From Pseudomonadota bacterium (lineage in GTDB: Bacteria; Myxococcota; JACRCW01; JAFGSX01): DNA of 64,000 nucleotides. The stretch covers positions 31,458 through 95,457 of the forward strand of contig JBDRCO010000063.1 of assembly GCA_043821645.1 (NCBI GenBank), given 5' to 3'. Made by a program: the position numbers and the translations under genes. Positions within the stretch are counted from its first letter, which is position 1, and each line of letters starts with the position of its first letter. Below, in pieces: positions 1-64,000 of this stretch. The notes under the pieces were generated by a model. It did not search any database, was not told the DNA's origin, and worked only from the letters and a program-made list of their open reading frames with translations.

Positions 1-843
1 ATCATCGACGGCAAGGAGATCGCGGCCCGCGTGGTGGGCGAGCTGGTGGCCGAGGTACAGGCTCTGGTGGACCAGGGTGTGCAGCCGGGGCTGGCCACGG
101 TACTGGTCGGTGACGACCCGGCCAGCGCGACCTACGTGCGCAACAAGCACAAGAAGGCGCGCAAGCTGGGACTGTACACGGTGGAACACAAGCTCCCGGC
201 CGACACCTCCCAGGCTGCAATACTCGAGCTCGTCGCCAGCCTCAACGCGGATCCCCTGATCGACGGCATCCTGGTGCAGCTGCCTGTGCCACCGCAGATC
301 GACGCCAGCGTCGTCATCGAGCACATCGAACCGGCGAAGGACGTCGACGGCCTGCACCCTCAGAGCATGGGTTACCTGATGGCTGGCGTGCCGCGCCTGG
401 TGGCCTGCACCCCGGCGGGTTGCCTGCGCCTGCTCGACGAGGTCGGTGTCGAATTGAAGGGTGCCCATGCGGTGGTGGTGGGGCGCTCGAACATCGTGGG
501 CAAGCCCATGGCCGCCCTGCTCCTGGCACGACACTGCACCGTGACCCAGTGTCACTCGCGCACCCGCGATCTGGCCGAGATCGTGCGCCAGGGCGACGTG
601 GTGGTGGTCGCGGTGGGCAAGGCCGAGATGGTGCGCGGTGACTGGATCCGCGACGGGGCCACGGTCATCGACGTGGGCATGAACCGCCGTGACGACGGAA
701 CATTGGTGGGTGATGTGGAGTACGCCGCAGCCAGCGAGCGCGCCGCTGCCATCACGCCGGTTCCTGGCGGGGTGGGACCCATGACCATCGCCATGCTCAT
801 GGCCAACACCGTGCGCGCCGCGCGCCTTCGCCGGAGCCCATGA
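1..843 (+). CDS. folD: Bifunctional methylenetetrahydrofolate dehydrogenase/cyclohydrolase (5'-truncated by window)
   Basis: Frame open from base 1 (IIDGKEIAA...); motifs [42 protein letters not shown]. Confidence 0.97.
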
Positions 844-1736
844 GCGCCACGACCGCCTCGACCTGGCTGCCCGGTACGCGTGCAGTGGTGGCCTGTATCC
901 TCTCGGTGGTGCTGCCAGGGAGCGGCTCCTTCTATCTGGGCCGGCTACGCACGGCGCTGGTCGCCCTCGGCTTCGCCACGCTGGGCTCGGTGGCGGCGGG
1001 ACTGCTGTGGCGCGCCGGCGTCATCGGCGCTGCCCCCCTCGTGGTGGCCATCGCCTTGTGTACCCTGGTAGGGCATGCGGGAGGCGCTCTCCTCGCCGCC
1101 ATCGAGGCCTGGCAAGGGCGAACCAAGCGCGCGTTCGTGCCCTCGCTGGGTTTCATGCTCCTCGCGGCCAGCAGTCTGTTCGCCATGCGCAGGCTGAGCC
1201 AGCTCTGGATCATGGCGACCTATGCCGTCGCCACCATCGCCATGGAGCCGGGTCTACAGCACGGGGATCGGGTCCTGGTCGTTCCCCACGCCCCGGAGTA
1301 CGCCTACCCCCGCGGCAGCATCGTGGCCCTGCGCGATCCCTCCAGTGGCGAGAACTTCGTCCGTCGACTCATCGCCGTCGGTGGTGATGGGGTGCGCATC
1401 CACGACAGCGAGGTGCTGGTCAACGGTCACAGTCTGCGCCAGGGCCCCTGCGACGACAGCGCCCTGATGCCCTGCTTCGTCGAGCGAAGCCTCGACGGGC
1501 TGGAGTACGTGGTGGTCGAGCGCCTGGCGGATGGCGGCATGGATCTGCAGGTCACGGTGCCCGAGGGCTCGGTGTTCGTGATGCGGGATCGTCGCGACCT
1601 GAGCCTCCCCCTCGACCCCATGTCGCGAGAGTGGCTCACCGGCGAGGTCTGGGACGTGTGGTGGTCCTATACCCACCAGGGCGTCAGGCTTGAGCGCCTG
1701 GGGCTGCCGGCTCGACCCCGGCCAGCGTCGCCATGA
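840..1736 (+). CDS. Signal peptidase I (S26)-like membrane protein, apparently lacking catalytic residues
   Basis: N-terminal TM helices, then [26 protein letters not shown] and [14 protein letters not shown], matching LepB boxes B/D/E with Ser->Ala and Lys->Arg. Confidence 0.75.
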
Positions 1737-2077
1737 ACGCCCTGAAGCGTCAACCCGTGGACGAGATCGTCGCCACCCGCGATCTCTTCGTGCTGGTGCT
1801 TGGCCTCGCCGGAGTGGTGGTCGGCGCCATCTTCGGCCTGCTGGTCTCCGGTCGCAGCCCCGAGCAGGTCGCACGCCTGGCAGCGTGGGCCACACCCACC
1901 TCGGGGGCGGTCACCGCCGTCCTGGTCTCCGACGTCTTCCTCGTGCTGCGACGGTCCCGGCCGCTTGCGTCGCTGTTGCTGCGCCTGGGCCTGCTTGGAC
2001 TCAATGCCATCCTGTTCGTGGTGGAGCTACTGGTGCTGGTGGTCGCGCTGCTGAGCTCTCGGGGCGTCGGCCTCTGA
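1733..2077 (+). CDS. Hypothetical membrane protein (about 3 TM)
   Basis: ATGA overlap with upstream gene; hydrophobic segments. Confidence 0.65.
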   Translation: MNALKRQPVDEIVATRDLFVLVLGLAGVVVGAIFGLLVSGRSPEQVARLAAWATPTSGAVTAVLVSDVFLVLRRSRPLASLLLRLGLLGLNAILFVVELLVLVVALLSSRGVGL

Positions 2078-2185
2078 GTCCACTTCGAGCCTGGTGGGGT
2101 GGCGCGGACCTGTGGCGGTGCCGGACCGCTACCCGGGCCCGCACTCGGCCCTCCCCTCGACGCTGAAGCCTGCTAGACTGGGCGC

Positions 2186-3694
2186 ATGTTCCTGACCTTG
2201 CGCCGCGCCTACCAGGTGTTCTTTCTCGGCCTGTTCCTGTTCCTGATCGGCGCCACCACCAGCGCCTTCGTCGGTGGTTTCCCGGTGTGGTGGTTCCTGG
2301 CCTTCGATCCCCTGGTTGCCTTGACCACGACCCTGGCGGGCCACAGGCTCTACCACCTGCTCCTGTGGTCGGTGCCCCTCGTCGTGGTGACGCTGCTGGT
2401 CGGACGCTTCTTCTGCGGGTGGATCTGCCCCATGGGGGTGCTGCATCAGGCGATTGGCTGGCTGGCGAGGCCGCGCAAGATCTCCGCGCGCCTCAAGCTC
2501 AACGCGCCGCGCGCACTGTATCGCACGAAGTACCTCGTGCTGCTGTTCATGCTCGGCGCTGCCGCCCTGGGTTCGACCCAGATTGGCTGGCTGGATCCCA
2601 TCGCCTTCACCTGGCGCGCCCTGTCCACGTCGCTGGTGCCGGCAGCGGACCGCATGGCCTTCGGGCTGTACCAGGGCGAGCGCCATTTTCACACCTCGAC
2701 CTTGATCGCCACCCTGTTCCTGGCGGCGCTGGCCCTCAACCTGTGGACACAGCGGCTGTACTGCCGCCTGCTGTGCCCGCTGGGCGCCCTGCTCGGGCTC
2801 ACCAGCAAGCTATCGCTGTTCCGGCTGACCCGTGATCTGCAGACCTGCACCGACTGTAAAAAGTGCGGCGGCGACTGCCAGGGCGCGGCCGATCCCCAGG
2901 GTACGCTGCGCCAGACCGAGTGCCTGCTCTGCCTCAACTGCGTGTACGACTGCCCCGAAGGCAGCATGTCCCTGCGCTTCCTGCCCTCGCCCGAGCTCAC
3001 CACCGTCGATATCGATCTTGGCCGCCGGCGCTGGGTCGGCGCTGCCGTGGCCGGAGCCGCCCTGGTACCGCTGGCACGGGCCTCCGACGGCGTGGAGCCG
3101 CGGCCGAACCCCGAACGCATCCGGCCTCCGGGATCACTTTGTGAAGAGGACTTCTTGGGCCGCTGCATCAAGTGCGGCGCCTGCATGAAGGTCTGCCCCA
3201 CGGCCGCGCTGCAACCGGCCCTCACCGAAGCCGGGCTCGAAGGCCTGTGGAGCCCCATCCTGGTGCCGCGCATCGGTTACTGCGAACACCAGTGCACACT
3301 GTGTGGGCAGGTCTGCCCCACCGGTGCCATTCGCCCGATCAGCGTCGGCGAGAAGCTCGGTCTGCCACCGAACGAGCAGCCCATCAGCATCGGCACCGCC
3401 TTCTTCGACCGCGGCCGCTGCCTGCCCTGGGCGATGGACACCCAGTGCATCGTGTGCGAGGAGGTCTGCCCGACCTCACCCAAGGCGATCTACTTCAAGC
3501 TCGAGACCGTCGTCGACAGACATGGCAAGAGCGTCCAGCTCAAGCGTCCCTTCGTGGAGCCAGCGCTCTGCATTGGCTGCGGCATCTGCGAAACGCGCTG
3601 CCCCGTGTTCGACCGCGCGGCCGTGCGCGTGACCAGCGTTGGCGAGACCCGTGACGTCGAGAACCGCATCGTGCTCGGCAAGGACAAGGTCTAG
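2186..3694 (+). CDS. Membrane-bound polyferredoxin (NapH/MauN-like N-terminus fused to NapG/MauM-like C-terminus)
   Basis: GRFFCGWICPMG and YCRLLCPLG motifs; several CxxCxxCxxxCP clusters; IRPPGS...FLGRCIKCG. Confidence 0.88.
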   Translation: MFLTLRRAYQVFFLGLFLFLIGATTSAFVGGFPVWWFLAFDPLVALTTTLAGHRLYHLLLWSVPLVVVTLLVGRFFCGWICPMGVLHQAIGWLARPRKISARLKLNAPRALYRTKYLVLLFMLGAAALGSTQIGWLDPIAFTWRALSTSLVPAADRMAFGLYQGERHFHTSTLIATLFLAALALNLWTQRLYCRLLCPLGALLGLTSKLSLFRLTRDLQTCTDCKKCGGDCQGAADPQGTLRQTECLLCLNCVYDCPEGSMSLRFLPSPELTTVDIDLGRRRWVGAAVAGAALVPLARASDGVEPRPNPERIRPPGSLCEEDFLGRCIKCGACMKVCPTAALQPALTEAGLEGLWSPILVPRIGYCEHQCTLCGQVCPTGAIRPISVGEKLGLPPNEQPISIGTAFFDRGRCLPWAMDTQCIVCEEVCPTSPKAIYFKLETVVDRHGKSVQLKRPFVEPALCIGCGICETRCPVFDRAAVRVTSVGETRDVENRIVLGKDKV

Positions 3695-3716
3695 CCCAGC
3701 GCGCCAGGACCCAGCC

Positions 3717-4307
3717 ATGGATGACCCGTCTGCCCGCCCGCTTCTGACACTGGTGCAAGCCTGGCACGTCGAGGAGCGCGAACTGCTCCTCGAGAACAAG
3801 CTCTTCAAGGTGCGCTCGCGCTTCGCGCAGTCGCTCACCAGCGCGAACAAGCGGGGCACTTTTTTTTACATGGATAGCCTGGACTGGGTGAACGTCATCG
3901 CGCTGACGCCGGAGCGCCAGGTGGTGTGCATCGAGCAGTATCGCGTGGGCAGCAACGAGGTCACGCTGGAGATACCGGGCGGCATGTGCGACGCCGGCGA
4001 GGCGCCCCTGGACGCCAGTATCCGCGAACTTCGCGAGGAGACCGGGTACGCCGGGACCCGGGCCGAGATCATCGGCAGCGTGACCCCCAACCCGGCCATC
4101 CAGAACAACCGTTGCCACACCGCCCTGGTCCAGGACGCGCGCCTGCTGCACGCCGTCGCCTTCGATGACAACGAGGAGATCGGCGTGCGCCTGCTACCCC
4201 TGGAGCACATCGACGCACTGATCCTCAGCGGCGTCATCCACCACGCCCTGGTGCTGGCAGCCTTCATGCAGCTCAAGGTTCACCTGGCGGGCGGAGGCAC
4301 CGAGTGA
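3717..4307 (+). CDS. NUDIX hydrolase (ADP-ribose pyrophosphatase-like)
   Basis: Nudix box GGMCDAGEAPLDASIRELREETGY; EQYR and LEIPGG; ATG at 3717 chosen over the upstream track start. Confidence 0.9.
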   Translation: MDDPSARPLLTLVQAWHVEERELLLENKLFKVRSRFAQSLTSANKRGTFFYMDSLDWVNVIALTPERQVVCIEQYRVGSNEVTLEIPGGMCDAGEAPLDASIRELREETGYAGTRAEIIGSVTPNPAIQNNRCHTALVQDARLLHAVAFDDNEEIGVRLLPLEHIDALILSGVIHHALVLAAFMQLKVHLAGGGTE

Positions 4308-5155
4308 CGACGGAGAGAACCCTGCTCGGACGCACCAAACCCATCATCGGCATGGTGCACGTGGGCGCCCTGCCCGGAACGCCGCGGGCTGCTGCGGACC
4401 TGCGCACCCTGGCGGTCCAGGCCGCCGCCGAGGCCCGCGACCTGGCGCGGGGCGGCGTCGACGCGGTGATGATAGAGAACATGCACGACCTGCCCTATCT
4501 GCGCCGTGAGGTCGGCCCCGAGATCGTTGCCGCCATGACCGCGGTGGGCCTGGCCGTGCGCGAGGCGATGGATCTGCCCCTGGGTGTCCAGATTCTTGCA
4601 GGCGCCAACCGCGCAGCGCTGGCCGTGGCCCAGGCCTGCGGTGCGAGCTTCATCCGTGCCGAGGGCTTTGCCTACGCCCACGTCGCCGACGAGGGCCTGA
4701 TGGACGCGGCCGACGCCGGGCCCCTGCTGCGGTACCGCCGCGCGATGGGTGCCGACACCATCGCGGTGTGGGCCGACGTCAAGAAGAAGCACTCGAGCCA
4801 CGCCATCACCGGAGATCTCGACGTGGGTGAGGTGGCGGCAGGCACGCAGTTCATGGGTGCCAGCGCGGTCATCGTCACCGGCAACGCCACCGGCCACGCC
4901 GCGTCCGTCGACGATCTCGCAGCGGCGCGCGCAGCCTGCACCCTGCCCGTGGTGCTGGGCAGTGGCGCCACGCCAGATAACCTGGCTGCGCTGTGGCCTC
5001 ACCTCGACGCGGTGATCGTGGGCAGCGATCTCAAGCTGGGAGGAGACTGGCGGCAGCCGGTCGAGCTGGCACGGGTGCAGCGTTTCATCGAGGCGGTGAA
5101 CCGGCTGCGTTGCGCCGACGCCGGGATCCCGGGGGCCACCGCGGACGCTACTTGA
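4304..5155 (+). CDS. BtpA/SgcQ family TIM-barrel protein
   Basis: KPIIGMVH..ALPGTP, IENMHDLPY, ADVKKKHSSH, IVTGNATG. Confidence 0.9.
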   Translation: MTTERTLLGRTKPIIGMVHVGALPGTPRAAADLRTLAVQAAAEARDLARGGVDAVMIENMHDLPYLRREVGPEIVAAMTAVGLAVREAMDLPLGVQILAGANRAALAVAQACGASFIRAEGFAYAHVADEGLMDAADAGPLLRYRRAMGADTIAVWADVKKKHSSHAITGDLDVGEVAAGTQFMGASAVIVTGNATGHAASVDDLAAARAACTLPVVLGSGATPDNLAALWPHLDAVIVGSDLKLGGDWRQPVELARVQRFIEAVNRLRCADAGIPGATADAT

Positions 5156-6275
5156 CCTTCTTCTCCTCGCCCAGCAACGCACCAACGTCGTCAAAGGTGT
5201 ACTCGACCGTGGTCTTGACAGTCTTGGTGCGCTTGCCCTGCTTGACCTTCTGCTTGTCGATGTAGACCCACAGGGTCTTGCCCTTCTTCTGGCGGATGAC
5301 GTTGGGCTTGCGCTTCCACTCGTTGCCGATGCGCTGCTGATCCGGGCTCTTGTCGGCGAGAAAAACCTGGAACGCCTCGTAGGCCTTGAGCTCCTTCTCG
5401 GCGCTCTTGAGCGCACGATCGAGCTTCTTGTTCTCCTTCTCGCACAGCCCAGCTGCCTTCTTGAGGGGGATGGGCTTGCCCTCCTCGATGGCGAGCTCGT
5501 GATTGTTCATGCCCATGTCCTCGGCGAGCAGCTTGGCCGAGACCTCGGCGCAGGACAGGTACTTGGTGCGCGCCTCGGTGTAGTCGTTGATCTTGTCCTG
5601 GGGCAGCGTGCGTTCGTCCGCGCGCTCCACGGCACGCCGGGCGTCCTTGATGTCCTCGCGCACCCGGGCTGCCCGGGCCACCCGCTCGGACCTGTCCGCG
5701 GTGCCCGCGAGCACGCGCGCCCTGGCCTCGATCTCGTTGGCGAACTCGCCACCCACCTCGACCTTGCCCGTGCGCCTCGCCTCGTTGAGCGCATCCTGGG
5801 TGTCGGCGATGGCCTTGCGCAGTGCCACCACATCCTCGCTGGTGGCTTCCTGCTTCAGCACGCGCTCCGCGATCTCCGTGGCCTGCACCAGGGGCCGTCT
5901 CACGTCGGCCTCGGCGTCCAGCTTGATCTGCGCCGCACTGCGCTCCGCCGCCACCTTCTGCAGCTGGCGCAGGCGCCGCTTCACCGAGTCGTAGCGGGTG
6001 AACAGCATGGCGGCTTCGGGGTGCAGCTCGATCTCCTTGCGATGGCGGGCCACGTAGCTGTCCAGATCCTTGGCCTCGCTGTTGGCCGTTTTGACGTCCT
6101 CGCGCACGATGGCGTCGTTGAGCCGCTCCATGCGGGTCTCGAACTCGTTGGCGATGGGGTCCCCACGCCGACCGCCGGAGCCACCGGTGATGCAGCCCGT
6201 GGTCAGACTCGCCATCGCAGCCAGCAGCACCAGCGCGACGAAGACACGTGTCCCGATGATACGGTCGGTGTACAT
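5148..6275 (-). CDS. Hypothetical lipoprotein, helical/coiled-coil with Lys-rich C-terminus
   Basis: Signal peptide ending SLTTGC; GC-rich third codon positions on the minus strand. Confidence 0.75.
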   Translation of the reverse strand: MYTDRIIGTRVFVALVLLAAMASLTTGCITGGSGGRRGDPIANEFETRMERLNDAIVREDVKTANSEAKDLDSYVARHRKEIELHPEAAMLFTRYDSVKRRLRQLQKVAAERSAAQIKLDAEADVRRPLVQATEIAERVLKQEATSEDVVALRKAIADTQDALNEARRTGKVEVGGEFANEIEARARVLAGTADRSERVARAARVREDIKDARRAVERADERTLPQDKINDYTEARTKYLSCAEVSAKLLAEDMGMNNHELAIEEGKPIPLKKAAGLCEKENKKLDRALKSAEKELKAYEAFQVFLADKSPDQQRIGNEWKRKPNVIRQKKGKTLWVYIDKQKVKQGKRTKTVKTTVEYTFDDVGALLGEEKKVK

Positions 6276-6392
6276 GCCCTCAATCTAGCTCCCTCGCTCC
6301 CCCCCCGCAAATTGCTGACCTTTTCTCCCCGTCGCCAGCGGCACCCCGGCTGCTCTCTCAGCCGCGCGCATTATCTAGCGGGGGGAGGCCCC

Positions 6393-7217
6393 ATGCGACG
6401 CCGCGATCTGCAACTCGACGCCCAGGGCCAGCCCCGGCGTCGCGATCTCCTCGAATGGCTTGGCGGCACGGCTGTGCTCGCCCTGACCAGCCCGCTGCTC
6501 AAGGCATGCACCACGCCGGGCGCCTGGCAGGCCCTGCCCGACGACGCCGGACAGCTTGGAGTATCCGGCGCCAGCGACGCGGCGCTGCTGGACGGCGCCC
6601 CGAGGGATGCGTCTGGCGTCGAGGAGAGCGGACCCTCCGTCCTCGACTTCGCACCTGGCGACGGCACGCACCCTATCTTCGAGCATTGGGGAGAGCGCAC
6701 CGTGGACCGTCAGGACCTGGCCAGCATCCTGGCGAGCTGGCAGCTCACGGTGCACGGCCTGGTGGAGTCACCACTGCAGCTGAGCTTTGCCGACCTGCTG
6801 CAGCGCCCGCGCCTTGACACCCTGGTAGATTTTCATTGTGTCGAGGGCTGGAGCATCCTCGACGTGCCCTGGAACGGCGTACACCTGTCCACCCTTCTCG
6901 ACGAGGTGCGCCCCTACAGCAGCGCCACACATGTGACCTTTCACACCATCGATGGTCGCTACAACGAGTCGCTGCCCCTGGAGATCGCGCTCGAGCCTCG
7001 GACCCTGCTCGCCTTCGGCGTGGGAGGCTCCACCCTGCCTCTGTCCCACGGCTTCCCCCTGCGCGCGGTGGTGCCCCGGCTGTGGGCTTACAAGAGCGCC
7101 AAGTACGTCAACCGCATCGAATTCACCAACCAGGCCGTGCAGGGCTACTGGGTGCACGCAGGCTATCCCTACCTGGGCGAGGTGCCTGCGGACAGGTTGC
7201 GCCAGGACAGGTTCTGA
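6393..7217 (+). CDS. Sulfite oxidase-family molybdopterin oxidoreductase (MsrP/YedY-like) with Tat-type signal
   Basis: RRRDLL twin-Arg; DFHCVEGWS, HGFPLRAVVP, YKSAKYV, GYW; GGAGG RBS before ATG 6393. Confidence 0.88.
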   Translation: MRRRDLQLDAQGQPRRRDLLEWLGGTAVLALTSPLLKACTTPGAWQALPDDAGQLGVSGASDAALLDGAPRDASGVEESGPSVLDFAPGDGTHPIFEHWGERTVDRQDLASILASWQLTVHGLVESPLQLSFADLLQRPRLDTLVDFHCVEGWSILDVPWNGVHLSTLLDEVRPYSSATHVTFHTIDGRYNESLPLEIALEPRTLLAFGVGGSTLPLSHGFPLRAVVPRLWAYKSAKYVNRIEFTNQAVQGYWVHAGYPYLGEVPADRLRQDRF

Positions 7218-7300
7218 AGCACGCCAGGCACGTCTGCCGCTGTTGACTGGGCTGTCCCGCGATCGCATGCTCCCCACTGGTAACGCACAGCGGAGTCACC

Positions 7301-8137
7301 ATGGAAGACCGCGTGATCAGCGCCATGCAACAGCTTGGCTTCACGGCCACCGACGCCAAGGCCTACATTGGGCTGCTCAAGAGTCACCCTGCCACGGGTT
7401 ACGAACTCGCCGCGCGCACCGGCGTGCCGCGCTCCGCCATCTACAACGTCCTTGGCCGCCTCGAATCGCTCGGTCTGGTGAACGTGGTGCACGAGAAACC
7501 GGCACGTTACCTGCCGCTCAAACCCGACCGCCTGTTCGAGATGCTCAGCGCCCGCTTCTCCAACTCCCTGGGTGATCTCAAGGGCGCGATCCAGGGCCTG
7601 AGCGTGCGCCCGCAGGAGGCGGCAACCTGGACCCTGGTGGGCTATCGCGCCATGCTCGAGCAGGCCAGTGCCCTGGTGCACAGCGCCGAGCAGCGGGTGG
7701 TGGCGTCGCTGTGGGCGCGGGAGGCCCAGGCGCTGGAACCCGCACTGCAGGGTGCCCTGGCCCGCGGTGTCGATGTGGTGCTGTTCTCCTTCAATCCCAT
7801 CGCGGAGACTCTCGGTACGATCCTCAGCTACGGCATCCCCGAGGACAAACTCGAGACCTACTGGCGCCACAAGATCATCCTCATCGCAGACCAGTCTCGC
7901 CTCATCGTCGGTGGCGCGGATCAAAGCGACGACACGCGCTCCGTCGTCACCGAGGAGCAAGCGCTGGTGGAGATGGCCTTGTCGAACCTGGTCCTCGACA
8001 TCACGCTTTATGGCCAGCGCACGGGCCGCGACACCGGACAGATCATCTCCCATCTGACGGCTCACCTGGCTCCTGTCGAGGATCTGGTCGAGGCCGCCCT
8101 GCATCAGGGTCCGGCCTCAGGGCACGCCATCGCCTGA
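7301..8137 (+). CDS. TrmB family transcriptional regulator
   Basis: LGFT..DAKAYIGLL, ATGYELA..TGVPRSAIYNVL..LE..GLV winged HTH plus C-terminal effector domain. Confidence 0.88.
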   Translation: MEDRVISAMQQLGFTATDAKAYIGLLKSHPATGYELAARTGVPRSAIYNVLGRLESLGLVNVVHEKPARYLPLKPDRLFEMLSARFSNSLGDLKGAIQGLSVRPQEAATWTLVGYRAMLEQASALVHSAEQRVVASLWAREAQALEPALQGALARGVDVVLFSFNPIAETLGTILSYGIPEDKLETYWRHKIILIADQSRLIVGGADQSDDTRSVVTEEQALVEMALSNLVLDITLYGQRTGRDTGQIISHLTAHLAPVEDLVEAALHQGPASGHAIA

Positions 8138-8284
8138 GCAGATCTGGCCCGCTCGCCTCCGGATCCACCGCCCCCCCCTTGCCTTTTGCACCCCGTCCCG
8201 GGCTGGTTTCCAACCTGAATCTCCGGCGATCCTGAGAGCTTTCCTGTCTTCGCCGGCGCTCTCGGTGGTTCCCCAGGAGAGAAA

Positions 8285-8370
8285 ATATATCTCTTACTAA
8301 ACATGTAAGATATTGTTTTTCATTGCCTTTCTCGTTATAGCGTAATTACGATATCTAGATTACTGAATAC
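8285..8370 (+). promoter_or_regulatory. AT-rich promoter/operator of the arsR-psr operon
   Basis: Sharp AT-rich island; TTGCCT(8323)-18 bp-TACGAT(8347); perfect palindrome CGTAATTACG 8341-8350; ATCT-N8-GAAT 8353-8368. Confidence 0.55.
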
Positions 8371-8380
8371 TGGAGCTCCG

Positions 8381-8686
8381 GTGTTAAACGACCCGCGCAA
8401 TGCTGACCTGGCGGCAGACCTGCTCAAGGCCATCGCCCACCCGACGCGGCTGCGCATCGTGGCGGCGCTGGTGCACGGAGACCTGCACGTCGGTGGTCTG
8501 GCCGAACATCTGGGCCTCAAGCAACCCATCATCTCGCAGCAGCTCAAGATCCTGCGGCTCAAGGGTCTGGTCGATGTGACCCGCGCCAACGGCCTGGCCA
8601 CCTACCGGATCATCGAGCCCCACCTCGAGACCATCGTCGGCTGCATGCAGCGCTGTCTGCTCAGCCGGCAGGAGAACCACCGATGA
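8381..8686 (+). CDS. ArsR/SmtB family transcriptional repressor
   Basis: LLKAIAHPTRLRIV, ISQQLKILR..GLV; C-terminal CMQRC. Confidence 0.92.
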   Translation: MLNDPRNADLAADLLKAIAHPTRLRIVAALVHGDLHVGGLAEHLGLKQPIISQQLKILRLKGLVDVTRANGLATYRIIEPHLETIVGCMQRCLLSRQENHR

Positions 8687-10935
8687 GCTTCTCCCGTCGT
8701 CAATTCATCCAGATCGGCGCCGGTGGCGTCGGTGCAGCCGCGGTGTCGGGACTGTCGACGAACTGGTGGGGCCTGGACCGCAATCCCGTTCCGGATCCCC
8801 AGACCGACGGCGAGCAGGTCATCCCGACCTTCTGCGAGCTGTGCTTCTGGAAGTGCGGTGTGCTGGCCCACGTCAAGGATGGCGTGGTGACCAAGCTCAA
8901 GGGCAACCCCGCCCACCCGCTGTCCCGGGGCCGCCTGTGCCCGCGCGGCGTCGGTGGCACGGGCCTGCTGTACGACCCCGATCGCCTGAAGAAGCCGCTC
9001 ATCCGTGTCAACGCCCGCGGCGGCCAGGAGTTCCGGGAAGCGAGCTGGGACGAAGCCCTGGACCACATCGCCGAGAAGTTGGGCGAGGTGCGCCAGAAGC
9101 ACGGCCCGGAGGCGGTGGCGCTGTTCTCCCACGGCTACGGCGGGTCGTGGTTCAAGCACCTGTGCAAGGCCTGCGGCACACCCAACATCAGCGCGCCGTC
9201 CTATGCCCAGTGCCGTGGCCCACGCGAGGTGGGCTACTACCTGACCTTCGGCAGCGGCCTGGGATCGCCAGAGCCCCTGGACATCGAGAACGCTCGCTGC
9301 CTGGTGTTCCTGGGCTCGCACCTGGGCGAGAACATGCACAACACCCAGGTGCAGGAGTTTGCCGAGGCCATCTCCCGCGGCGCCGAGCTGGTGGTGGTGG
9401 ACCCGCGCTTCTCGACGGCCGCCGGCAAGGCGCGCTACTGGTTGCCCATCAAGCCCGGCACCGATCTGGCCTTGCTCCTGGCCTGGATGAACGTGATCCT
9501 CGAAGAGAAGCGCTACGACGCGGACTACCTGCAGAGCTTCGCCACGGGTCTCGACGAGCTCAAGACGCACGTGGCGGACAAGACGCCGGAGTGGGCCTAT
9601 CCCATCACCGGCATCCGCCCGGAGCTGATCCGCGAGACCGCGCGCTTCATCGCCTCGTTCAGACCCGCGACCTTGATCCACCCGGGCCGCCGCACCACCT
9701 GGTACGGCGATGACACCCAGCGCGGCCGCGCCATGGCCATCCTCACGGCCCTGTTCGGCGCCTACGGCCACCGCGGCGGCATCCTGATGACCTCGGCCAT
9801 GGAGATCCCCAAGTTCCCGCTGAACAAGCCCTACCCCGAGCACAAGGACATCGTGGACAGGCCCAAGCCCAGCATGTACCCGCTTGCCGACGAGGTGCTG
9901 GCCTCGGGCGTGTGCGACGCCAGCATTCCGGGCACCGCGGGGTATGACGTCAAGGCCTGGATCGTCTATGGCACCAACCTGCTGCAGTGCCTGCCCAACC
10001 CCGAGCAGACCAAGAAGGCCATACAGGCGCTCGAGTTCATCGTGGCCATCGACGTGATGCCGTCGGAGATCTGTGGCTGGGCCGACGTGGTGCTGCCCGA
10101 GTGCACTTATCTGGAGCGTTGCGACGAGGTATGGGCGCCCGCCTACAAGCAACCCTTCCTGGCTGTGCGCCAGGCCGTGGTCGAACCCATGTACGAGTCC
10201 AAGCCCGGCTGGTGGATCGCCGCCGAGCTGGCCCGGCGCTCTGGCCACGGCGACTACTTCCCGTGGAAGGACAGCGTCGAGTACGCGATGGCGCGGGTGA
10301 AGGCTGCTGGTCTGGACTGCGACCAGCTCAAGAAGACAGGTGTGGCCCTGGGTAAGATCACGCCGACCTGCATCGAGGAGGGCTTGACCCCGACCTTTGA
10401 CACGCCCAGCGGCAAGATCGAGCTGCACTCTCCGCAGCTCGCCGCCCTGGGCTTTGATCCCATCCCCAACTTCACACCGCCGGACGAACCGCCCCCGGGC
10501 ATGTTCCGGTTGCTGTTCGGGCGTTCGCCCGTGCACACCTTTGGCCGCACCACCAACAACCCGGTGCTGACCAATCTGCAGGCCGAGAACGAGGTGTGGA
10601 TCAACGCCGACGTGGCGCGGGAGCTGCCCGGTCTCGACGGACCGCTGCAGGACGGCGAACGCGTGGTGCTGGTCAACCAGGACGATGTGCGCTCGAACTC
10701 CGTGCGTGCCAAGGTCACCCAGCGCATCCGCGGCGACTGCGTGTACCTGGTGCATGGCTTTGGCCACACCGCGCCCGGACTGCGCTTCGCCCGAAACCGC
10801 GGTGCCAGCGATAGCGAGCTGGTCACCCGCTTCAAGGTCGATCCCATCATGGGCGGTACCGGCATGAACGTGAACTTCGTGCGCATCGAGCGCGCGCCCA
10901 AGGCGTCCACCGCCGAGAGCGGGAGGTCCGCATGA
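8683..10935 (+). CDS. psrA: Polysulfide/thiosulfate reductase catalytic molybdopterin subunit (PsrA/PhsA family)
   Basis: Tat signal SRRQFI; FS0 motif CELCFWKC...LCPRG; Mo-ligand region APSYAQCRGPR; C-terminal molydopterin dinucleotide-binding domain. Confidence 0.85.
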   Translation: MSFSRRQFIQIGAGGVGAAAVSGLSTNWWGLDRNPVPDPQTDGEQVIPTFCELCFWKCGVLAHVKDGVVTKLKGNPAHPLSRGRLCPRGVGGTGLLYDPDRLKKPLIRVNARGGQEFREASWDEALDHIAEKLGEVRQKHGPEAVALFSHGYGGSWFKHLCKACGTPNISAPSYAQCRGPREVGYYLTFGSGLGSPEPLDIENARCLVFLGSHLGENMHNTQVQEFAEAISRGAELVVVDPRFSTAAGKARYWLPIKPGTDLALLLAWMNVILEEKRYDADYLQSFATGLDELKTHVADKTPEWAYPITGIRPELIRETARFIASFRPATLIHPGRRTTWYGDDTQRGRAMAILTALFGAYGHRGGILMTSAMEIPKFPLNKPYPEHKDIVDRPKPSMYPLADEVLASGVCDASIPGTAGYDVKAWIVYGTNLLQCLPNPEQTKKAIQALEFIVAIDVMPSEICGWADVVLPECTYLERCDEVWAPAYKQPFLAVRQAVVEPMYESKPGWWIAAELARRSGHGDYFPWKDSVEYAMARVKAAGLDCDQLKKTGVALGKITPTCIEEGLTPTFDTPSGKIELHSPQLAALGFDPIPNFTPPDEPPPGMFRLLFGRSPVHTFGRTTNNPVLTNLQAENEVWINADVARELPGLDGPLQDGERVVLVNQDDVRSNSVRAKVTQRIRGDCVYLVHGFGHTAPGLRFARNRGASDSELVTRFKVDPIMGGTGMNVNFVRIERAPKASTAESGRSA

Positions 10936-11468
10936 CCCGCTATGCCATGACCATGGATACCCGGCGCTGCGTCGCCTGCCAGGCCTGCGTGCTGTCGTGC
11001 AAGGCCGAGAACAAGGTGCCCGCCGAGGGCTTTCGCGACTGGGTGGTGCAGGTGACCAGCGGAAAGTTTCCGACGCTGCAGCAGGAGAATCGCTCCGAGC
11101 GATGCAATCACTGTGCGTCGCCCGCCTGCGTGGCGGCCTGCCCCACCGGTGCCAGCCACGTCGGCGAGGGTGGCACTGTGCTGGTCAACTACAACAAGTG
11201 CTCGGGCTGCAAGGCCTGCATCGCCGCCTGCCCCTACGGTGCGCGCTACGTGCACAGCGAGGGCTGGATAGACAAGTGCACCTTCTGCCTGCACCGCGTG
11301 GTCGAGGGCAAGAGGCCTGGCTGCGTGGAGATCTGTCCCACCGGCTCGCTGGTCTTTGGAGATCTCGACGACCCGGACAGCGAGGTGTCGAAGCTGCTGC
11401 GCGCGCGCGGCCACAAGGTGCTCAAGCCAGAACAGGGGCTGAAGCCGCAGATGTACTTCCTGACCTGA
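10932..11468 (+). CDS. psrB: 4Fe-4S electron transfer subunit (PsrB/NrfC family)
   Basis: Four Fe-S motifs (CVACQAC, CNHCASPAC, CSGCKAC, KCTFC..CVEICP). Confidence 0.88.
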   Translation: MTRYAMTMDTRRCVACQACVLSCKAENKVPAEGFRDWVVQVTSGKFPTLQQENRSERCNHCASPACVAACPTGASHVGEGGTVLVNYNKCSGCKACIAACPYGARYVHSEGWIDKCTFCLHRVVEGKRPGCVEICPTGSLVFGDLDDPDSEVSKLLRARGHKVLKPEQGLKPQMYFLT

Positions 11469-11507
11469 GTCCGGATGCGGGCCGACGACCCCGCGAGGAG
11501 AGGACGC

Positions 11508-12026
11508 ATGGAAACCAAGGAACAGAAATTCTGGAACCCCTACCTGGCCGGCGTGGCACTGGGCCTGGTTCTCCTGGCCTCCTTTGTCATCATGGGTCAG
11601 GGCCTGGGGGCGTCGGGAGCGGTGTACCACGCAGGCGTCGCAGCCCTGGCCGCGGTGGCGCCTGACCACGTCGCCAGCAGCCCCTACATGGGCAAGCTCA
11701 TCGCCGACGGCAAGAGTCCCTGGGACAACTTCTTCGTGTTCCTGGTGCTGGGTGCCTTCCTCGGCGGCGCGGTGTCGTCGTACGCCGCGGGACGCATGAA
11801 GCTCGGCGTGTACAAGGGACCGCGCATCAGCGTGCCCTGGCGCCTCACCCTGGCCCTCTCGGGTGGCATCCTGATGGGCTTCGCCGCGCGCTTGACCCGG
11901 GGCTGCACCTCGGGCCAGGCACTGTCGGGCGGCGCCATGCTGTCCGCGGGGAGCTGGATCTTCATGCTGTCGGTGTTCGCCGGCGGCTACGCGGTGGCGT
12001 ACTTCATCAGGAGGGAGTGGATATGA
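11508..12026 (+). CDS. YeeE/YedE family sulfur-compound transporter (N-half type)
   Basis: WNPYLAGV, GLGASG, FAARLTRGCTSGQAL; AGGA RBS before ATG 11508. Confidence 0.88.
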   Translation: METKEQKFWNPYLAGVALGLVLLASFVIMGQGLGASGAVYHAGVAALAAVAPDHVASSPYMGKLIADGKSPWDNFFVFLVLGAFLGGAVSSYAAGRMKLGVYKGPRISVPWRLTLALSGGILMGFAARLTRGCTSGQALSGGAMLSAGSWIFMLSVFAGGYAVAYFIRREWI

Positions 12027-13237
12027 TCTTCCCCTTCGAGTCCCTCGTGGGCAGCCTGCACCAGGTTGGCCTGGTGGTCGGCGTGATGATCGGTTTCGGC
12101 TTTGGCTTCGTGCTCGAGCGCGCGGGTTTTGGCCGCTCGACCAAGCTGGCCGCGCAGTTCTACCTGTACGACATGACGGTGTTCAAGGTCATGTTCGGCG
12201 CCATCGTCACGGCCATGCTGGGTCTGGTGCTGGGCAACGGACTGGGCTTGCTCGACCTGGCCAGCCTGTCGGCGGGCGCGGTCTCCAGCACCTTCGTGTG
12301 GCCCATGCTCATCGGTGGCTTCGTGCTGGGCATGGGCTTCATCATCTCGGGCTACTGCCCGGGCACCTCGCTGGTGGCCACGGCCTCGGGCAACGTGGAC
12401 GGCCTGTTCACGGTCCTCGGTGTGGTCCTGGGCTCGCTGATCTTCGGCGAGGTCTACCCGGCCATCGAGGGCTTCTTCCTGTCCGGCAACCAGGGCCAGC
12501 TCTTCCTGTACCAGTGGCTGGGCGTGCCCCCGGTGGTGCTGGCCGGGATCGTCACCGTCGTCGCCATCGCCGCCTTCTTCGGCGCCGAGAAGGTCGAGAA
12601 GATCATGACCGCCCGCATCGCGGTGGCGCGCGAGGTGGTCGACGAGGAACTGCGCAGCGCGCCGGTGCCTCGACGCTACGCGTTTGGATTTTTCGGCGGC
12701 ACGCTGGCCGTGGCCCTGGTCACCCTGTTCCTGCCTGTGTCCGCGCCAGCCCGGGAGCGCCCCACAGATCACGCCCAGGTCGACGTGACCAGCCTGGCCC
12801 ACCAGATCCTCGACACGCCGTGGAGCCTGCGCATCCTCGACGTGCGCGATCGCAAGGACTGTTTGGCCGAACGCGTGCCCGGCGCCGAGTGCGTGCCGGT
12901 CGCGGACCTGGACAAGCTGGGCCTGGGCTTCGCCGCCGGTCAGCGCACCCTGGTCGTGGTCGGTGATGCTGCGCTGGGCGAAGTGCCGCAGGAGGCCCTG
13001 GCGTATCCGGGCAAGGTGCGCCTGCTCCGGGGCGGCCATGGCGCCTGGCACGATTTCGCCCTGAGCGATCCCACACCCCCCGACGCCACCGCCAGCGCCG
13101 AGGTGCGTGACGCCTTCACCTTCAGAAGTGCCGTGCACGCGGTCATGACCGGCGCCCGGGCGGCTGCGCCACCACCGGCGGCCCCCGTCGAGGGATTGGT
13201 TCCGAAGAAGAAGAAAAAAGAGGGTGGCTGCGGCTGA
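12023..13237 (+). CDS. YeeE/YedE family transporter (C-half type) fused to rhodanese-like domain and C-terminal GGCG tail
   Basis: GFGFGFVLERAGF, DMTVFKVMF, GYCPGTS; then ILDVR...RVPGA...LLRGG rhodanese fold; ends KKKKKEGGCG. Confidence 0.85.
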   Translation: MIFPFESLVGSLHQVGLVVGVMIGFGFGFVLERAGFGRSTKLAAQFYLYDMTVFKVMFGAIVTAMLGLVLGNGLGLLDLASLSAGAVSSTFVWPMLIGGFVLGMGFIISGYCPGTSLVATASGNVDGLFTVLGVVLGSLIFGEVYPAIEGFFLSGNQGQLFLYQWLGVPPVVLAGIVTVVAIAAFFGAEKVEKIMTARIAVAREVVDEELRSAPVPRRYAFGFFGGTLAVALVTLFLPVSAPARERPTDHAQVDVTSLAHQILDTPWSLRILDVRDRKDCLAERVPGAECVPVADLDKLGLGFAAGQRTLVVVGDAALGEVPQEALAYPGKVRLLRGGHGAWHDFALSDPTPPDATASAEVRDAFTFRSAVHAVMTGARAAAPPPAAPVEGLVPKKKKKEGGCG

Positions 13238-13260
13238 TCCACACCCGCACCGCGGAGAGA

Positions 13261-14217
13261 GTGATGCCCGAAATCGACATGGTCCGGCACAGCCTCCAGA
13301 TCGACCCCCAGCTGACCATCTGGGGCTGGGAGATCCCGCTGTACCTCTTCCTGGGAGGCCTCACCGCAGGCCTCATGATCCTGGGTGCGGCGCTGCGCCT
13401 GCGCACGGCGGACGATGCTGCGCCACGCTGGGAGCGCTGGCTGCCCTTCGCGGCGCCGGTGTTGATCAGTCTGGGCATGCTGGCTCTGTTCCTCGACCTC
13501 GCCCACCGCGAGCACGTGTGGCGCTTCTACATGGCGTTCAGACCCACCTCACCCATGTCCTGGGGCGCGTGGATCTTGATCGCCATCTACCCCGCGACCC
13601 TGCTGCTCGGCCTGCAAGGTTTGCAGGACAGCGAGGTGAGCTGGTTGCGCGCCCTCGCGCCGGTGCGCGCCCTCAAGCTCGACGGTGTGATCACCTGGGC
13701 CCGGGAGCTGGCCACGCGCCAGGCTCGCATGCTGTGGTGGAGCAACATCGTGCTCGGTGTGGCCCTGGGCGCGTACACGGGTTTGCTGCTGGGGACCTTG
13801 GCCGCGCGTCCGGCCTGGAACAGCGTCGTGCTGGGTCCCCTGTTCCTGGTCTCGGGTCTGTCCACGGGCGCGGCCCTGATGATGCTGTTCCCGCTGGGAG
13901 AGCGCAGTCATCACCTGCTGCGACGCTGGGACGTGCTCGCCATCGTGGTCGAGGTGCTGCTGCTGGGCCTGTTCTTCCTGGGCCTGTCTGCCAGTGCCGG
14001 CCCCGCGGGTGATGGCGCCGTGGCCATGTTCTTTGGCGGACGCTTCACGGCGGCGTTCTGGTCGCTGGTCGTGGCTGCGGGCCTGATCGTGCCCCTGGCC
14101 CTGGAGCTGATCGAGGCCAGGCGGGGCTTGCGACCGACGCTGGTGGCGCCGGCCCTGATCCTCGTCGGTGGGCTATCGCTGCGCTGGATCCTGGTGGCAG
14201 CGGGACAGGTGAGCTGA
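13261..14217 (+). CDS. psrC: Polysulfide reductase membrane anchor (PsrC/NrfD family)
   Basis: WGWEIPLYLFLGGL, LFLDL, TSPMSWGAWIL, YTGLLL, LRW. Confidence 0.88.
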   Translation: MMPEIDMVRHSLQIDPQLTIWGWEIPLYLFLGGLTAGLMILGAALRLRTADDAAPRWERWLPFAAPVLISLGMLALFLDLAHREHVWRFYMAFRPTSPMSWGAWILIAIYPATLLLGLQGLQDSEVSWLRALAPVRALKLDGVITWARELATRQARMLWWSNIVLGVALGAYTGLLLGTLAARPAWNSVVLGPLFLVSGLSTGAALMMLFPLGERSHHLLRRWDVLAIVVEVLLLGLFFLGLSASAGPAGDGAVAMFFGGRFTAAFWSLVVAAGLIVPLALELIEARRGLRPTLVAPALILVGGLSLRWILVAAGQVS

Positions 14218-14252
14218 GCGCTCCGACCGCTCTTCGGCCCGGACCTGTCCCT

Positions 14253-15176
14253 TCACGAGTCCCGGTCACAGCCCAAAGATGCACCGACCTGCCGCGAACC
14301 TGACCTGGGCGGTGCGCGCAGCAGCACAAGCTCCGAGTAGAGCCCATCGATCTGATCGGCCCTCAAGCCCCGGGACAGGAACACGCCCTGGCGGTCCCAG
14401 CGCACCAGGGACAGCGGCGGGAGTTCCAGTCCTGCCACGAAGCGGGACGGAACATCGAGCATGCGAACCGCCAGTGCCCGGTGCAGGGCGCGCTTGATGA
14501 CGTCGACACAGGACAGGAACAGCTCTCCACTCGCGATGTGGTGAAAGGTCGCGGTGGCGAGGCCCCGCAGCCCGGGATCGATGGTGAACACCGCGTAGCA
14601 GTCCCCCCGACGAGTTCTGGCCAGCACGTGATGACCCTCGAGTCCGACATGATCACGGTGGAGCTGCTGCTGCGCCGGGGTGAGCGAGCGCACCATCCTG
14701 CCGTCGTCGACGAAGACCCCGGCGCCCTCTCGACGGCGGCGGGCCAGTCCCGGCAACACGGGCATGAGCACCCGGCTGGTGTCCAGGGGGGCGAAGCCCA
14801 GGCGCCCCCACAGGGGGCGAACGTGCGGCGCGGCGGTGAAATCGGTGATGGTGTAACCCTGGGCGGCCAGCCTGAAGAGGGGAAACAGCAGCAAGGAACT
14901 CTGCGCGCGAAAGGCCGGATCCACGGCCCAGGTGGACAGGCTGCAGAACTTGTGAACGACCCCATCCACGGGGCGCCGGCTGTAGATATGGCCGATGAAA
15001 CCCACGATCCTGCCCTCGTCGACCATGCGGTAGCCGCAGCAGCCCTCGTCGGTGCTCCAGCGCTGTGTGAACAGCTGGGCTATCGTGGCGTGGTCGAGAT
15101 CCGGGAAATGACGGATCAGGAAGGTGCTGATCGGAGCCTGATCGCGAGCCGTGGCCGGGTGGATCGATGCCGTCAT
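14253..15176 (-). CDS. GNAT-fold acyl/aminoacyl transferase
   Basis: IVGFIG...LSTWAVDPAFRAQS motif-A-like; RLGF; last gene of the minus-strand cluster. Confidence 0.7.
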   Translation of the reverse strand: MTASIHPATARDQAPISTFLIRHFPDLDHATIAQLFTQRWSTDEGCCGYRMVDEGRIVGFIGHIYSRRPVDGVVHKFCSLSTWAVDPAFRAQSSLLLFPLFRLAAQGYTITDFTAAPHVRPLWGRLGFAPLDTSRVLMPVLPGLARRRREGAGVFVDDGRMVRSLTPAQQQLHRDHVGLEGHHVLARTRRGDCYAVFTIDPGLRGLATATFHHIASGELFLSCVDVIKRALHRALAVRMLDVPSRFVAGLELPPLSLVRWDRQGVFLSRGLRADQIDGLYSELVLLRAPPRSGSRQVGASLGCDRDS

Positions 15177-15214
15177 GGCAGGTACCCTCCCCTGCGCGCC
15201 ACCTGCGAGCAGGT

Positions 15215-15487
15215 TCAGGGGCGCGTCCCGCTCGCCGCGACCTGGGCCACGAGGTGAGCCAGGGATTCAATGGTGTCGAGCGCCTCCAGCGGGAACTCCA
15301 CGGTGAACAGATCCACTCCGTAACTGTCGGCCACGAACACGACGGTCTCGACGATGCCAAAGGAATCGACGAAGAGCTCGCGCACCGGGTTGGTGGACGC
15401 GTGGATCTCGCTGGCGCGGTCCGGATAGGTCTCGCGGTAGAAGGCGAGCAGACCGTCGAGCACCTGCCGGTGGTCCACCGCGCTCAT
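15215..15487 (-). CDS. Stand-alone acyl/peptidyl carrier protein (DltC-like)
   Basis: 90 aa, acidic; phosphopantetheine site FVDSFGIVE; C-terminal DTIESLA. Confidence 0.85.
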   Translation of the reverse strand: MSAVDHRQVLDGLLAFYRETYPDRASEIHASTNPVRELFVDSFGIVETVVFVADSYGVDLFTVEFPLEALDTIESLAHLVAQVAASGTRP

Positions 15488-16635
15488 GGGGTCCCCGCGC
15501 CTGGTCTCGCCTTCACAGCTTCGAGCGCCTGCGCGAGGTCCGCGATCAGATCCGCCGCACTCTCGATGCCCACAGACAGCCGCAGCAGCGACGGAGTGAG
15601 TCCGATCGTGGCTTTCTCCTCGGGCGTCATGGAGAGGTGGCTCCCGGAGTACGGTATGGCCACGGCCGAGGTCACGCAGGCCAGGGACGTCCCTCGATCG
15701 AAGAGCTGGAGCGCGGCGACAAAGCTCCCGACGGCACTCTCGCCCGGGTCCTTCAAGGTCAAAAAGATCATGCCGCCGTAGTCGCGCAGCTGAACGCCGT
15801 CCACCGTCGGCTGCATCACCTCGGCCACCATCGCGTGAGACGACAGGAAGCGCACGATCTGCCGCGTGTTGTCGATGTGGCGCTGCAATCGGAGTTCCAG
15901 CGTCTGCAGGCTGCGACGAAGCAGCCAGGCGGCAAAGGGATCTGGCACGGCCCCGGCATAGAACCGGAACTTGCGGAGCTGCTCGACGATCGTCGGGGAC
16001 GCGGCGCAGGCGATGCCGAGGATGAGGTCGCTGTGTCCCGAGAAAAACTTGGAGGCACTGTAGACGACGATATCCGCGCCGTGCTCGAGGGGTCTTTGCA
16101 GCAGTGGCGTGGCCCAGGTGTTGTCCACCACGAGGAGCGCGTCAGGACAGCGCGCCTTGAAAGCCGAGGCGATGGCCCGGATATCGAGGGTCTTCAGGAA
16201 TGGGTTGGTCGGGGTCTCCAGCACGATCATACGAGGGTGTGCGTCCAGTGCTGATCGCAGTTGCCCAGGATCCCCCAGATCGACGACGTGCAGGTCTATC
16301 CCCAGATGGGCACACTGGTCCTGGATGAAACGGTACGAGCAGCCATAGATGAGGCGGTTGACGACGAGAACCTCGCCGGGCCGCAGGAGAGATAGGACGG
16401 CAGAGATACTGGCCATGCCCGCGCTGTACAGGACGCTGCCCGCCGCTCCGTCGAGGGCACAGAAGAGCGTTTCGACCTCCTCGAAGTTGGGGTTGCTGTT
16501 GCGCGTGTAGAAGTACGGATCTCCGGAACGGAAGGCGCTGGCCTGGAAGATGGGGGTCGACACCGGGTCGGCATCCTGGTGCTTGATCCGGTGTCGCACC
16601 AGCAGCGTCCCCGGGCTTCTCGCAACGCGGCTCAC
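15484..16635 (-). CDS. PLP-dependent trans-sulfuration family enzyme (cystathionine gamma-lyase/synthase-like)
   Basis: PIFQAS, YTRNSNPN, SAGMASI, ETPTNP, VVDNTW, SASKFFSGHSD (PLP Lys), LRLSVGIE. Confidence 0.92.
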   Translation of the reverse strand: MSRVARSPGTLLVRHRIKHQDADPVSTPIFQASAFRSGDPYFYTRNSNPNFEEVETLFCALDGAAGSVLYSAGMASISAVLSLLRPGEVLVVNRLIYGCSYRFIQDQCAHLGIDLHVVDLGDPGQLRSALDAHPRMIVLETPTNPFLKTLDIRAIASAFKARCPDALLVVDNTWATPLLQRPLEHGADIVVYSASKFFSGHSDLILGIACAASPTIVEQLRKFRFYAGAVPDPFAAWLLRRSLQTLELRLQRHIDNTRQIVRFLSSHAMVAEVMQPTVDGVQLRDYGGMIFLTLKDPGESAVGSFVAALQLFDRGTSLACVTSAVAIPYSGSHLSMTPEEKATIGLTPSLLRLSVGIESAADLIADLAQALEAVKARPGAGTP

Positions 16636-18032
16636 GAGGCCTCACCTGTGCCCGGCGCATCTCCTTGCACGGGGTAGTAGGCCCGATCGAGCAGCCCCAG
16701 CACCCGCGGGCTCGCGGCACGATGGTAAAGCCGCAGGCCCCGCTCATCGGGTCGAGATCTCGACACCATGAAGCGGGGAACCCCGCAGCGGCGTGTCAAA
16801 CCCAGCGGCTGGCCCTGAGCATCGATGGCGACGTAGCACAGGGGCTCCGAGGACGTGTTCTCGACGTGCACGCAGGTGATGTCGCCACTCCAGGTGTAGT
16901 CCACCTGTCTCCAGGTTTGCAGGTCCTGCACCTCACGGGGTGGGACGATGTTGTCCGCCGGAGTGGGATCCCAGAACACGATGTCGGGTTGTCCGCCGCA
17001 GGCCGGGCAGGTGTGATCGGCGCGCAGATGGTTCGTGAGGGTGAGGCCGTAGCGCTCGATCAGGGGCTCACCGCAGTCGCAACGCGTGGTGTTGCCCTCT
17101 CCCTGCAACAGGTTGCCGGTGTAGACATGGCGGAGTCCCAGCGCGAGAGCAGACCGTCGTGCACGGTGCAGGAGCTCCACCGAGGTCCGCTCGACGCCGG
17201 TGTAGCGATGATCCGGATGAAAGCGCACGTAGTGCAGCGGCACCCCGGGTCCCAGCTGTTCAAGAACCCAGCGCGCCACCTTGTCTGTCTCGCGGAGGGT
17301 ATCGTTGCGCCCTGTGACGACCAGGTTGGAGATCTCCAGGTGCCGTCCACTGCGCTGAACCTGCCGGATGGCATCCAGCACCGGAGGCAGGCGGCCCCCG
17401 GTGTACTTCCGGTAGTACTCGCGGCTCATGGACTTCAGCGAGATGCTGAACACGTCGATGACGTCGATGAGTTCGTCCACAGCCCGCGGGCTGATGTAGA
17501 ACGCGGACTTGTACACGTTGCGCAAGCCGTGCTGCCGGGCCAGACGCGCCGCGTCCAGCACGAACTCGTGCCACACCACAGGGTCGTCGTAGGTCCAGCA
17601 CAGGATGCGGATGCCGGCTTCCAGCGCGCGGCGAACCAGGTCCTCGGCGCTGTACAGCAGGATGTCCACGTCCTCGGTGAGGACGGCCTGGCTGGTATGC
17701 CAGTTGTGGCAAAAATCGCAGCGCAGGTTGCAGCCGATATTGCCAACGGAGAGCGTCCGCTCACCCGGGCAGTAGTGCCAGATCGCCTCGGTCTCGATGG
17801 CATCCTGGGTGATCTGAACGCTCTTGCCATAGTTGAGCGTGACCAGGGAGCCCTCCTGGTTCGCCCGCACCTTGCAGTAACCCAGGTGGCCGCGACGCAC
17901 GTGGCACTGGCGCGGACACAGCTCGCAGATCACCTCGCCCTTTCCGTCGTCAGAAGGTCGCCACAAGCGCGCCGGATGCGACGTCGCGAGGAGCTTGGCC
18001 GGGAGCCTGCTGCCCTTCCAGGTTTCTTTCAC
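16632..18032 (-). CDS. AmmeMemoRadiSam-type radical SAM enzyme with C-terminal extension
   Basis: CELCPRQC..GYCKVR; GCNLRCDFCHN (CxxxCxxC); LHYVRFHPD; VYTGN..CDCG..CPACG; GTG start overlaps upstream TGA. Confidence 0.88.
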   Translation of the reverse strand: MKETWKGSRLPAKLLATSHPARLWRPSDDGKGEVICELCPRQCHVRRGHLGYCKVRANQEGSLVTLNYGKSVQITQDAIETEAIWHYCPGERTLSVGNIGCNLRCDFCHNWHTSQAVLTEDVDILLYSAEDLVRRALEAGIRILCWTYDDPVVWHEFVLDAARLARQHGLRNVYKSAFYISPRAVDELIDVIDVFSISLKSMSREYYRKYTGGRLPPVLDAIRQVQRSGRHLEISNLVVTGRNDTLRETDKVARWVLEQLGPGVPLHYVRFHPDHRYTGVERTSVELLHRARRSALALGLRHVYTGNLLQGEGNTTRCDCGEPLIERYGLTLTNHLRADHTCPACGGQPDIVFWDPTPADNIVPPREVQDLQTWRQVDYTWSGDITCVHVENTSSEPLCYVAIDAQGQPLGLTRRCGVPRFMVSRSRPDERGLRLYHRAASPRVLGLLDRAYYPVQGDAPGTGEAS

Positions 18033-19591
18033 AGCGCCGCCAGTGCAGCCCGATCGACCTTGCCGTTGGGGCTGCGAGGGAATTCGTCCAGGACGAGAAC
18101 GGTGGCAGGCACCATGTAAAGAGGAAGTGTCGATAGCAGGTGCTCCCGCAGCACTGCTGGTCGTGGCGCCTGGCCCGTTCTCGGAACGATGAACGCCACC
18201 AGACGTGGTAGCTGGTCCGGGCCGACCTGGAGCAGTGCCACCGCATCGGCCACGTCGGGGTGCTCGCACAGCACGCTCTCGATCTCACCGAGCTCGATGC
18301 GCTGACCGCGCAGCTTGACCTGCTGATCGAGGCGACCCAGGAACTCGATGTTTCCGTCCGCAAGAAAGCGCGCCAGGTCACCAGACCGGTACAGGCGGGC
18401 CCCGGGTGTCGCGTCAAAGGGATGCGGCACAAATTTCTGTGCCGTGAGCTCGGGCCGGTTGAGATAGCCGCGGGCGAGACCCACACCGCCGACGCACAGT
18501 TCACCCTCGACACCGACCGGGACCGGATGCAGCTCGGGATCGAGGACATAGAGCTGGAGGTTGGCCAAAGGACGACCGATGGGGGGACCTTGCGTGCCGT
18601 AGCATGCGTCCTCGTGGGTGAGGTGGCCAGACACCGTGACCGTGGCCTCGGCCGGGCCGTAGCAATTGAAGAAGCGCCGCCCGGGCGCCCAGCGTCTCAC
18701 ATTTTCCGTCGTGACGCGCTCTCCCACGGCGATCACGGTGCGCAGCTGCACAAGATCGCGGCTCGGCATCACCGCCAGCAGCGAGGGCGGGATCAGGGCC
18801 ATGGTGATGCCCTGCTGCCTGAGCAGCTGCGGAAGTTCCAGGGCGATGAGACGCGGGTCCAGCCTGGGCAGGACCAGCCGGGCGCCCGCGGCCAGGGCCA
18901 TGAAGATCTCCCACACCGACACATCGAAGCTGGGGGATGCAAGCTGCAGCAGGACCGTATTCTCGTCGACGTCAAACATCCGGTTCGAGGCTTCGATGAG
19001 GTTGGCCAGCCCCCGGTGCTCGAGGAGAATGCCCTTGGGGCGTCCGGTCGAACCCGAGGTGTAGATCACGTAGGCCAGGTCCCCTGGCCCGACCCGGGTC
19101 GCCGGTGCCACACCCGGCTGCTGCTGGATGCGATCGCTGTCCGTGTCCAGCCTGACGACGGTACCCGACACGAAGGGTGCCTGGGTGAGCAGGCCCTGCG
19201 TGGTCACCAGGAGTCGGGGCCGTGCGTCGTTCCAGATGTGCTCCAGACGGGTACGTGGGTAGGCGGGATCCAGGCACAGGTACGCCCCGCCGGCCTTGAG
19301 CACGGCCAGGATGGCGATGACCATGTCGAAGGACCGCTCCAGGAAAATGGCCACGATGTCGTCGCCAGCCGTCCCCTCTTGCACCAGCAGCTGCGCCAGC
19401 TGGTTGGAGCGCCGGTCCAGCTCGCCAAAAGACATCGAGCCCTGCGCCGACACGAGCGCGATGGCCTGCGGGCGCTCTGCCACGCGGGCCCCGAAGGCGC
19501 CAAGGATGCAGCCCTGACCCACCCCGACCGTGGCGGTAGCGTTCCACTCGTACAGGATCTGGTGTCGTTCCTGGGGTGTGAGCACGGACAT
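18029..19591 (-). CDS. Stand-alone NRPS adenylation domain (no C or PCP domain)
   Basis: A3 AYVIYTSGSTGRPKG, A4 FDVS, A5 NCYGPAE, A6 GELCVGGVGLARGYL, A7 YRSGDL, A8 GRLDQQVKLRGQRIELGEIE, A10 NGKVDR followed closely by stop. Confidence 0.93.
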   Translation of the reverse strand: MSVLTPQERHQILYEWNATATVGVGQGCILGAFGARVAERPQAIALVSAQGSMSFGELDRRSNQLAQLLVQEGTAGDDIVAIFLERSFDMVIAILAVLKAGGAYLCLDPAYPRTRLEHIWNDARPRLLVTTQGLLTQAPFVSGTVVRLDTDSDRIQQQPGVAPATRVGPGDLAYVIYTSGSTGRPKGILLEHRGLANLIEASNRMFDVDENTVLLQLASPSFDVSVWEIFMALAAGARLVLPRLDPRLIALELPQLLRQQGITMALIPPSLLAVMPSRDLVQLRTVIAVGERVTTENVRRWAPGRRFFNCYGPAEATVTVSGHLTHEDACYGTQGPPIGRPLANLQLYVLDPELHPVPVGVEGELCVGGVGLARGYLNRPELTAQKFVPHPFDATPGARLYRSGDLARFLADGNIEFLGRLDQQVKLRGQRIELGEIESVLCEHPDVADAVALLQVGPDQLPRLVAFIVPRTGQAPRPAVLREHLLSTLPLYMVPATVLVLDEFPRSPNGKVDRAALAAL

Positions 19592-19835
19592 CGCGGGCTC
19601 GCCTCGGCTCGATGCTCCGGCGGTGTGGTTCTCCTCCCGCACCCCTCGGGCGCCGCGTTCCATCGCGCTGGATGCCCGCAGGCTCATGCCGCTCCCGTCG
19701 TCAGGACGACAGGAATATACCGTGTGCCTCGCACCATGGCCACCACTCCCGGGACAGGTCCAGCGCCCTGACAAGAGGTCCTGCCGGCGAGCCTCGGCAC
19801 CAGCAGGCGTGGTTGGCCAGGCGGGGCTGCGAGGG

Positions 19836-20807
19836 TCAAGAACGGTCCCGGCGCGGGCGAGCGACGTGGCCGCGGGAGACACCCCGCACCTCGGCGTCGT
19901 TGCCGTACAGAAAACGGATCGCGATCTCGGTGGCGCGAGAGCAATACAGGGGTTGGGCGTGACCCACCTTGTTGATGAAGAAGTTCTGGGCCTCACGGTA
20001 CGGCAACTCGGCGTTCTCCGGCGGCAGGATCATGGGGTCGAAGTTGTAATGCACCGACGCGAACTGGATCTGAGGCGGCAGGGGCATGGCGTTGAGCGCG
20101 GTCAGGAAATCACTGCCCGGAAGCAGCTGCAGGCCACTTTCGCCCCGCACCTGGCGTGCATAGGGGAGCAGCCCGATGGCCTTGCGCAGACCCTTGTGGG
20201 GGATGGCGGCAAGCCCCACCCAGGTGCCCCGATGCGGTGACGACAGGAACAGGCACTTGGTGATGGGAAGTTCGCTGGCGAGACCGTGCTGCACCAGGGT
20301 GCGGATGATGATGCCGCCCTGGGAGTGACCGACCAGGTAGATCTCGTCGGCGTGGAGCTGCTGCTGGATCTGGCGCAGCCTGGCCTCGAGCTGCTGCGCC
20401 GAGAGCTGGATGTCCTGGCTATAAGGGAAGTCGCCGTAGATGTAGGTGAAGGCATCGAACACGTCGATACCAAGGTACCGCTCGAGGCGCTGAAAACCCG
20501 ACGCGAGCTGCATGTAGCCGGGCACGAACACCACCAGCCTGCGCTGTCCCTGGAAGGCTTCCAGGCGGCGACGGTGATAGTCCTCGTCATACAGAACCTT
20601 CTCCGAGACATGGATGGTGCCGTCGATCAGATTCTTGCCCACGAAGTAGGCTTCCTCGACCACGCTCAGACCCATGTGCAGGGTGCTGCGCAGGCGCTCG
20701 GGAGGCAGCAGGAAGGCGTTCAAGGCACGCAGACCCCGGACCAGCTTGGCCGGCACCCGGTCCAGCTTGCGAATGGCGTCGCTGTCGGAACGGTACCGGG
20801 TGCTCAA
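19836..20807 (-). CDS. Alpha/beta hydrolase (lipase/esterase)
   Basis: VVFVPGY, LVGHSQGG nucleophile elbow, SSPHRG, C-terminal GH; TTG start inferred from TTGA overlap. Confidence 0.82.
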   Translation of the reverse strand: MSTRYRSDSDAIRKLDRVPAKLVRGLRALNAFLLPPERLRSTLHMGLSVVEEAYFVGKNLIDGTIHVSEKVLYDEDYHRRRLEAFQGQRRLVVFVPGYMQLASGFQRLERYLGIDVFDAFTYIYGDFPYSQDIQLSAQQLEARLRQIQQQLHADEIYLVGHSQGGIIIRTLVQHGLASELPITKCLFLSSPHRGTWVGLAAIPHKGLRKAIGLLPYARQVRGESGLQLLPGSDFLTALNAMPLPPQIQFASVHYNFDPMILPPENAELPYREAQNFFINKVGHAQPLYCSRATEIAIRFLYGNDAEVRGVSRGHVARPRRDRS

Positions 20808-21991
20808 GGTACAACCCACAGGCCGCCCTGCACCGAGAGCCGCGTGTCGTCGAGAAACACGGCTCGCCCCGCTCCTCCGCCCCGGAAGTCGGTGACGATG
20901 TCCACGTGCTGGGCGCTGGTGTTGAACCTGCCCTCGGCCCCGGCGGTGGCGAGCGCGGCCTTGCCGGCATCGCTGCCCGGGTCCTCGTGATAGCACTCGG
21001 GATAGCTGGCGCCGATGGCGATGTGCAAGGTCCCACCCACCTTCTCGACGAACAGGGGGTGGGTCAGGACCTGCTTGAGGCCGTTGTTCATGCCCAGGGC
21101 GACCTCGCCCAGGCGGTGCGAGCCCTCGTCGGTCTCGATGATCTTGGCCAGGACATCCTGGCCCTGCACAGCGCTGTAGCGCGTGATCACGCCACCCTCG
21201 AGACACAGGTGCACACCCTGGATGCGTGTCCCCGAGTAGGTCACGGGCAGGTCGACGAAGATCTCACCCTCGACGCTGCGTGCGTCGGGGCTGGTGAACA
21301 CCTCGCCATCCGGAAAGTTGCGCTTGCCGGTGCACTTGACGATGCGCTGGCCGGTGATGTCCAGGCGCAGCTCGAGCTCACGTCCGTCGGGCGCGCGGCT
21401 CTGCACCCGCACGGTGCGCGTCTGCCGCAACTTCTGATACAGCGGCTCCTCGACCTGCTCGAGCGCGCGGGGATCCGTCACCGACGCCGACACCACGGCA
21501 TCGGCATAGGTGTCGAGGCTCAGGCCGTCCATGGCGGCGAAGGCCTCGGTGGGAAACAGGGTCAGCACCCAGGGCTTGGCCAGGCGGATGTTCTTGGTTG
21601 GTTCGTCCGCGGTCATCAGGGCCTGCGCCGTGTCGGCGGGAAGGTCTCCGAACAGGGCGGGCTGTTCGGCTCCCAGGATCTCGATGTACTTGGTCATGGC
21701 GTGGTAGCGCGCCTGCATCCAGTCCGGCACGCGCTGGATCTGTTCGACGCTGCCATGACGACAGATCGCGGCACCGAAGACCTTGCCTCGATCGTTGTCC
21801 GGCGGCACCAGAAACACGTCGGCGATACCGCCCGCAGCGAACACCCTCTCCTGCAGCACGCTGAGCAGCGGCCAGGTGCAGTGCTCACCCTTGATCAGGA
21901 CCACGTCGTCGGAGCGAATCCCGCCCAGCGAGTACTCGAGCAGATATCCGGCCCAGGTCTCCAGCTTGGTGCGGGAAATCTCCAGCGGCAT
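20804..21991 (-). CDS. Aminopeptidase, peptidase family M29 (AmpS/AmpT-like)
   Basis: RNFPDGEVFT, LGEVALG, EKVGGTLHIAIGASY, HVDIV. Confidence 0.92.
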   Translation of the reverse strand: MPLEISRTKLETWAGYLLEYSLGGIRSDDVVLIKGEHCTWPLLSVLQERVFAAGGIADVFLVPPDNDRGKVFGAAICRHGSVEQIQRVPDWMQARYHAMTKYIEILGAEQPALFGDLPADTAQALMTADEPTKNIRLAKPWVLTLFPTEAFAAMDGLSLDTYADAVVSASVTDPRALEQVEEPLYQKLRQTRTVRVQSRAPDGRELELRLDITGQRIVKCTGKRNFPDGEVFTSPDARSVEGEIFVDLPVTYSGTRIQGVHLCLEGGVITRYSAVQGQDVLAKIIETDEGSHRLGEVALGMNNGLKQVLTHPLFVEKVGGTLHIAIGASYPECYHEDPGSDAGKAALATAGAEGRFNTSAQHVDIVTDFRGGGAGRAVFLDDTRLSVQGGLWVVP

Positions 21992-22061
21992 GCACAACCT
22001 CCTGTTGCCACGGTCGTCGTGGCGCGACGTCGCGTGCAGTCTATGGGCCGAGACCCGACTG

Positions 22062-23645
22062 TCAAGGTGGCGAAGAAATCTGCAAGGAGTCCGCCGTCGA
22101 GAGACCATCGAGCAGCCCTTGCAGTTCGGCGGCCCGTTCGAGATGACCCTGGCGCCGGTGCAGCGCCGCAGCCAGCGCATACACACGGCGCGCCTCGGGT
22201 AGCTGCTGGTGCTGGCCACGCTCGAGGACCTCGACGGCCTCGTCGAGGGCGCGCAGGGCGGCTTCCCGGTCGTGGCCGTGCTGCTGCAGGTCGGCGACAT
22301 TGAGCAGGGTTGTTGCAAGGTCGGGGTGATCCGGTGGCCGCGTCCGCCGGCACAGCTCGAGGGCGCGCTGGGCGAGGGGGAGCGCATCCTCGACGCGACC
22401 GCCGCGCAGCTCAGCCTGGGCCAGATTGCTATACACGAGGACCAGATCCGGGTGGTCAGGTGGCGCACCCAGCTCGAGGGTTCGCCGGGCGCGCTGCAGG
22501 CTATCGCGGGCGCCTGCCAGATCACCGGTCAGCAGCTGCGCCGTGCCCAGGGTGTTGAGGCTGCGGGCCAGACGAACCGGATCGACCGGCTGCACGCTTT
22601 CATAGGCCGCCAGAGCTCGACGTGCGCTGACCATGGCGCGCTTCGCACGACCCTGGCGCACCTGCACGCTGGCCAGCGTGTCCAGGGTCGCCGCGGTGGC
22701 AGGATGCTGGTCTCCCCACACTTTCTCGTGAATCCGCAAGGCGCGCTCGGCCATGTCCTCGGCATGTTCGCAGTCACCCTGGGCGCAGCGACTGCGGGCC
22801 AGGTTGCTCAGCGCCACGGCCACGCTCGCATGATCGAACCCCAGGCTTTGTTCGTAGATGGTGAGAGCACGGCGCAGCAGGGCGTCGGCCTGACGGTAGT
22901 CCCCGTCGTGAAAGGCCACGCGTGACATGTTGTTGAGGGTGGTGGCCACCGCCGGATGATCCGGCCCCAGGGTCTTTTCCTTGATCTTGAGAGAGCGCAC
23001 GAAGCGCGGCCGCGCGCGCGCGTGGTCACCGCGATCGCAGTACAGGTTGCCCAGGTTGTTCAGGGACACCGCGACCTCGAGATGGTCGGGTCCCAGGGCG
23101 TCTTCCTGGATGGCGAGGGCACGCCGGAACAGGGGCTCTGCGTCGTCGAGGCGACCCTGGGCTCGCAGCACTTCCCCCAGATTGTTCAGTGCGGTGGCCA
23201 CGTCAGGATGGTTGGGTCCCAGAGCCTCCTGCCGCAGGGCCAGGGCGCGCGCGTACTGCGCCTGGGCCCTGATGAGGTTCCCGTTCTCGGTCAGGATGCT
23301 GGCGTGCAGGAACAGTCGCTCGGCCAGCTCGACGGGAACCTCGGCGGCCGCGGGCTCCAGCACCTCGACGCTCTGCCTGGCGAGGTCCTCCGATTCGCGC
23401 CAGCGAGGTCCCGCCCGCAGGACCCGGGCTCCGTGCGCGAGCTCCTGCGACCGGGACAGGCGCTGCTCCTGTGTGGCACCCGGGAGATCTTCATGCGCCG
23501 CGCTCCCGGTGCTGGCGCAGCCCGGGGACCCGAGCATGATCGCGATGGCGACGGCAGCCAGGGCGGTCGTCGAGCCACCTGCCAGGTGGTCTTTGCATCG
23601 CCGGTACACCTCTCTATGAATGGGCCCTCTGCCGCGTGGGGTCAA
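22062..23645 (-). CDS. Tetratricopeptide repeat protein (kinesin-light-chain-like 42-aa TPRs); start uncertain
   Basis: Repeats of LGPxHPxVAxxLNNL...RALAI; possible lipobox SPGC. Confidence 0.88.
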   Translation of the reverse strand: MTPRGRGPIHREVYRRCKDHLAGGSTTALAAVAIAIMLGSPGCASTGSAAHEDLPGATQEQRLSRSQELAHGARVLRAGPRWRESEDLARQSVEVLEPAAAEVPVELAERLFLHASILTENGNLIRAQAQYARALALRQEALGPNHPDVATALNNLGEVLRAQGRLDDAEPLFRRALAIQEDALGPDHLEVAVSLNNLGNLYCDRGDHARARPRFVRSLKIKEKTLGPDHPAVATTLNNMSRVAFHDGDYRQADALLRRALTIYEQSLGFDHASVAVALSNLARSRCAQGDCEHAEDMAERALRIHEKVWGDQHPATAATLDTLASVQVRQGRAKRAMVSARRALAAYESVQPVDPVRLARSLNTLGTAQLLTGDLAGARDSLQRARRTLELGAPPDHPDLVLVYSNLAQAELRGGRVEDALPLAQRALELCRRTRPPDHPDLATTLLNVADLQQHGHDREAALRALDEAVEVLERGQHQQLPEARRVYALAAALHRRQGHLERAAELQGLLDGLSTADSLQISSPP

Positions 23646-23802
23646 GACCCCGAGCGTCGCTGCGGCGTCCAGGCGCCAGCACCCGCCCGTCGTCGACTGC
23701 GGGGCGAAGACCTGGAGCCCAGGAAATCGGCGTTGCTTCCCGTTCCCCGCGCGATATGTACCTCTTCATCAAAGCTTCAAGATGCATTCAAGGAGAGGTC
23801 AC

Positions 23803-24354
23803 ATGCGCCAGCTGCGCTCACCAGTCTTCGTCGTCGCCGGGGCACTGCTCGCCACGGCCTGCGCGGGTCCAACCACCATCTCGGCGGTCAAGGACGTGGA
23901 CCTCGAGCGCTTTGACGGCACCTGGTACGACGTGGCGTCCTTCCCGCAGAGCTTCCAGGATGGCTGCCACTGCACCACGGCCACCTACACCCTGCGCGAC
24001 AACGGGGAGGTGGGTGTTCTCAACCGCTGCCGCAAGGGCAGTGTCGACGGTGAGCTCAGCGAGGCCACGGCCCGCGCCTATCTCCCGGATCCGGACAAGC
24101 CCGGTGAACTCAAGGTGGAGTTCCTGTGGCCCTTCGCGGCGGACTACTGGGTCATCGACCTCGGGACGCCCGACGTGGGCGAGTACACCCACGCCGTGGT
24201 CAGCGAGCCCGGTCAGCAGTACCTGTGGATCCTGTCGCGCGCCCCCGAGATGAACCGCACCACCTATGACGAGATCCTGGGCTGGCTCGTCGACCAGGGA
24301 TTCGACACCGGCCGCCTGCAGGCCGTCGAGCATCAAGGCTGCCCCTCGGACTGA
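23803..24354 (+). CDS. blc: Bacterial lipocalin (outer-membrane lipoprotein)
   Basis: Lipobox ATAC; VDLERFDGTWYDVA, ATYTL, LKVEF..PF.ADYWV, YLWILSR. Confidence 0.9.
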   Translation: MRQLRSPVFVVAGALLATACAGPTTISAVKDVDLERFDGTWYDVASFPQSFQDGCHCTTATYTLRDNGEVGVLNRCRKGSVDGELSEATARAYLPDPDKPGELKVEFLWPFAADYWVIDLGTPDVGEYTHAVVSEPGQQYLWILSRAPEMNRTTYDEILGWLVDQGFDTGRLQAVEHQGCPSD

Positions 24355-24363
24355 GCAGGTCGT

Positions 24364-25299
24364 CTACTTCTGAGCCGACGGCACCCCGCCCTCCGGGGCT
24401 CCCTCGTGCTCGAGCTTCACAGCCAGGGCTGAGGTCGCTTCGCCGACGTAGATCGTGCGATGCGGGAAGGGGATCTCTATCCCCTCAGCGTCGAAGCGTT
24501 TCTTGATGCGACGCAGGAACTGGCGACCGGTCTGCCACTGCTCGCCGGGAACGGTCTTGATGCGGCCGCGGATCACCACCGCGCTGTCACCGAGCTGGTT
24601 GACACCCAGCACCTCGACGTCCTCGCGCACCACGAGCGCGTACACTGGATCTGTGCGCAGCTCCGCAGCCACTTCGCGGATGACGTCGATCACGCGGTCC
24701 ACATCCTCCTTGTATGCCACACCCAGATCAAACACGTAGGCAGACCATTCCTTGGTCATGTTCGACAGCGTGGTGATGGCGCCGTTGGGAAACACGTGCA
24801 CCGTTCCCGACAGGTCGCGCAGGACGACGGTGCGCAGGTTGATCTTCTCGACCAGGCCACTGGTTCCATTGATCGAGGCCACGTCGCCCACCCGCACCTG
24901 GTTCTCCAGCACGATGAAGAACCCGGAGATCACGTCGCGCACCAGGTTCTGGGCACCGAAGCCCACCGCCAGACCCACGATCCCGGCCGAGGCCATGATG
25001 GGACCGATGTTGACGCCCAACTCCGACAGGGCCGTGAGCATGGCCACCACCCACACCGCGATGTGCGCTCCCTGGCGCAGCAGGCGCACCAGGGTCTCGG
25101 CCCGCTTGGCGCTCTCGTTCTCGTGCGGATCCTCGGCCTTATCTTTTTCGACCAGTCTGCGCTCGAAGCGCCTGAGCACCAGGTCGATGAAGCGCAGGAC
25201 GAGCCAGGCCAGGATCAACACGCCGAGCGCCGAGCCCAGCTTGAAAGCCAGAGCCTTCCAGTTGAGCCCCAGCAGGGTCTGCTTCAGGGTCGTGAGCAT
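24364..25299 (-). CDS. Small-conductance mechanosensitive channel (MscS family, YbiO-like)
   Basis: GLAVGFGAQNLVRDVISGFF, ENQVRVGD, GIEIPFP. Confidence 0.92.
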   Translation of the reverse strand: MLTTLKQTLLGLNWKALAFKLGSALGVLILAWLVLRFIDLVLRRFERRLVEKDKAEDPHENESAKRAETLVRLLRQGAHIAVWVVAMLTALSELGVNIGPIMASAGIVGLAVGFGAQNLVRDVISGFFIVLENQVRVGDVASINGTSGLVEKINLRTVVLRDLSGTVHVFPNGAITTLSNMTKEWSAYVFDLGVAYKEDVDRVIDVIREVAAELRTDPVYALVVREDVEVLGVNQLGDSAVVIRGRIKTVPGEQWQTGRQFLRRIKKRFDAEGIEIPFPHRTIYVGEATSALAVKLEHEGAPEGGVPSAQK

Positions 25300-25389
25300 C
25301 CAGGACTCCCCGCGTGGTGGTGCTGATACACGTGTTTACGGGCAGGTCCCGGAGGGCGCAAGCGCGGTCCGCGCCACATGTCGAGGTGG

Positions 25390-25418
25390 TTGACGTCCGC
25401 GTTCGGTCCCGCTACAAG
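25390..25418 (+). promoter_or_regulatory. Sigma-70-type promoter of tRNA-Ser
   Basis: TTGACG-17 bp-TACAAG about 25 bp upstream of the tRNA. Confidence 0.6.
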
Positions 25419-25442
25419 GAGCGTCCGCGTCCTCAGACGCAT

Positions 25443-25537
25443 GGAGAGTTGGCCGAGTAGGTCGAAGGCGCTCGCCTGCTAAGCGAGTATACGGGCTTAA
25501 ACCTGTATCGAGGGTTCGAATCCCTCACTCTCCGCCA
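25443..25537 (+). tRNA. tRNA-Ser (GCT)
   Basis: GGAGAG/CTCTCC acceptor stem; anticodon arm CTCGC-CTGCTAA-GCGAG; long variable arm; GGTTCGAATCC; encoded CCA. Confidence 0.96.
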
Positions 25538-25538
25538 G

Positions 25539-25577
25539 ACCCGGCCCTGTCGACGTGATGGGGCCGGGTTTTTTTTT
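25539..25577 (+). terminator. Rho-independent terminator
   Basis: ACCCGGCCC...GGGCCGGGT stem followed by a T run. Confidence 0.8.
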
Positions 25578-25626
25578 GCCCGTCGCCGCCCTGCGCAGCC
25601 CTGGCGCGCATTCCTGCACTGGTAGC

Positions 25627-25655
25627 TTGACAGGCCCAGGTGAGATCCTTAGTCT
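25627..25655 (+). promoter_or_regulatory. Sigma-70-type promoter of tRNA-Arg
   Basis: TTGACA-17 bp-TAGTCT, 13 bp before the tRNA. Confidence 0.65.
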
Positions 25656-25668
25656 CCCCCTCCGCGAT

Positions 25669-25746
25669 GCGCCCGTAGCTCAGCCCGGATAGAGCACCGG
25701 ACTACGAATCCGTAGGTCGCACGTTCGAATCGTGCCGGGCGCGCCA
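25669..25746 (+). tRNA. tRNA-Arg (ACG)
   Basis: GCGCCCG/CGGGCGC acceptor stem; TAGCTCAG; anticodon loop CTACGAA; GTTCGAATC; encoded CCA. Confidence 0.95.
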
Positions 25747-25747
25747 C

Positions 25748-25788
25748 AAGGCCCCGTGAACCAAAAGGTTTTCGGGGCCTTTCTTTTT
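25748..25788 (+). terminator. Rho-independent terminator
   Basis: AAGGCCCCG...CGGGGCCTT stem followed by TCTTTTT. Confidence 0.78.
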
Positions 25789-25836
25789 GCCTGGAGCCTC
25801 GTCGAGGCGCGAGCACACGCCGAGCAGGTCGTTCCC

Positions 25837-26250
25837 TTAGGTGGTGCATTCCTGGCTGACACAGGACAGGGGTGTTCCATAGGCGTTCGCCGGAGCGCAT
25901 CCCACTGCGGTCTCGCAGGACTCGTACTGCATGCCCCGGCACTTGCTCTGGTCGGTGTTGCACGACGCACTGGCGCACTGTCTGTCCTCGGTGCAACTCG
26001 TCAGGTTGCGTCGCGAGTACTCGCGATAGCAGGTGGTCTGCTCCCGGCCGTCGAAGGCCGCACAGAACAGACCTGCACCACAGGCGTCGACGTTCCATTC
26101 GGCGCAGCAGGGCTCGGACTCCGCCTGCGAGACCGGGAATCGGTCCTGGCATGCTGCATCGCCCACCGGCCCCAGGTCACCGCAGGCGGCCAGGACAAGC
26201 CATCCCGAGAGCCACCCCATCGCTGCCAGGCCACGCGCCACGCTGTTCAT
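25837..26250 (-). CDS. Small Cys-rich lipoprotein
   Basis: Signal peptide ending LAAC; many spaced Cys; AAGGAGG RBS upstream. Confidence 0.75.
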   Translation of the reverse strand: MNSVARGLAAMGWLSGWLVLAACGDLGPVGDAACQDRFPVSQAESEPCCAEWNVDACGAGLFCAAFDGREQTTCYREYSRRNLTSCTEDRQCASASCNTDQSKCRGMQYESCETAVGCAPANAYGTPLSCVSQECTT

Positions 26251-26352
26251 GCACGATCCTCCTTGATGACAGAGCACTTTTAGCCGGTTCCGTGCAGTTG
26301 TGCTATGGGCCCCGCAGCGGCCCTGAGCTAGAGTGGCCCCGGAGGCAGAGCC

Positions 26353-27039
26353 ATGAGACTTTCCGTCGTCATCCCGGTGTTCAATGAGGTCGAGACCATC
26401 GAGCTCATCGTCCAGCACGTCCTCGACACACCCTGGGAGAAGGAGATCCTGCTCATCGACGACGGATCCACCGACGGCACCCGCGCCAAGCTGCGGGAAC
26501 TGGACGCGATCGATGGCGTGCGGGTGCTGCTGCACGAGGTCAATCGGGGCAAGGGCGCCGCGCTGGCGACAGGATTTGCCGCCGCCACGGGGGACATCGT
26601 GCTGGTCCAGGACGCGGACCTGGAATACGACCCGCACGACTACGGCAAGCTGTTGCAGCCCATCCTCGACGGCAAGGCCGACGTGGTCTACGGCTCGCGC
26701 TTCATCGGTAGCGACTCGCACCGCGTGCTGTACTTCTGGCACTCCATCGGCAACCGGGCCCTGACCGTGATCTCCAATGCCTTCACCGACCTCAACCTGA
26801 CCGACATGGAGACCTGCTACAAGGTCTTCAGGCGCGAGGTCCTGAGCTCCATCACCGTCGAGGAGGCGCGCTTCGGCTTCGAGCCCGAGATCACCGCCAA
26901 GGTGGCCAGGGGACGCTGGCGCATCTTCGAGGTCGGCATCTCGTACAACGGCCGCACCTACGAGCAGGGCAAGAAGATCGGCTGGAAGGATGGCGTGCGA
27001 GCGCTGTACTGCATCGTCAAGTACAACACCCGTGGCTAG
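26353..27039 (+). CDS. Glycosyltransferase family 2 (DPM1-like)
   Basis: [43 protein letters not shown]. Confidence 0.93.
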
Positions 27040-27087
27040 CCCTTGCCTGTCGTGCGGGGGTCGACGCCCACCGCACCGCGGCCTAGA

Positions 27088-29808
27088 ATGGCCGCCGTGG
27101 TGACGCCTGCCCAGCCCGAGATCTTTGGACGCTACACCCTGCTTCACCGCCTCGCGGTGGGAGGCATGGCCGAGATCTACCTGGCTCGAGACGAGCGATC
27201 GGAGCACGGACCCGGTCTCGTCGTGATCAAGCGGCTGCGGCAGGAGCTGCAGTCCGATCCCGAGCACATCAAGATGCTGGTCGACGAGGAGGCCATCCTG
27301 AGCCGCCTCGATCATCGGGGAATCGTCAAGCCACTCGACTTTGGCAAGACCGATGGGCGCTATTACGTCGCCCTCGAACACGTGTGGGGGGAGTCGCTCG
27401 CCGCGCTGCTCACCCTGTGCGCCCAGCAGCGCACGCCCTTCCCTCTCAAGGCGGCCCTCCACATCGGCGCTCAGGTGGCCCACGCCCTCGCGCATGCGCA
27501 TGCATCGCGGCTGCCCTCGGGCGAGCCGGCGCCGGTGGTTCACCGCGACGTCACGCTGGGTAACGTGATGGTGTCGTACCAGGGTGAGGTCAAGGTCCTG
27601 GATTTCGGCATCGCCCGCACCAGCGGACGCCTGGCCGAGACCCAGCTCGGGATGGTCAAGGGCACGCTCGAGTACCAGGCACCGGAGCAGGTCGCGGGTG
27701 AGCCCGCGAGCCCGGCCACGGACCAGTACCAGCTCGGTGTGCTCCTGTACAAGCTGCTGGTGGGCTGCGCCCCGGTCGATGCCGACGACGACGCCCAGCT
27801 GCTGGTGCGCATCCGCGCTGGCGAGGTCGTCCGCCCCGGTCAGCGCGTGCCGGGCTTCCCACCGAGCGTCGAGTTGCTGCTGATGACGGCCCTGGCCCGG
27901 GAACCCACGCAGCGTTTTGCCAGTGCCAGACACCTGGCCGAGGCACTGGAAGCAGCGCTGGGGACGGGCTGGCACCGAGGAGACGAGGCGCTGCGCGCCA
28001 TGCTCGAGAGCCTGGGCGGAGAGCGTCACCGCCGCCAGCGCGCCCTTGTCGACGCAGTCCTGGAGGGGCGATCCCTCGATCCGGGTGCTGCGACACTGCT
28101 CGAGCGCGACACCCGCGTGGACGAACCGGCGCGCTTCAACGTCGAGCTGTCGACCTTCCTGGACGCTGTTCCCGGACCTCGAGCGGAGGGCAGCGCTGCC
28201 GACCTGCCCTTTGCCTCGGCCGAACTGCTGGCGGTCGCTGGCGCCGAACCCCAGGCCGCGCCGACCACCGGGGCAGCGGCGAGCCTGCCCCCACCGTCCG
28301 ACGCTCCTTTAGTGGACGGCGGCGGACCCACCATCGGCGCTTATCGCGTGCTCGGTCGCCTGGGACAGGGAGCGTTCGGTGAAAGCTTCCATTGCCGGGA
28401 CACCGAGCTGAGTCGCGAGGTCGTGGTCAAGATGCTGCGACCCGAGCTTGTCCGTGACGAGCTCACCCGGCAGCGCTTCCTGGCCGGCGCACGCAGCATG
28501 GCCAAGGCCGACGCGGCCGAGCTGGTGCGGGTGTTCCACGTCGGCGAGCACGAGGACAGGCCCTTTCTGACCATGGAATGGCTCGAGGGACAGGACCTGG
28601 GGAGCCACCTGGCCTCCGGTCCACTCGACGTGCGGACCGCCGTGGAGTGGCTTCAGCGCGCCGCCGCCGCCCTCGACAAGCTGGAGCAGCGGGGCCTGCA
28701 CCACGGCAATCTCAAGCCGAGCAACCTGTTCGTGGGCGACAGCGGCCTCCACTTCGGTGATCTGGGCATGGGAGCACGCTCGCCTGGCGACGGCGACGAC
28801 GAGAAAACCACGGGCGCCTTCCGGGCTCCCGAGCTGGCAGCCGGGCTTGAACCTGATGCGCGTGCGGACATCTACGCCCTCGGCGCAATCCTGTTCTGCT
28901 GCGTCATGGGCTCGCCGCCGGCGACCGGGACCGCCGCCGAACTCCAGCTCGAGGGCCTGCCTCCGCAGCTCGCGGGCGTGCTGCGGCACATGCTCGCCAC
29001 CGATCCTGCCGAGCGCTTCTCCTCTCCGGCGGCTTTGGCGCGTGCCCTCGGAGTGCTGGCCTCCACCCTGGGACCCCGCCCCGAGGCCGCGTCGGTCCAG
29101 GTCCCCGCCGTCGTGCCTGCGGCAGCAGCGAGCGGTTTCAGCTGGCGGCGTCCCCAGGTGATCGCGGCCGCGCTGGCTGTGCTTGGCATCGTCGTCGCGA
29201 GCGTGTTTCTGCTGAGCGGTGACAACTGGGCGTCTCGGCTCGCCGCCGGTGAGGCCGCCCAGGTACAGCGCGAGATCGCGGCCATCCCGCAGGCCGATCG
29301 AACTCCCGACGAGGAGCTGTACCTCGGACACGCGCTCAACGATCTCAAGACCTACGACGAAGCCTTCGAGGCCTATGCACGCGCCATCGCCGGGGGAGCC
29401 TTCGACGACAGGGTGCAGGCTTTCATGCTCGAGGAGCTCGACGCTCGCAAGGCCGACGACGTGGTCGAGGTGTTCCGGAGCTGGCCCGGGGACAGCGTGG
29501 ACAGCCCCCTCAAGAGGATGGCCGAGGAGGGTCGTCGCTGGGAGCGCCTGCACGCGCTGGAGGCCTTGCGCGCGCGCGGCAAAGACGCGTTGGTCGACAT
29601 GCAGAAGCTTGCCCTGCGGCACCTGGTCGAGGGCAGCAGCTGCGAGGAGAGGCGGCGCGGTGTGCGGGCGTTGATCGACGTCGGTCGTGACGCCACCGCC
29701 CTCGCCGCGGTGAAGCAGGCCAGGTCCAAGATCCTCGACAACATGTGCATGCAGCTCGAACTCGACCAGGCCGAGCGCGCCATCCAGAAGCGAATTCAAG
29801 CGCGCTAG
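27088..29808 (+). CDS. Membrane Ser/Thr protein kinase with two kinase domains (second degenerate) and TPR/HEAT-like C-terminus
   Basis: Domain 1: GGMAEIY, VIKR, HRDVT, DFG, APE. Domain 2: GQGAFG, VVKM, HGNLKPSN, DLG. Then TM and helical C-domain. Confidence 0.88.
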   Translation: MAAVVTPAQPEIFGRYTLLHRLAVGGMAEIYLARDERSEHGPGLVVIKRLRQELQSDPEHIKMLVDEEAILSRLDHRGIVKPLDFGKTDGRYYVALEHVWGESLAALLTLCAQQRTPFPLKAALHIGAQVAHALAHAHASRLPSGEPAPVVHRDVTLGNVMVSYQGEVKVLDFGIARTSGRLAETQLGMVKGTLEYQAPEQVAGEPASPATDQYQLGVLLYKLLVGCAPVDADDDAQLLVRIRAGEVVRPGQRVPGFPPSVELLLMTALAREPTQRFASARHLAEALEAALGTGWHRGDEALRAMLESLGGERHRRQRALVDAVLEGRSLDPGAATLLERDTRVDEPARFNVELSTFLDAVPGPRAEGSAADLPFASAELLAVAGAEPQAAPTTGAAASLPPPSDAPLVDGGGPTIGAYRVLGRLGQGAFGESFHCRDTELSREVVVKMLRPELVRDELTRQRFLAGARSMAKADAAELVRVFHVGEHEDRPFLTMEWLEGQDLGSHLASGPLDVRTAVEWLQRAAAALDKLEQRGLHHGNLKPSNLFVGDSGLHFGDLGMGARSPGDGDDEKTTGAFRAPELAAGLEPDARADIYALGAILFCCVMGSPPATGTAAELQLEGLPPQLAGVLRHMLATDPAERFSSPAALARALGVLASTLGPRPEAASVQVPAVVPAAAASGFSWRRPQVIAAALAVLGIVVASVFLLSGDNWASRLAAGEAAQVQREIAAIPQADRTPDEELYLGHALNDLKTYDEAFEAYARAIAGGAFDDRVQAFMLEELDARKADDVVEVFRSWPGDSVDSPLKRMAEEGRRWERLHALEALRARGKDALVDMQKLALRHLVEGSSCEERRRGVRALIDVGRDATALAAVKQARSKILDNMCMQLELDQAERAIQKRIQAR

Positions 29809-29832
29809 CTCGATCGCGCGCGGAGAGGACAG

Positions 29833-31497
29833 ATGACCCCTCAACCCGGCAGCACCCAGGCTCTGGGGAGTGTGCAGGCAGACACGCCGAAGACCATCGG
29901 CGGCTACCAGGTCGAGGCCAAGATCGGCGAAGGCGGCATGGGGAGAGTGTATGCCTGCCGCGACGAGACCCTGGACCGTCGGGTGGCCATCAAGGTGCTG
30001 CTGGCCGAGGTGGCGCGCGAGCCCGCCATGACCGAGCGCTTCCTGCGCGAGGCGAGGGCCATGGCCACCTTGACCTCGCCCCGGGTGGTCACCGTCTACC
30101 ACGTGGGCAGCGACGGAGACCTCCCTTACCTGGTGATGGAGTACCTCGAGGGCGAGGACCTGTCGCGCACGGTCAAGCGCCAGGGGGCCCTGGCTGTGGC
30201 CGACGTGCTGACCTACGCCCTGCACACGGTCGAGGGCCTGCGCGTGGCCACCCGGGCCGGGCTGGTGCATCGCGACATCAAGCCCAGCAATCTCTTTCTC
30301 ACCCCTGGCGGGGTCAAGCTCACCGACTTTGGCCTGGCGCGGCCTCTGGATGGTTCGGCCGATCTGACCCAGGCGGGCCTGGTCGTCGGCAGCCCGCACT
30401 ACCTGGCCCCCGAGCTCGCCCGCGGTCTCCCGGCGACCGCCCAGTCTGACATGTACGCGCTGGGAGCCTCGCTGTGCGAACTGCTGACCGGCACGCCGCC
30501 GTTCAGTGGGCAGGCTCCCGTCGACGTCGTCACCCAGCACCTGACCCAGCCCGTTCCCGATCTTCGCACCCGCCGACCGGAACTCCCCGGGGCCATCGCG
30601 GCCGTGGTGCAGCGCATGCTTGCCAAGATCCCCAAGGATCGCTTCGCGGACTACGACGAGCTGGAAGCAGCGCTGCGGGAGTCCAGCGATGCGGTGGAGG
30701 CAGGTGAAGGACCGACCCTGCCACCGGCCGGCCCTCGCGCTCTGGCCGCCGAGACCGTCGCTGCGCGCCTGACAGAAGGTTCGCGGACCGCTCGCCCCAC
30801 GCCGCGGTGGCGCGGGATCGTCGACCTGCTCGGACGCAGACGAGGGATGGTCCTGACCGCGGGCGCCGCCCTGGTCCTGGTGCTGATCTGGAGCATGCTC
30901 GGGGACGATCGCCTCAAGCGCATCGACGCCGGTCAGGCCCGCGCCGTGCTCGAGGAGATCCAGACCCTCCCTGCAACGCAACGCAGCGGCCAGGACGAAC
31001 TGGTTCGCGGTCACGCCCTGGTGGCGCTCCGGCGTGTCGACGAGGCCATGCGCGCCTACCAGAAAGCGCTCAAGGGTGGCGCCTCGGACGACAGAGCACG
31101 GCGTCACATCTTCGAGGCCATCGAGGACGATGAGGCCCCGGAGGCCGCCGAGGTACTGGCACTGTGGCCCGATTCGGACATCGACAAGGTGCTGCGCTCC
31201 CTGGTGCTCGAGGGCGAGTGGTGGCCGCGCCACAACGCGATGCGCGCGCTCGAGGGGCGGCGTGACGTCGAGCCAGAACTGCAAGAGCAGCTGGGCCGGC
31301 TCGACCTCAAGAGCGGAGACAGCTGCCCGCGGCGCCGCATGGGGCTGATGCGACTCAAGCGCATGGGTCAGTCCAGGGCCGCTGCCGACGCCATCCGCAG
31401 CGCCAGCCAGCGCATGCCCGACAACCTGTGCATGCTGCTCGATTTCCCCGGCGCGGAGCAGGCCGTTCGCGCGCGCCTCGGGGACACCGAGGAGTGA
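29833..31497 (+). CDS. Membrane Ser/Thr protein kinase
   Basis: GEGGMG, VAIK, HRDIKPSN, DFGLA, YLAPE; TM; C-domain paralogous to the upstream kinase. Confidence 0.93.
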   Translation: MTPQPGSTQALGSVQADTPKTIGGYQVEAKIGEGGMGRVYACRDETLDRRVAIKVLLAEVAREPAMTERFLREARAMATLTSPRVVTVYHVGSDGDLPYLVMEYLEGEDLSRTVKRQGALAVADVLTYALHTVEGLRVATRAGLVHRDIKPSNLFLTPGGVKLTDFGLARPLDGSADLTQAGLVVGSPHYLAPELARGLPATAQSDMYALGASLCELLTGTPPFSGQAPVDVVTQHLTQPVPDLRTRRPELPGAIAAVVQRMLAKIPKDRFADYDELEAALRESSDAVEAGEGPTLPPAGPRALAAETVAARLTEGSRTARPTPRWRGIVDLLGRRRGMVLTAGAALVLVLIWSMLGDDRLKRIDAGQARAVLEEIQTLPATQRSGQDELVRGHALVALRRVDEAMRAYQKALKGGASDDRARRHIFEAIEDDEAPEAAEVLALWPDSDIDKVLRSLVLEGEWWPRHNAMRALEGRRDVEPELQEQLGRLDLKSGDSCPRRRMGLMRLKRMGQSRAAADAIRSASQRMPDNLCMLLDFPGAEQAVRARLGDTEE

Positions 31498-31597
31498 CGA
31501 ACGGCCCCTGGATCGACAGCCCGCAGCCACGCGCTCAGCACTGGACAGCGCGCGGTTCCTGACGCTATGTGGCGGACCCCCTGTGGAATAGGTCGTC

Positions 31598-33589
31598 ATG
31601 AGCCTGATTGCCGTCGAGAACCTGTCCCTCTCCTTTGCGGGCCGCACCCTGTTTGACCACGTGGGTTTTGCGGTGTCCGCCCAGGACCGGGTCGGGTTGG
31701 TCGGCCGCAATGGCATGGGCAAGACCTCGCTGCTGCGCTGCGTCGTCGGCGAGCTGGCTCCCGACGATGGCCAGATCCGCGTCGCCCGGGGCGCGCGCAT
31801 CGGCTACCTGCAACAGGAGATCTCGGCGCCCCGCGAGCTGCCCCTGCTCAGCTCGGTACTGCAAAGCGTGCCTGGCCTGGGTCTGGTGGAGCAGGAGATC
31901 GCCGTCGTCGAGGAGGAACTGGAGCGCACCGAGGACGAGGCCAGTCAGCAGGAGCTGGCGCTGCGGCTGAGTGAACTGTTGCACCGCCGCGAGAACTATC
32001 AGACCTGCTATGCCCCGCACGAGGCCGAGCGCATCCTGGCTGGGTTGGGTTTCGCACCTGCCCGCTTCGAGCAATCCCTGGCCACCTTGTCGGGAGGCTG
32101 GCGCATGCGCGCGGCCCTGGCCTCGCTGCTGTTCCAGCAACCGGATGTGCTGCTGCTCGACGAGCCCACCAACCATCTCGACCTGCCCAGCGTCGAGTGG
32201 TTCGACGGCTACCTCAAGAAGTACCCGGGCGCCTGCGTGCTGGTGTCCCACGACAAGGCCTTTCTCAACAGCCAGATCGCGCGCGTCATCAGTCTGGAAC
32301 TCGAGGGCCTGCGCAGCTATTCGGGCAACTACGACCAGTACGTGGCGCTGCGTGACGACGAGGACGTGCTGCTCAAGAACCGCGCCCGCAACCTGGAGCG
32401 CGAGCGCAAGGAGATCGAGCGCTTCGTCGAGCGCTTCAAGGCCAAGGCCACCCACGCACGCCAGGCCTCGTCCCGGGCCAAGGTGCTGCACAAGATGGAA
32501 AAGGTGCAGACCCTGGCGTTGCCCAAGGAGCTGAGCTTTCGCTTCAAGCCCGCCGTGGCATCGGGCCGCCAGGTGGTGGCGGTGGAGGGCCTGACCAAGC
32601 GCTTCGGCGAGCAGGTGCTGTACCAGGACCTGGACCTGCGGGTGTACCGCGGCGAGCGCGTGGCCGTGGTCGGCGCCAACGGCACCGGCAAGACCACCCT
32701 GCTGCGCATCATCGCCCAGGACCTCGACGCCGACGCGGGCAGCGTGAGCTTTGGCCACCAGGTGCAGTTCGACTACTACGCCCAGCACTGCGCCGACGGC
32801 CTGCATCCGGCGCTCAACGTGCTGCAAACCCTGTGGTCAGACCTGCCCGCCGAGAGCCAGACCGCGGTGCGCGGCCTGCTGGGCGCCTTCTTGTTCTCGG
32901 GCGACGACGCGCTCAAGCCCGTGGGTGTGCTGTCCGGCGGTGAGCGCGCCCGGGTCGCCCTGGCCCGTCTGGTGGCGCGCCCCACCAACCTGCTCATCAT
33001 GGACGAGCCCACCAACCACCTCGACCTGAACGCCAGCGAGGCCCTGGCCGAGGCCATGCAGGCCTACGAGGGCTCGGTGATCTTCGTCAGCCACAACATC
33101 TCGCTGCTGCGCGCGGTGGCCACCAAGATCTGGGACATCCGCGATGGACAGGTGCACGAGGTGCTGGGCGGCTACGACGACTACCTGCGCGCCCGCGAGC
33201 GCGATCAGCAGGCCGCGCGGGATAAAAATCCCCGTCGCGGGGCTCCCCGGGAGGAGGCGCCAGCCGAACCCGCACCTGCCAGCAAGGGCAACCGCAGCGA
33301 CGAGAAAGCCAAGAAGCGCGCCGAGGCCGAGCACAGGCAACAGCTGGCCCGCAAACTCGGTGACCTCCCGCGCCGCATCGCCGAACTGGAGAAGCGCATC
33401 GCCGCTCTCGAAGACAGGCTGGCCGCCCTGGAGGCGGAACTGGCCCGGGCCGATGTGTACCAGGACCAGAGCCGCTACCCCGAGCTGCTGCGCGAGTTCA
33501 CCGAGGGCAAGAGCAAGCTCGACGAGCTCATGGGCCGCTGGGAGCACCTGGAAGAAGAACGGGCTCGCATCGCCGGTCCCCTGGAGTAG
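31598..33589 (+). CDS. ABC-F family ATPase (YheS/Uup-like)
   Basis: Two ABC domains ([35 protein letters not shown]), no TM segments, C-terminal coiled coil. Confidence 0.93.
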
Positions 33590-33597
33590 CCGCGGCC

Positions 33598-34431
33598 TCA
33601 GCCAGGGAGGTCGGTGTGCGCGGGAGCGGTGCCCGTGACCACCTCGCCGCTGGGCGCGATGGTGGTGTTCTCGACCATCAGGTCCGCGGGCACCTCGCCG
33701 CTGGACGCGCGCTTGCGGCTCTCGACCTTGGCCTCACCCATGGCCTTGGTCAGGTTCAGCAGCAGGTCCTGGCCCCTGTGCATCATCTCCGCGTCGTCGA
33801 GCAGCGAGCCCTGGTCGGCGGCGGCGCTGGCCGCGTGGCTGATCTTTTCAAAAGTGTCGACCAGGTGCGTGTGCAGCTCGCCTACCTTGACGCGGGCGAG
33901 GGAGTCCTCGGCCTTTTCCCGTGCCACCTCGCCGCTGGCGCGCTCGAGATCCTGGAGCACCCTGGCCGGGAACGTGAGCACCGCGTCCATGGCTCCGAGC
34001 TTCCTGAAGCTGTCCCCGTGCAGATCCACCCGCGCCTTCACCTCGACCAGGAAGTCCTTCATGTCCTTGACCGTGCGCGGCGAGCCCAGTCCAAAGCCGG
34101 CGGCCTGCAGCAGCACATTGCGGCGCGCAGCGGGAGCCTGGCGCGCCATGCTGGTCATCATGCTGCGCCAGGTCACCACCTTGGCCATGAGGCCCTCGCG
34201 GGTGCGGATGGCATCGGTGGTCTCGGCCTGCTCGCGCAGCAGGGCATCGAAGGCGTCGCGATAGGCGGTGATGTCGCGGTCGAGGTTGCCAAACCAGGTG
34301 TCGCCCAGGCTCGCCGACACGAAGGCGTCGAACCAGCTTCGATGCTTGTCCAGCGGCCCGCGGGTCATGGCGCTGTAGAAGTACAGGTCCAGGTAGCTGG
34401 TGTTGTCGAGATACATGCTGTCCTCCATCAC
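33598..34431 (-). CDS. Hypothetical all-alpha-helical protein
   Basis: 277-aa ORF with GC-rich third positions and amphipathic helical pattern; no recognised motif. Confidence 0.7.
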   Translation of the reverse strand: MMEDSMYLDNTSYLDLYFYSAMTRGPLDKHRSWFDAFVSASLGDTWFGNLDRDITAYRDAFDALLREQAETTDAIRTREGLMAKVVTWRSMMTSMARQAPAARRNVLLQAAGFGLGSPRTVKDMKDFLVEVKARVDLHGDSFRKLGAMDAVLTFPARVLQDLERASGEVAREKAEDSLARVKVGELHTHLVDTFEKISHAASAAADQGSLLDDAEMMHRGQDLLLNLTKAMGEAKVESRKRASSGEVPADLMVENTTIAPSGEVVTGTAPAHTDLPG

Positions 34432-34519
34432 GCGCCGGGTGTGCCGGCGCGGCCTGTGGGCCCGCGGGCCCGGTTAGAAAACACCGCTGAAGGGGTGTGT
34501 TCGGCTCTGCAGGGAGTGC

Positions 34520-34850
34520 CTCGGACCCTGTCGCATCGCGGATCGGACCCTGTGCAGGGGCTGACCTGACCCTGCACACCCGCGGGCCTCACGCAGCATG
34601 GTCGGTGGCGGAACCCGGCAAGCAGCGTGATCGGAGTCTGCGCGGCGGGTCGTTGGCATGCGCAAGGGGGGGCATGGGAGTCTGCGGGCAGTGGCGTGGC
34701 CCATGTCCTTCAGCGCGCGGGCCCTGTGATCAGGCTCCAGGGACCCTGTACAGGGCACGTCCTGGGTAGAACGTTGCGCGCTCGGGGTCAGCCCAGGCCG
34801 GCAGGGGGTCTGCAAGCGGGTTCCGGGCGTCTGCACAGGGCTCCGCAGGC
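34520..34850. repeat. Degenerate array with about 22-bp period (GACCCTG/GAGTCTG core)
   Basis: GACCCTG at 34524, 34546, 34568; AACCCGG 34612; GAGTCTG 34634, 34678; GGCCCTG 34720; GACCCTG 34742; GGGTCTG 34806; GCGTCTG 34827. Confidence 0.5.
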
Positions 34851-35127
34851 CCCGCCCGCGGCAGCGCGCACAGCCGCTCACCCCGCCGGCAAGGGCAGAA
34901 AAAGACGTGCCAAAACAAGGCCCTGCCCCCCCCAACAGCGTCCCCCTGCCCTGGCAGTCCGGCGATCGCCAGAGCGAGCATTGGTCTACGATCAGTGTGC
35001 TAGGTGATCAACCGAAAATTCAGCGGTGAGGTCGGTGGAGGCGGGAAGGTGGGGGGGGACTCTGGCGGGAGGCCCGGGACCCGGGGTCGGCTCTAAGTGT
35101 TCTGAACTACAGGGAGTGTAATTGGCT

Positions 35128-35245
35128 GGCACCTTCTAGGGGGCACCTTCTAGGGGGCCTCCTCCGGCAGGTGAGGAAGGGTGCGGTGAGGAAGGGTGCT
35201 GAGGAAGGGTGCCAGGCACATGTTTCAGGGCACATGTTTCAGGGG
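35128..35245. repeat. Stuttered tandem repeats around palindrome GTGCC-A-GGCAC (REP-like)
   Basis: GGCACCTTCTAGGG x2 (35128-35155); TGAGGAAGGGTGC x3 (35172, 35187, 35200); GGCACATGTTTCAG x2 (35215, 35229). Confidence 0.85.
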
Positions 35246-35375
35246 TGAGTCGAAGATAGAGTGGCGCCCTTGATCAGAAATGTTCGTGGCGATTCCGCCT
35301 GCGGGGGACGCGGGCGATGCTCCAGGCACCACGGCCCACAGCGCCGCTGGCGGGGAACGGGAGAAAGGGACAGAC

Positions 35376-36608
35376 GTGCTGCGCAGGTACCGCGGTCTGC
35401 CAGGTCGGGTCTACGTGCTGTGCCTGGGGACCTTCATCAACCGCGCAGGCACCATGCTCGTTCCTTTTCTCGCCCTGTACGTGCAGGGCGAGATGGGGCT
35501 CGACGAGCAGGTCGCGACCCGGGCCATGGGAGCGTTCGGCCTCGGCGCCATGATCGCGTCGGTATTGGGCGGACACCTCACCGACCGCCTGGGGCGGCGC
35601 GCGGTCATGCTGCTCGGTCTCGGTGGCGGCGCGGCCATCCTGCTCGTCTTCTCGTCGTTTAGGACGCCGTTCTCCATCTACGCGGCCGTCTTCGCGTTCG
35701 CCCTGCTGGCCGAGATGTACCGTCCGGCCTCGTCATCTATGATCGCCGATCTGACCAGCGGCGAGCAGCAGACCCACGCCTTTGGCCTGATGTACTTTGC
35801 CATCAACCTGGGTTTTTGCCTGGGACCCCTGATCGGTGGAGTCCTGGCCGCACGCTCGTTCCAGCTCCTGCTGTGGGGAGATGCGCTCACGTCGCTCCTC
35901 TTCGCCCTGATCATCTTCGTCTGGATACGCGAGAGCCTTCCTGCGCGCGTGGCGGACGACGACGGCACGGTCACAGCGCAGGTCTCTCTCACCGCCGCCG
36001 CGCGTGTCATCCTGCATGACCGGATATTTTTACTGTACGCCTTGGCCGCGTTGCTGTGTGCCGCAGTCTACATGCAGCTCGTGTCCACGTTTCCGCTCTA
36101 CCTCAGGCGACTCGGGATCAGTCCTGCGACCTACGGTCTGCTCCTCTCCATCAACGCCGCCATGGTCGTCTCGCTGCAGCTCCCCGTCACGTCCCTGGTG
36201 GCTCGGCTCCCGCGCGGCTGGGTGATGGCTGTCGGCACCTTCTTCATCGGCGCTGGCTTTGGACTCATGGGCTTCGCCGCCACAGCCTGGCAGTTTGCCC
36301 TGTGCATCGTGACCCTGACAGCGGGTGAGTTGCTGGCCTTTCCCCTGAGCCAGGCGATCGTCGCGGACCTATCGCCTCCGTCGCTGCGCGGACGCTACAT
36401 GGGTGTCTTCGGGCTCAGCTTCTCCATCGCGATCATGGGAGGCGCACCCCTTGGCGGCATGGCCCTGGTGCACCTGGGCGGCGGCTGGACCTGGGCGCTG
36501 TGCTTTTTTGTGGGGTCCCTGTCCACGGGATTGTACGTCGTCATCCGGCGACAGCTCGCGGTCAGGGAGACCGTCAACACCGGAGACGAGGAGCGAGCGG
36601 GGACCTAG
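35376..36608 (+). CDS. MFS transporter (MdtH/MDR-like); start uncertain (35280 or 35376)
   Basis: GTFINRAGTM, motif A GGHLTDRLGRR, AINLGF..GP; about 12 TM. Confidence 0.9.
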   Translation: MLRRYRGLPGRVYVLCLGTFINRAGTMLVPFLALYVQGEMGLDEQVATRAMGAFGLGAMIASVLGGHLTDRLGRRAVMLLGLGGGAAILLVFSSFRTPFSIYAAVFAFALLAEMYRPASSSMIADLTSGEQQTHAFGLMYFAINLGFCLGPLIGGVLAARSFQLLLWGDALTSLLFALIIFVWIRESLPARVADDDGTVTAQVSLTAAARVILHDRIFLLYALAALLCAAVYMQLVSTFPLYLRRLGISPATYGLLLSINAAMVVSLQLPVTSLVARLPRGWVMAVGTFFIGAGFGLMGFAATAWQFALCIVTLTAGELLAFPLSQAIVADLSPPSLRGRYMGVFGLSFSIAIMGGAPLGGMALVHLGGGWTWALCFFVGSLSTGLYVVIRRQLAVRETVNTGDEERAGT

Positions 36609-36735
36609 CGCTTTTGCGAGGGACGGGGATGCCTCCGGAAAAGGTGTCACATGAAGCGCGCGGCCCGCGCAAACGCGCGCCTTGCCGCCATGGCTCGGCG
36701 GCGCAGATGTGGGAGCAGGTGACGTCGTCAGGTCG

Positions 36736-37163
36736 TCAGCTCAGTTCGAACGCGCGCTCGGCCTGGGGAGGTGCTCGCGGCGGGTCGGAGAGGACCCCAC
36801 GCCGCACCAGCAGCCGGATCACCTGGCCGGCGATGACCTCGACCAGCCGCTTGATCTCGCCATCCGACGGCGGTGGTGTCTGCACGACACAGGCGGCTGG
36901 TCCAGGCCGTTGCCGACGCAGATGCCGTCGAGCAGCAGCGAGTGGGAGTGCCAGGCGAGCCTCAGGTCCGAGTTGGCGCGCTGGATCACGGTGATGGCGC
37001 CGGTGCGGCCGCTATCGTGCCCCATTATCCGTGCGCGCCGGCGGCACCTTCACGACACCGCTCACAGGGACACGGCGAGCACGTCGAAGCACAGCGCGCC
37101 GTCCTATGCCAGCCTGTAGCGCCACTCCATGGGCAGGGTCAGCACCCACTGCCGAACCGGTAC
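36736..37163 (-). pseudogene. IS91-family transposase remnant (stops, frameshift, internal deletion)
   Basis: Manual translation VPVRQWVLTLPMEWRYRLA*...RTGAITVIQRANSDLRLAWHSHSLLLDG, then frameshift to PPPSDGEIKRLVEVIAGQVIRLLVRRG joined directly to terminal PRAPPQAERAFELS*. Confidence 0.8.
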
Positions 37164-37431
37164 CACTCGACTTCAGCGTCGACGACGTCAACGACCCTGA
37201 CGACGAGTGCGTGGTCCACGAGACCTTCCACGCGGCGCTGCTGCGCGCCGGCGACAGCGAGACCTCCGTCGAGACTTGTCAGGACTGCGCGGCCTACGAG
37301 GCCGAGCAGCAGACCGCCTTCGGCCGCAGCAGGGTGCTCGACGATTGCGCCCTGGCCTGGCTGGCGCAGCTGGATCGGCAGCCCCGGCGACGACGACCGG
37401 CACCGCCGCACTGGTCGATGCTGCCCGCGCC

Positions 37432-38568
37432 CTACTGCGGACAGAGGTCGCCGCCGGCATTATCGGCAAAGGTGTTGCCGCCGAGGTCGCGCAGCTCGAC
37501 GCTGCTCTGGTCGTAGCGCACGCCGCAGCTTGCACTGTGCTGGAAGAATCCGTCCTGCAAGTCGACGCGTCCCCGCTCGATCGAGACGTTGGCGGGGAAC
37601 AAGGTGCCGCCGCCCGCGTACTCGACGGTGAGGTCGTGGAGGTTGAGCGGCGACTCTGGCGGCGCGTTGTCGACGGCGATCCACAGGCCCTGCCACGCGC
37701 CCCGCACCCGGTTGAGGGCGCTGAAGGTGACGTGGCCATCGCGATCCGTGCTCAAGCTCCCGGTGACCCTCAGACGCACGTCGTCCGCCATCAGCCAGGT
37801 GTTGGTGTCTTCGAGGTTGAGAGAGCCGATGATGTCGATGTCTCCGCTGATCTCGTAGGGGACGCCGGGATCGGGGACGACCGCGGTATCGATCGTGCCC
37901 GATGCCACCAGGATGCGATCGGGAGCGTTGTCACGGTAGGTGTTGCCGCGCTCGATGTGACCCATGCCTTGCGGTGCCACGCGCACAGGGTACGAACTGC
38001 AGCCCTCGATGGTGATGGCCGCGAAGTCCGTCAGCAGCCCCGCCTCGTCGACCCAGACCCCGATGCCCTCGATGTTGCGCAGCTGCACCGAGCCCAGTGA
38101 GACTTGTCCGACGACGGTAAGGGCGCCCTTGAACGCCGGGTCCGTGAGCGCGCCCGCGTCCGAGATGCTGACGTTGAGCAGCCGCGCGTGGCCCTGGCCC
38201 GTGGTCTCGAATCGCAGGCCCTTCCAGTAGCCGCGTCGCGGTTCGGTGCCGCGGAGCACGATGGTGGGTGCGCCGATGCTGACGGCGGTCAGGCGCGCCG
38301 CGGGTCCGAGCGTGAGCCCGGCGCCGGCCGCAAACTCCAGGATCACGCCCTCGCCGATCTCCAGTTCCACAGCGTCGACCTCGGCCAGGCAGTCGACGAC
38401 ATAGTCCACCTCACGGCCCTCGCCGTGCTCGAGCTTCAGGTCGGCCCCGAAGTCGCCGCAGCCGAGGTGGCGCGTGCCCCCCAGAATGTCGAACCAGCCG
38501 CAGGCGCTCACCGAGAGACCAAGCGCCAGGGCTCCGGCGGCACCGAACAGCGCGCGCGCTGAGAACAT
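37432..38568 (-). CDS. Lipoprotein with probable right-handed beta-helix repeats
   Basis: Lipobox VSAC; internal duplication RGYWKGL/RGAWQGL..AG; GNTYRDNA/GNTFADNA. Confidence 0.78.
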   Translation of the reverse strand: MFSARALFGAAGALALGLSVSACGWFDILGGTRHLGCGDFGADLKLEHGEGREVDYVVDCLAEVDAVELEIGEGVILEFAAGAGLTLGPAARLTAVSIGAPTIVLRGTEPRRGYWKGLRFETTGQGHARLLNVSISDAGALTDPAFKGALTVVGQVSLGSVQLRNIEGIGVWVDEAGLLTDFAAITIEGCSSYPVRVAPQGMGHIERGNTYRDNAPDRILVASGTIDTAVVPDPGVPYEISGDIDIIGSLNLEDTNTWLMADDVRLRVTGSLSTDRDGHVTFSALNRVRGAWQGLWIAVDNAPPESPLNLHDLTVEYAGGGTLFPANVSIERGRVDLQDGFFQHSASCGVRYDQSSVELRDLGGNTFADNAGGDLCPQ

Positions 38569-38650
38569 GGGACCTCCCCGGCCATTCGCCCGAGAATAGC
38601 GGGCACGGGTCCGCACACACAACCCAGCCGGATGGGAGGTTCGCCCCCCA

Positions 38651-38770
38651 GGAAAGGTGCTGGCGATAGGTTGGTGGCACCCTTTCCACCAGCACCATTT
38701 CCACCATTTCCAGGGGCGATAGGTTGGTGGCACCATTCAAAGGCACCATTCAAAGCACCTTTCAAAGGGG
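38651..38770. repeat. REP-like hairpin plus stuttered tandem repeats
   Basis: Hairpin GGAAAGGTGC...GCACCCTTTCC (38651-38687); GGCGATAGGTTGGTGGCACC at 38662 and 38715; CACCATTTCC and GCACC(A/T)TTCAAA repeats. Confidence 0.88.
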
Positions 38771-38802
38771 CGCGCTCTTGGACTTTGCGTTGGCCTCGGC
38801 GC

Positions 38803-40209
38803 TCAGGGCTCGGGCGTGTTGCTGCAAACCACTGGCGTCACGCGGTGACACAGGAGGGCCGGGTCCATGGCCTGTCCCGCGAGCCGCGCATCGATGAAGG
38901 TGAGGATCTCGGGATAGGACCAGCCCGTGGCCTGGGTGTGGCTGGCGCCCGCGCACTCGAGGTACTGCAGGCGCATGCCCGCCTGACACAGGGTGTCGAA
39001 GGACGCGCGCTCCAGGGGTGTGTGCACCAGGGCGTCGGCCTCCCCGAGCACGAACAGCAGGCCGAAGCCGTCCCCCTGCGGGGTGAGGTGCTGGACGGGG
39101 GTCTGCAGCAGGCTGTTGACCTCGAGCATGCAGCCCCAGGGTGCCATATGCGCGAGCGAGTTGCTGGCGGCGGCCTGCAACAGCGCCGGTGTGTACAGAT
39201 CCTGGATGGTCAGGTCCTGCACGGTGTCGCCCGGATCGCAGCTCGCGGCCATGGCCTCGGGCACAGCGTCCACGTAGTCCGTCGCGAAGACCTCGTCGAG
39301 ACTGGCATTCGCACCGTACCACTCGGCACCGGCGGCCAGCATGACAGCGGTGTTGGCCGAGGCGGGAACCGTCTGCTGCAGGGCGCGCTCGGCCTCGCCG
39401 AGCAGATCCGCAGGTGGCACCGTGGCCACGCCACCGACCAGGGTCAGCTCGCGGGCGTAATAGGGCTGCAAGCGGTCGACCCACAGCGCCGCGTGCCCGC
39501 CCTGCGAGCCGCCAAACAAGGCGAGTCTGGGGTGCACACAGCGATCGGGCTGGGCGTCGTGCACGATGTGATCCGCAGCGCGAACAGCGTCCAGGGACGC
39601 GATGGCCGTGGCTTCGCCCACGAGATAGGGGTGCAGAAAGCCCGTTGGGGGGCCCATGGCCTTGAGGCCGATGTAGTCGGGCGCCACCGCGACCATGCCC
39701 AGCGACGCGAACAGGCCCACCAGCGAACGCGCCTCGTCGTCGACGGAGGGACCGCAACCATCGGTGAAACCCGAGGTCCCGTGCAGGATGAGCAGCATGT
39801 CCAGCGCCCGCTCGGCGCTGGCGTTGGTGGGGTAGCCAACCAGGGCCGTGGCCTCGACCAGCACGCCGCGGTCCTGGGTGCGATACAGGATCTGCTCGAC
39901 CCGCACGTCGTAGCGAGGCGGACGAGGCAATGTGATGTCGCCGACCAGCGCCGTCAGCTCGAGCACCGCGGCCTCGTAGTCCACCTGTGCACCACGCTCG
40001 ACGATCTCGCCGAGCCGGTCCGAGCGCAGCCAGCGATAGGCGGGCATGCCACAGCGCGCGGGCGCACTGGCCAGGAGATCGGTCTCGGCAGTACCGGCCA
40101 CCTGGGGTGGCCCGAGCTCGCAGCGCGGGGCTTCGTCGGCGGGAGGAGGGGCCGGGCACGCCACCTGCGAGGTGGCCGCGATCACGAGCAGGGGTGCGAA
40201 CCTGGTCAT
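38803..40209 (-). CDS. Secretory lipase (LIP family) lipoprotein
   Basis: Lipobox QVAC; HGTSG, VAPDYIGL, HPYLVG, GGSQGGHAAL, GEADALV, SH. Confidence 0.85.
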   Translation of the reverse strand: MTRFAPLLVIAATSQVACPAPPPADEAPRCELGPPQVAGTAETDLLASAPARCGMPAYRWLRSDRLGEIVERGAQVDYEAAVLELTALVGDITLPRPPRYDVRVEQILYRTQDRGVLVEATALVGYPTNASAERALDMLLILHGTSGFTDGCGPSVDDEARSLVGLFASLGMVAVAPDYIGLKAMGPPTGFLHPYLVGEATAIASLDAVRAADHIVHDAQPDRCVHPRLALFGGSQGGHAALWVDRLQPYYARELTLVGGVATVPPADLLGEAERALQQTVPASANTAVMLAAGAEWYGANASLDEVFATDYVDAVPEAMAASCDPGDTVQDLTIQDLYTPALLQAAASNSLAHMAPWGCMLEVNSLLQTPVQHLTPQGDGFGLLFVLGEADALVHTPLERASFDTLCQAGMRLQYLECAGASHTQATGWSYPEILTFIDARLAGQAMDPALLCHRVTPVVCSNTPEP

Positions 40210-40560
40210 GCAGAAGTGATAGCGGAATCAACCCGGCAATTCCACGTGCAAGGTGACGGCGTCTTGGCGCCGAGATTCCATGACGATACGGACTGAAGTT
40301 CTCGAGGGTGCATCGTCAATTCACAAGACACGACCCCGGATCTCCCAGGTCTCACAGATCCGAGATTTCAGATACCCGGATCCCCAACGCCCCCTCGGAC
40401 TCCGCGCTCACGCCTCGCCTAGGTTCCGTCGCCGGCCCTCAGCTTCTTGCGCATCTTATGACGAAGATCTTGGTGCAGCTGCCGCGTACCCCTTCGTATT
40501 CGATGATCTCCCGGGTCAGGCCGTAGGAAACATGAAGTGCCTCCCCGTCGCCAGCTAACC

Positions 40561-40579
40561 GTGCCACCCACCTATCACC
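40561..40579 (-). repeat. Inverted copy of the 20-bp REP-like motif
   Basis: GTGCCACCCACCTATCACC is the reverse complement of GGCGATAGGTTGGTGGCAC with 2 mismatches. Confidence 0.75.
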
Positions 40580-40741
40580 TCCTGCGACTGAATCTTTACA
40601 ACCGGCAGCGCTGCTCCGCTCTTGCAGCCATTGACATGAGCCAGGCCCCGGCAGGTCAGAGACAAATGTCGACTGGCAGCCGCCTCCAGCCGTGCGTTGT
40701 TCCGGATCGTCGCGCACGGATGACAGCTGCCGAGATTAGGT

Positions 40742-41653
40742 TCAGGCAGCGGCAGTGCGGTACGGAAGTGGTGGCCTGTAGCAGTAGCGCGGGAACTCGA
40801 CCGCGTAGTCACCGTCTCGGAAGCGATTGGATGATTCCCGGTAGGCCGCCAGCACTTCCTGGTACTGGCGACGGTACTCCTGCCGGGCAGCGCGGGTGGC
40901 GGCGTGACACATGGGCCGTCTAGAGCACTTGAGACGACGTGGTCGGTGGTGCGGGCGCTGACGTTTCACCGCCTCGGATCCGGCCACGGGCCGGCATCCG
41001 CGCTGCGCGCGCGCGCTCGCCTCGTGCTCGCGGACCAGGGACAGCACACGCTCCTGGCGCGCGGCAGCGCTCAAACCTCTCCAGCATGGCGCCACCGCGA
41101 CCTGCAGCGGATAGCGCTCGGAGCAGGACGATTCACTGGTCTTCGGATCCCTCTGTCGACGACGCCATAACTCGGTGCGGTTGAGCCACGTGAACTCCCT
41201 GCGCACGCCTTGCGTCAGCTCCGGCAGGCTGCTCATTCCTGGCCACTGCCGGGCCTTGTTGACGAGACCCTCCTTGACGCCGTTGGACAGCAAGTAGCCC
41301 AGCCTCTCGACAAAGGACTTGTCGTCGAGGATGGGCTCGGCCGAGTAGCGTCTTTCCCAGAACGCTCCTCGCCAGTCAATGAGGCGGCCGACCTCGCGCG
41401 CGATGTTGCCCTGCAGGTGCGACATGAATGGGGCGAGCTGTCCTTCTGCAGCCCGGACGATCAGGTGGAAGTGGTTGGATAGGAACACGAAGGCGAAGAT
41501 CTCGACGTCAAAGAGGTTCAGGGCACGGGTGAGCACCCCACCGATGAGGTCATTGATCTGTGGCGATGGCGTGAGCAGCAGCCGGCCTTGCTGGGTCCGG
41601 TTCGTGACAAAGTAGAGCCGGTGCGGCTCGATGATACGCAGGGGGCGGGCCAT
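40742..41653 (-). mobile_element. REP-associated tyrosine transposase (RAYT-like, Y1 HUH family)
   Basis: MARPLR, YFVTNR, HUH motif SNHFHL, FWERRY, catalytic Tyr in GYLLSNGVKEGLV, WPGMSS; flanked by repeat motifs. Confidence 0.88.
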
Positions 41654-41723
41654 GGCAGGCACAGACAGCAAGACGTGGGCCAGCGGCGATGTCGAAAAAA
41701 CGATGAGGGATCGCGAACCCGTC

Positions 41724-41884
41724 AACCCTTGCTGTCGCAACTTGATACGCCCTGTCGCAAATTGCAGCGGGCCTTGGCGATAGGTTGGTGGCACCATTTC
41801 CAGGTTGGTGGCACCATTTCCAGCACCATTTCCAGGCATCATTTCCAGCGACCCTCACTGGTGCAGGTTGCGACAGCAGGGGTC
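41724..41884. repeat. REPIN-like structure: about 17-bp inverted arms enclosing tandem REP-like repeats
   Basis: ACCCTTGCTGTCGCAAC (41725-41741) vs GTTGCGACAGCAGGGGT (41867-41883); inside, GGCGATAGGTTGGTGGCACC at 41776, AGGTTGGTGGCACCATTTCC again at 41802, then GCACCATTTCCAG and GCATCATTTCCAG. Confidence 0.85.
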
Positions 41885-41992
41885 GTCAGGTGCCTTGCCC
41901 GGGGTCGCCCGGTGCCTTCGCAGGGTGTACCCCCACCGCGCGCTCGCTGCCCCCCTGCCCTGACAGTCCGGAGATCTCCAGGCCGAGGCAGC

Positions 41993-43683
41993 TCAGTACT
42001 CGCGCGCCTCCAGCGCTTGCGCGCCCTGGCGCAGCGCCACCTTGGCCACGACGATGCTGAGGACCAGCGAGCCCGTCAGCAGCCCGATGATGCCAAGCCA
42101 GCTCGGCGTGGACAGGTGCCAGTGGTAGGCCGTCGACGAGAGCACGCGGTAAATGGGAAAGGCCTGCAGCAGCACGAAGGCAAACAGCAGCACCAGCGCA
42201 CCGGTCATGTAGAGCAGGCCACCGAAGCTGGCCGCGACCTTGACCGAGTTCTCGGCCTTGAAGTCGGGCATCATGGCGCCCAGTCCCGAGGCCAGGGCGC
42301 AGATCGCAAAAGCCAGCACCGCGGCATCCACCACGGCCAGCGCCTGCACCAGAGGCTCGGTGTCGAGGATTCGGTTGGATGCGATGGCCAGCACCTCGCC
42401 GAAGAGCAGAACCGGAAGCGCCCCGGCCAGCCACTTCGCGCGCACCAGCTCCCGCGCCGTGGTCGGCGCCGTGCGCAGGATCCAGATGCCACGGCCCTCG
42501 GCCGACACCGACGGGTACACGAAGCGCGCGGCCACGGCGGCCTGGACGAAGCCGGTCATGCCGATGTTCAAGAACGCCACTGCATTGCGGTACATGGTGG
42601 TGTCGACGTTGAGCGCGTCGAAAGGCAGCGCGTAGATGCTGAACAGATAGATCGCCACCAGCGCCACCAGCAGCACCAGCTGACTCCACTGGGAGGCGTC
42701 GCGCACCAGCACCTTGAGGTCCTTGGCCAGCACCGCACCCCCCGCGCGACCAAGCAGCCGCGAGGCCATGCGCTGCAAGCTGGTGCCGGAGAGACCCCGA
42801 AGCCGCGCCGGGCGGCCTTCCTGCGCACGCGACCAGCCACCCAGATAGAGAGCCGAGGTGATCCAGGCCGCGAGCACCACGAAGGCGGCGCCCCACAGAG
42901 CCAGGAATCCCGTCGAGGACAGGGCCTGGGACAGGTTGCCCCGCATGGCGGCACTGAGAGCCCTGGCGGCCCAGGTCGAGGGCAACCAGCCCGACTGCGG
43001 GATGACCAGGGTCGACAGGAACTGGGCCACGCCGTTGAAGGCCTCGGGGTTGACCAGGCGCTCGGGTCTGAGGAAGCGGAACACGAACCAGGCACCGCCG
43101 AGAAAGAGCGCGGTGATGATGATCAGCAGATCGCGCGCGGCGCGTGCCGGGAAGACGTTGACCAGACCCGTGGTGACGACGACACCCAGGCAGGCCGGAA
43201 TCGCCAGGAAGCCTGCACCGACGATCACAGCCAGGCCATAGTAGCTCAGCGGCGCCCCGTGCACGGCCCCATACGCTCCGATCACAGGTACTCCGAACAC
43301 CACCACCATCCACGACGAGGCCGCCACGCTCTCGGCGAAGCGCGCGTAGAAGAGTCGCAAGCGCGACACCGGCGCCGCGTTGATGAGTGTCAGCTCGTCG
43401 GACATGTAGAAGGTGGCCAGCGAGGTGACGATGTTGCTCAGCAGCAATACACCCGAGAAGGACAGCAACAGCAACATGAGCAGGCGGTCGACGAGGTAGG
43501 GCCCGAGCAGCTCGACGCCGAGCAGGATCCTGAGCAGGTACACCAGACCCGCGTAGAGACCGACCCAGACCCCGGCGATGAACAGGCTGGCGGCGATCAC
43601 CTTGCCCCAGCCGCTCCCGTCGAGGCGACGGGCCCGGTTGGCCACGATGCGAACTCGCGGGTACAGCAGAGACGACGCGGCGA

Positions 43684-43687
<4 letters not shown>
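41993..43687 (-). CDS. Putative ABC transporter permease
   Basis: Multi-TM; KDLKVLVRD..QWSQL; RFVYPSVSAEG..IWIL. Confidence 0.85.
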
Positions 43688-44558
<871 letters not shown>

Positions 44559-44562
<4 letters not shown>

Positions 44563-46127
44563 GGCGTGCTCTCCTGTGCGGGGCTCGGCCCGCCCTCGGT
44601 CTCGAGGATCTCGACGCGCAGCGAACCGATCAGACGCAGGATGTCGACCTGCTGATCCAGACCCCCCACCACGAAGCGAAGGTGCGTGGCGTCGGCAGGG
44701 ATTTGCCCCAGGGTGGGATCCAGAGCGCGCCAGCCGTCGAGCCAGACCTCGGGCCAGGCGTGGTAGTAAAAAGCAGCTCCCTCGCCGTGCAGATCGACCA
44801 GCACCACCCCGGCGGCCATGCGTGCGGGCAGACCCACGGCGCGCGCCAGGGCCGTGAACAGCACGGTGTGCTCGTTGCAGTCGCCCTGCATGCTGTTGAG
44901 CACGTCGATGGCACTGGGCACCCCAGCGCTGTTGACCTTGCGCACGTGCTCGTGCACCCAGGTCGACAATCGCATCGCGGCCTCGGCGGGATTCACGGTG
45001 CCGTCGAGGATCTCCCTGGCCTTGGCGACCACGGCCGGATCCCTGGCCTGCAGCAGTGTCTCGGGTAGCAGGGCCAGCTCCGGTCTATCCCAGGCTGGCG
45101 GGGTGGACGGATCCGCGGCATCCGCGCCCTGGGCAAGGACGACGTAGGGCAAGGTGTAGGAGACCTGCGCCGGCCAGGTCTCCCGGCTCACGGTCAGGAT
45201 GTCGTCGAGGCGCTGCTGCGACTGCCCCTGCAGCAGGGGAAAGCTCGAGCTGTCGATGCCCTGGAGGCGAACCTTGAGCTTCGTCACCGTTGCCGGACTG
45301 TCCGGGACGGCTCCGGTCGCGGGCGCAGCCACAGCCAGGATCAGGTCAGGCACGCTCTCGCTGTCGTCGGACAGCCGGAGGGCTTCGTCCCGCGGCTCGG
45401 CGCGCATCGAGAAGCCGATGGCGCTGTCCTCGCGCCGGGTCATGCCATCGCGATCGATCCAGGCGTCGGTCTTCAGAGCGCTGCGAAAGATCTCGCTGAT
45501 GCGCCAGCCCTGCTCGGTGCGCTCCTCGACCAGCACGTCGATGGTCTCGAGGTCGCGGAACAAGGGGTTGTACACCTGGAGCTGCAGGTTGGTGCCGGGT
45601 TCGGGGTCCCGGGCGGCCACGAAGGCGCGAATGACCGCGGGCACGATCACAGGTCCTGGAAGGTCAAAGCTCTCCTTCTCGACACGCCCACCGGTCTGCA
45701 CCTCCACGTCGAGAGAGTTGCCGTGGACCACACCCTGGACACCCAGGCGGGCCACGCCGGCGTCGATGCGCGCCTTGAAGCGGCGCAGCGCCCAGTGCGC
45801 GTCGACCTCGACCTCGCTCTCGGTGGCCAGACGCTGCACCATGCCCTGGGCCCGGAAGCGCCAGTAGGCGCGATCCAGGAAACGAGCGCCGCCGTCGTCG
45901 AGGGGGATGCGCTGGTTCTGGGCAAAGCCTATCTTGGTGTCCTGGTAGTAGATGCCAAAGGACCTCTCGGTGGCCCCCCGTGCCGGAGGCAAGGCGCGAG
46001 AGGGGTCAAAAGACTCGGAGGCCTGCGGCCAGCAGGTCGACAGGGTGGTACCGAGCCAGCCCGCGACCACCAGGGAGCCCACCACGTGATGCACCGCGCG
46101 CCAGCGCCGCCCTCGGTCCGGGATCAT
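44559..46127 (-). CDS. Transglutaminase-like domain protein
   Basis: GDCNEHT, YHAWPEV, LDPT (Cys-His-Asp triad); N-terminal TM/signal. Confidence 0.88.
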
Positions 46128-46388
46128 CGGCTCTCCTCGACTGCAGCACCGGCCAGGGGTGACCGGTCTCGTTCCAGGGGACTTCGCAGGGTCCGTGCCA
46201 GCCCTGGAGTTGCAGGTTCAGCGCACGCGCAGTGGTCACCTGCCCTAATTTAGCATGTACTGCCCCGCGCTTCGCGTGCCACCTCGCGAAATGCCTCGCC
46301 CGCCCCTGGATCCAGCACGCGCAAATTGAGCGCTGAATCTATTCGCGTGGAGCGGGCTCCCACAGCATGGATCACGATGGAGGCCCGC

Positions 46389-46589
46389 ATGCCGCTGTAT
46401 GAATTTCGCTGCCCCGAGTGCGGCAGCCGTTTCGAGGAACTGGTCTGGACCAGCGGAGGGGACAAGGTGGTGTGCCCGCAGTGCGGCAACCAGGAACCGG
46501 TGCGGGAGATGTCGACCTTCGCCACCTGTGGCGACGGTGGGAGTTCCACCCAGGGCAGCAGCTGCGGCGGCTCCAGCGGCTTCTCCTGA
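46389..46589 (+). CDS. FmdB family zinc-ribbon protein
   Basis: MPLYEFRCPECG..FEEL...CPQCG; GGAGG RBS. Confidence 0.88.
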   Translation: MPLYEFRCPECGSRFEELVWTSGGDKVVCPQCGNQEPVREMSTFATCGDGGSSTQGSSCGGSSGFS

Positions 46590-46641
46590 GGCTGAATCGC
46601 TCGCGGCGGTCGCCGCGACACGGGCGTGATAAAGTCGCACC

Positions 46642-47442
46642 ATGACGCGCGCCCTCATCCTTGGTAGCTCGCATGCCTCACCCGTAGCCGGCGCAGAGCA
46701 CCAGCTGGGCTCCGTGCCCCTCCAAGCCATCGCGGTGGAAACGCGCCTGGGTCAGGTGCAGCTGCACCGCGCCCGGGACCGAGATGACGCCGTGGTGCTG
46801 TTCAGGCACGGCTGGCCTCACAGCTTCCTTCCCAACCAGATCCCTTATCGCGCCCAGGCTCTGGCCCTGAAGCAGCTCGGCGTGCGCTCGGTGCTCTGCA
46901 CGAGCTCGGTGGGTGTGCTGCGACCGCGCATCCCGCTGTTCGCGCCCTTGCTGGTGCAGGACTTGCTGATGCCGGACAACCGACTGCCCGATGGCAGTGC
47001 GTGCAGCGTGTTCGATGGCGAGCAGGCGGACGGCGGACACCTGGTCGTCGACGATGGACTGGTCCACAGCGCGCTGATGCTGCAGCTCGAGGACCATGCG
47101 CGGGCGCTCGGCCTGGTCCCCATGGAGAGGGTGATCTTCGCCTACAGCCCGGGTCCGCGCACCAAGACCCCGGCCGAGAATGCGTTCTGGGCGCAGGCCG
47201 GAGCGGACGTGGCGTCGATGACCCTGGGCCCCGAGCTGGTCTTGCTCAACGAGCTGGAGATCCCCACCGCGGCCCTGGTGGTCGGACACAAGTACTCGTA
47301 CCCGCACGCACCCAGGACGCTGGAGACTGACGCGCTGAGCTTGTCCCTCGAGCAGGCGCGGCGCTCCCTCGAGGCCCTGGCGCTGCGCTTTTTGCTCGAC
47401 GGCGAGAGTGTGGACTTTGCCAACCACATCTTTCGCTTCTGA
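46642..47442 (+). CDS. MTA/purine nucleoside phosphorylase-like protein (divergent)
   Basis: LFRHG..H..LPNQIPYRA, SSVG, GPRTKTPAE, SMT..PE. Confidence 0.8.
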   Translation: MTRALILGSSHASPVAGAEHQLGSVPLQAIAVETRLGQVQLHRARDRDDAVVLFRHGWPHSFLPNQIPYRAQALALKQLGVRSVLCTSSVGVLRPRIPLFAPLLVQDLLMPDNRLPDGSACSVFDGEQADGGHLVVDDGLVHSALMLQLEDHARALGLVPMERVIFAYSPGPRTKTPAENAFWAQAGADVASMTLGPELVLLNELEIPTAALVVGHKYSYPHAPRTLETDALSLSLEQARRSLEALALRFLLDGESVDFANHIFRF

Positions 47443-47448
47443 GCTGGC

Positions 47449-48939
47449 TCAGAACCCGAGCGCGCTGAACACGAAGGGATAGGTCACGATGACCACGCCG
47501 CGACCGCGAGGCCGCGGAAAGGTCCACGAGCGGATGCGGCTCATCATGCACAGCTCGGCTGCGGTGCTGCGCAGGGTCGAGCGGAGTAAGCGCACCTGCT
47601 GCACGTGGCCCGTGCTGTTGATGGTCCACTCGAACTCGGTCTTGCCGGACAGGGCCTGCTGCTTGAGCAGCTCGCGCTCGTAGCAGGACTGGATCTGACC
47701 GATGCCGGCGTTGACCACGCGCTGGATCTCGCCGGCGCTGAGCACGGCATCGCCCCCGCTGCGGATGCCTCGACTGGTCTTGACCAGGCGCCCGCGCACA
47801 CGCCCCTGCTGCAGTGAGATGAGCTCGCCCGGCTGACCACGACCCCGGCGCAGGATGGAGCGCAGCCCCGTGGTCTCGACACCACCACCCGAGCCTCCGA
47901 TCTGGATCCTGTTGGTGGGCCCGCGGGCGATGAGGCCCGTCACCTTGAAGCCGGCGTTCCCGCCGGGGACCTTGACCCCGCTGAGGTTGCTCATGGCCAC
48001 GCGCAGGGTTTGACTGCCCGCAGCGCCCGGTCTAGCGGCGATCTTGCCGAGGACCTGCAGCACGCCAGGCCGCGAGCGCACCCGGGTCGCACTGTCCTGG
48101 CGACGGGTGGTGGTCAGCTGGCGCGGCGCCGCCGGGAGTTCGGGTACCTCGAGGCCGGGATCGGGCACGGGCGGTGGGGCCAGCACCAGATCCTTGTCGA
48201 CGATGTGCGTCCAGCGATCCGGATCCAGCTCCACGCTCATCCGCGGTGGTGCCAGGGCGCTGGCCACCAGCAGCGTCACCAGCCCCAGACCGTGAAGGCC
48301 GGCCGAGCTCGCCAGACTGGCGGCGTGGATGCGGCGCTCGACCCGTCGCTGCCGGCGCTGGGTGGCCCCTTCCGATGGCGCGGCGGACAGCGGCACCGGG
48401 TACACCACCCGCAGCAGGTAGCGCTGGCCGTCCACCAGGAGATCGGCGAGGTCCCCCGGACCCAGGCTGGAGGTGGATCCCGGCTCGCCCTCGAGTCTGC
48501 GCTCGGCACCGTCGGGCGAGCTGCGAAGGTGACCGGACAGGCCAGGGAGCCTGGCGAGGTGCACTCTGGCGTCACGCCCGAGCCGCGCCAGACCGGGGCG
48601 GCGCAACCGACCCGCGGCATCGGACAGATCACCCTCCCGTCGCAGGATGCGAAAGACCCGTCCCTGGCTGAGCACCGTCACATCCTGAACGCGGTCACCC
48701 TGACAGCGAATGACCTCGAGCACCGGAGCCTGTCCGGCGCCGCGCCAGCGAGCCGGGTCGTCGCGCAACAGGTGCTGGATCAGAGAAAAAGGTGCCGGCA
48801 GATCATCCAGATCCTCGTCTTCCAATGGACCCTGGCCGGTCTCCTGCGAGGACCTGCAGACGCTCCCGGCAAGGTTCTGCTGCGGGCCCGACCGGTCTGG
48901 CAGGGTGGCGATCCGCTCCTCAGGCAAGGTGTTCCACAT
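47449..48939 (-). CDS. AgmX/PglI C-terminal (TonB_C-like) domain protein, gliding-motility GltG-like
   Basis: TM with SAGLH; Pro/Gly linker; IQSCYEREL...WTIN..G.V...C....IRSWTFPRP...VTYPFVF. Confidence 0.8.
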   Translation of the reverse strand: MWNTLPEERIATLPDRSGPQQNLAGSVCRSSQETGQGPLEDEDLDDLPAPFSLIQHLLRDDPARWRGAGQAPVLEVIRCQGDRVQDVTVLSQGRVFRILRREGDLSDAAGRLRRPGLARLGRDARVHLARLPGLSGHLRSSPDGAERRLEGEPGSTSSLGPGDLADLLVDGQRYLLRVVYPVPLSAAPSEGATQRRQRRVERRIHAASLASSAGLHGLGLVTLLVASALAPPRMSVELDPDRWTHIVDKDLVLAPPPVPDPGLEVPELPAAPRQLTTTRRQDSATRVRSRPGVLQVLGKIAARPGAAGSQTLRVAMSNLSGVKVPGGNAGFKVTGLIARGPTNRIQIGGSGGGVETTGLRSILRRGRGQPGELISLQQGRVRGRLVKTSRGIRSGGDAVLSAGEIQRVVNAGIGQIQSCYERELLKQQALSGKTEFEWTINSTGHVQQVRLLRSTLRSTAAELCMMSRIRSWTFPRPRGRGVVIVTYPFVFSALGF

Positions 48940-49142
48940 GACCGCTCCTCTCTCTGGGCGCCGCCCCTCGGGCCCCGTACCAAGAATGTCGCGGCCGGGG
49001 CGCCATCCTTACAGCTCCGGCCAGCGGGCCAAGCTGCGCGGGACGATCTCGACGACAGGGAGACCGCGAAACAGTGATTGCCCTTGACACCCCAGGCCAC
49101 CTGAGCGACGGAAGAAGCGCACTTCAAGTCGAGGTCACGGCC

Positions 49143-50194
<1,052 letters not shown>

Positions 50195-50198
<4 letters not shown>

Positions 50199-52387
50199 TC
50201 TCCGGTGCGCTGCTCGCCGCCGCGCTGCTGCTGGGCCAGGCTCCGGCCGAGCCCGGGAAACCCGAGCTGGTGCTCTGGCATGCCTACCGTGGGGCCGAGC
50301 GGGAGGCCCTGGAGAGCATCGCCAACGAACTCAACGCGACGCGCAGCGACCTCCACCTCAAGCTGCTGGCCATCCCCTACGACGCCCTCGTCGACAAGAT
50401 CACGGCGGCGGTGCCCCGGGGCCGCGGACCCGACCTGTTCATCTCGGCCCATGACACCATTGGCGACTGGGCCGAGGCCGGTATCCTGGCTCCCCTCACC
50501 GCCCGTACAGACCCGCAAACGCTCAAGGAATTCTTCGATGAGACCGTGCCGCCACTGATCTACAAGGGCGAGCTGTACGGCCTGCCCCTGGCGTTCAAGA
50601 GCTGCGCGCTGTTCTACAACCCGGATCTGGTGAAGAAGGTCCCCGCAACCACCGACGAACTGCTCGCCATCGCGCGCCAGGTGGCCAGTCCCGACGAGGG
50701 CAGATACGGGCTGGTGTACGAGACCAACCTGCTGTACTTCCACGCGCCCTTGCTGTTCGGCTTTGGCGGGCGATTGTTCGACGAGGCGGGACGCCCGACG
50801 CTGGACGACCCGCACAACGTCGAGAGCGCGCGCTTCGCCCAGGGTCTGGTGCAGCGCGAGCGGGTGACCCCGCGCGAGATCAATGGGCCGCTGGTCGTGT
50901 CCCTGGTCAACCAGGGCAAGACCGCCTTCGCCATCAACGGTCCGTGGATGCTCGGGGACCTGGATCCGGGCGCGCGCTTTGCCGTGGCCAAGCTGCCGGT
51001 GGTCAGCCAGACCGGCCTGCCCATGCGGCCCTTCGTGTCGGCGGAGGCGGTGTTCGTTTCGGCCAAGGGAACCCAGCAGGACCTGGCCCACGTCGTGGCC
51101 ACCTTGCTCGTCAACAAGACCTCGGCCCGCACTCGCCTGCTCACCGGCAAGCAACCCGTGGCCACCCGGGCGGCCTGGGTCGGGGTCGAGAATCAGATCG
51201 ATCCCAACCTGCTGGCCTTCAAGGCGCAGCTCGTCGACACCGTGGGCACGCCCAACACGCCCGCCATGAAGAGCACCTGGTCACAGGTGGACACCGCACT
51301 CAACAGGGCGGTCAACGGTGGCGAGGACCCGCAACCCGCTTTCGCCGATGCCCAGCGCAAGCTGCTCGGCATCCTGCAAATGAGCGAGCAGCGAGAGGAA
51401 GCCCGGCTCGGCCACTCCGGCGCGGCCATCCTTCTGGGTGCATTGGGGCTGGGGTTCGTGCTCCTGATCGGAGTCAAGCTCCGGCGCTACGGCCTGCGCC
51501 GTCTGGGCCGCGAGATCGTCGACAACCGCCACGCCTACCTGTATGCGGCTCCCGCACTGATCGCCCTCGGTGCCCTGGTCCTGGTGCCCTTTGCCTTCGG
51601 CGTGGGCATGGGCTTCTACCGCCACGAGTGGGGTCGCTACAGCTTCGTCGGCTTGCAGAACTTCGCCGACATCGTGGCGGGAAGTGACTCGCGCTTCTGG
51701 TTCACGCTGCTCATCACTGTGCTGTGGACCACCGTGAACGTCACCCTGCACCTGGTCATCGGCGTGTCCCTCGCCATGCTGCTCAATCGCCCGTCGCTGC
51801 GCGGCCGCACCCTGTACCGCGTGCTGTTCGTGGTTCCCTGGGCGGTGCCCAACTACATCACCGCCCTGATCTGGAAAGGCATGTTCCACAGCGACTTCGG
51901 CGCCGTGAACACCCTGCTGGGCATCCAGGGCTTCTCGTGGATGAACCAGACCTGGAGCGCCTTCGCCGCCAACGTGGTCACCAACACCTGGCTCGGCTTT
52001 CCCTTCATGATGGTGATCACCCTGGGCGCCCTGCAGAGCATCCCCACGGACCTGTACGAGGCGGCGGACCTCGACGGTGCCACGCGCTGGCAGCGCTTCA
52101 CGCGCATCACCGTGCCGTTACTCAAGCCCGCCCTGGCGCCGGCCGTGTTGCTCGGCGTGGTGTGGACCTTCAACATGTTCAACATCATCTACCTGGTGTC
52201 CGGAGGCGCGCCCAACGGCAGCACCGACATCCTGATCACCGAGGCCTTCCGCTGGGCCTTCGAGCGCGGGCGCGGCGGTGCCTTCGGCTATGCCGCGGCT
52301 TACTCGACGATGATCTTCCTGATGCTGCTGGGCTATTCCTGGGTGTCGGGCCGCGTCAGCCGCAACATCGAGGGGGCCATGGAATGA
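50195..52387 (+). CDS. Fused sugar-binding protein (MalE-like) and permease (MalF-like)
   Basis: GPDLFISAHD.IG, LYGLP, INGPW in first ~400 aa; then TM helices and EAA motif LYEAADLDGA in the same frame. Confidence 0.9.
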
Positions 52388-53232
52388 ACCGCTCCACTCG
52401 ACTCGGCGACCTGCTGATCCATGGCGCGCTCATCGTCGTCACCGTGCTCACCCTGTACCCGGTGCTGTGGGTGGTGCGCATGGCCTTCACCGACAGCCAG
52501 GCCTTTGCCATGGGCCTGTGGCCTTTTCCCGAGGACTGGAGCCTGGCCAACTTCATCGCGGTGTTCGGCAAGACGGACCTCGACGGCACCTGGGTGTTTG
52601 GTCATCAGCTGTTCAACTCGCTGGTCATCTCCTGCTCGACGGCGCTGGTGGGCATCGTGCTCGCCACCACCGCGGCCTACTCGATGAGCCGCTTCCGCTT
52701 TCCGGGCCGCCAGCTCACCCTGACCGGCTTGCTGGTCACGCAGATGTTCCCCGGGACCATGATGATGATCCCGCTGTACATCCTGCTCGACAAGCTGGGC
52801 TTGCTCGACACCCAGATCGGGCTGATCCTGGTGTACGCCACCACGGCCATCCCCTTTTGCACCTGGAGCCTCAAGGGCTACTTCGACACCATCCCGCGCG
52901 ACCTCGAGGAGGCCGCCATCGTCGACGGAGCCTCGCGCGCCACCGTGTTCTTCAAGATCATCCTTCCCCTGGCACGCCCTGCCATCGCCGTCACCGGTCT
53001 GTTCAGCTTCATGACCGCCTGGAACGAGTTCATCCTCGCCGCCAAGTTCATGAACCAGGAGATCAGCTACACCCTGCCCGTGGTGCTTCAGCAGTACGTG
53101 GGTGCGCGGTCGACGGCCTGGGGCTACTTCGCGGCGGGCGCCATCGTGGTCAGCGTGCCGGTGATGCTGCTGTTCTTCACCCTGCAGCGGCACCTGGTAG
53201 CAGGACTGACGGCGGGAGCGGTCAAGGGCTGA
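52384..53232 (+). CDS. Sugar ABC transporter permease (MalG-like)
   Basis: QMFP, KGYFDTIPRDLEEAAIVDGA, GLTAGAVKG; ATGA overlap. Confidence 0.93.
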   Translation: MNRSTRLGDLLIHGALIVVTVLTLYPVLWVVRMAFTDSQAFAMGLWPFPEDWSLANFIAVFGKTDLDGTWVFGHQLFNSLVISCSTALVGIVLATTAAYSMSRFRFPGRQLTLTGLLVTQMFPGTMMMIPLYILLDKLGLLDTQIGLILVYATTAIPFCTWSLKGYFDTIPRDLEEAAIVDGASRATVFFKIILPLARPAIAVTGLFSFMTAWNEFILAAKFMNQEISYTLPVVLQQYVGARSTAWGYFAAGAIVVSVPVMLLFFTLQRHLVAGLTAGAVKG

Positions 53233-53296
53233 GGGGCATACGAGGTCGTGGACGCTCGCGGCCACGCGTGACGACGCCCGGGGCCGGCCGGCGGGT

Positions 53297-54811
53297 TCAG
53301 CCGCAACCGTAGATGCCGTAGTAGCTGTCAAAGACGCAGTGGAAACCGTAGTCGCCACAGCGCAGCTCAGCGGGGTCGCCGTTGGCGTCGCAGTACTCGA
53401 CGGTATCGCCGTTGCACTGCCCGGTCGCCGGGATGGTACAGGTCGAGATCGAGCCACCCTCGTCGCAGTCGTAGCCCACGGTGCCGTCGATGTAGGCACA
53501 GCCCCAGCCGCACTGGCTGCAATCGAAGCTGCGGATCTGCCCGCTGGCACACCACATCACGGTGGCGTTCTGACACTGCCCGATGGCAGTGAGACCCTGA
53601 CAGGGGTCGACGGTCTGCTGAATGCAGCGGTAGCCCTGGGCGCCGCTGTCGTAGCCACAGACCAGGCTCTGGCTCGCGCAGTTGTCCTGCCTGAGCTGGT
53701 TGCCATCGCAGTACACGGCCACGGTGTTGCTCGACTCGCAGCGTCCGCTCGCGGTGGTGGTGCCGCAGCCCCCGGTCCCTGTCAGCGGCGGTGTGGCGCC
53801 CGCGTATTGCTCGACCCAGCTCCGGATCACGTCCGAACGAATGTAGTGATCGAGACCTGTGCACGAGGAATCGCCCCAGGACAGGGCCCCCAGGGTGCGT
53901 ACCTCGCCGGAGACCAGACCCAGGACAGGCCCTCCCGAGTCTCCCCAGCACACGCCGTGATAGCCCTCGCCGTTGATCACCACCTCGCTCTGGTTGATCT
54001 GGTAGATGGGCTCGGCGGTCCAGTAGCGTCCGACGAAGAAGTAGCCTGTCGGCGCCCCCATGGACGAGGTGGTACCCCAGCCCGCCGCCTCCACCCGAGT
54101 GCCGACCCAGGAACTGTCCAGATCGATGGGGAGAATGGGCACCGGCGTCACGGCCACCAGGGTCGTGGCATCGCTGGCCAGGATGTAGATGCCCACGTCA
54201 AGAGATGCGTGTCTGTAAAAGGCCGAGACCCCGATCTCGCGGATCACGTTGACGCCATCGTTGCTGAACTGCACGGCCACGCTAGCAAGACCTGGCGCAT
54301 CCGGGTTGCAGTGCTCGGCGGTGAGCACCGCGCGCGGCGCGATGAGGGTGCCCGAACAGAAGCTGCCGTCCCAGGGCGTGGCCAGGCCCACCGCTGCCAG
54401 CTTCTGACCCGCCGTGAGCGCGGTCAGGTAGGTCGGTGTCCGCGTGCCATTGACCACGAACAGGGGCGATGTCTCGCGGCGCTTGCGCGGCTGTGTGCAC
54501 ACCCCGCCGCTGGCGTCCGTGCCGGTCTGGCCACTGTCCACGAACAGGATGCGCAGGTCGGGCTGGGCCGCGTCCTGCGGGGGCGGCGTGCTGTCAGCAA
54601 GCGCCAGGTCCCAGCCACCCCAGGCGCGATCCGATGCCGCGGCTGCGTCCGGGATGCTCGCGTCGGTACCGGCTTCGAGCGCTCCACCGTCGAGACTGGC
54701 GTCCACCCCGTAGGTATAGGAACGGGGTCCACAGGCCACTCCGAGAAGAACGACCACGCAGATTGAGCCCACGCGCACGCGGGCCAGGTGGTACCTGAAT
54801 GCAGCGCTCAT
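53297..54811 (-). CDS. Trypsin-like S1 serine protease lipoprotein with C-terminal Cys-rich repeats
   Basis: Lipobox GVAC; CSGTLI, LTAEHC, LDVG, GDSGGP; three G(R/Q)C...(Y/W)C repeats. Confidence 0.88.
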   Translation of the reverse strand: MSAAFRYHLARVRVGSICVVVLLGVACGPRSYTYGVDASLDGGALEAGTDASIPDAAAASDRAWGGWDLALADSTPPPQDAAQPDLRILFVDSGQTGTDASGGVCTQPRKRRETSPLFVVNGTRTPTYLTALTAGQKLAAVGLATPWDGSFCSGTLIAPRAVLTAEHCNPDAPGLASVAVQFSNDGVNVIREIGVSAFYRHASLDVGIYILASDATTLVAVTPVPILPIDLDSSWVGTRVEAAGWGTTSSMGAPTGYFFVGRYWTAEPIYQINQSEVVINGEGYHGVCWGDSGGPVLGLVSGEVRTLGALSWGDSSCTGLDHYIRSDVIRSWVEQYAGATPPLTGTGGCGTTTASGRCESSNTVAVYCDGNQLRQDNCASQSLVCGYDSGAQGYRCIQQTVDPCQGLTAIGQCQNATVMWCASGQIRSFDCSQCGWGCAYIDGTVGYDCDEGGSISTCTIPATGQCNGDTVEYCDANGDPAELRCGDYGFHCVFDSYYGIYGCG

Positions 54812-54993
54812 CGTCCATAGCTTAGCGCACTCGAGGTCGGCCTGCATGAGCGGAGACCACAGGGTTAAGCACGCACCGCATGCCTGTTTTTTGCCGACAA
54901 TACAAGGCTGCCCGACGCCACCGTGGAGGCGGCCGCGGTTTGCTGCTTTGCCATGGTCTCGCCACATCGTAGGATGGTCGGGCGGGAGTTGTC

Positions 54994-56895
54994 GTGACGG
55001 CGAAGATCCTTGTCCTGTCCTTTGAACGCGTGCCCGGCATCGATGCCGCCGGTCAGCACCTGACGCTACTGCTGCCCGAACTGGCACAGCGCGCCGAGGT
55101 CGATGCGCTGTCCCTCAAGTGCGACGAGCTGGGCCACATCCAGCGCATGGGCGCCGCGCGCATCATGCGCGTACCCTCCCCGTCCGCAGATCCCATGGAG
55201 CAGATTGCCGCGTTCGAGCGCGCCGTGCACCGGCAGCTCGACGCCGAGAGCTACGACCTGCTGTGGTGTAGTGACCTCATATCGGCCCACACGGTCGCGG
55301 TTCACGAGAGCAGCCAGCGACCGCCCCTCGTCGTCGACCTGTTCGATCTTCCGTCGCAGACTTTCTGCTCCCGTCACGGCATCTCAGATCCCGCGGGACA
55401 GCTGGCGCGTACCCTGCGGCGCCAGGAGATCATCGCACTGCGAGCGGCCCACCGGGTCCTGGTGCATAGCCAGGTCCTGCGACAGGCCTTGCTCGCGCTC
55501 AACGTGGCGCCAGATCGCATCCGCATGCTGCCCATCGCCATCGACGGCGCGTTGTTCTCGCCGCCCTCCATCGAGGTCCCCACCGACCCCAACGCCTGCG
55601 CGGTGGGTGTGATGCTCGAACCCTTCGAGCTGGATCTGTTGCAGAACTTGCTCGATCACTGGGCGCACCTCCCCAAGCGTCTGCATGCGGTGTTCATCCG
55701 CGACGCACCGGCCGGCGGTGAGGCGGCGGCACGGATCGAGAAGGCGGGGCTGGGCCGGCGCGCCCGGCTCGAGTACGCGGGCACCCCCGAGCGCCTGGCG
55801 GAGATCCTCACCACCCTCGACGTGGCGCTGTGCTGGTCCTCGGTGACCGAGGCCAACGAGACCCTGGGTCGAATCCCCATGACGACGCTGTGCGCCCTCT
55901 ACACCGGTCGCCCCGTGTTGAGCGTGGACAGCATCGCCATGCGAGAGCTCCTCGGCGACGTGAACAGCAACCTGCGTGTCGCTCCGGGAGACCTCGAGAG
56001 CATAGGCCCCAAGCTCGCCGAACTGGCCACCTCCTCCGCCCTGCGCAAGAGGTTGGCCACAAGGGGCCGCGAGGCTGCCAGCCGCTTCGTTCACACCGCC
56101 AGGGTGGTGGCGCAGGTGCAGGACATCATCGAGGAGTGCCTCGGACGTTCGCTGGAACTGCGGGATCCCGACGAGACCCCCGTGGACTCGACACCTGAAA
56201 TGGAGCACGGCAAGAATCCGCACCGTGTGCCCGCCGAGGTGCTGCATACCCCTGTGATGCAGCGACCGGTTCCCGAGACACCGCCCACTCCACGGCCTGT
56301 TCCCTCACCAGTGGCCAATCCAGCGCCCCTGGCGGTGGGTCTCTCCGACACGATCGATGCCTCTGCCAAGGCGATGGATCCCTGGGACCATGACACCGTC
56401 GCGACGCCGATGGACATGGACGAGTTCGGGGCTGTCGCGCACACGGCGCCGGACACCAGGTCAGCGGGAGCAGATGCCAGTCTCCGCTCCATGGCGCTGC
56501 TCGACGCCGTCTCGCACCAGGAAGGTGGTGAACTGCAGACCGAGATCCGGCCCCGGGACGACGAGGATATCAATCCGCTTGGCTCGGGACAGGAGACGGA
56601 GCGACTCGAGTTGAGCGAGAGCGTGGCCCGGCGTCTCGAGCGTCCTCTGGGTATCCCCTCGCCCATCACGTTGAATGACGAGGAGACGCTGCGCTTTCCG
56701 TCCCTCCCCGAGGGCGGACCTGGCCACGAGGTGCCACACACTCGGCCCATGCCCCTTTCTCTGTTCGAAGACGCTCCGGTGGATCCCGGGTTGTACAGCG
56801 CCGGGATCGTCGAGGAGGTCACGGATCGTGATCAGGCCGAGGCCGAGGTCACGCCGGCACCACAGCCCCGTCCTCACCAGCCCAAAAAAAAGTAG
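54994..56895 (+). CDS. GT4-like glycosyltransferase with long acidic, Pro-rich C-terminal tail
   Basis: GT-B-like pattern (AHRVLVHS, IDGALF, ALYTGRPV, VAPGD); about 240-aa low-complexity tail. Confidence 0.7.
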   Translation: MTAKILVLSFERVPGIDAAGQHLTLLLPELAQRAEVDALSLKCDELGHIQRMGAARIMRVPSPSADPMEQIAAFERAVHRQLDAESYDLLWCSDLISAHTVAVHESSQRPPLVVDLFDLPSQTFCSRHGISDPAGQLARTLRRQEIIALRAAHRVLVHSQVLRQALLALNVAPDRIRMLPIAIDGALFSPPSIEVPTDPNACAVGVMLEPFELDLLQNLLDHWAHLPKRLHAVFIRDAPAGGEAAARIEKAGLGRRARLEYAGTPERLAEILTTLDVALCWSSVTEANETLGRIPMTTLCALYTGRPVLSVDSIAMRELLGDVNSNLRVAPGDLESIGPKLAELATSSALRKRLATRGREAASRFVHTARVVAQVQDIIEECLGRSLELRDPDETPVDSTPEMEHGKNPHRVPAEVLHTPVMQRPVPETPPTPRPVPSPVANPAPLAVGLSDTIDASAKAMDPWDHDTVATPMDMDEFGAVAHTAPDTRSAGADASLRSMALLDAVSHQEGGELQTEIRPRDDEDINPLGSGQETERLELSESVARRLERPLGIPSPITLNDEETLRFPSLPEGGPGHEVPHTRPMPLSLFEDAPVDPGLYSAGIVEEVTDRDQAEAEVTPAPQPRPHQPKKK

Positions 56896-56939
56896 CGCCG
56901 CCTTTGTCGTGGCGGTCTGGCGGGGGAACGTTCGAGCCG

Positions 56940-58499
56940 ATGCGGCACTCGCTCATACAGACTCCCCTCCTGACGCTGCTAGGCGTGCTGGCGCTGACCT
57001 GTCTTCCAACGATCGCCCTCGCCCAGGGAGACGCGGGGACCGCGATCACAGACAGCCCTGGCGCGAGTTCACACCCCACCACCGTCCTGGAGTCTGCCAG
57101 GCCGCAGCCTGACTCCAGCCCGAGCCACCTGCACCTGCCCTCGGACCTGCCCACCGATCCCACGGTGGAGGTCATGCCTGCGCTCGAGGATGAGGGAGAA
57201 GACCTGGCCGCCATTTCCGGCCCAGCATCGACGGCGCCGGATCGTCCTCGCTACGTGGTGGAACGCATCGAGGTGGTCGGCAACACGCGCACGGACCGGG
57301 GAGTGATCCTGTCCCGGGTGCTCATCAAACCTGGCGAACTTCTCGACGAGGAACAGGTCGAACTGTCGCGGCTGCGCTTGCTGGCCACGGGCTTCTTCAC
57401 CGAGGTTCAGCTGCGCCTGGCGCGAGGTCAGGTGCGGGGACGCGTGGTGCTGTTCGTCGAGGTCACGGAGCGGCCGCCGCTGCCCGTGGTCGATGGCATC
57501 ATCCTGGGCTTCTCGGAGACCACCCCTTTCTTCGGTGGCCTCAGCCTGGTGGATACCAACTTTCTTGGACGGGGGGTGGAGCTGGGTGGAGGCTTCGTGC
57601 TGTCCCCGGACCAGCAAGCATATCGCGCGCGCATCTCCGGCGGAGAGCTCTTCGGCACACCACTGGGCGCACGCATGGTGCTGCTGCTGTCGCGCGGTCG
57701 GGAGCCCGTTGCCCTCGGGGAGGACCCCCGCGGAGGTGGCCACGTCGACGTGCTGCGCGGTGGCGGATTCCTGGGACTTAGCGTTGCCGCCGGCCACGAC
57801 CAGCGCTTCAGCGTCGACTACCACGGTGAGGTGATCCAGGCGGATCCCAAGCTGAGCCCGAGAGTGCGCCGCACGCCCTTGATCCAGCCCGGGCTCAGCG
57901 TGCTGTCGACCGTGCAGCTCGCCTACCAGCGAGACACCCGGGACCGGGGATTCATCCCGACCTCGGGCTCCCAGCTCTTCGTCGGCGCCGAGTTCTCGTC
58001 CACCCTGCTGCTCAGTGCCTACGAGTACAGCCGCTTTCACCTCATGTACGAGCAGTACATCCCGACCTTCGCCCATCATGGCTTCTCGCTACGCCTGGAT
58101 CTGGGCGTCATCCAGCCCGGTGTGGCGCGGGGCAATCGCTCGGGAGCGCCCTACTTCGAGGCCTACTACATCGGCGACTACAGCTTCTTCCGGCGCACAC
58201 GCAACAGCTTGCCGCGGCAGATGGGTCTCAACCTGTCCGCGTTCTCGACCTACGACGACCTGCTCGGCTCGCTGACCGCCAGCTATGCCTACCCCATCCA
58301 GCTCGGTGGCGACCTGTTCTACAGGACCTATGTCTATGCCGCGATCAACCTCTCCGAAGGCACAACAGTGCGCGAGATCCAGGGCCTGGATCCCGGGGAC
58401 GATCGCTTTCCGGTCACCTTCGATGCGGGAATCAAGTTCGACACGGTCGCGGGTTCATTCGTGGTGTCGGCCTCCTATCTGGTCGACCTGGTGTTGTGA
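56940..58499 (+). CDS. Omp85/BamA-TamA family outer-membrane protein with a single apparent POTRA domain
   Basis: VERIEVVGNTRT...L.ATGFF..V...VEVTER; DTNFLGRG; RDTRD...PTSG. Confidence 0.82.
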   Translation: MRHSLIQTPLLTLLGVLALTCLPTIALAQGDAGTAITDSPGASSHPTTVLESARPQPDSSPSHLHLPSDLPTDPTVEVMPALEDEGEDLAAISGPASTAPDRPRYVVERIEVVGNTRTDRGVILSRVLIKPGELLDEEQVELSRLRLLATGFFTEVQLRLARGQVRGRVVLFVEVTERPPLPVVDGIILGFSETTPFFGGLSLVDTNFLGRGVELGGGFVLSPDQQAYRARISGGELFGTPLGARMVLLLSRGREPVALGEDPRGGGHVDVLRGGGFLGLSVAAGHDQRFSVDYHGEVIQADPKLSPRVRRTPLIQPGLSVLSTVQLAYQRDTRDRGFIPTSGSQLFVGAEFSSTLLLSAYEYSRFHLMYEQYIPTFAHHGFSLRLDLGVIQPGVARGNRSGAPYFEAYYIGDYSFFRRTRNSLPRQMGLNLSAFSTYDDLLGSLTASYAYPIQLGGDLFYRTYVYAAINLSEGTTVREIQGLDPGDDRFPVTFDAGIKFDTVAGSFVVSASYLVDLVL

Positions 58500-58510
58500 G
58501 GACAGGGCGC

Positions 58511-59161
58511 ATGCGCAGGTCTCGACACAGCCTGATCCTGCTCGGCGCCCTGGTGGCGACGGTGGGCATGGCCGAGCCCTCGGACGCGCTGCGGGTGGAG
58601 CGGAGGCAGCACGGCGATCTCCTGGTCGCCGAGGTGGTGCCACCAGCGCTGCTCGACGCGACCCTGCGCGAGAGGCTGAAGAGCGGACTCACGAACCGAC
58701 TGGTCTACGACGGGAGCCTGGCGCCCGAGGGCCTGGGTGGACCTCTGTACAAGGCCCAGCGGACCGTGCAGGTGGTGTTCGACCTGTGGGAGGAGCGTTA
58801 TCTCGTCGAGATCGAGGGTGCCGGCCCACGCCAGGTGCGAACTCTGCGCTCCCTCGCCGAGGTCGAGAAGCTGTTGCACGAGGCGGTGGTGCTCGAACTT
58901 GGCTCGGCCAGGCAATGCGAGGCCGGCCGCCGCTACCGTGTCGACGTGATCCTGCGCATCAACCCGATCTCCCAGGAGGTGATGGAGCGCTCGCGCGAGA
59001 TGATGGCCTCGTCTCCGGACGAGCGCGGGGGTGGGCAGAGCCGCTCGCTGTTCGGCTCCGTGGCCCGGGTGTTCTTCAACGTGTCGGCGGATACCGGGGT
59101 CCGCGAGCTGCGCGGGCTGTCGCCCTTCGAGCCGGTCCCTCGGCCTGCGAGGAAGCCCTAA
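58511..59161 (+). CDS. DUF4390-like exported protein
   Basis: Signal peptide; LRERLKSGL, FDLWEERY; position directly before an NtrY-like kinase. Confidence 0.55.
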   Translation: MRRSRHSLILLGALVATVGMAEPSDALRVERRQHGDLLVAEVVPPALLDATLRERLKSGLTNRLVYDGSLAPEGLGGPLYKAQRTVQVVFDLWEERYLVEIEGAGPRQVRTLRSLAEVEKLLHEAVVLELGSARQCEAGRRYRVDVILRINPISQEVMERSREMMASSPDERGGGQSRSLFGSVARVFFNVSADTGVRELRGLSPFEPVPRPARKP

Positions 59162-60654
59162 TGTCACGGGTGGCCAGGCGCATCGTGGTCGCCTTGCTGC
59201 TGGCAGCCTTGCTCCCGCTCGGCGCAGCCCTGCTGCTGGCCCTGGGCCTCACCGAGGTCAGCCTGGGTGTCGGTCTCAACGACACGGTGCAGCGCGGCCT
59301 GGCCAACGACATCCCTCTGTACCGTTCCCTGTTCGACGCCAAGAAGGCGCTCTACCAGGTGACCGCCGATGCGCTGGCCCGGCACCCGGAGCTGAGTGCC
59401 GCCCTGGACGGTGCCGACGCCCAGGCCTGGGTCGAGGCGATGCTCCGCACCACCGAGGACCTGGCGAGCATCAGGTTGCAGCGAGGCGAAACATCCTGGC
59501 ATGACGAGAAGAGCTCCGACCCGGACAGCCGTCCCCTGCGTCTCGAGCGTGATGTGCCCGCCGTTCCCGGTGCCCTGCTGAGTGTGGAGTTTCGCCTTCC
59601 GGGCCGATATCTCCGCGAGCTCGAGGAAGCGCGAGCGCTGACCGAGACCTACCAGGCGCTGTCCTCTGCCCGGGAACAGATCACGCGGTCCTTTTTACTG
59701 TCCTTTGCAGCCATTCTGGGTGTGGTGCTGGCTGGCGCGGTGCTCGCGGGGATGCTCCTCGCCCGGGGTGTCACCCGCCGTGTGACTCGCCTCGCAGCTG
59801 CGACCACCGCCGTGGCCAATGGAGACTTCTCGACCCGGGTGGATCAGAGCGGACACGACGAGATCGCCGAACTGGGGCACGCCTTCAACATCATGGTGGC
59901 CGAGCTGAAGGAGCGCCGCGATCGCATCGTCTATCTCGAGAAGATCAGCGGCTGGCAGGACGTCGCGCGGCGGCTGGCACACGAGATCAAGAACCCGCTC
60001 ACCCCCATCGTGCTCGCCGTGCAACAGCTCGACGAAAAGAAACCCGAGGGCAACCCGAGCTACGCCGCCCTGGTGCACACGGCGCGCGAGGTCATCGAGG
60101 AAGAGGTGGCCTCGCTGCGTCACCTGGTCGAGGAGTTCAGCGCCTTCGCCAAGCTGCCGCAGGTGCAGACAGAGCCCCTCGACCTGGGTGCGTATCTGCG
60201 GGAGGTGAGTGAGAGCCTCGCCGCGACTGTTCCCGAGGCCGACCTGGAACTGCTCATCGGCGACGACCTGGGCTGGGTCGCCCTCGACCGCATGCTGTTC
60301 CGCCGCGTGCTGGGAAACCTGCTGCTCAACGCGTCTCAGGCGCAGACCGCGGGTTCAGCCAGGCCCCGCATCCAGCTCGGTGCGCGGCGACAGTCCTTTG
60401 GCGTCGAGGTCACTGTCGAGGACGCAGGTCCCGGGGTCGACGCGGCGCAGAGTGAGCGCGTGTTCGAGCCCTACGTCACCAGCAAGCCTCAGGGCACGGG
60501 TCTCGGTCTGGCCATCGTGAAGAAGATCGTGCTCCAGCACGGAGGCCATATTCACGTCGAGCGCTCCGCAGCGCTGGGTGGTGCGCGCCTGGTGTTGCGT
60601 CTAGCATCCTGTGATCCTGCCGCCGCCACGGCGGACACGCCGTCGGCCGACTGA
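59161..60654 (+). CDS. HAMP-domain sensor histidine kinase (NtrY-like)
   Basis: 2 TM; HAMP DEIAELGHAFNIM; WQDVARRLAHEIKNPLTPI; N box, DAGPG, GTGLGL. Confidence 0.93.
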   Translation: MSRVARRIVVALLLAALLPLGAALLLALGLTEVSLGVGLNDTVQRGLANDIPLYRSLFDAKKALYQVTADALARHPELSAALDGADAQAWVEAMLRTTEDLASIRLQRGETSWHDEKSSDPDSRPLRLERDVPAVPGALLSVEFRLPGRYLRELEEARALTETYQALSSAREQITRSFLLSFAAILGVVLAGAVLAGMLLARGVTRRVTRLAAATTAVANGDFSTRVDQSGHDEIAELGHAFNIMVAELKERRDRIVYLEKISGWQDVARRLAHEIKNPLTPIVLAVQQLDEKKPEGNPSYAALVHTAREVIEEEVASLRHLVEEFSAFAKLPQVQTEPLDLGAYLREVSESLAATVPEADLELLIGDDLGWVALDRMLFRRVLGNLLLNASQAQTAGSARPRIQLGARRQSFGVEVTVEDAGPGVDAAQSERVFEPYVTSKPQGTGLGLAIVKKIVLQHGGHIHVERSAALGGARLVLRLASCDPAAATADTPSAD

Positions 60655-60694
60655 GGGTCGTACAAGCACGACCGGCTGCGAGGGGAGACCTGCG

Positions 60695-62089
60695 ATGTCT
60701 CGACTAAAACCGGGGAGTCTGACCATTCTCGTCGTCGACGACGAGCGCAACATCCGCCGCACCGTGCGCATGGTGCTCGAGGGCGAGGGCTACCGGGTCG
60801 AGGAGGCCGAATCGGCCGAGGCCATCGATGCTGTGCTCGCCCGGCGCCCGGTGGACCTGGTGATCCTGGATGTGAAGCTGCCCGGCGAGGATGGTCTGTC
60901 TGCCCTGCGCCGCCTGCGCGAGCGCTTGCCACAGCTACCCGTGATCATGGTCAGTGGCCACGCCTCCATTGCCGATGCCGTGGAGGCCACCCGCCTCGGC
61001 GCGCTGGACTTCTTCGAAAAACCCCTGGACCGCGATCGCGTCCTGCTCGCCGTGCGCAATGCCCTCGAACGGGCCAGCCTCGAGGAGCAGGTCGAGGCCC
61101 TGGCCCAGGCCACCCTGGCCAGCGAGGAGATTGAACTCATCGGCGACAGCCCGGCCATGCAGCGCCTCAAGGAGGCCATTCGCAAGGTGGCGCCAACCCC
61201 CGGACGCGTGCTTGTCACCGGCGAGAGCGGCACCGGGAAAGAACTGGTTGCGCGCGCAGTGCACGCCCAGTCCCGTCGCGCCAGCGGCCCCTTCGTCAAG
61301 GTCAATTGCGCGGCCATCTCCCCCGGCCTCATCGAGAGCGAGCTGTTCGGCCACGAACGCGGTTCCTTCTCCGGCGCCGAGCGCCGCAAGCGCGGTCTGT
61401 TCGAGGTGGCGGACGGCGGAACCATCTTTCTCGACGAGATCGGGGACATGTCATTGCCGGCCCAGGCCAAGGTGCTCCGGGTGCTGCAGACGGGTGAGTT
61501 CTCGCGCGTGGGCAGCGAAGCATCCCTGGAGGTGGACGTGCGAGTCATCGCCGCCACCAACTCGGACCTCGAGGCCAAGGTCAAGCACGGCGAATTTCGC
61601 GAGGACCTTTACTATCGCCTGGCCGTGGTCCCCATCGAGACGCCGCCCCTGCGCACCCGTCGCGAAGACATCCCGCAGCTCGCACGCACCTTCGTGGCGC
61701 GCTTCTGCCGCGACAACCGATTCGAGACCAAGACTTTTTCGGACGACGCCTTGGTCCCGATGGGCCACTACAGCTGGCCTGGCAACGTGCGCGAACTCCG
61801 CAACATCTGCGAGCGACTGGTGATCATGGCGGGCGATCCCATCACCCGAGCAGACCTACCGCGGGAGATCTGCGCGCCAGGTGCGGACACCCTGGACCTC
61901 GCGTCCCTGGGCGAGCTGACCCTGCGCGAGCTGCGCGACAAGGTGGAGCGCGCTTTGATCCTGCATCGCCTAGAACAGCTCGACTGGAACGTGACCAGGG
62001 CGGCCGAGGTGCTCGGGATCGAACGCACCAACCTGCACAAGAAGCTGAAGCAGCTCGGGCTGAAGCGCGGCGGGGACGAGGACAGCTGA
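60695..62089 (+). CDS. Sigma-54-dependent response regulator (NtrX/NtrC family)
   Basis: Receiver (VVDDE, LDVK); GESGTGKE; ESELFGHERGSFSGA; WPGNVREL; Fis-type HTH. Confidence 0.93.
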   Translation: MSRLKPGSLTILVVDDERNIRRTVRMVLEGEGYRVEEAESAEAIDAVLARRPVDLVILDVKLPGEDGLSALRRLRERLPQLPVIMVSGHASIADAVEATRLGALDFFEKPLDRDRVLLAVRNALERASLEEQVEALAQATLASEEIELIGDSPAMQRLKEAIRKVAPTPGRVLVTGESGTGKELVARAVHAQSRRASGPFVKVNCAAISPGLIESELFGHERGSFSGAERRKRGLFEVADGGTIFLDEIGDMSLPAQAKVLRVLQTGEFSRVGSEASLEVDVRVIAATNSDLEAKVKHGEFREDLYYRLAVVPIETPPLRTRREDIPQLARTFVARFCRDNRFETKTFSDDALVPMGHYSWPGNVRELRNICERLVIMAGDPITRADLPREICAPGADTLDLASLGELTLRELRDKVERALILHRLEQLDWNVTRAAEVLGIERTNLHKKLKQLGLKRGGDEDS

Positions 62090-62222
62090 CCCGCATTCAC
62101 GGGTCATCGTTCCTGCATGGGTCGCATGGAAGGGGACTGTCGAGGCGCAGAACCTTGCCAGAACCGGGGCGGGGTGCGGGGCAATGGCGACGCCGCGTCG
62201 CTGGTGACGCGCGGCGGAGGCT

Positions 62223-62528
62223 TCACTTCTTGACGGGATTGACCGCGTCCTTGAAGGCCTTGGCCAGGCGCATCTTCACCACGGTCTTGGCCGGGATCTG
62301 CACCGGCTCGCCGGTCCGCGGATTGCGGCCAACACGCGCCTTGCGCTCGGTCCTGGAGAACTTGCCTATACCGGGCAGCGAGAACGCGCCGTTGACCTTG
62401 GTCTCCCTGATCGCGAGATCGGCCAGCTCCTGCAGCAGGTCCTTCGCCATGGCGCGGGGCATCCCGAAGGTCTGCGCGAAATGGGCCACAACCTGGGTCT
62501 TGGACATGGGCTTGCTGGTCTGTGCCAT
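62223..62528 (-). CDS. HU family DNA-binding protein
   Basis: LPGIGKF, RKARVGRNPRTGE...IPAK. Confidence 0.93.
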   Translation of the reverse strand: MAQTSKPMSKTQVVAHFAQTFGMPRAMAKDLLQELADLAIRETKVNGAFSLPGIGKFSRTERKARVGRNPRTGEPVQIPAKTVVKMRLAKAFKDAVNPVKK

Positions 62529-62675
62529 GGGAATCTCCTTCTACTCCGCACCGATCACCATGACCGGTGTGCGCGCAGTTCAGCCACGAGGCGCGTTTAT
62601 ATGCCATGGCTCTGTCTGCAGGTCCACGGAGTTTTCTGCCTCCGCGGGCACCGCGCGATAGCTCAAAGCCCAGTC

Positions 62676-63752
62676 CTAGCCGAACATCATGGCGCGCTCG
62701 AAGTCGGACGGATTGGTCGCGGCTTCCTTGGCAACGTCCATCGAAATGGCACCAGCCTGGAACAGGTCGGCCAGGTGCTGGTCAAAACTCTGCGTGCCGT
62801 AGACATCCCGGCCTTTGGTCAGCAGGTCCGCGAGTTCACCCAGACGTCCCGGCTGTCTGATGAGTTCTTGCGCACCGAGGGTGCTCACCAGGACCTCGCA
62901 GGCCACCACCCGGCCCTGGCCATCCGCCCGGGGCAACAGACGCTGCGAGATACTGGCCCTGAGAGAGTCCGCCAGGCGAAGTCGGACACCGTCCTGCGCG
63001 TCGGCACTGAAGGAACCCACGATGCGACTGATGGTGTGTGCGGCATCGGTGGTGTGGGTCGTCGACAGCACCAGGTGTCCGGTCTCGGCCGCCTTGAGGG
63101 CGATCTCCATGGTTTCCTGGTCGCGCATCTCGCCAACCAAGATGACGTCGGGATCCTGACGCAGGGCCGCGCGCAGAGCCTCGCGAAAGCTCGAGGTATC
63201 CGGCCCCACCTCGCGCTGGGTGATGCGCGAACGCTGGTCCTGGTGCACGTACTCGATGGGATCCTCGATGGTGATCACGTGCCGCGCCTCGGTGCGGTTG
63301 ATGTGATCGACCATCGCGGCCAGGGTCGAGGTCTTGCCCTGGCCCGTGGCGCCTGTCACCAGGATGAGCCCACGCTCGGACAGCGCGATCTTGGCCACCG
63401 CCTCGGGCAGGCCCAGCTGCTGCAAGGTCGGCACCGCAGCCGGGATCGCGCGCAGGACCACGGCCATGCGCCCCATCTGCCGGAACACACTGGCGCGAAA
63501 GCGTCCCACCCCCTCGAGGGCATAGGAGGTGTCGAGGTCGCGCACCTCGTCCAGCGAGACCTTCATCCGCGCCTGGCGCACCACATGCTCGGCGATGCGC
63601 AGCGTGTCCTCGGGTTGCAGCACGGGCACGTTGACCGGACGCAGTGCGCCGCTGATGCGAACAGAAGGCTGGGATCCAGGCTTGAAGTGAAGATCCGAGG
63701 CGCCCGCCTTGACCGCGCCGCCCAGGAACAGATTGAAGGTGGCGAGGTCCAT
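62676..63752 (-). CDS. pilT: PilT/PilU family type IV pilus retraction ATPase
   Basis: ASDLH, GATGQGKT, TIEDPIE, ALRQDPDVILVGEMRD, AAETGHLV. Confidence 0.9.
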   Translation of the reverse strand: MDLATFNLFLGGAVKAGASDLHFKPGSQPSVRISGALRPVNVPVLQPEDTLRIAEHVVRQARMKVSLDEVRDLDTSYALEGVGRFRASVFRQMGRMAVVLRAIPAAVPTLQQLGLPEAVAKIALSERGLILVTGATGQGKTSTLAAMVDHINRTEARHVITIEDPIEYVHQDQRSRITQREVGPDTSSFREALRAALRQDPDVILVGEMRDQETMEIALKAAETGHLVLSTTHTTDAAHTISRIVGSFSADAQDGVRLRLADSLRASISQRLLPRADGQGRVVACEVLVSTLGAQELIRQPGRLGELADLLTKGRDVYGTQSFDQHLADLFQAGAISMDVAKEAATNPSDFERAMMFG

Positions 63753-63753
63753 G

Positions 63754-64000
63754 TCAGAACACTCCGTGGCGCAGGGCTTCCTCGACGGGAACGTGATCGT
63801 TGGCGCGACGCAGGCGGTCCGCCAGCGTGCGACAGAAGGCCTTGTACACCTTGACGGCCAGGACGTGGTCGCGCTCCATCAGATCGTCGAAATCGGACCG
63901 CGGGATGCTGAGGACCTCGGACTCGGTGTCGGCTGCGACTCGACCCGAGGTGAGCACGTCGTCAACCAGGCTCATCTCGCCGAGCAGCTCGCCCGGGCCC
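63754..64000 (-). CDS. Cyclic nucleotide-binding domain protein (5'-truncated by window)
   Basis: GPGELLGEMSLVD...A.TESEVLSIPRSDF; ADRLRRAN. Confidence 0.8.
   Translation of the reverse strand, partial: GPGELLGEMSLVDDVLTSGRVAADTESEVLSIPRSDFDDLMERDHVLAVKVYKAFCRTLADRLRRANDHVPVEEALRHGVF

Follow-up and report, generated by a model that had tools for sequence, protein, structure and literature searches.

A RAYT-related Y1 transposase gene between inverted flank repeats in a mosaic block of a Myxococcota genome

The window, by which we mean the whole 64,000-nt stretch of DNA analysed here (positions 31,458 to 95,457 of contig JBDRCO010000063.1, assembly GCA_043821645.1), contains between an ABC-F gene and an ABC permease gene a block in which a Y1 HUH transposase gene and several unrelated genes are accompanied by short motifs with a GGCAC core. 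The sequence-only reading of this block had proposed that the motifs may be recombination sites through which the enzyme inserts, inverts or shuffles single genes. We wanted to know whether the block holds such a capture system, or a transposase unit whose flanking repeats lie among other mobile DNA.

The Y1 HUH gene is related to RAYT genes, is intact, and is located at 40742..41653 on the minus strand. Judged from the sequence, it most likely starts at the ATG at 41653 and encodes a protein of 303 residues, which aligns over its full length with 27 homologues. A longer frame of 366 aa reaching 41842 reads through the upstream array. The HUH residues (H61-F-H63) and Y120 are invariant across the 28 aligned sequences. 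The window protein matches the Pfam family Y1_Tnp at E 1.4e-4 (22.4 bits, against a curated cut-off of 23) and the NCBIfam family NF047646, REP_Tyr_transpos, at E 2.8e-19 (69.4 bits, under the cut-off of 80); the REP_Tyr_transpos scores of two paralogs resemble its own. Its AlphaFold2 model has a pLDDT of 93.2, and Foldseek matched this model to E. coli TnpA-REP (4er8_A) at E 1.4e-7 and also to IS200/IS605-type structures (E 1e-5 to 1e-3). In VIA-align, 4er8_A was the nearest solved structure (Z 16.3, rmsd 2.7, 157 of 165 residues; runner-up Z 8.8). The initial call of a RAYT-like Y1 HUH transposase is thus borne out by the invariant residues and by this structural match. The C-terminal part is conserved and has no family assignment; it gave no clear structural match (best Z 4.9, residues 253-303 only), and none of the 28 family members matched Bac_DnaA_C, HTH_23 or HTH_28 (Pfam, E<=1). 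The class-2 tyrosine motif, given as Y---NP in the text of Quentin 2018 (PMC6006769), is absent: the window protein reads Y-LLS-N-G and the family consensus Y-ILS-H-G.

The transposase gene is enclosed by an inverted motif pair, as had been noticed before: GTGCCACCAACCTATC, 126-141 nt upstream, and GTGCCACCCACCTATC, inverted and 169-184 nt downstream, agree at 15 of 16 positions. The upstream flank is an array with a variable number of units (41776..41850, plus strand; 33.9 and 22.4 bits on the 27-nt profile described below), and the downstream flank is an inverted repeat at 40551..40579 (minus strand; 25.2 bits). The 20-mer GGCGATAGGTTGGTGGCACC has exact copies at 38662, 38715 and 41776, always on the plus strand (0.00 expected from 100 shuffles); with up to two mismatches allowed, these are the only three copies in the whole 7.07-Mb genome (backwards control, 0), so that its reported absence elsewhere holds genome-wide. 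The inverted copy that had been placed at 40561 with two mismatches does exist; it occupies 40560-40579 and has three. Two of the exact 20-mers form part of a solo flank-type array at 38651..38770 (plus strand; 28.2 and 34.2 bits), and a further flank-type motif, followed by three short tandem arrays, is located at 35116..35245 (plus strand; 27.4 bits). Tandem Repeats Finder delimited these three arrays at 35128-35158 (14 nt x2.2), 35170-35212 (15 nt x3.0) and 35215-35244 (14 nt x2.1), and further arrays at 38677-38768 and 41782-41848. The claim that related motifs mark the segment borders of the block stands for four borders, which score 25-34 bits, but not for the fifth: the GACACC-type motif at 36637..36653 (minus strand), at the truncation point of a multi-copy element, scores below 14 bits and has only the core GACACCTTTTC in common with eight further genome sites (nine including this one; reversed word, two). 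In the contig of another sequencing run, X1, one additional 14-nt unit follows 41789, the sole between-sample change seen; slippage or assembly could also yield it.

Inverted arms, GCTGTCGCAAC and GTTGCGACAGC, surround the upstream array (41731..41877, plus strand) and give a DNA fold of -32.2 kcal/mol (z -3.49), which none of 200 shuffles equalled. The hairpin at 38651-38687 is modest (-9.7 kcal/mol, z -1.67 for 38645-38692; matched by 14 of 200 shuffles), and 40545-40600 has no fold above shuffles (z -0.20). GTAG-tagged palindromic REPs are absent from the flanks of the Y1 gene. The window motifs are inverted flank repeats of tandem sub-units, and their reading as REP hairpins is rejected.

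Two divergent Y1 paralogs are present in the same genome, on C3 (68% identity) and C128 (58%), each with its own GGCAC-core flank variant. The C3 paralog has a 31-nt x3 array upstream and an inverted GGCACCTTTCC downstream, and the C128 flank is of the GGGGTCAC/GACACC type. Other Myxococcota provided 18 homologous loci, 14 of which have short tandem arrays at 89-370 nt from the Y1 gene; one such array, of GGCACCATTTTTG (x2.3), adjoins a homologue with just 39% protein identity. Inverted flank pairs scoring at least 13 were found at six of the 18 loci; pairs like that of the window occur at the C3 paralog and five further loci. Across genomes, the motif sequence changes together with the Y1 gene that it flanks. 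Repeat copies were also searched for in six other genomes, picked for flank repeats that are easily written as a pattern. In one of these, G060, the flank repeat of that genome occurs 31 times, including three Y1 units, eight sites on a single 15.5-kb contig and three dimers that span about 80 nt each.

Searched genome-wide at a threshold of 18 bits, the 27-nt profile detected 44 sites (17 of them its training sites), against one for the reversed control; at 20 bits the numbers were 36 and 0. Thirty-seven of the 44 sites are intergenic, in a genome of which a crude gene caller marks 83.6% as coding, and 25 are on five small accessory contigs that amount to 68.8 kb, or 0.97% of the genome. The sites make up 39 loci, 31 of which have a neighbour within 5 kb (random placement: mean 1.9, maximum 10 in 2000 placements). 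The suggested link of the motif with the borders of accessory genes is upheld by these counts, but the capture role attached to it is not. Most solo sites are closest to the flank type of the C3 paralog. Since the window-type 20-mer is confined to the block, the window paralog gives no sign of spread beyond 3 kb.

The Y1 gene and its two inverted flanks (about 40551-41850) probably constitute, in our view, a TIRtron-type unit with short tandem sub-units that have a GGCAC core; this judgement is a joint one, which includes that the gene-less flank copies belong to a repeat family of low copy number, with about 39 intergenic loci concentrated in accessory regions, and that the block is a hotspot of several elements. 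The Y1 enzymes would introduce nicks into single-stranded DNA at the GGCAC-core units or next to them once inverted copies fold back, and copies would be re-inserted mostly nearby, which would give rise to the clusters and tandem arrays. Each of the three divergent paralogs in the genome has its own flank variant. The block itself would be a site of repeated insertion and recombination, where the Y1 unit and a solo array came to lie with a duplicated module and an IS91/ISCR-type remnant whose element end is split, rather than the work of a dedicated capture machine. Against this reading stand the sub-threshold scores of the protein for Y1_Tnp and REP_Tyr_transpos, the lack of the published HTH-like domain, the restriction of the window 20-mer to the block, the C3-like flank type of most solo sites with 17 training sites among the 44 profile hits, and the close bracketing of single genes described below.

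The genes between the motifs are an MFS transporter gene (35280..36608, plus strand; MFS_1, E 1.2e-49) and a secretory lipase gene (38803..40209, minus strand; LIP, E 3.6e-18), both identified correctly before, and a lipoprotein-like gene of 379 aa (37432..38571, minus strand), which has no Pfam family or other family assignment. The latter was found in this genome only, one of the 41 searched; lipase homologues are present in eight of 41 (E<=1e-20), but not in the same-family genome G001. No integrase or tyrosine recombinase family was matched by any of the 13 ORFs between 31598 and 43687. We compared the block with contigs of four runs (X2 and X3 being one sample) from three other studies. 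The same junctions were present in the contigs of all four runs at 36492-36712, 38492-38844, 40523-40789 and 41906-42221, and among the joints listed for these contigs none was a circle, inversion or rearrangement at the motif, so that the motif-joined inversions or circles that had been envisaged did not materialize there. With identical junctions and no motif rearrangement among the joints listed for the contigs of other studies, integron-style gene capture by these repeats is therefore unproven. The role of the motifs as sites for inserting, inverting or shuffling cargo is likewise not borne out, given these junctions, the inconsistent polarity of the pairs, the weakness of the 36637 motif and the presence of other mobile DNA.

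In three other genomes a non-transposase gene, or a pair of such genes, does have cognate repeats on either side, and scattering of the repeats alone would not lead one to expect that single genes are so closely bracketed in several genomes. It is conceivable, though we think it unlikely, that segments between inverted pairs form a single-stranded panhandle, REPIN-like with a gene-sized loop, which the Y1 enzyme excises and re-inserts in trans; the repeats would then delimit mobile gene units, which would accumulate as arrays. This is a mechanistic version of the proposal made from the sequence alone. Of the eight Y1 flank copies in G008, three surround a single 493-aa ORF, whose ends are 33 and 11 nt away, and in G050 a methyltransferase gene, together with a gene for 147 aa, lies within an inverted pair spaced 2.3 kb apart; in both genomes, however, the polarity of the gene brackets is opposite to that of the Y1 units. 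In G060, contig C394 has eight sites between seven unrelated genes, but in G005 all copies (7/7) are at the Y1 locus only, and these six genomes had been selected for an easily patterned repeat. Within the genome studied here, pairs surround an amidinotransferase-like gene (C105:4016(-)..5143(+)) and a 276-aa module (C112:10553(-)..12078(+)) that recurs in the window in another context. The window copy of that module lacks the left repeat, and its homology ends 74-96 nt before the right one. On C54, sites 251 and 414, an SDR gene, site 1743, an M78 peptidase gene and site 3672 follow one another, but all four sites point in the same direction. No bracketed unit was seen a second time with its ends exactly at the two repeats, and the joints of the four runs, as listed, speak against such movement as well.

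The 8-kb block is a mosaic of several unrelated elements, in part because it contains pieces of unrelated mobile DNA. A 277-aa gene (33598..34431, minus strand; no Pfam family at E<=0.01), whose product is 82% identical to that of C112:10589-11419(-), is the first part of a duplicated 1.45-kb module, window 33588-35020 being 75% identical to C112 10591-12004. The module includes a non-coding composite (34780..35020, plus strand) of ~22-nt GGGGTC..GGTGCC repeats (about 34780-34860) and a conserved core (about 34939-35020), which has no Rfam match and aligns at 66-67% with C112:11740-12004 and C2:30383-30616. A partial second copy at 41879..41985 (plus strand), comprising the 22-nt repeats and the first ~40 nt of the core, repeats 34780-34975 in direct orientation; its identity to window 34942-34978 is 86% over 37 nt, and C112 matches it at 76% over 88 nt. 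An IS91/ISCR-type Y2 HUH transposase fragment, with frameshifted, truncated and stop-broken frames, is located at 36740..37170 (minus strand). The fragment has no Pfam match and is 88% identical in DNA to C16:757-1096, and its label as an IS91 remnant is supported by this C16 homologue, which scores 52 bits against NCBIfam ISCR clade Ia (E 3.2e-14), well short of the full-length cut-off of 925, and whose closest Atlas clusters, by feature and structure matches, are Y2_Tnp.

ISCR elements capture neighbouring genes through one-ended rolling-circle transposition. Segment 36655-40553, with the Y2 fragment, the lipoprotein gene, the array and the lipase gene, might accordingly have arrived as a Y2 rolling-circle product that integrated via a break in its own ~250-nt end, with the Y1 repeats as bystanders; we regard this as quite improbable. 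The end, which we take from its position and a resemblance to be the element's origin end, is found at at least seven further places in the genome and is split in the block: its inner part (about nt 122-250) is at 36655..36787, where it is 86-93% identical to C16, C128, C77, C112, C15 and C138 and 72% to C82, and its terminal 35 nt are detached at 40519..40553, both on the plus strand. This circularly permuted order is expected if a circle opened within the end, and the Y2 fragment immediately adjoins the inner part. Two copies of the end that were truncated independently would look the same, however, the assembly contains no intact Y2 gene (tblastn found fragments on C16, C63 and C77 only), and the exact 20-mers inside the segment are left unexplained.

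Finally, it is highly improbable that the motif is an operator or promoter element of a host protein whose gene-border position stems from regulation, not mobility: it is indeed intergenic, favours convergent and divergent over co-directional neighbours (7 convergent, 8 divergent and 7 tandem among 22 site-bearing spacers; 697, 805 and 2000 among all spacers) and contains TGGCAC, the -24 element of sigma-54 promoters, but TTGC, the -12 element that follows TGGCAC after five bases, is replaced by CTGG, CCAG or AAAG, the orientation to neighbouring genes is mixed with many sites right after stop codons, and the motif is tandemly arrayed (periods 12-31 nt) and varies between genomes in step with the flanked Y1 gene.

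How does the reading that we prefer, a TIRtron-type unit within a hotspot, compare with known systems? Integrons share with the block unrelated, mostly single genes with a recurring short site between them; in the block, however, there is no tyrosine recombinase among the 13 ORFs, gene and site orientations are mixed, the motif is by eye no attC-like imperfect palindrome, and a common promoter end was not identified. ISCR/IS91 elements are represented by the Y2 HUH fragment and the multi-copy end, and the permuted order fits delivery of neighbouring genes by a circle, but these are remnants only and have no relation to the Y1 enzyme or its motif. IS200/IS605 elements (IS608, ISDra2 TnpA) have the same Y1 HUH fold and presumably the same single-strand cutting and joining. 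Here, in contrast, the paralogs are 58-68% identical with no identical copies, the ends are inverted, one of them without a fold, instead of same-strand subterminal hairpins, and no tnpB adjoins the Y1 gene among the ORFs scanned.

The REPtron (E. coli TnpA-REP, RayT/YafM, PDB 4er8, with REP/BIME sequences) provides the best structural match and shares the HUH motif and catalytic tyrosine, a gene between inverted cognate repeats, and repeats that are intergenic and clustered. It differs from the locus described here, which lacks GTAG-tagged palindromes and has weak or absent hairpins, tens instead of hundreds of copies, three paralogs, about 160 extra residues and a protein under the NCBIfam family cut-off.

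TIRtrons, according to the text of Di Nocera 2013 (PMC3733652), consist of RAYT-like genes (TIRYTs) flanked by TIRs, families of moderate abundance that occur as dimers or clusters; TnpA-Y1 subclass 2.1 and RAYT group 1 are treated as equivalents of TIRYTs in the text of Quentin 2018 (PMC6006769) and Bertels 2017 (PMC5581495). The locus differs in that its flanks are arrays of 12-31-nt tandem sub-units, and in that the C-terminal HTH-like domain (Bac_DnaA_C, HTH_23 or HTH_28), which the published subclass 2.1 TIRYTs all have as far as the text describes them, is found in 0 of 28 members. Copies on few accessory contigs and on both sides of genes are likewise not described in that text, although figures or supplements may bear on this. 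The TIR consensus GGGG[AT][CG]A[CG], carried by some TIRs only according to the text of Di Nocera 2013 (PMC3733652), is fitted by the C128 flank unit GGGGTCAC; the window core GGTGCCAC agrees with it at six of eight positions. Both systems have several divergent gene copies in one genome, an elongated protein whose C-terminal extension is conserved, and flank repeats that are also a moderately abundant family, clustered or dimeric (44 sites here; 31 copies in G060). With a RAYT-like Y1 gene between inverted repeats rather than REP hairpins, the flanks of the Y1 gene are a better match to the TIRtron/TIRYT layout.

The block of about 8 kb between the ABC-F and ABC permease genes carries the 20-mer reported in the sequence-only reading exactly and on the + strand at 38662, 38715 and 41776 (coordinates without a contig handle are window positions), where the chance expectation is none. 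That reading had not noticed the 20-mer elsewhere, and these three exact copies proved to be the only ones at up to two mismatches in the whole genome (assembly of 7.07 Mb in 140 contigs, 67% G+C), whose place in Myxococcota is indicated by the names given to homologous proteins. The inverted copy at 40560-40579, to which two mismatches had been ascribed, has three. Short arrays were found by Tandem Repeats Finder at 35128-35244, 38677-38768 and 41782-41848, and the gene identities were borne out (MFS transporter, secretory lipase, ABC-F, ABC_tran_2 permease-like protein and a weak Y1_Tnp match). We built a 27-nt profile of the GGCAC-core flank repeats, using 17 sites extracted from the genome sequence at their coordinates. 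On the 95-kb contig C63, of which the window spans 31458-95457, six sites score at least 18 bits, and all six lie inside the block (35116+, 38664+, 38717+, 40551-, 41778+ and 41798+). The claim that related motifs mark the segment boundaries holds at four of them and is weak at 36637, where the motif scores below 14 bits. DNA folding gave a modest hairpin at 38651 and no fold for the site at 40551, and placed the array at 41776 within a long-range stem of 12 bp; hairpins are not the feature that the flanks share. The G+C content dips only slightly, to 0.62-0.66 compared with about 0.68-0.70. As a whole, the original observation was largely right.

The RAYT-related Y1 gene occupies 40742-41653(-). 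The listed ORF of 366 aa extends through the array; the protein most likely begins at the ATG at 41653 and so has 303 aa, which can be aligned over their full length with 27 homologues. Its first ~140 residues match the NCBIfam model REP_Tyr_transpos (E 2.8e-19, 69.4 bits, with a cut-off of 80) and also E. coli TnpA-REP, and H61-F-H63 and Y120 are invariant in the family alignment. The AlphaFold2 model is confident (pLDDT 93.2, pTM 0.90), and among solved structures 4er8 is clearly the closest to it (Foldseek E 1.4e-7), with a VIA-align Z of 16.3 versus 8.8 for IS608 TnpA. Conservation in the family extends to the C-terminal half, where P234, P238, P247, H250, G281, F287, P288 and P294 are invariant; this half had no Pfam family match in any of the 28 members, and structure comparison of the model gave no clear fold match for it. 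The family comprises 370 proteins at E<=1e-10; among the best 120 of these, most are 285-343 aa long, the source name, where one is given, is RayT or transposase, and contigs of ~1.2 kb are the origin of many. Members were detected in 34 of the 61 related genomes, which often have several divergent copies, and a search of the PLSDB plasmids with the Y1 protein gave nothing at E<=1e-10. In the 5' region of the gene (41654-41775), CTGTCGCAA is present in two direct copies, and homologues in other genomes have the palindrome GTGTCCGAAAWTCGGACAC at the matching position; these sequences may be operators.

Read in the direction of the Y1 gene, GTGCCACCAACCTATC is found 126-141 nt upstream of it and the inverted partner GTGCCACCCACCTATC 169-184 nt downstream. 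The genome contains two paralogs, C3:61263-62162 (68% identity) and C128:7434-8327 (58% identity). The former has an upstream array of three 31-nt units ending in GTGCCACCAACCTT and, downstream, GGTAGGTGGCTGGCACCTTTCCTGGGG; the latter has two copies of CCCCGAAAAGGGGT upstream and GACACCTTTTCTTGGG downstream. We surveyed 18 loci, namely these paralogs and loci from other Myxococcota genomes. Inverted pairs with a score of 13 or more surround the Y1 gene in six of them, and tandem arrays with a period of at least 10 are located within 89-370 nt of it in 14. A fifteenth locus (L017) has a weak repeat of 1.9 copies, and the remaining three (L024, L029 and L032) have no tandem array within 400 nt. 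The array units vary by lineage, many ending in AAGGTGCC or beginning with GGCACC on the far side, and GGCACCATTTTTG is present in 2.3 copies beside a Y1 protein of only 39% identity.

The repeats are also dispersed through the genome. There are 15 copies of GGCACCTTTCC, the majority of them in gaps between genes of short contigs that carry many mobile-element genes. The profile scan detected 44 sites of at least 18 bits (17 of them the training sites) versus one in the reversed genome, and 36 versus none at 20 bits. Intergenic positions account for 37 of the 44 sites, as judged with a crude GC3-based gene caller, which assigns 83.6% of the genome to coding sequence. Five contigs totalling 68.8 kb (0.97% of the genome) hold 25 of the 44 sites. 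When sites at most 150 nt apart were merged, 31 of the resulting 39 loci had a neighbour within 5 kb; random placement gave a mean of 1.9 such loci and a maximum of 10 (2000 trials). On the motif-rich contigs, nearly every gap between unrelated genes holds a site: on C54, sites 251 and 414 are followed by an SDR gene, site 1743, an M78 peptidase gene and site 3672, and on C112 nine sites lie among genes for a peroxiredoxin, a Crp-family regulator, a flavin monooxygenase, a RibD_C reductase, an IS3-type transposase and unknowns. The 22 spacers with sites are convergent in 7 cases, divergent in 8 and tandem in 7; all spacers of the genome number 697, 805 and 2000, respectively. A strict search found 8 exact tandem pairs led by GGCACC (permuted hexamers: maximum 12, median 2), a count that does not single the family out because several permuted hexamers gave as many.

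The Y1 flank repeat of each of six other genomes was written as a pattern; the backwards controls were all zero. G050 has 12 sites, three of them at the Y1 locus; on its contig C220, a methyltransferase gene and a 147-aa gene lie within an inverted pair. Five of the eight sites in G008 are at the Y1 locus and the other three lie around a single 493-aa ORF, at 33 and 11 nt. All seven sites of G005 are at the Y1 locus, and G051 and G031 have four and nine sites. The 31 sites of G060 include three Y1 units, three inverted dimers and eight sites on one 15.5-kb contig (C394), among genes for an rve transposase, a desaturase, an FGE-sulfatase, a cyclase and a histidine kinase. The dimers, ~80 nt across (G060 C4:333-431, C250:6722-6818 and C394:8818-8916), look like miniature gene-less derivatives, similar to REPINs or MITEs. 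The polarity of pairs around non-Y1 genes is inconsistent with that around Y1 genes. Scanning 185,579 species genomes with GATAGGTKGGTGGCACCNTTYC gave one match, in an alphaproteobacterial MAG, which we take as chance. A metagenome scan with GATARGTKGGTGGCAC gave at least 119 loci, nearly all chance matches, and none of the 119 listed carries a Y1 gene (tblastn E<=1e-3). Among them, only L059, L103 and L125 have the motif followed by arrays of GGCACC units. In these contigs of 1.1-1.7 kb, which lack a Y1 gene, GATAAGTGGGTGGCACC precedes tandem GGCACCTCCTCC-type units, the same architecture in a different community.

In its make-up the block is a mosaic to which several elements contribute. A module at 33588-35020, containing a 277-aa gene, ~22-nt repeats and a conserved core, has a counterpart of 75% identity at C112:10591-12004, which is bracketed by profile sites 10553(-) and 12078(+). 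The 277-aa protein, without known family, is encoded at 33598-34431(-) and C112:10589-11419(-) (82% identity) in different contexts. A third copy of the non-coding part, without the gene, is located on C2, and a partial copy at 41879-41985 gives a direct repeat at both block ends. This composite element, in three full copies and one partial (34780-35020, C112:11510-12004, C2:30150-30616 and 41879-41985), consists of ~22-nt GGGGTC..GGTGCC tandem repeats (15 on C112) and then a core of ~80 nt, CCCCCTGCCCTGGCAGTCCGG..TACGATC..GATCAACCGAAAAT; a flank-type motif follows each copy within ~100 nt. Rfam gave nothing relevant for 33000-43000, which includes the composite element, the sole match being a miRNA model (E 0.34). 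No tRNA genes lie inside the block; tRNA-Ser(GCT) and tRNA-Arg(ACG) at 25443-25746, 8 kb upstream, show no link to it. The 28-mer GACCCTCACTGGTGCAGGTTGCGACAGC at 41850-41877, part of which forms the outer stem arm around the upstream array of the Y1 gene, is identical at C18:4810-4837 and 96% identical at C15:519-542, as part of another shared segment.

The region 36740-37170(-) is a broken fragment of an IS91/ISCR-type Y2 gene. A multi-copy element end of ~250 nt, starting with CCGTAGGAAACA, is present at at least seven other places in the genome (C16, C128, C77, C112, C15, C82 and C138), often at contig ends, which suggests an IS91/ISCR-type element at which the assembly breaks. The genome gave no intact copy of the transposase of that element, and the ORFs of C16 had no Pfam match. 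Within the block this end is split and permuted: nt ~122-250 lie at 36655-36787 and nt 1-35 at 40519-40553, the latter directly abutting the downstream repeat of the Y1 gene. Integration of a circle opened within the end would fit this arrangement, and so would two independently truncated copies. The downstream repeat of the C128 paralog (..GATTCGTCTGACACCTTTTCTTG, C128:8552) recurs with extended homology at C16:1222. The Y2 fragment of that contig is ~110 nt away, which makes this a second place where both HUH element types adjoin. The lipase and lipoprotein genes are patchily distributed: the former was found in 8 and the latter in 1 of the 41 genomes searched.

Two other readings of the motif were rejected: a sigma-54 promoter, whose -12 element is absent from the sites, and, by eye, an XerC/D dif-like module, since the motif halves are not inverted copies of each other. 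The sequence-only reading had proposed an integron-like array whose cargo is inserted, inverted or shuffled at the motifs; this capture model was not shown. Three studies, with four runs in all (X1 to X4, X2 and X3 being one sample), have contigs of this organism at low depth; the communities that contain it are from groundwater or biofilm. Contig pieces free of differences bridge 36492-36712 (X4), 38492-38844 (X2), 40523-40789 (X3) and 41906-42221 (X3), and X2 covers 41919-42206; therefore, those samples have the same arrangement. None of the 15 joints listed lies at a motif (there were 78 further joints) in these Logan contigs, which are blind to rare variants, circles and strand information; the listed joints fall within conserved ABC ATPase sequence that belongs to other organisms. 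An X1 contig has one extra 14-nt unit, GGCACCATTTCCAG, behind 41789 compared with the window, reflecting either copy-number variation or an assembly difference; X1 is the best holder of the organism and may be the source sample. In G001, the sole genome of the same family (82% complete), the ABC permease gene (70% identical) lies 401 nt from a contig end and adjoins a different gene, and ABC-F is on another contig.

That the repeats mobilise cargo has a low probability; what keeps this reading alive is that cognate repeats recurrently bracket genes, here and in three other genomes. Its specific form, which we consider unlikely, is that Y1 enzymes use inverted GGCAC-core arrays as handles and move the bracketed genes in trans, giving rise to accessory gene arrays in Myxococcota. 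A gene between two inverted repeat copies would fold as a single-strand panhandle and would be moved in trans by a Y1 enzyme of ~300 aa from the large RAYT-related family of Myxococcota, the C-terminal domain of which would be new; such shuffling of single accessory genes would build motif-punctuated arrays like those of C112, C54, C105, C67 and C394 of G060. If bracketed genes are mobilised, bacteria would have a new route to assemble accessory gene arrays and, if the repeats act as such handles, an HUH-based counterpart of cassette systems without a tyrosine or serine recombinase. If the repeats only scatter like REPs, REP-type biology would extend to Myxococcota, where both the repeat design and a protein domain would be new.

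TIRtrons consist of a RAYT-like gene flanked by inverted repeats, many of which contain the motif GGGG[AT][CG]A[CG], according to the available part of Di Nocera et al. (2013, PMC3733652). The Y1 gene with its inverted flanks shares this layout, unlike that of a REPtron, and the C128-type unit fits that motif. As described in the accessible sections of Quentin et al. (2018, PMC6006769), TIRYTs form subclass 2.1, have C-terminal HTH-like domains and were not found to have REP-like structures; the HTH families named there were not detected in the Y1 family studied here. TIR-flanked RAYT relatives are catalogued, and in the portions available these two works, which name them, report no assay of the enzymes. 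The present locus and its relatives supply this class with an anatomy that is concrete and can be tested: tandem sub-units that contain a conserved GGCAC core, inverted placement around the gene, and gene-less copies packed in accessory DNA. The original link to RAYTs was right in kind, and the locus is more aptly classed as a TIRtron-like unit from a distinct and large Myxococcota family.
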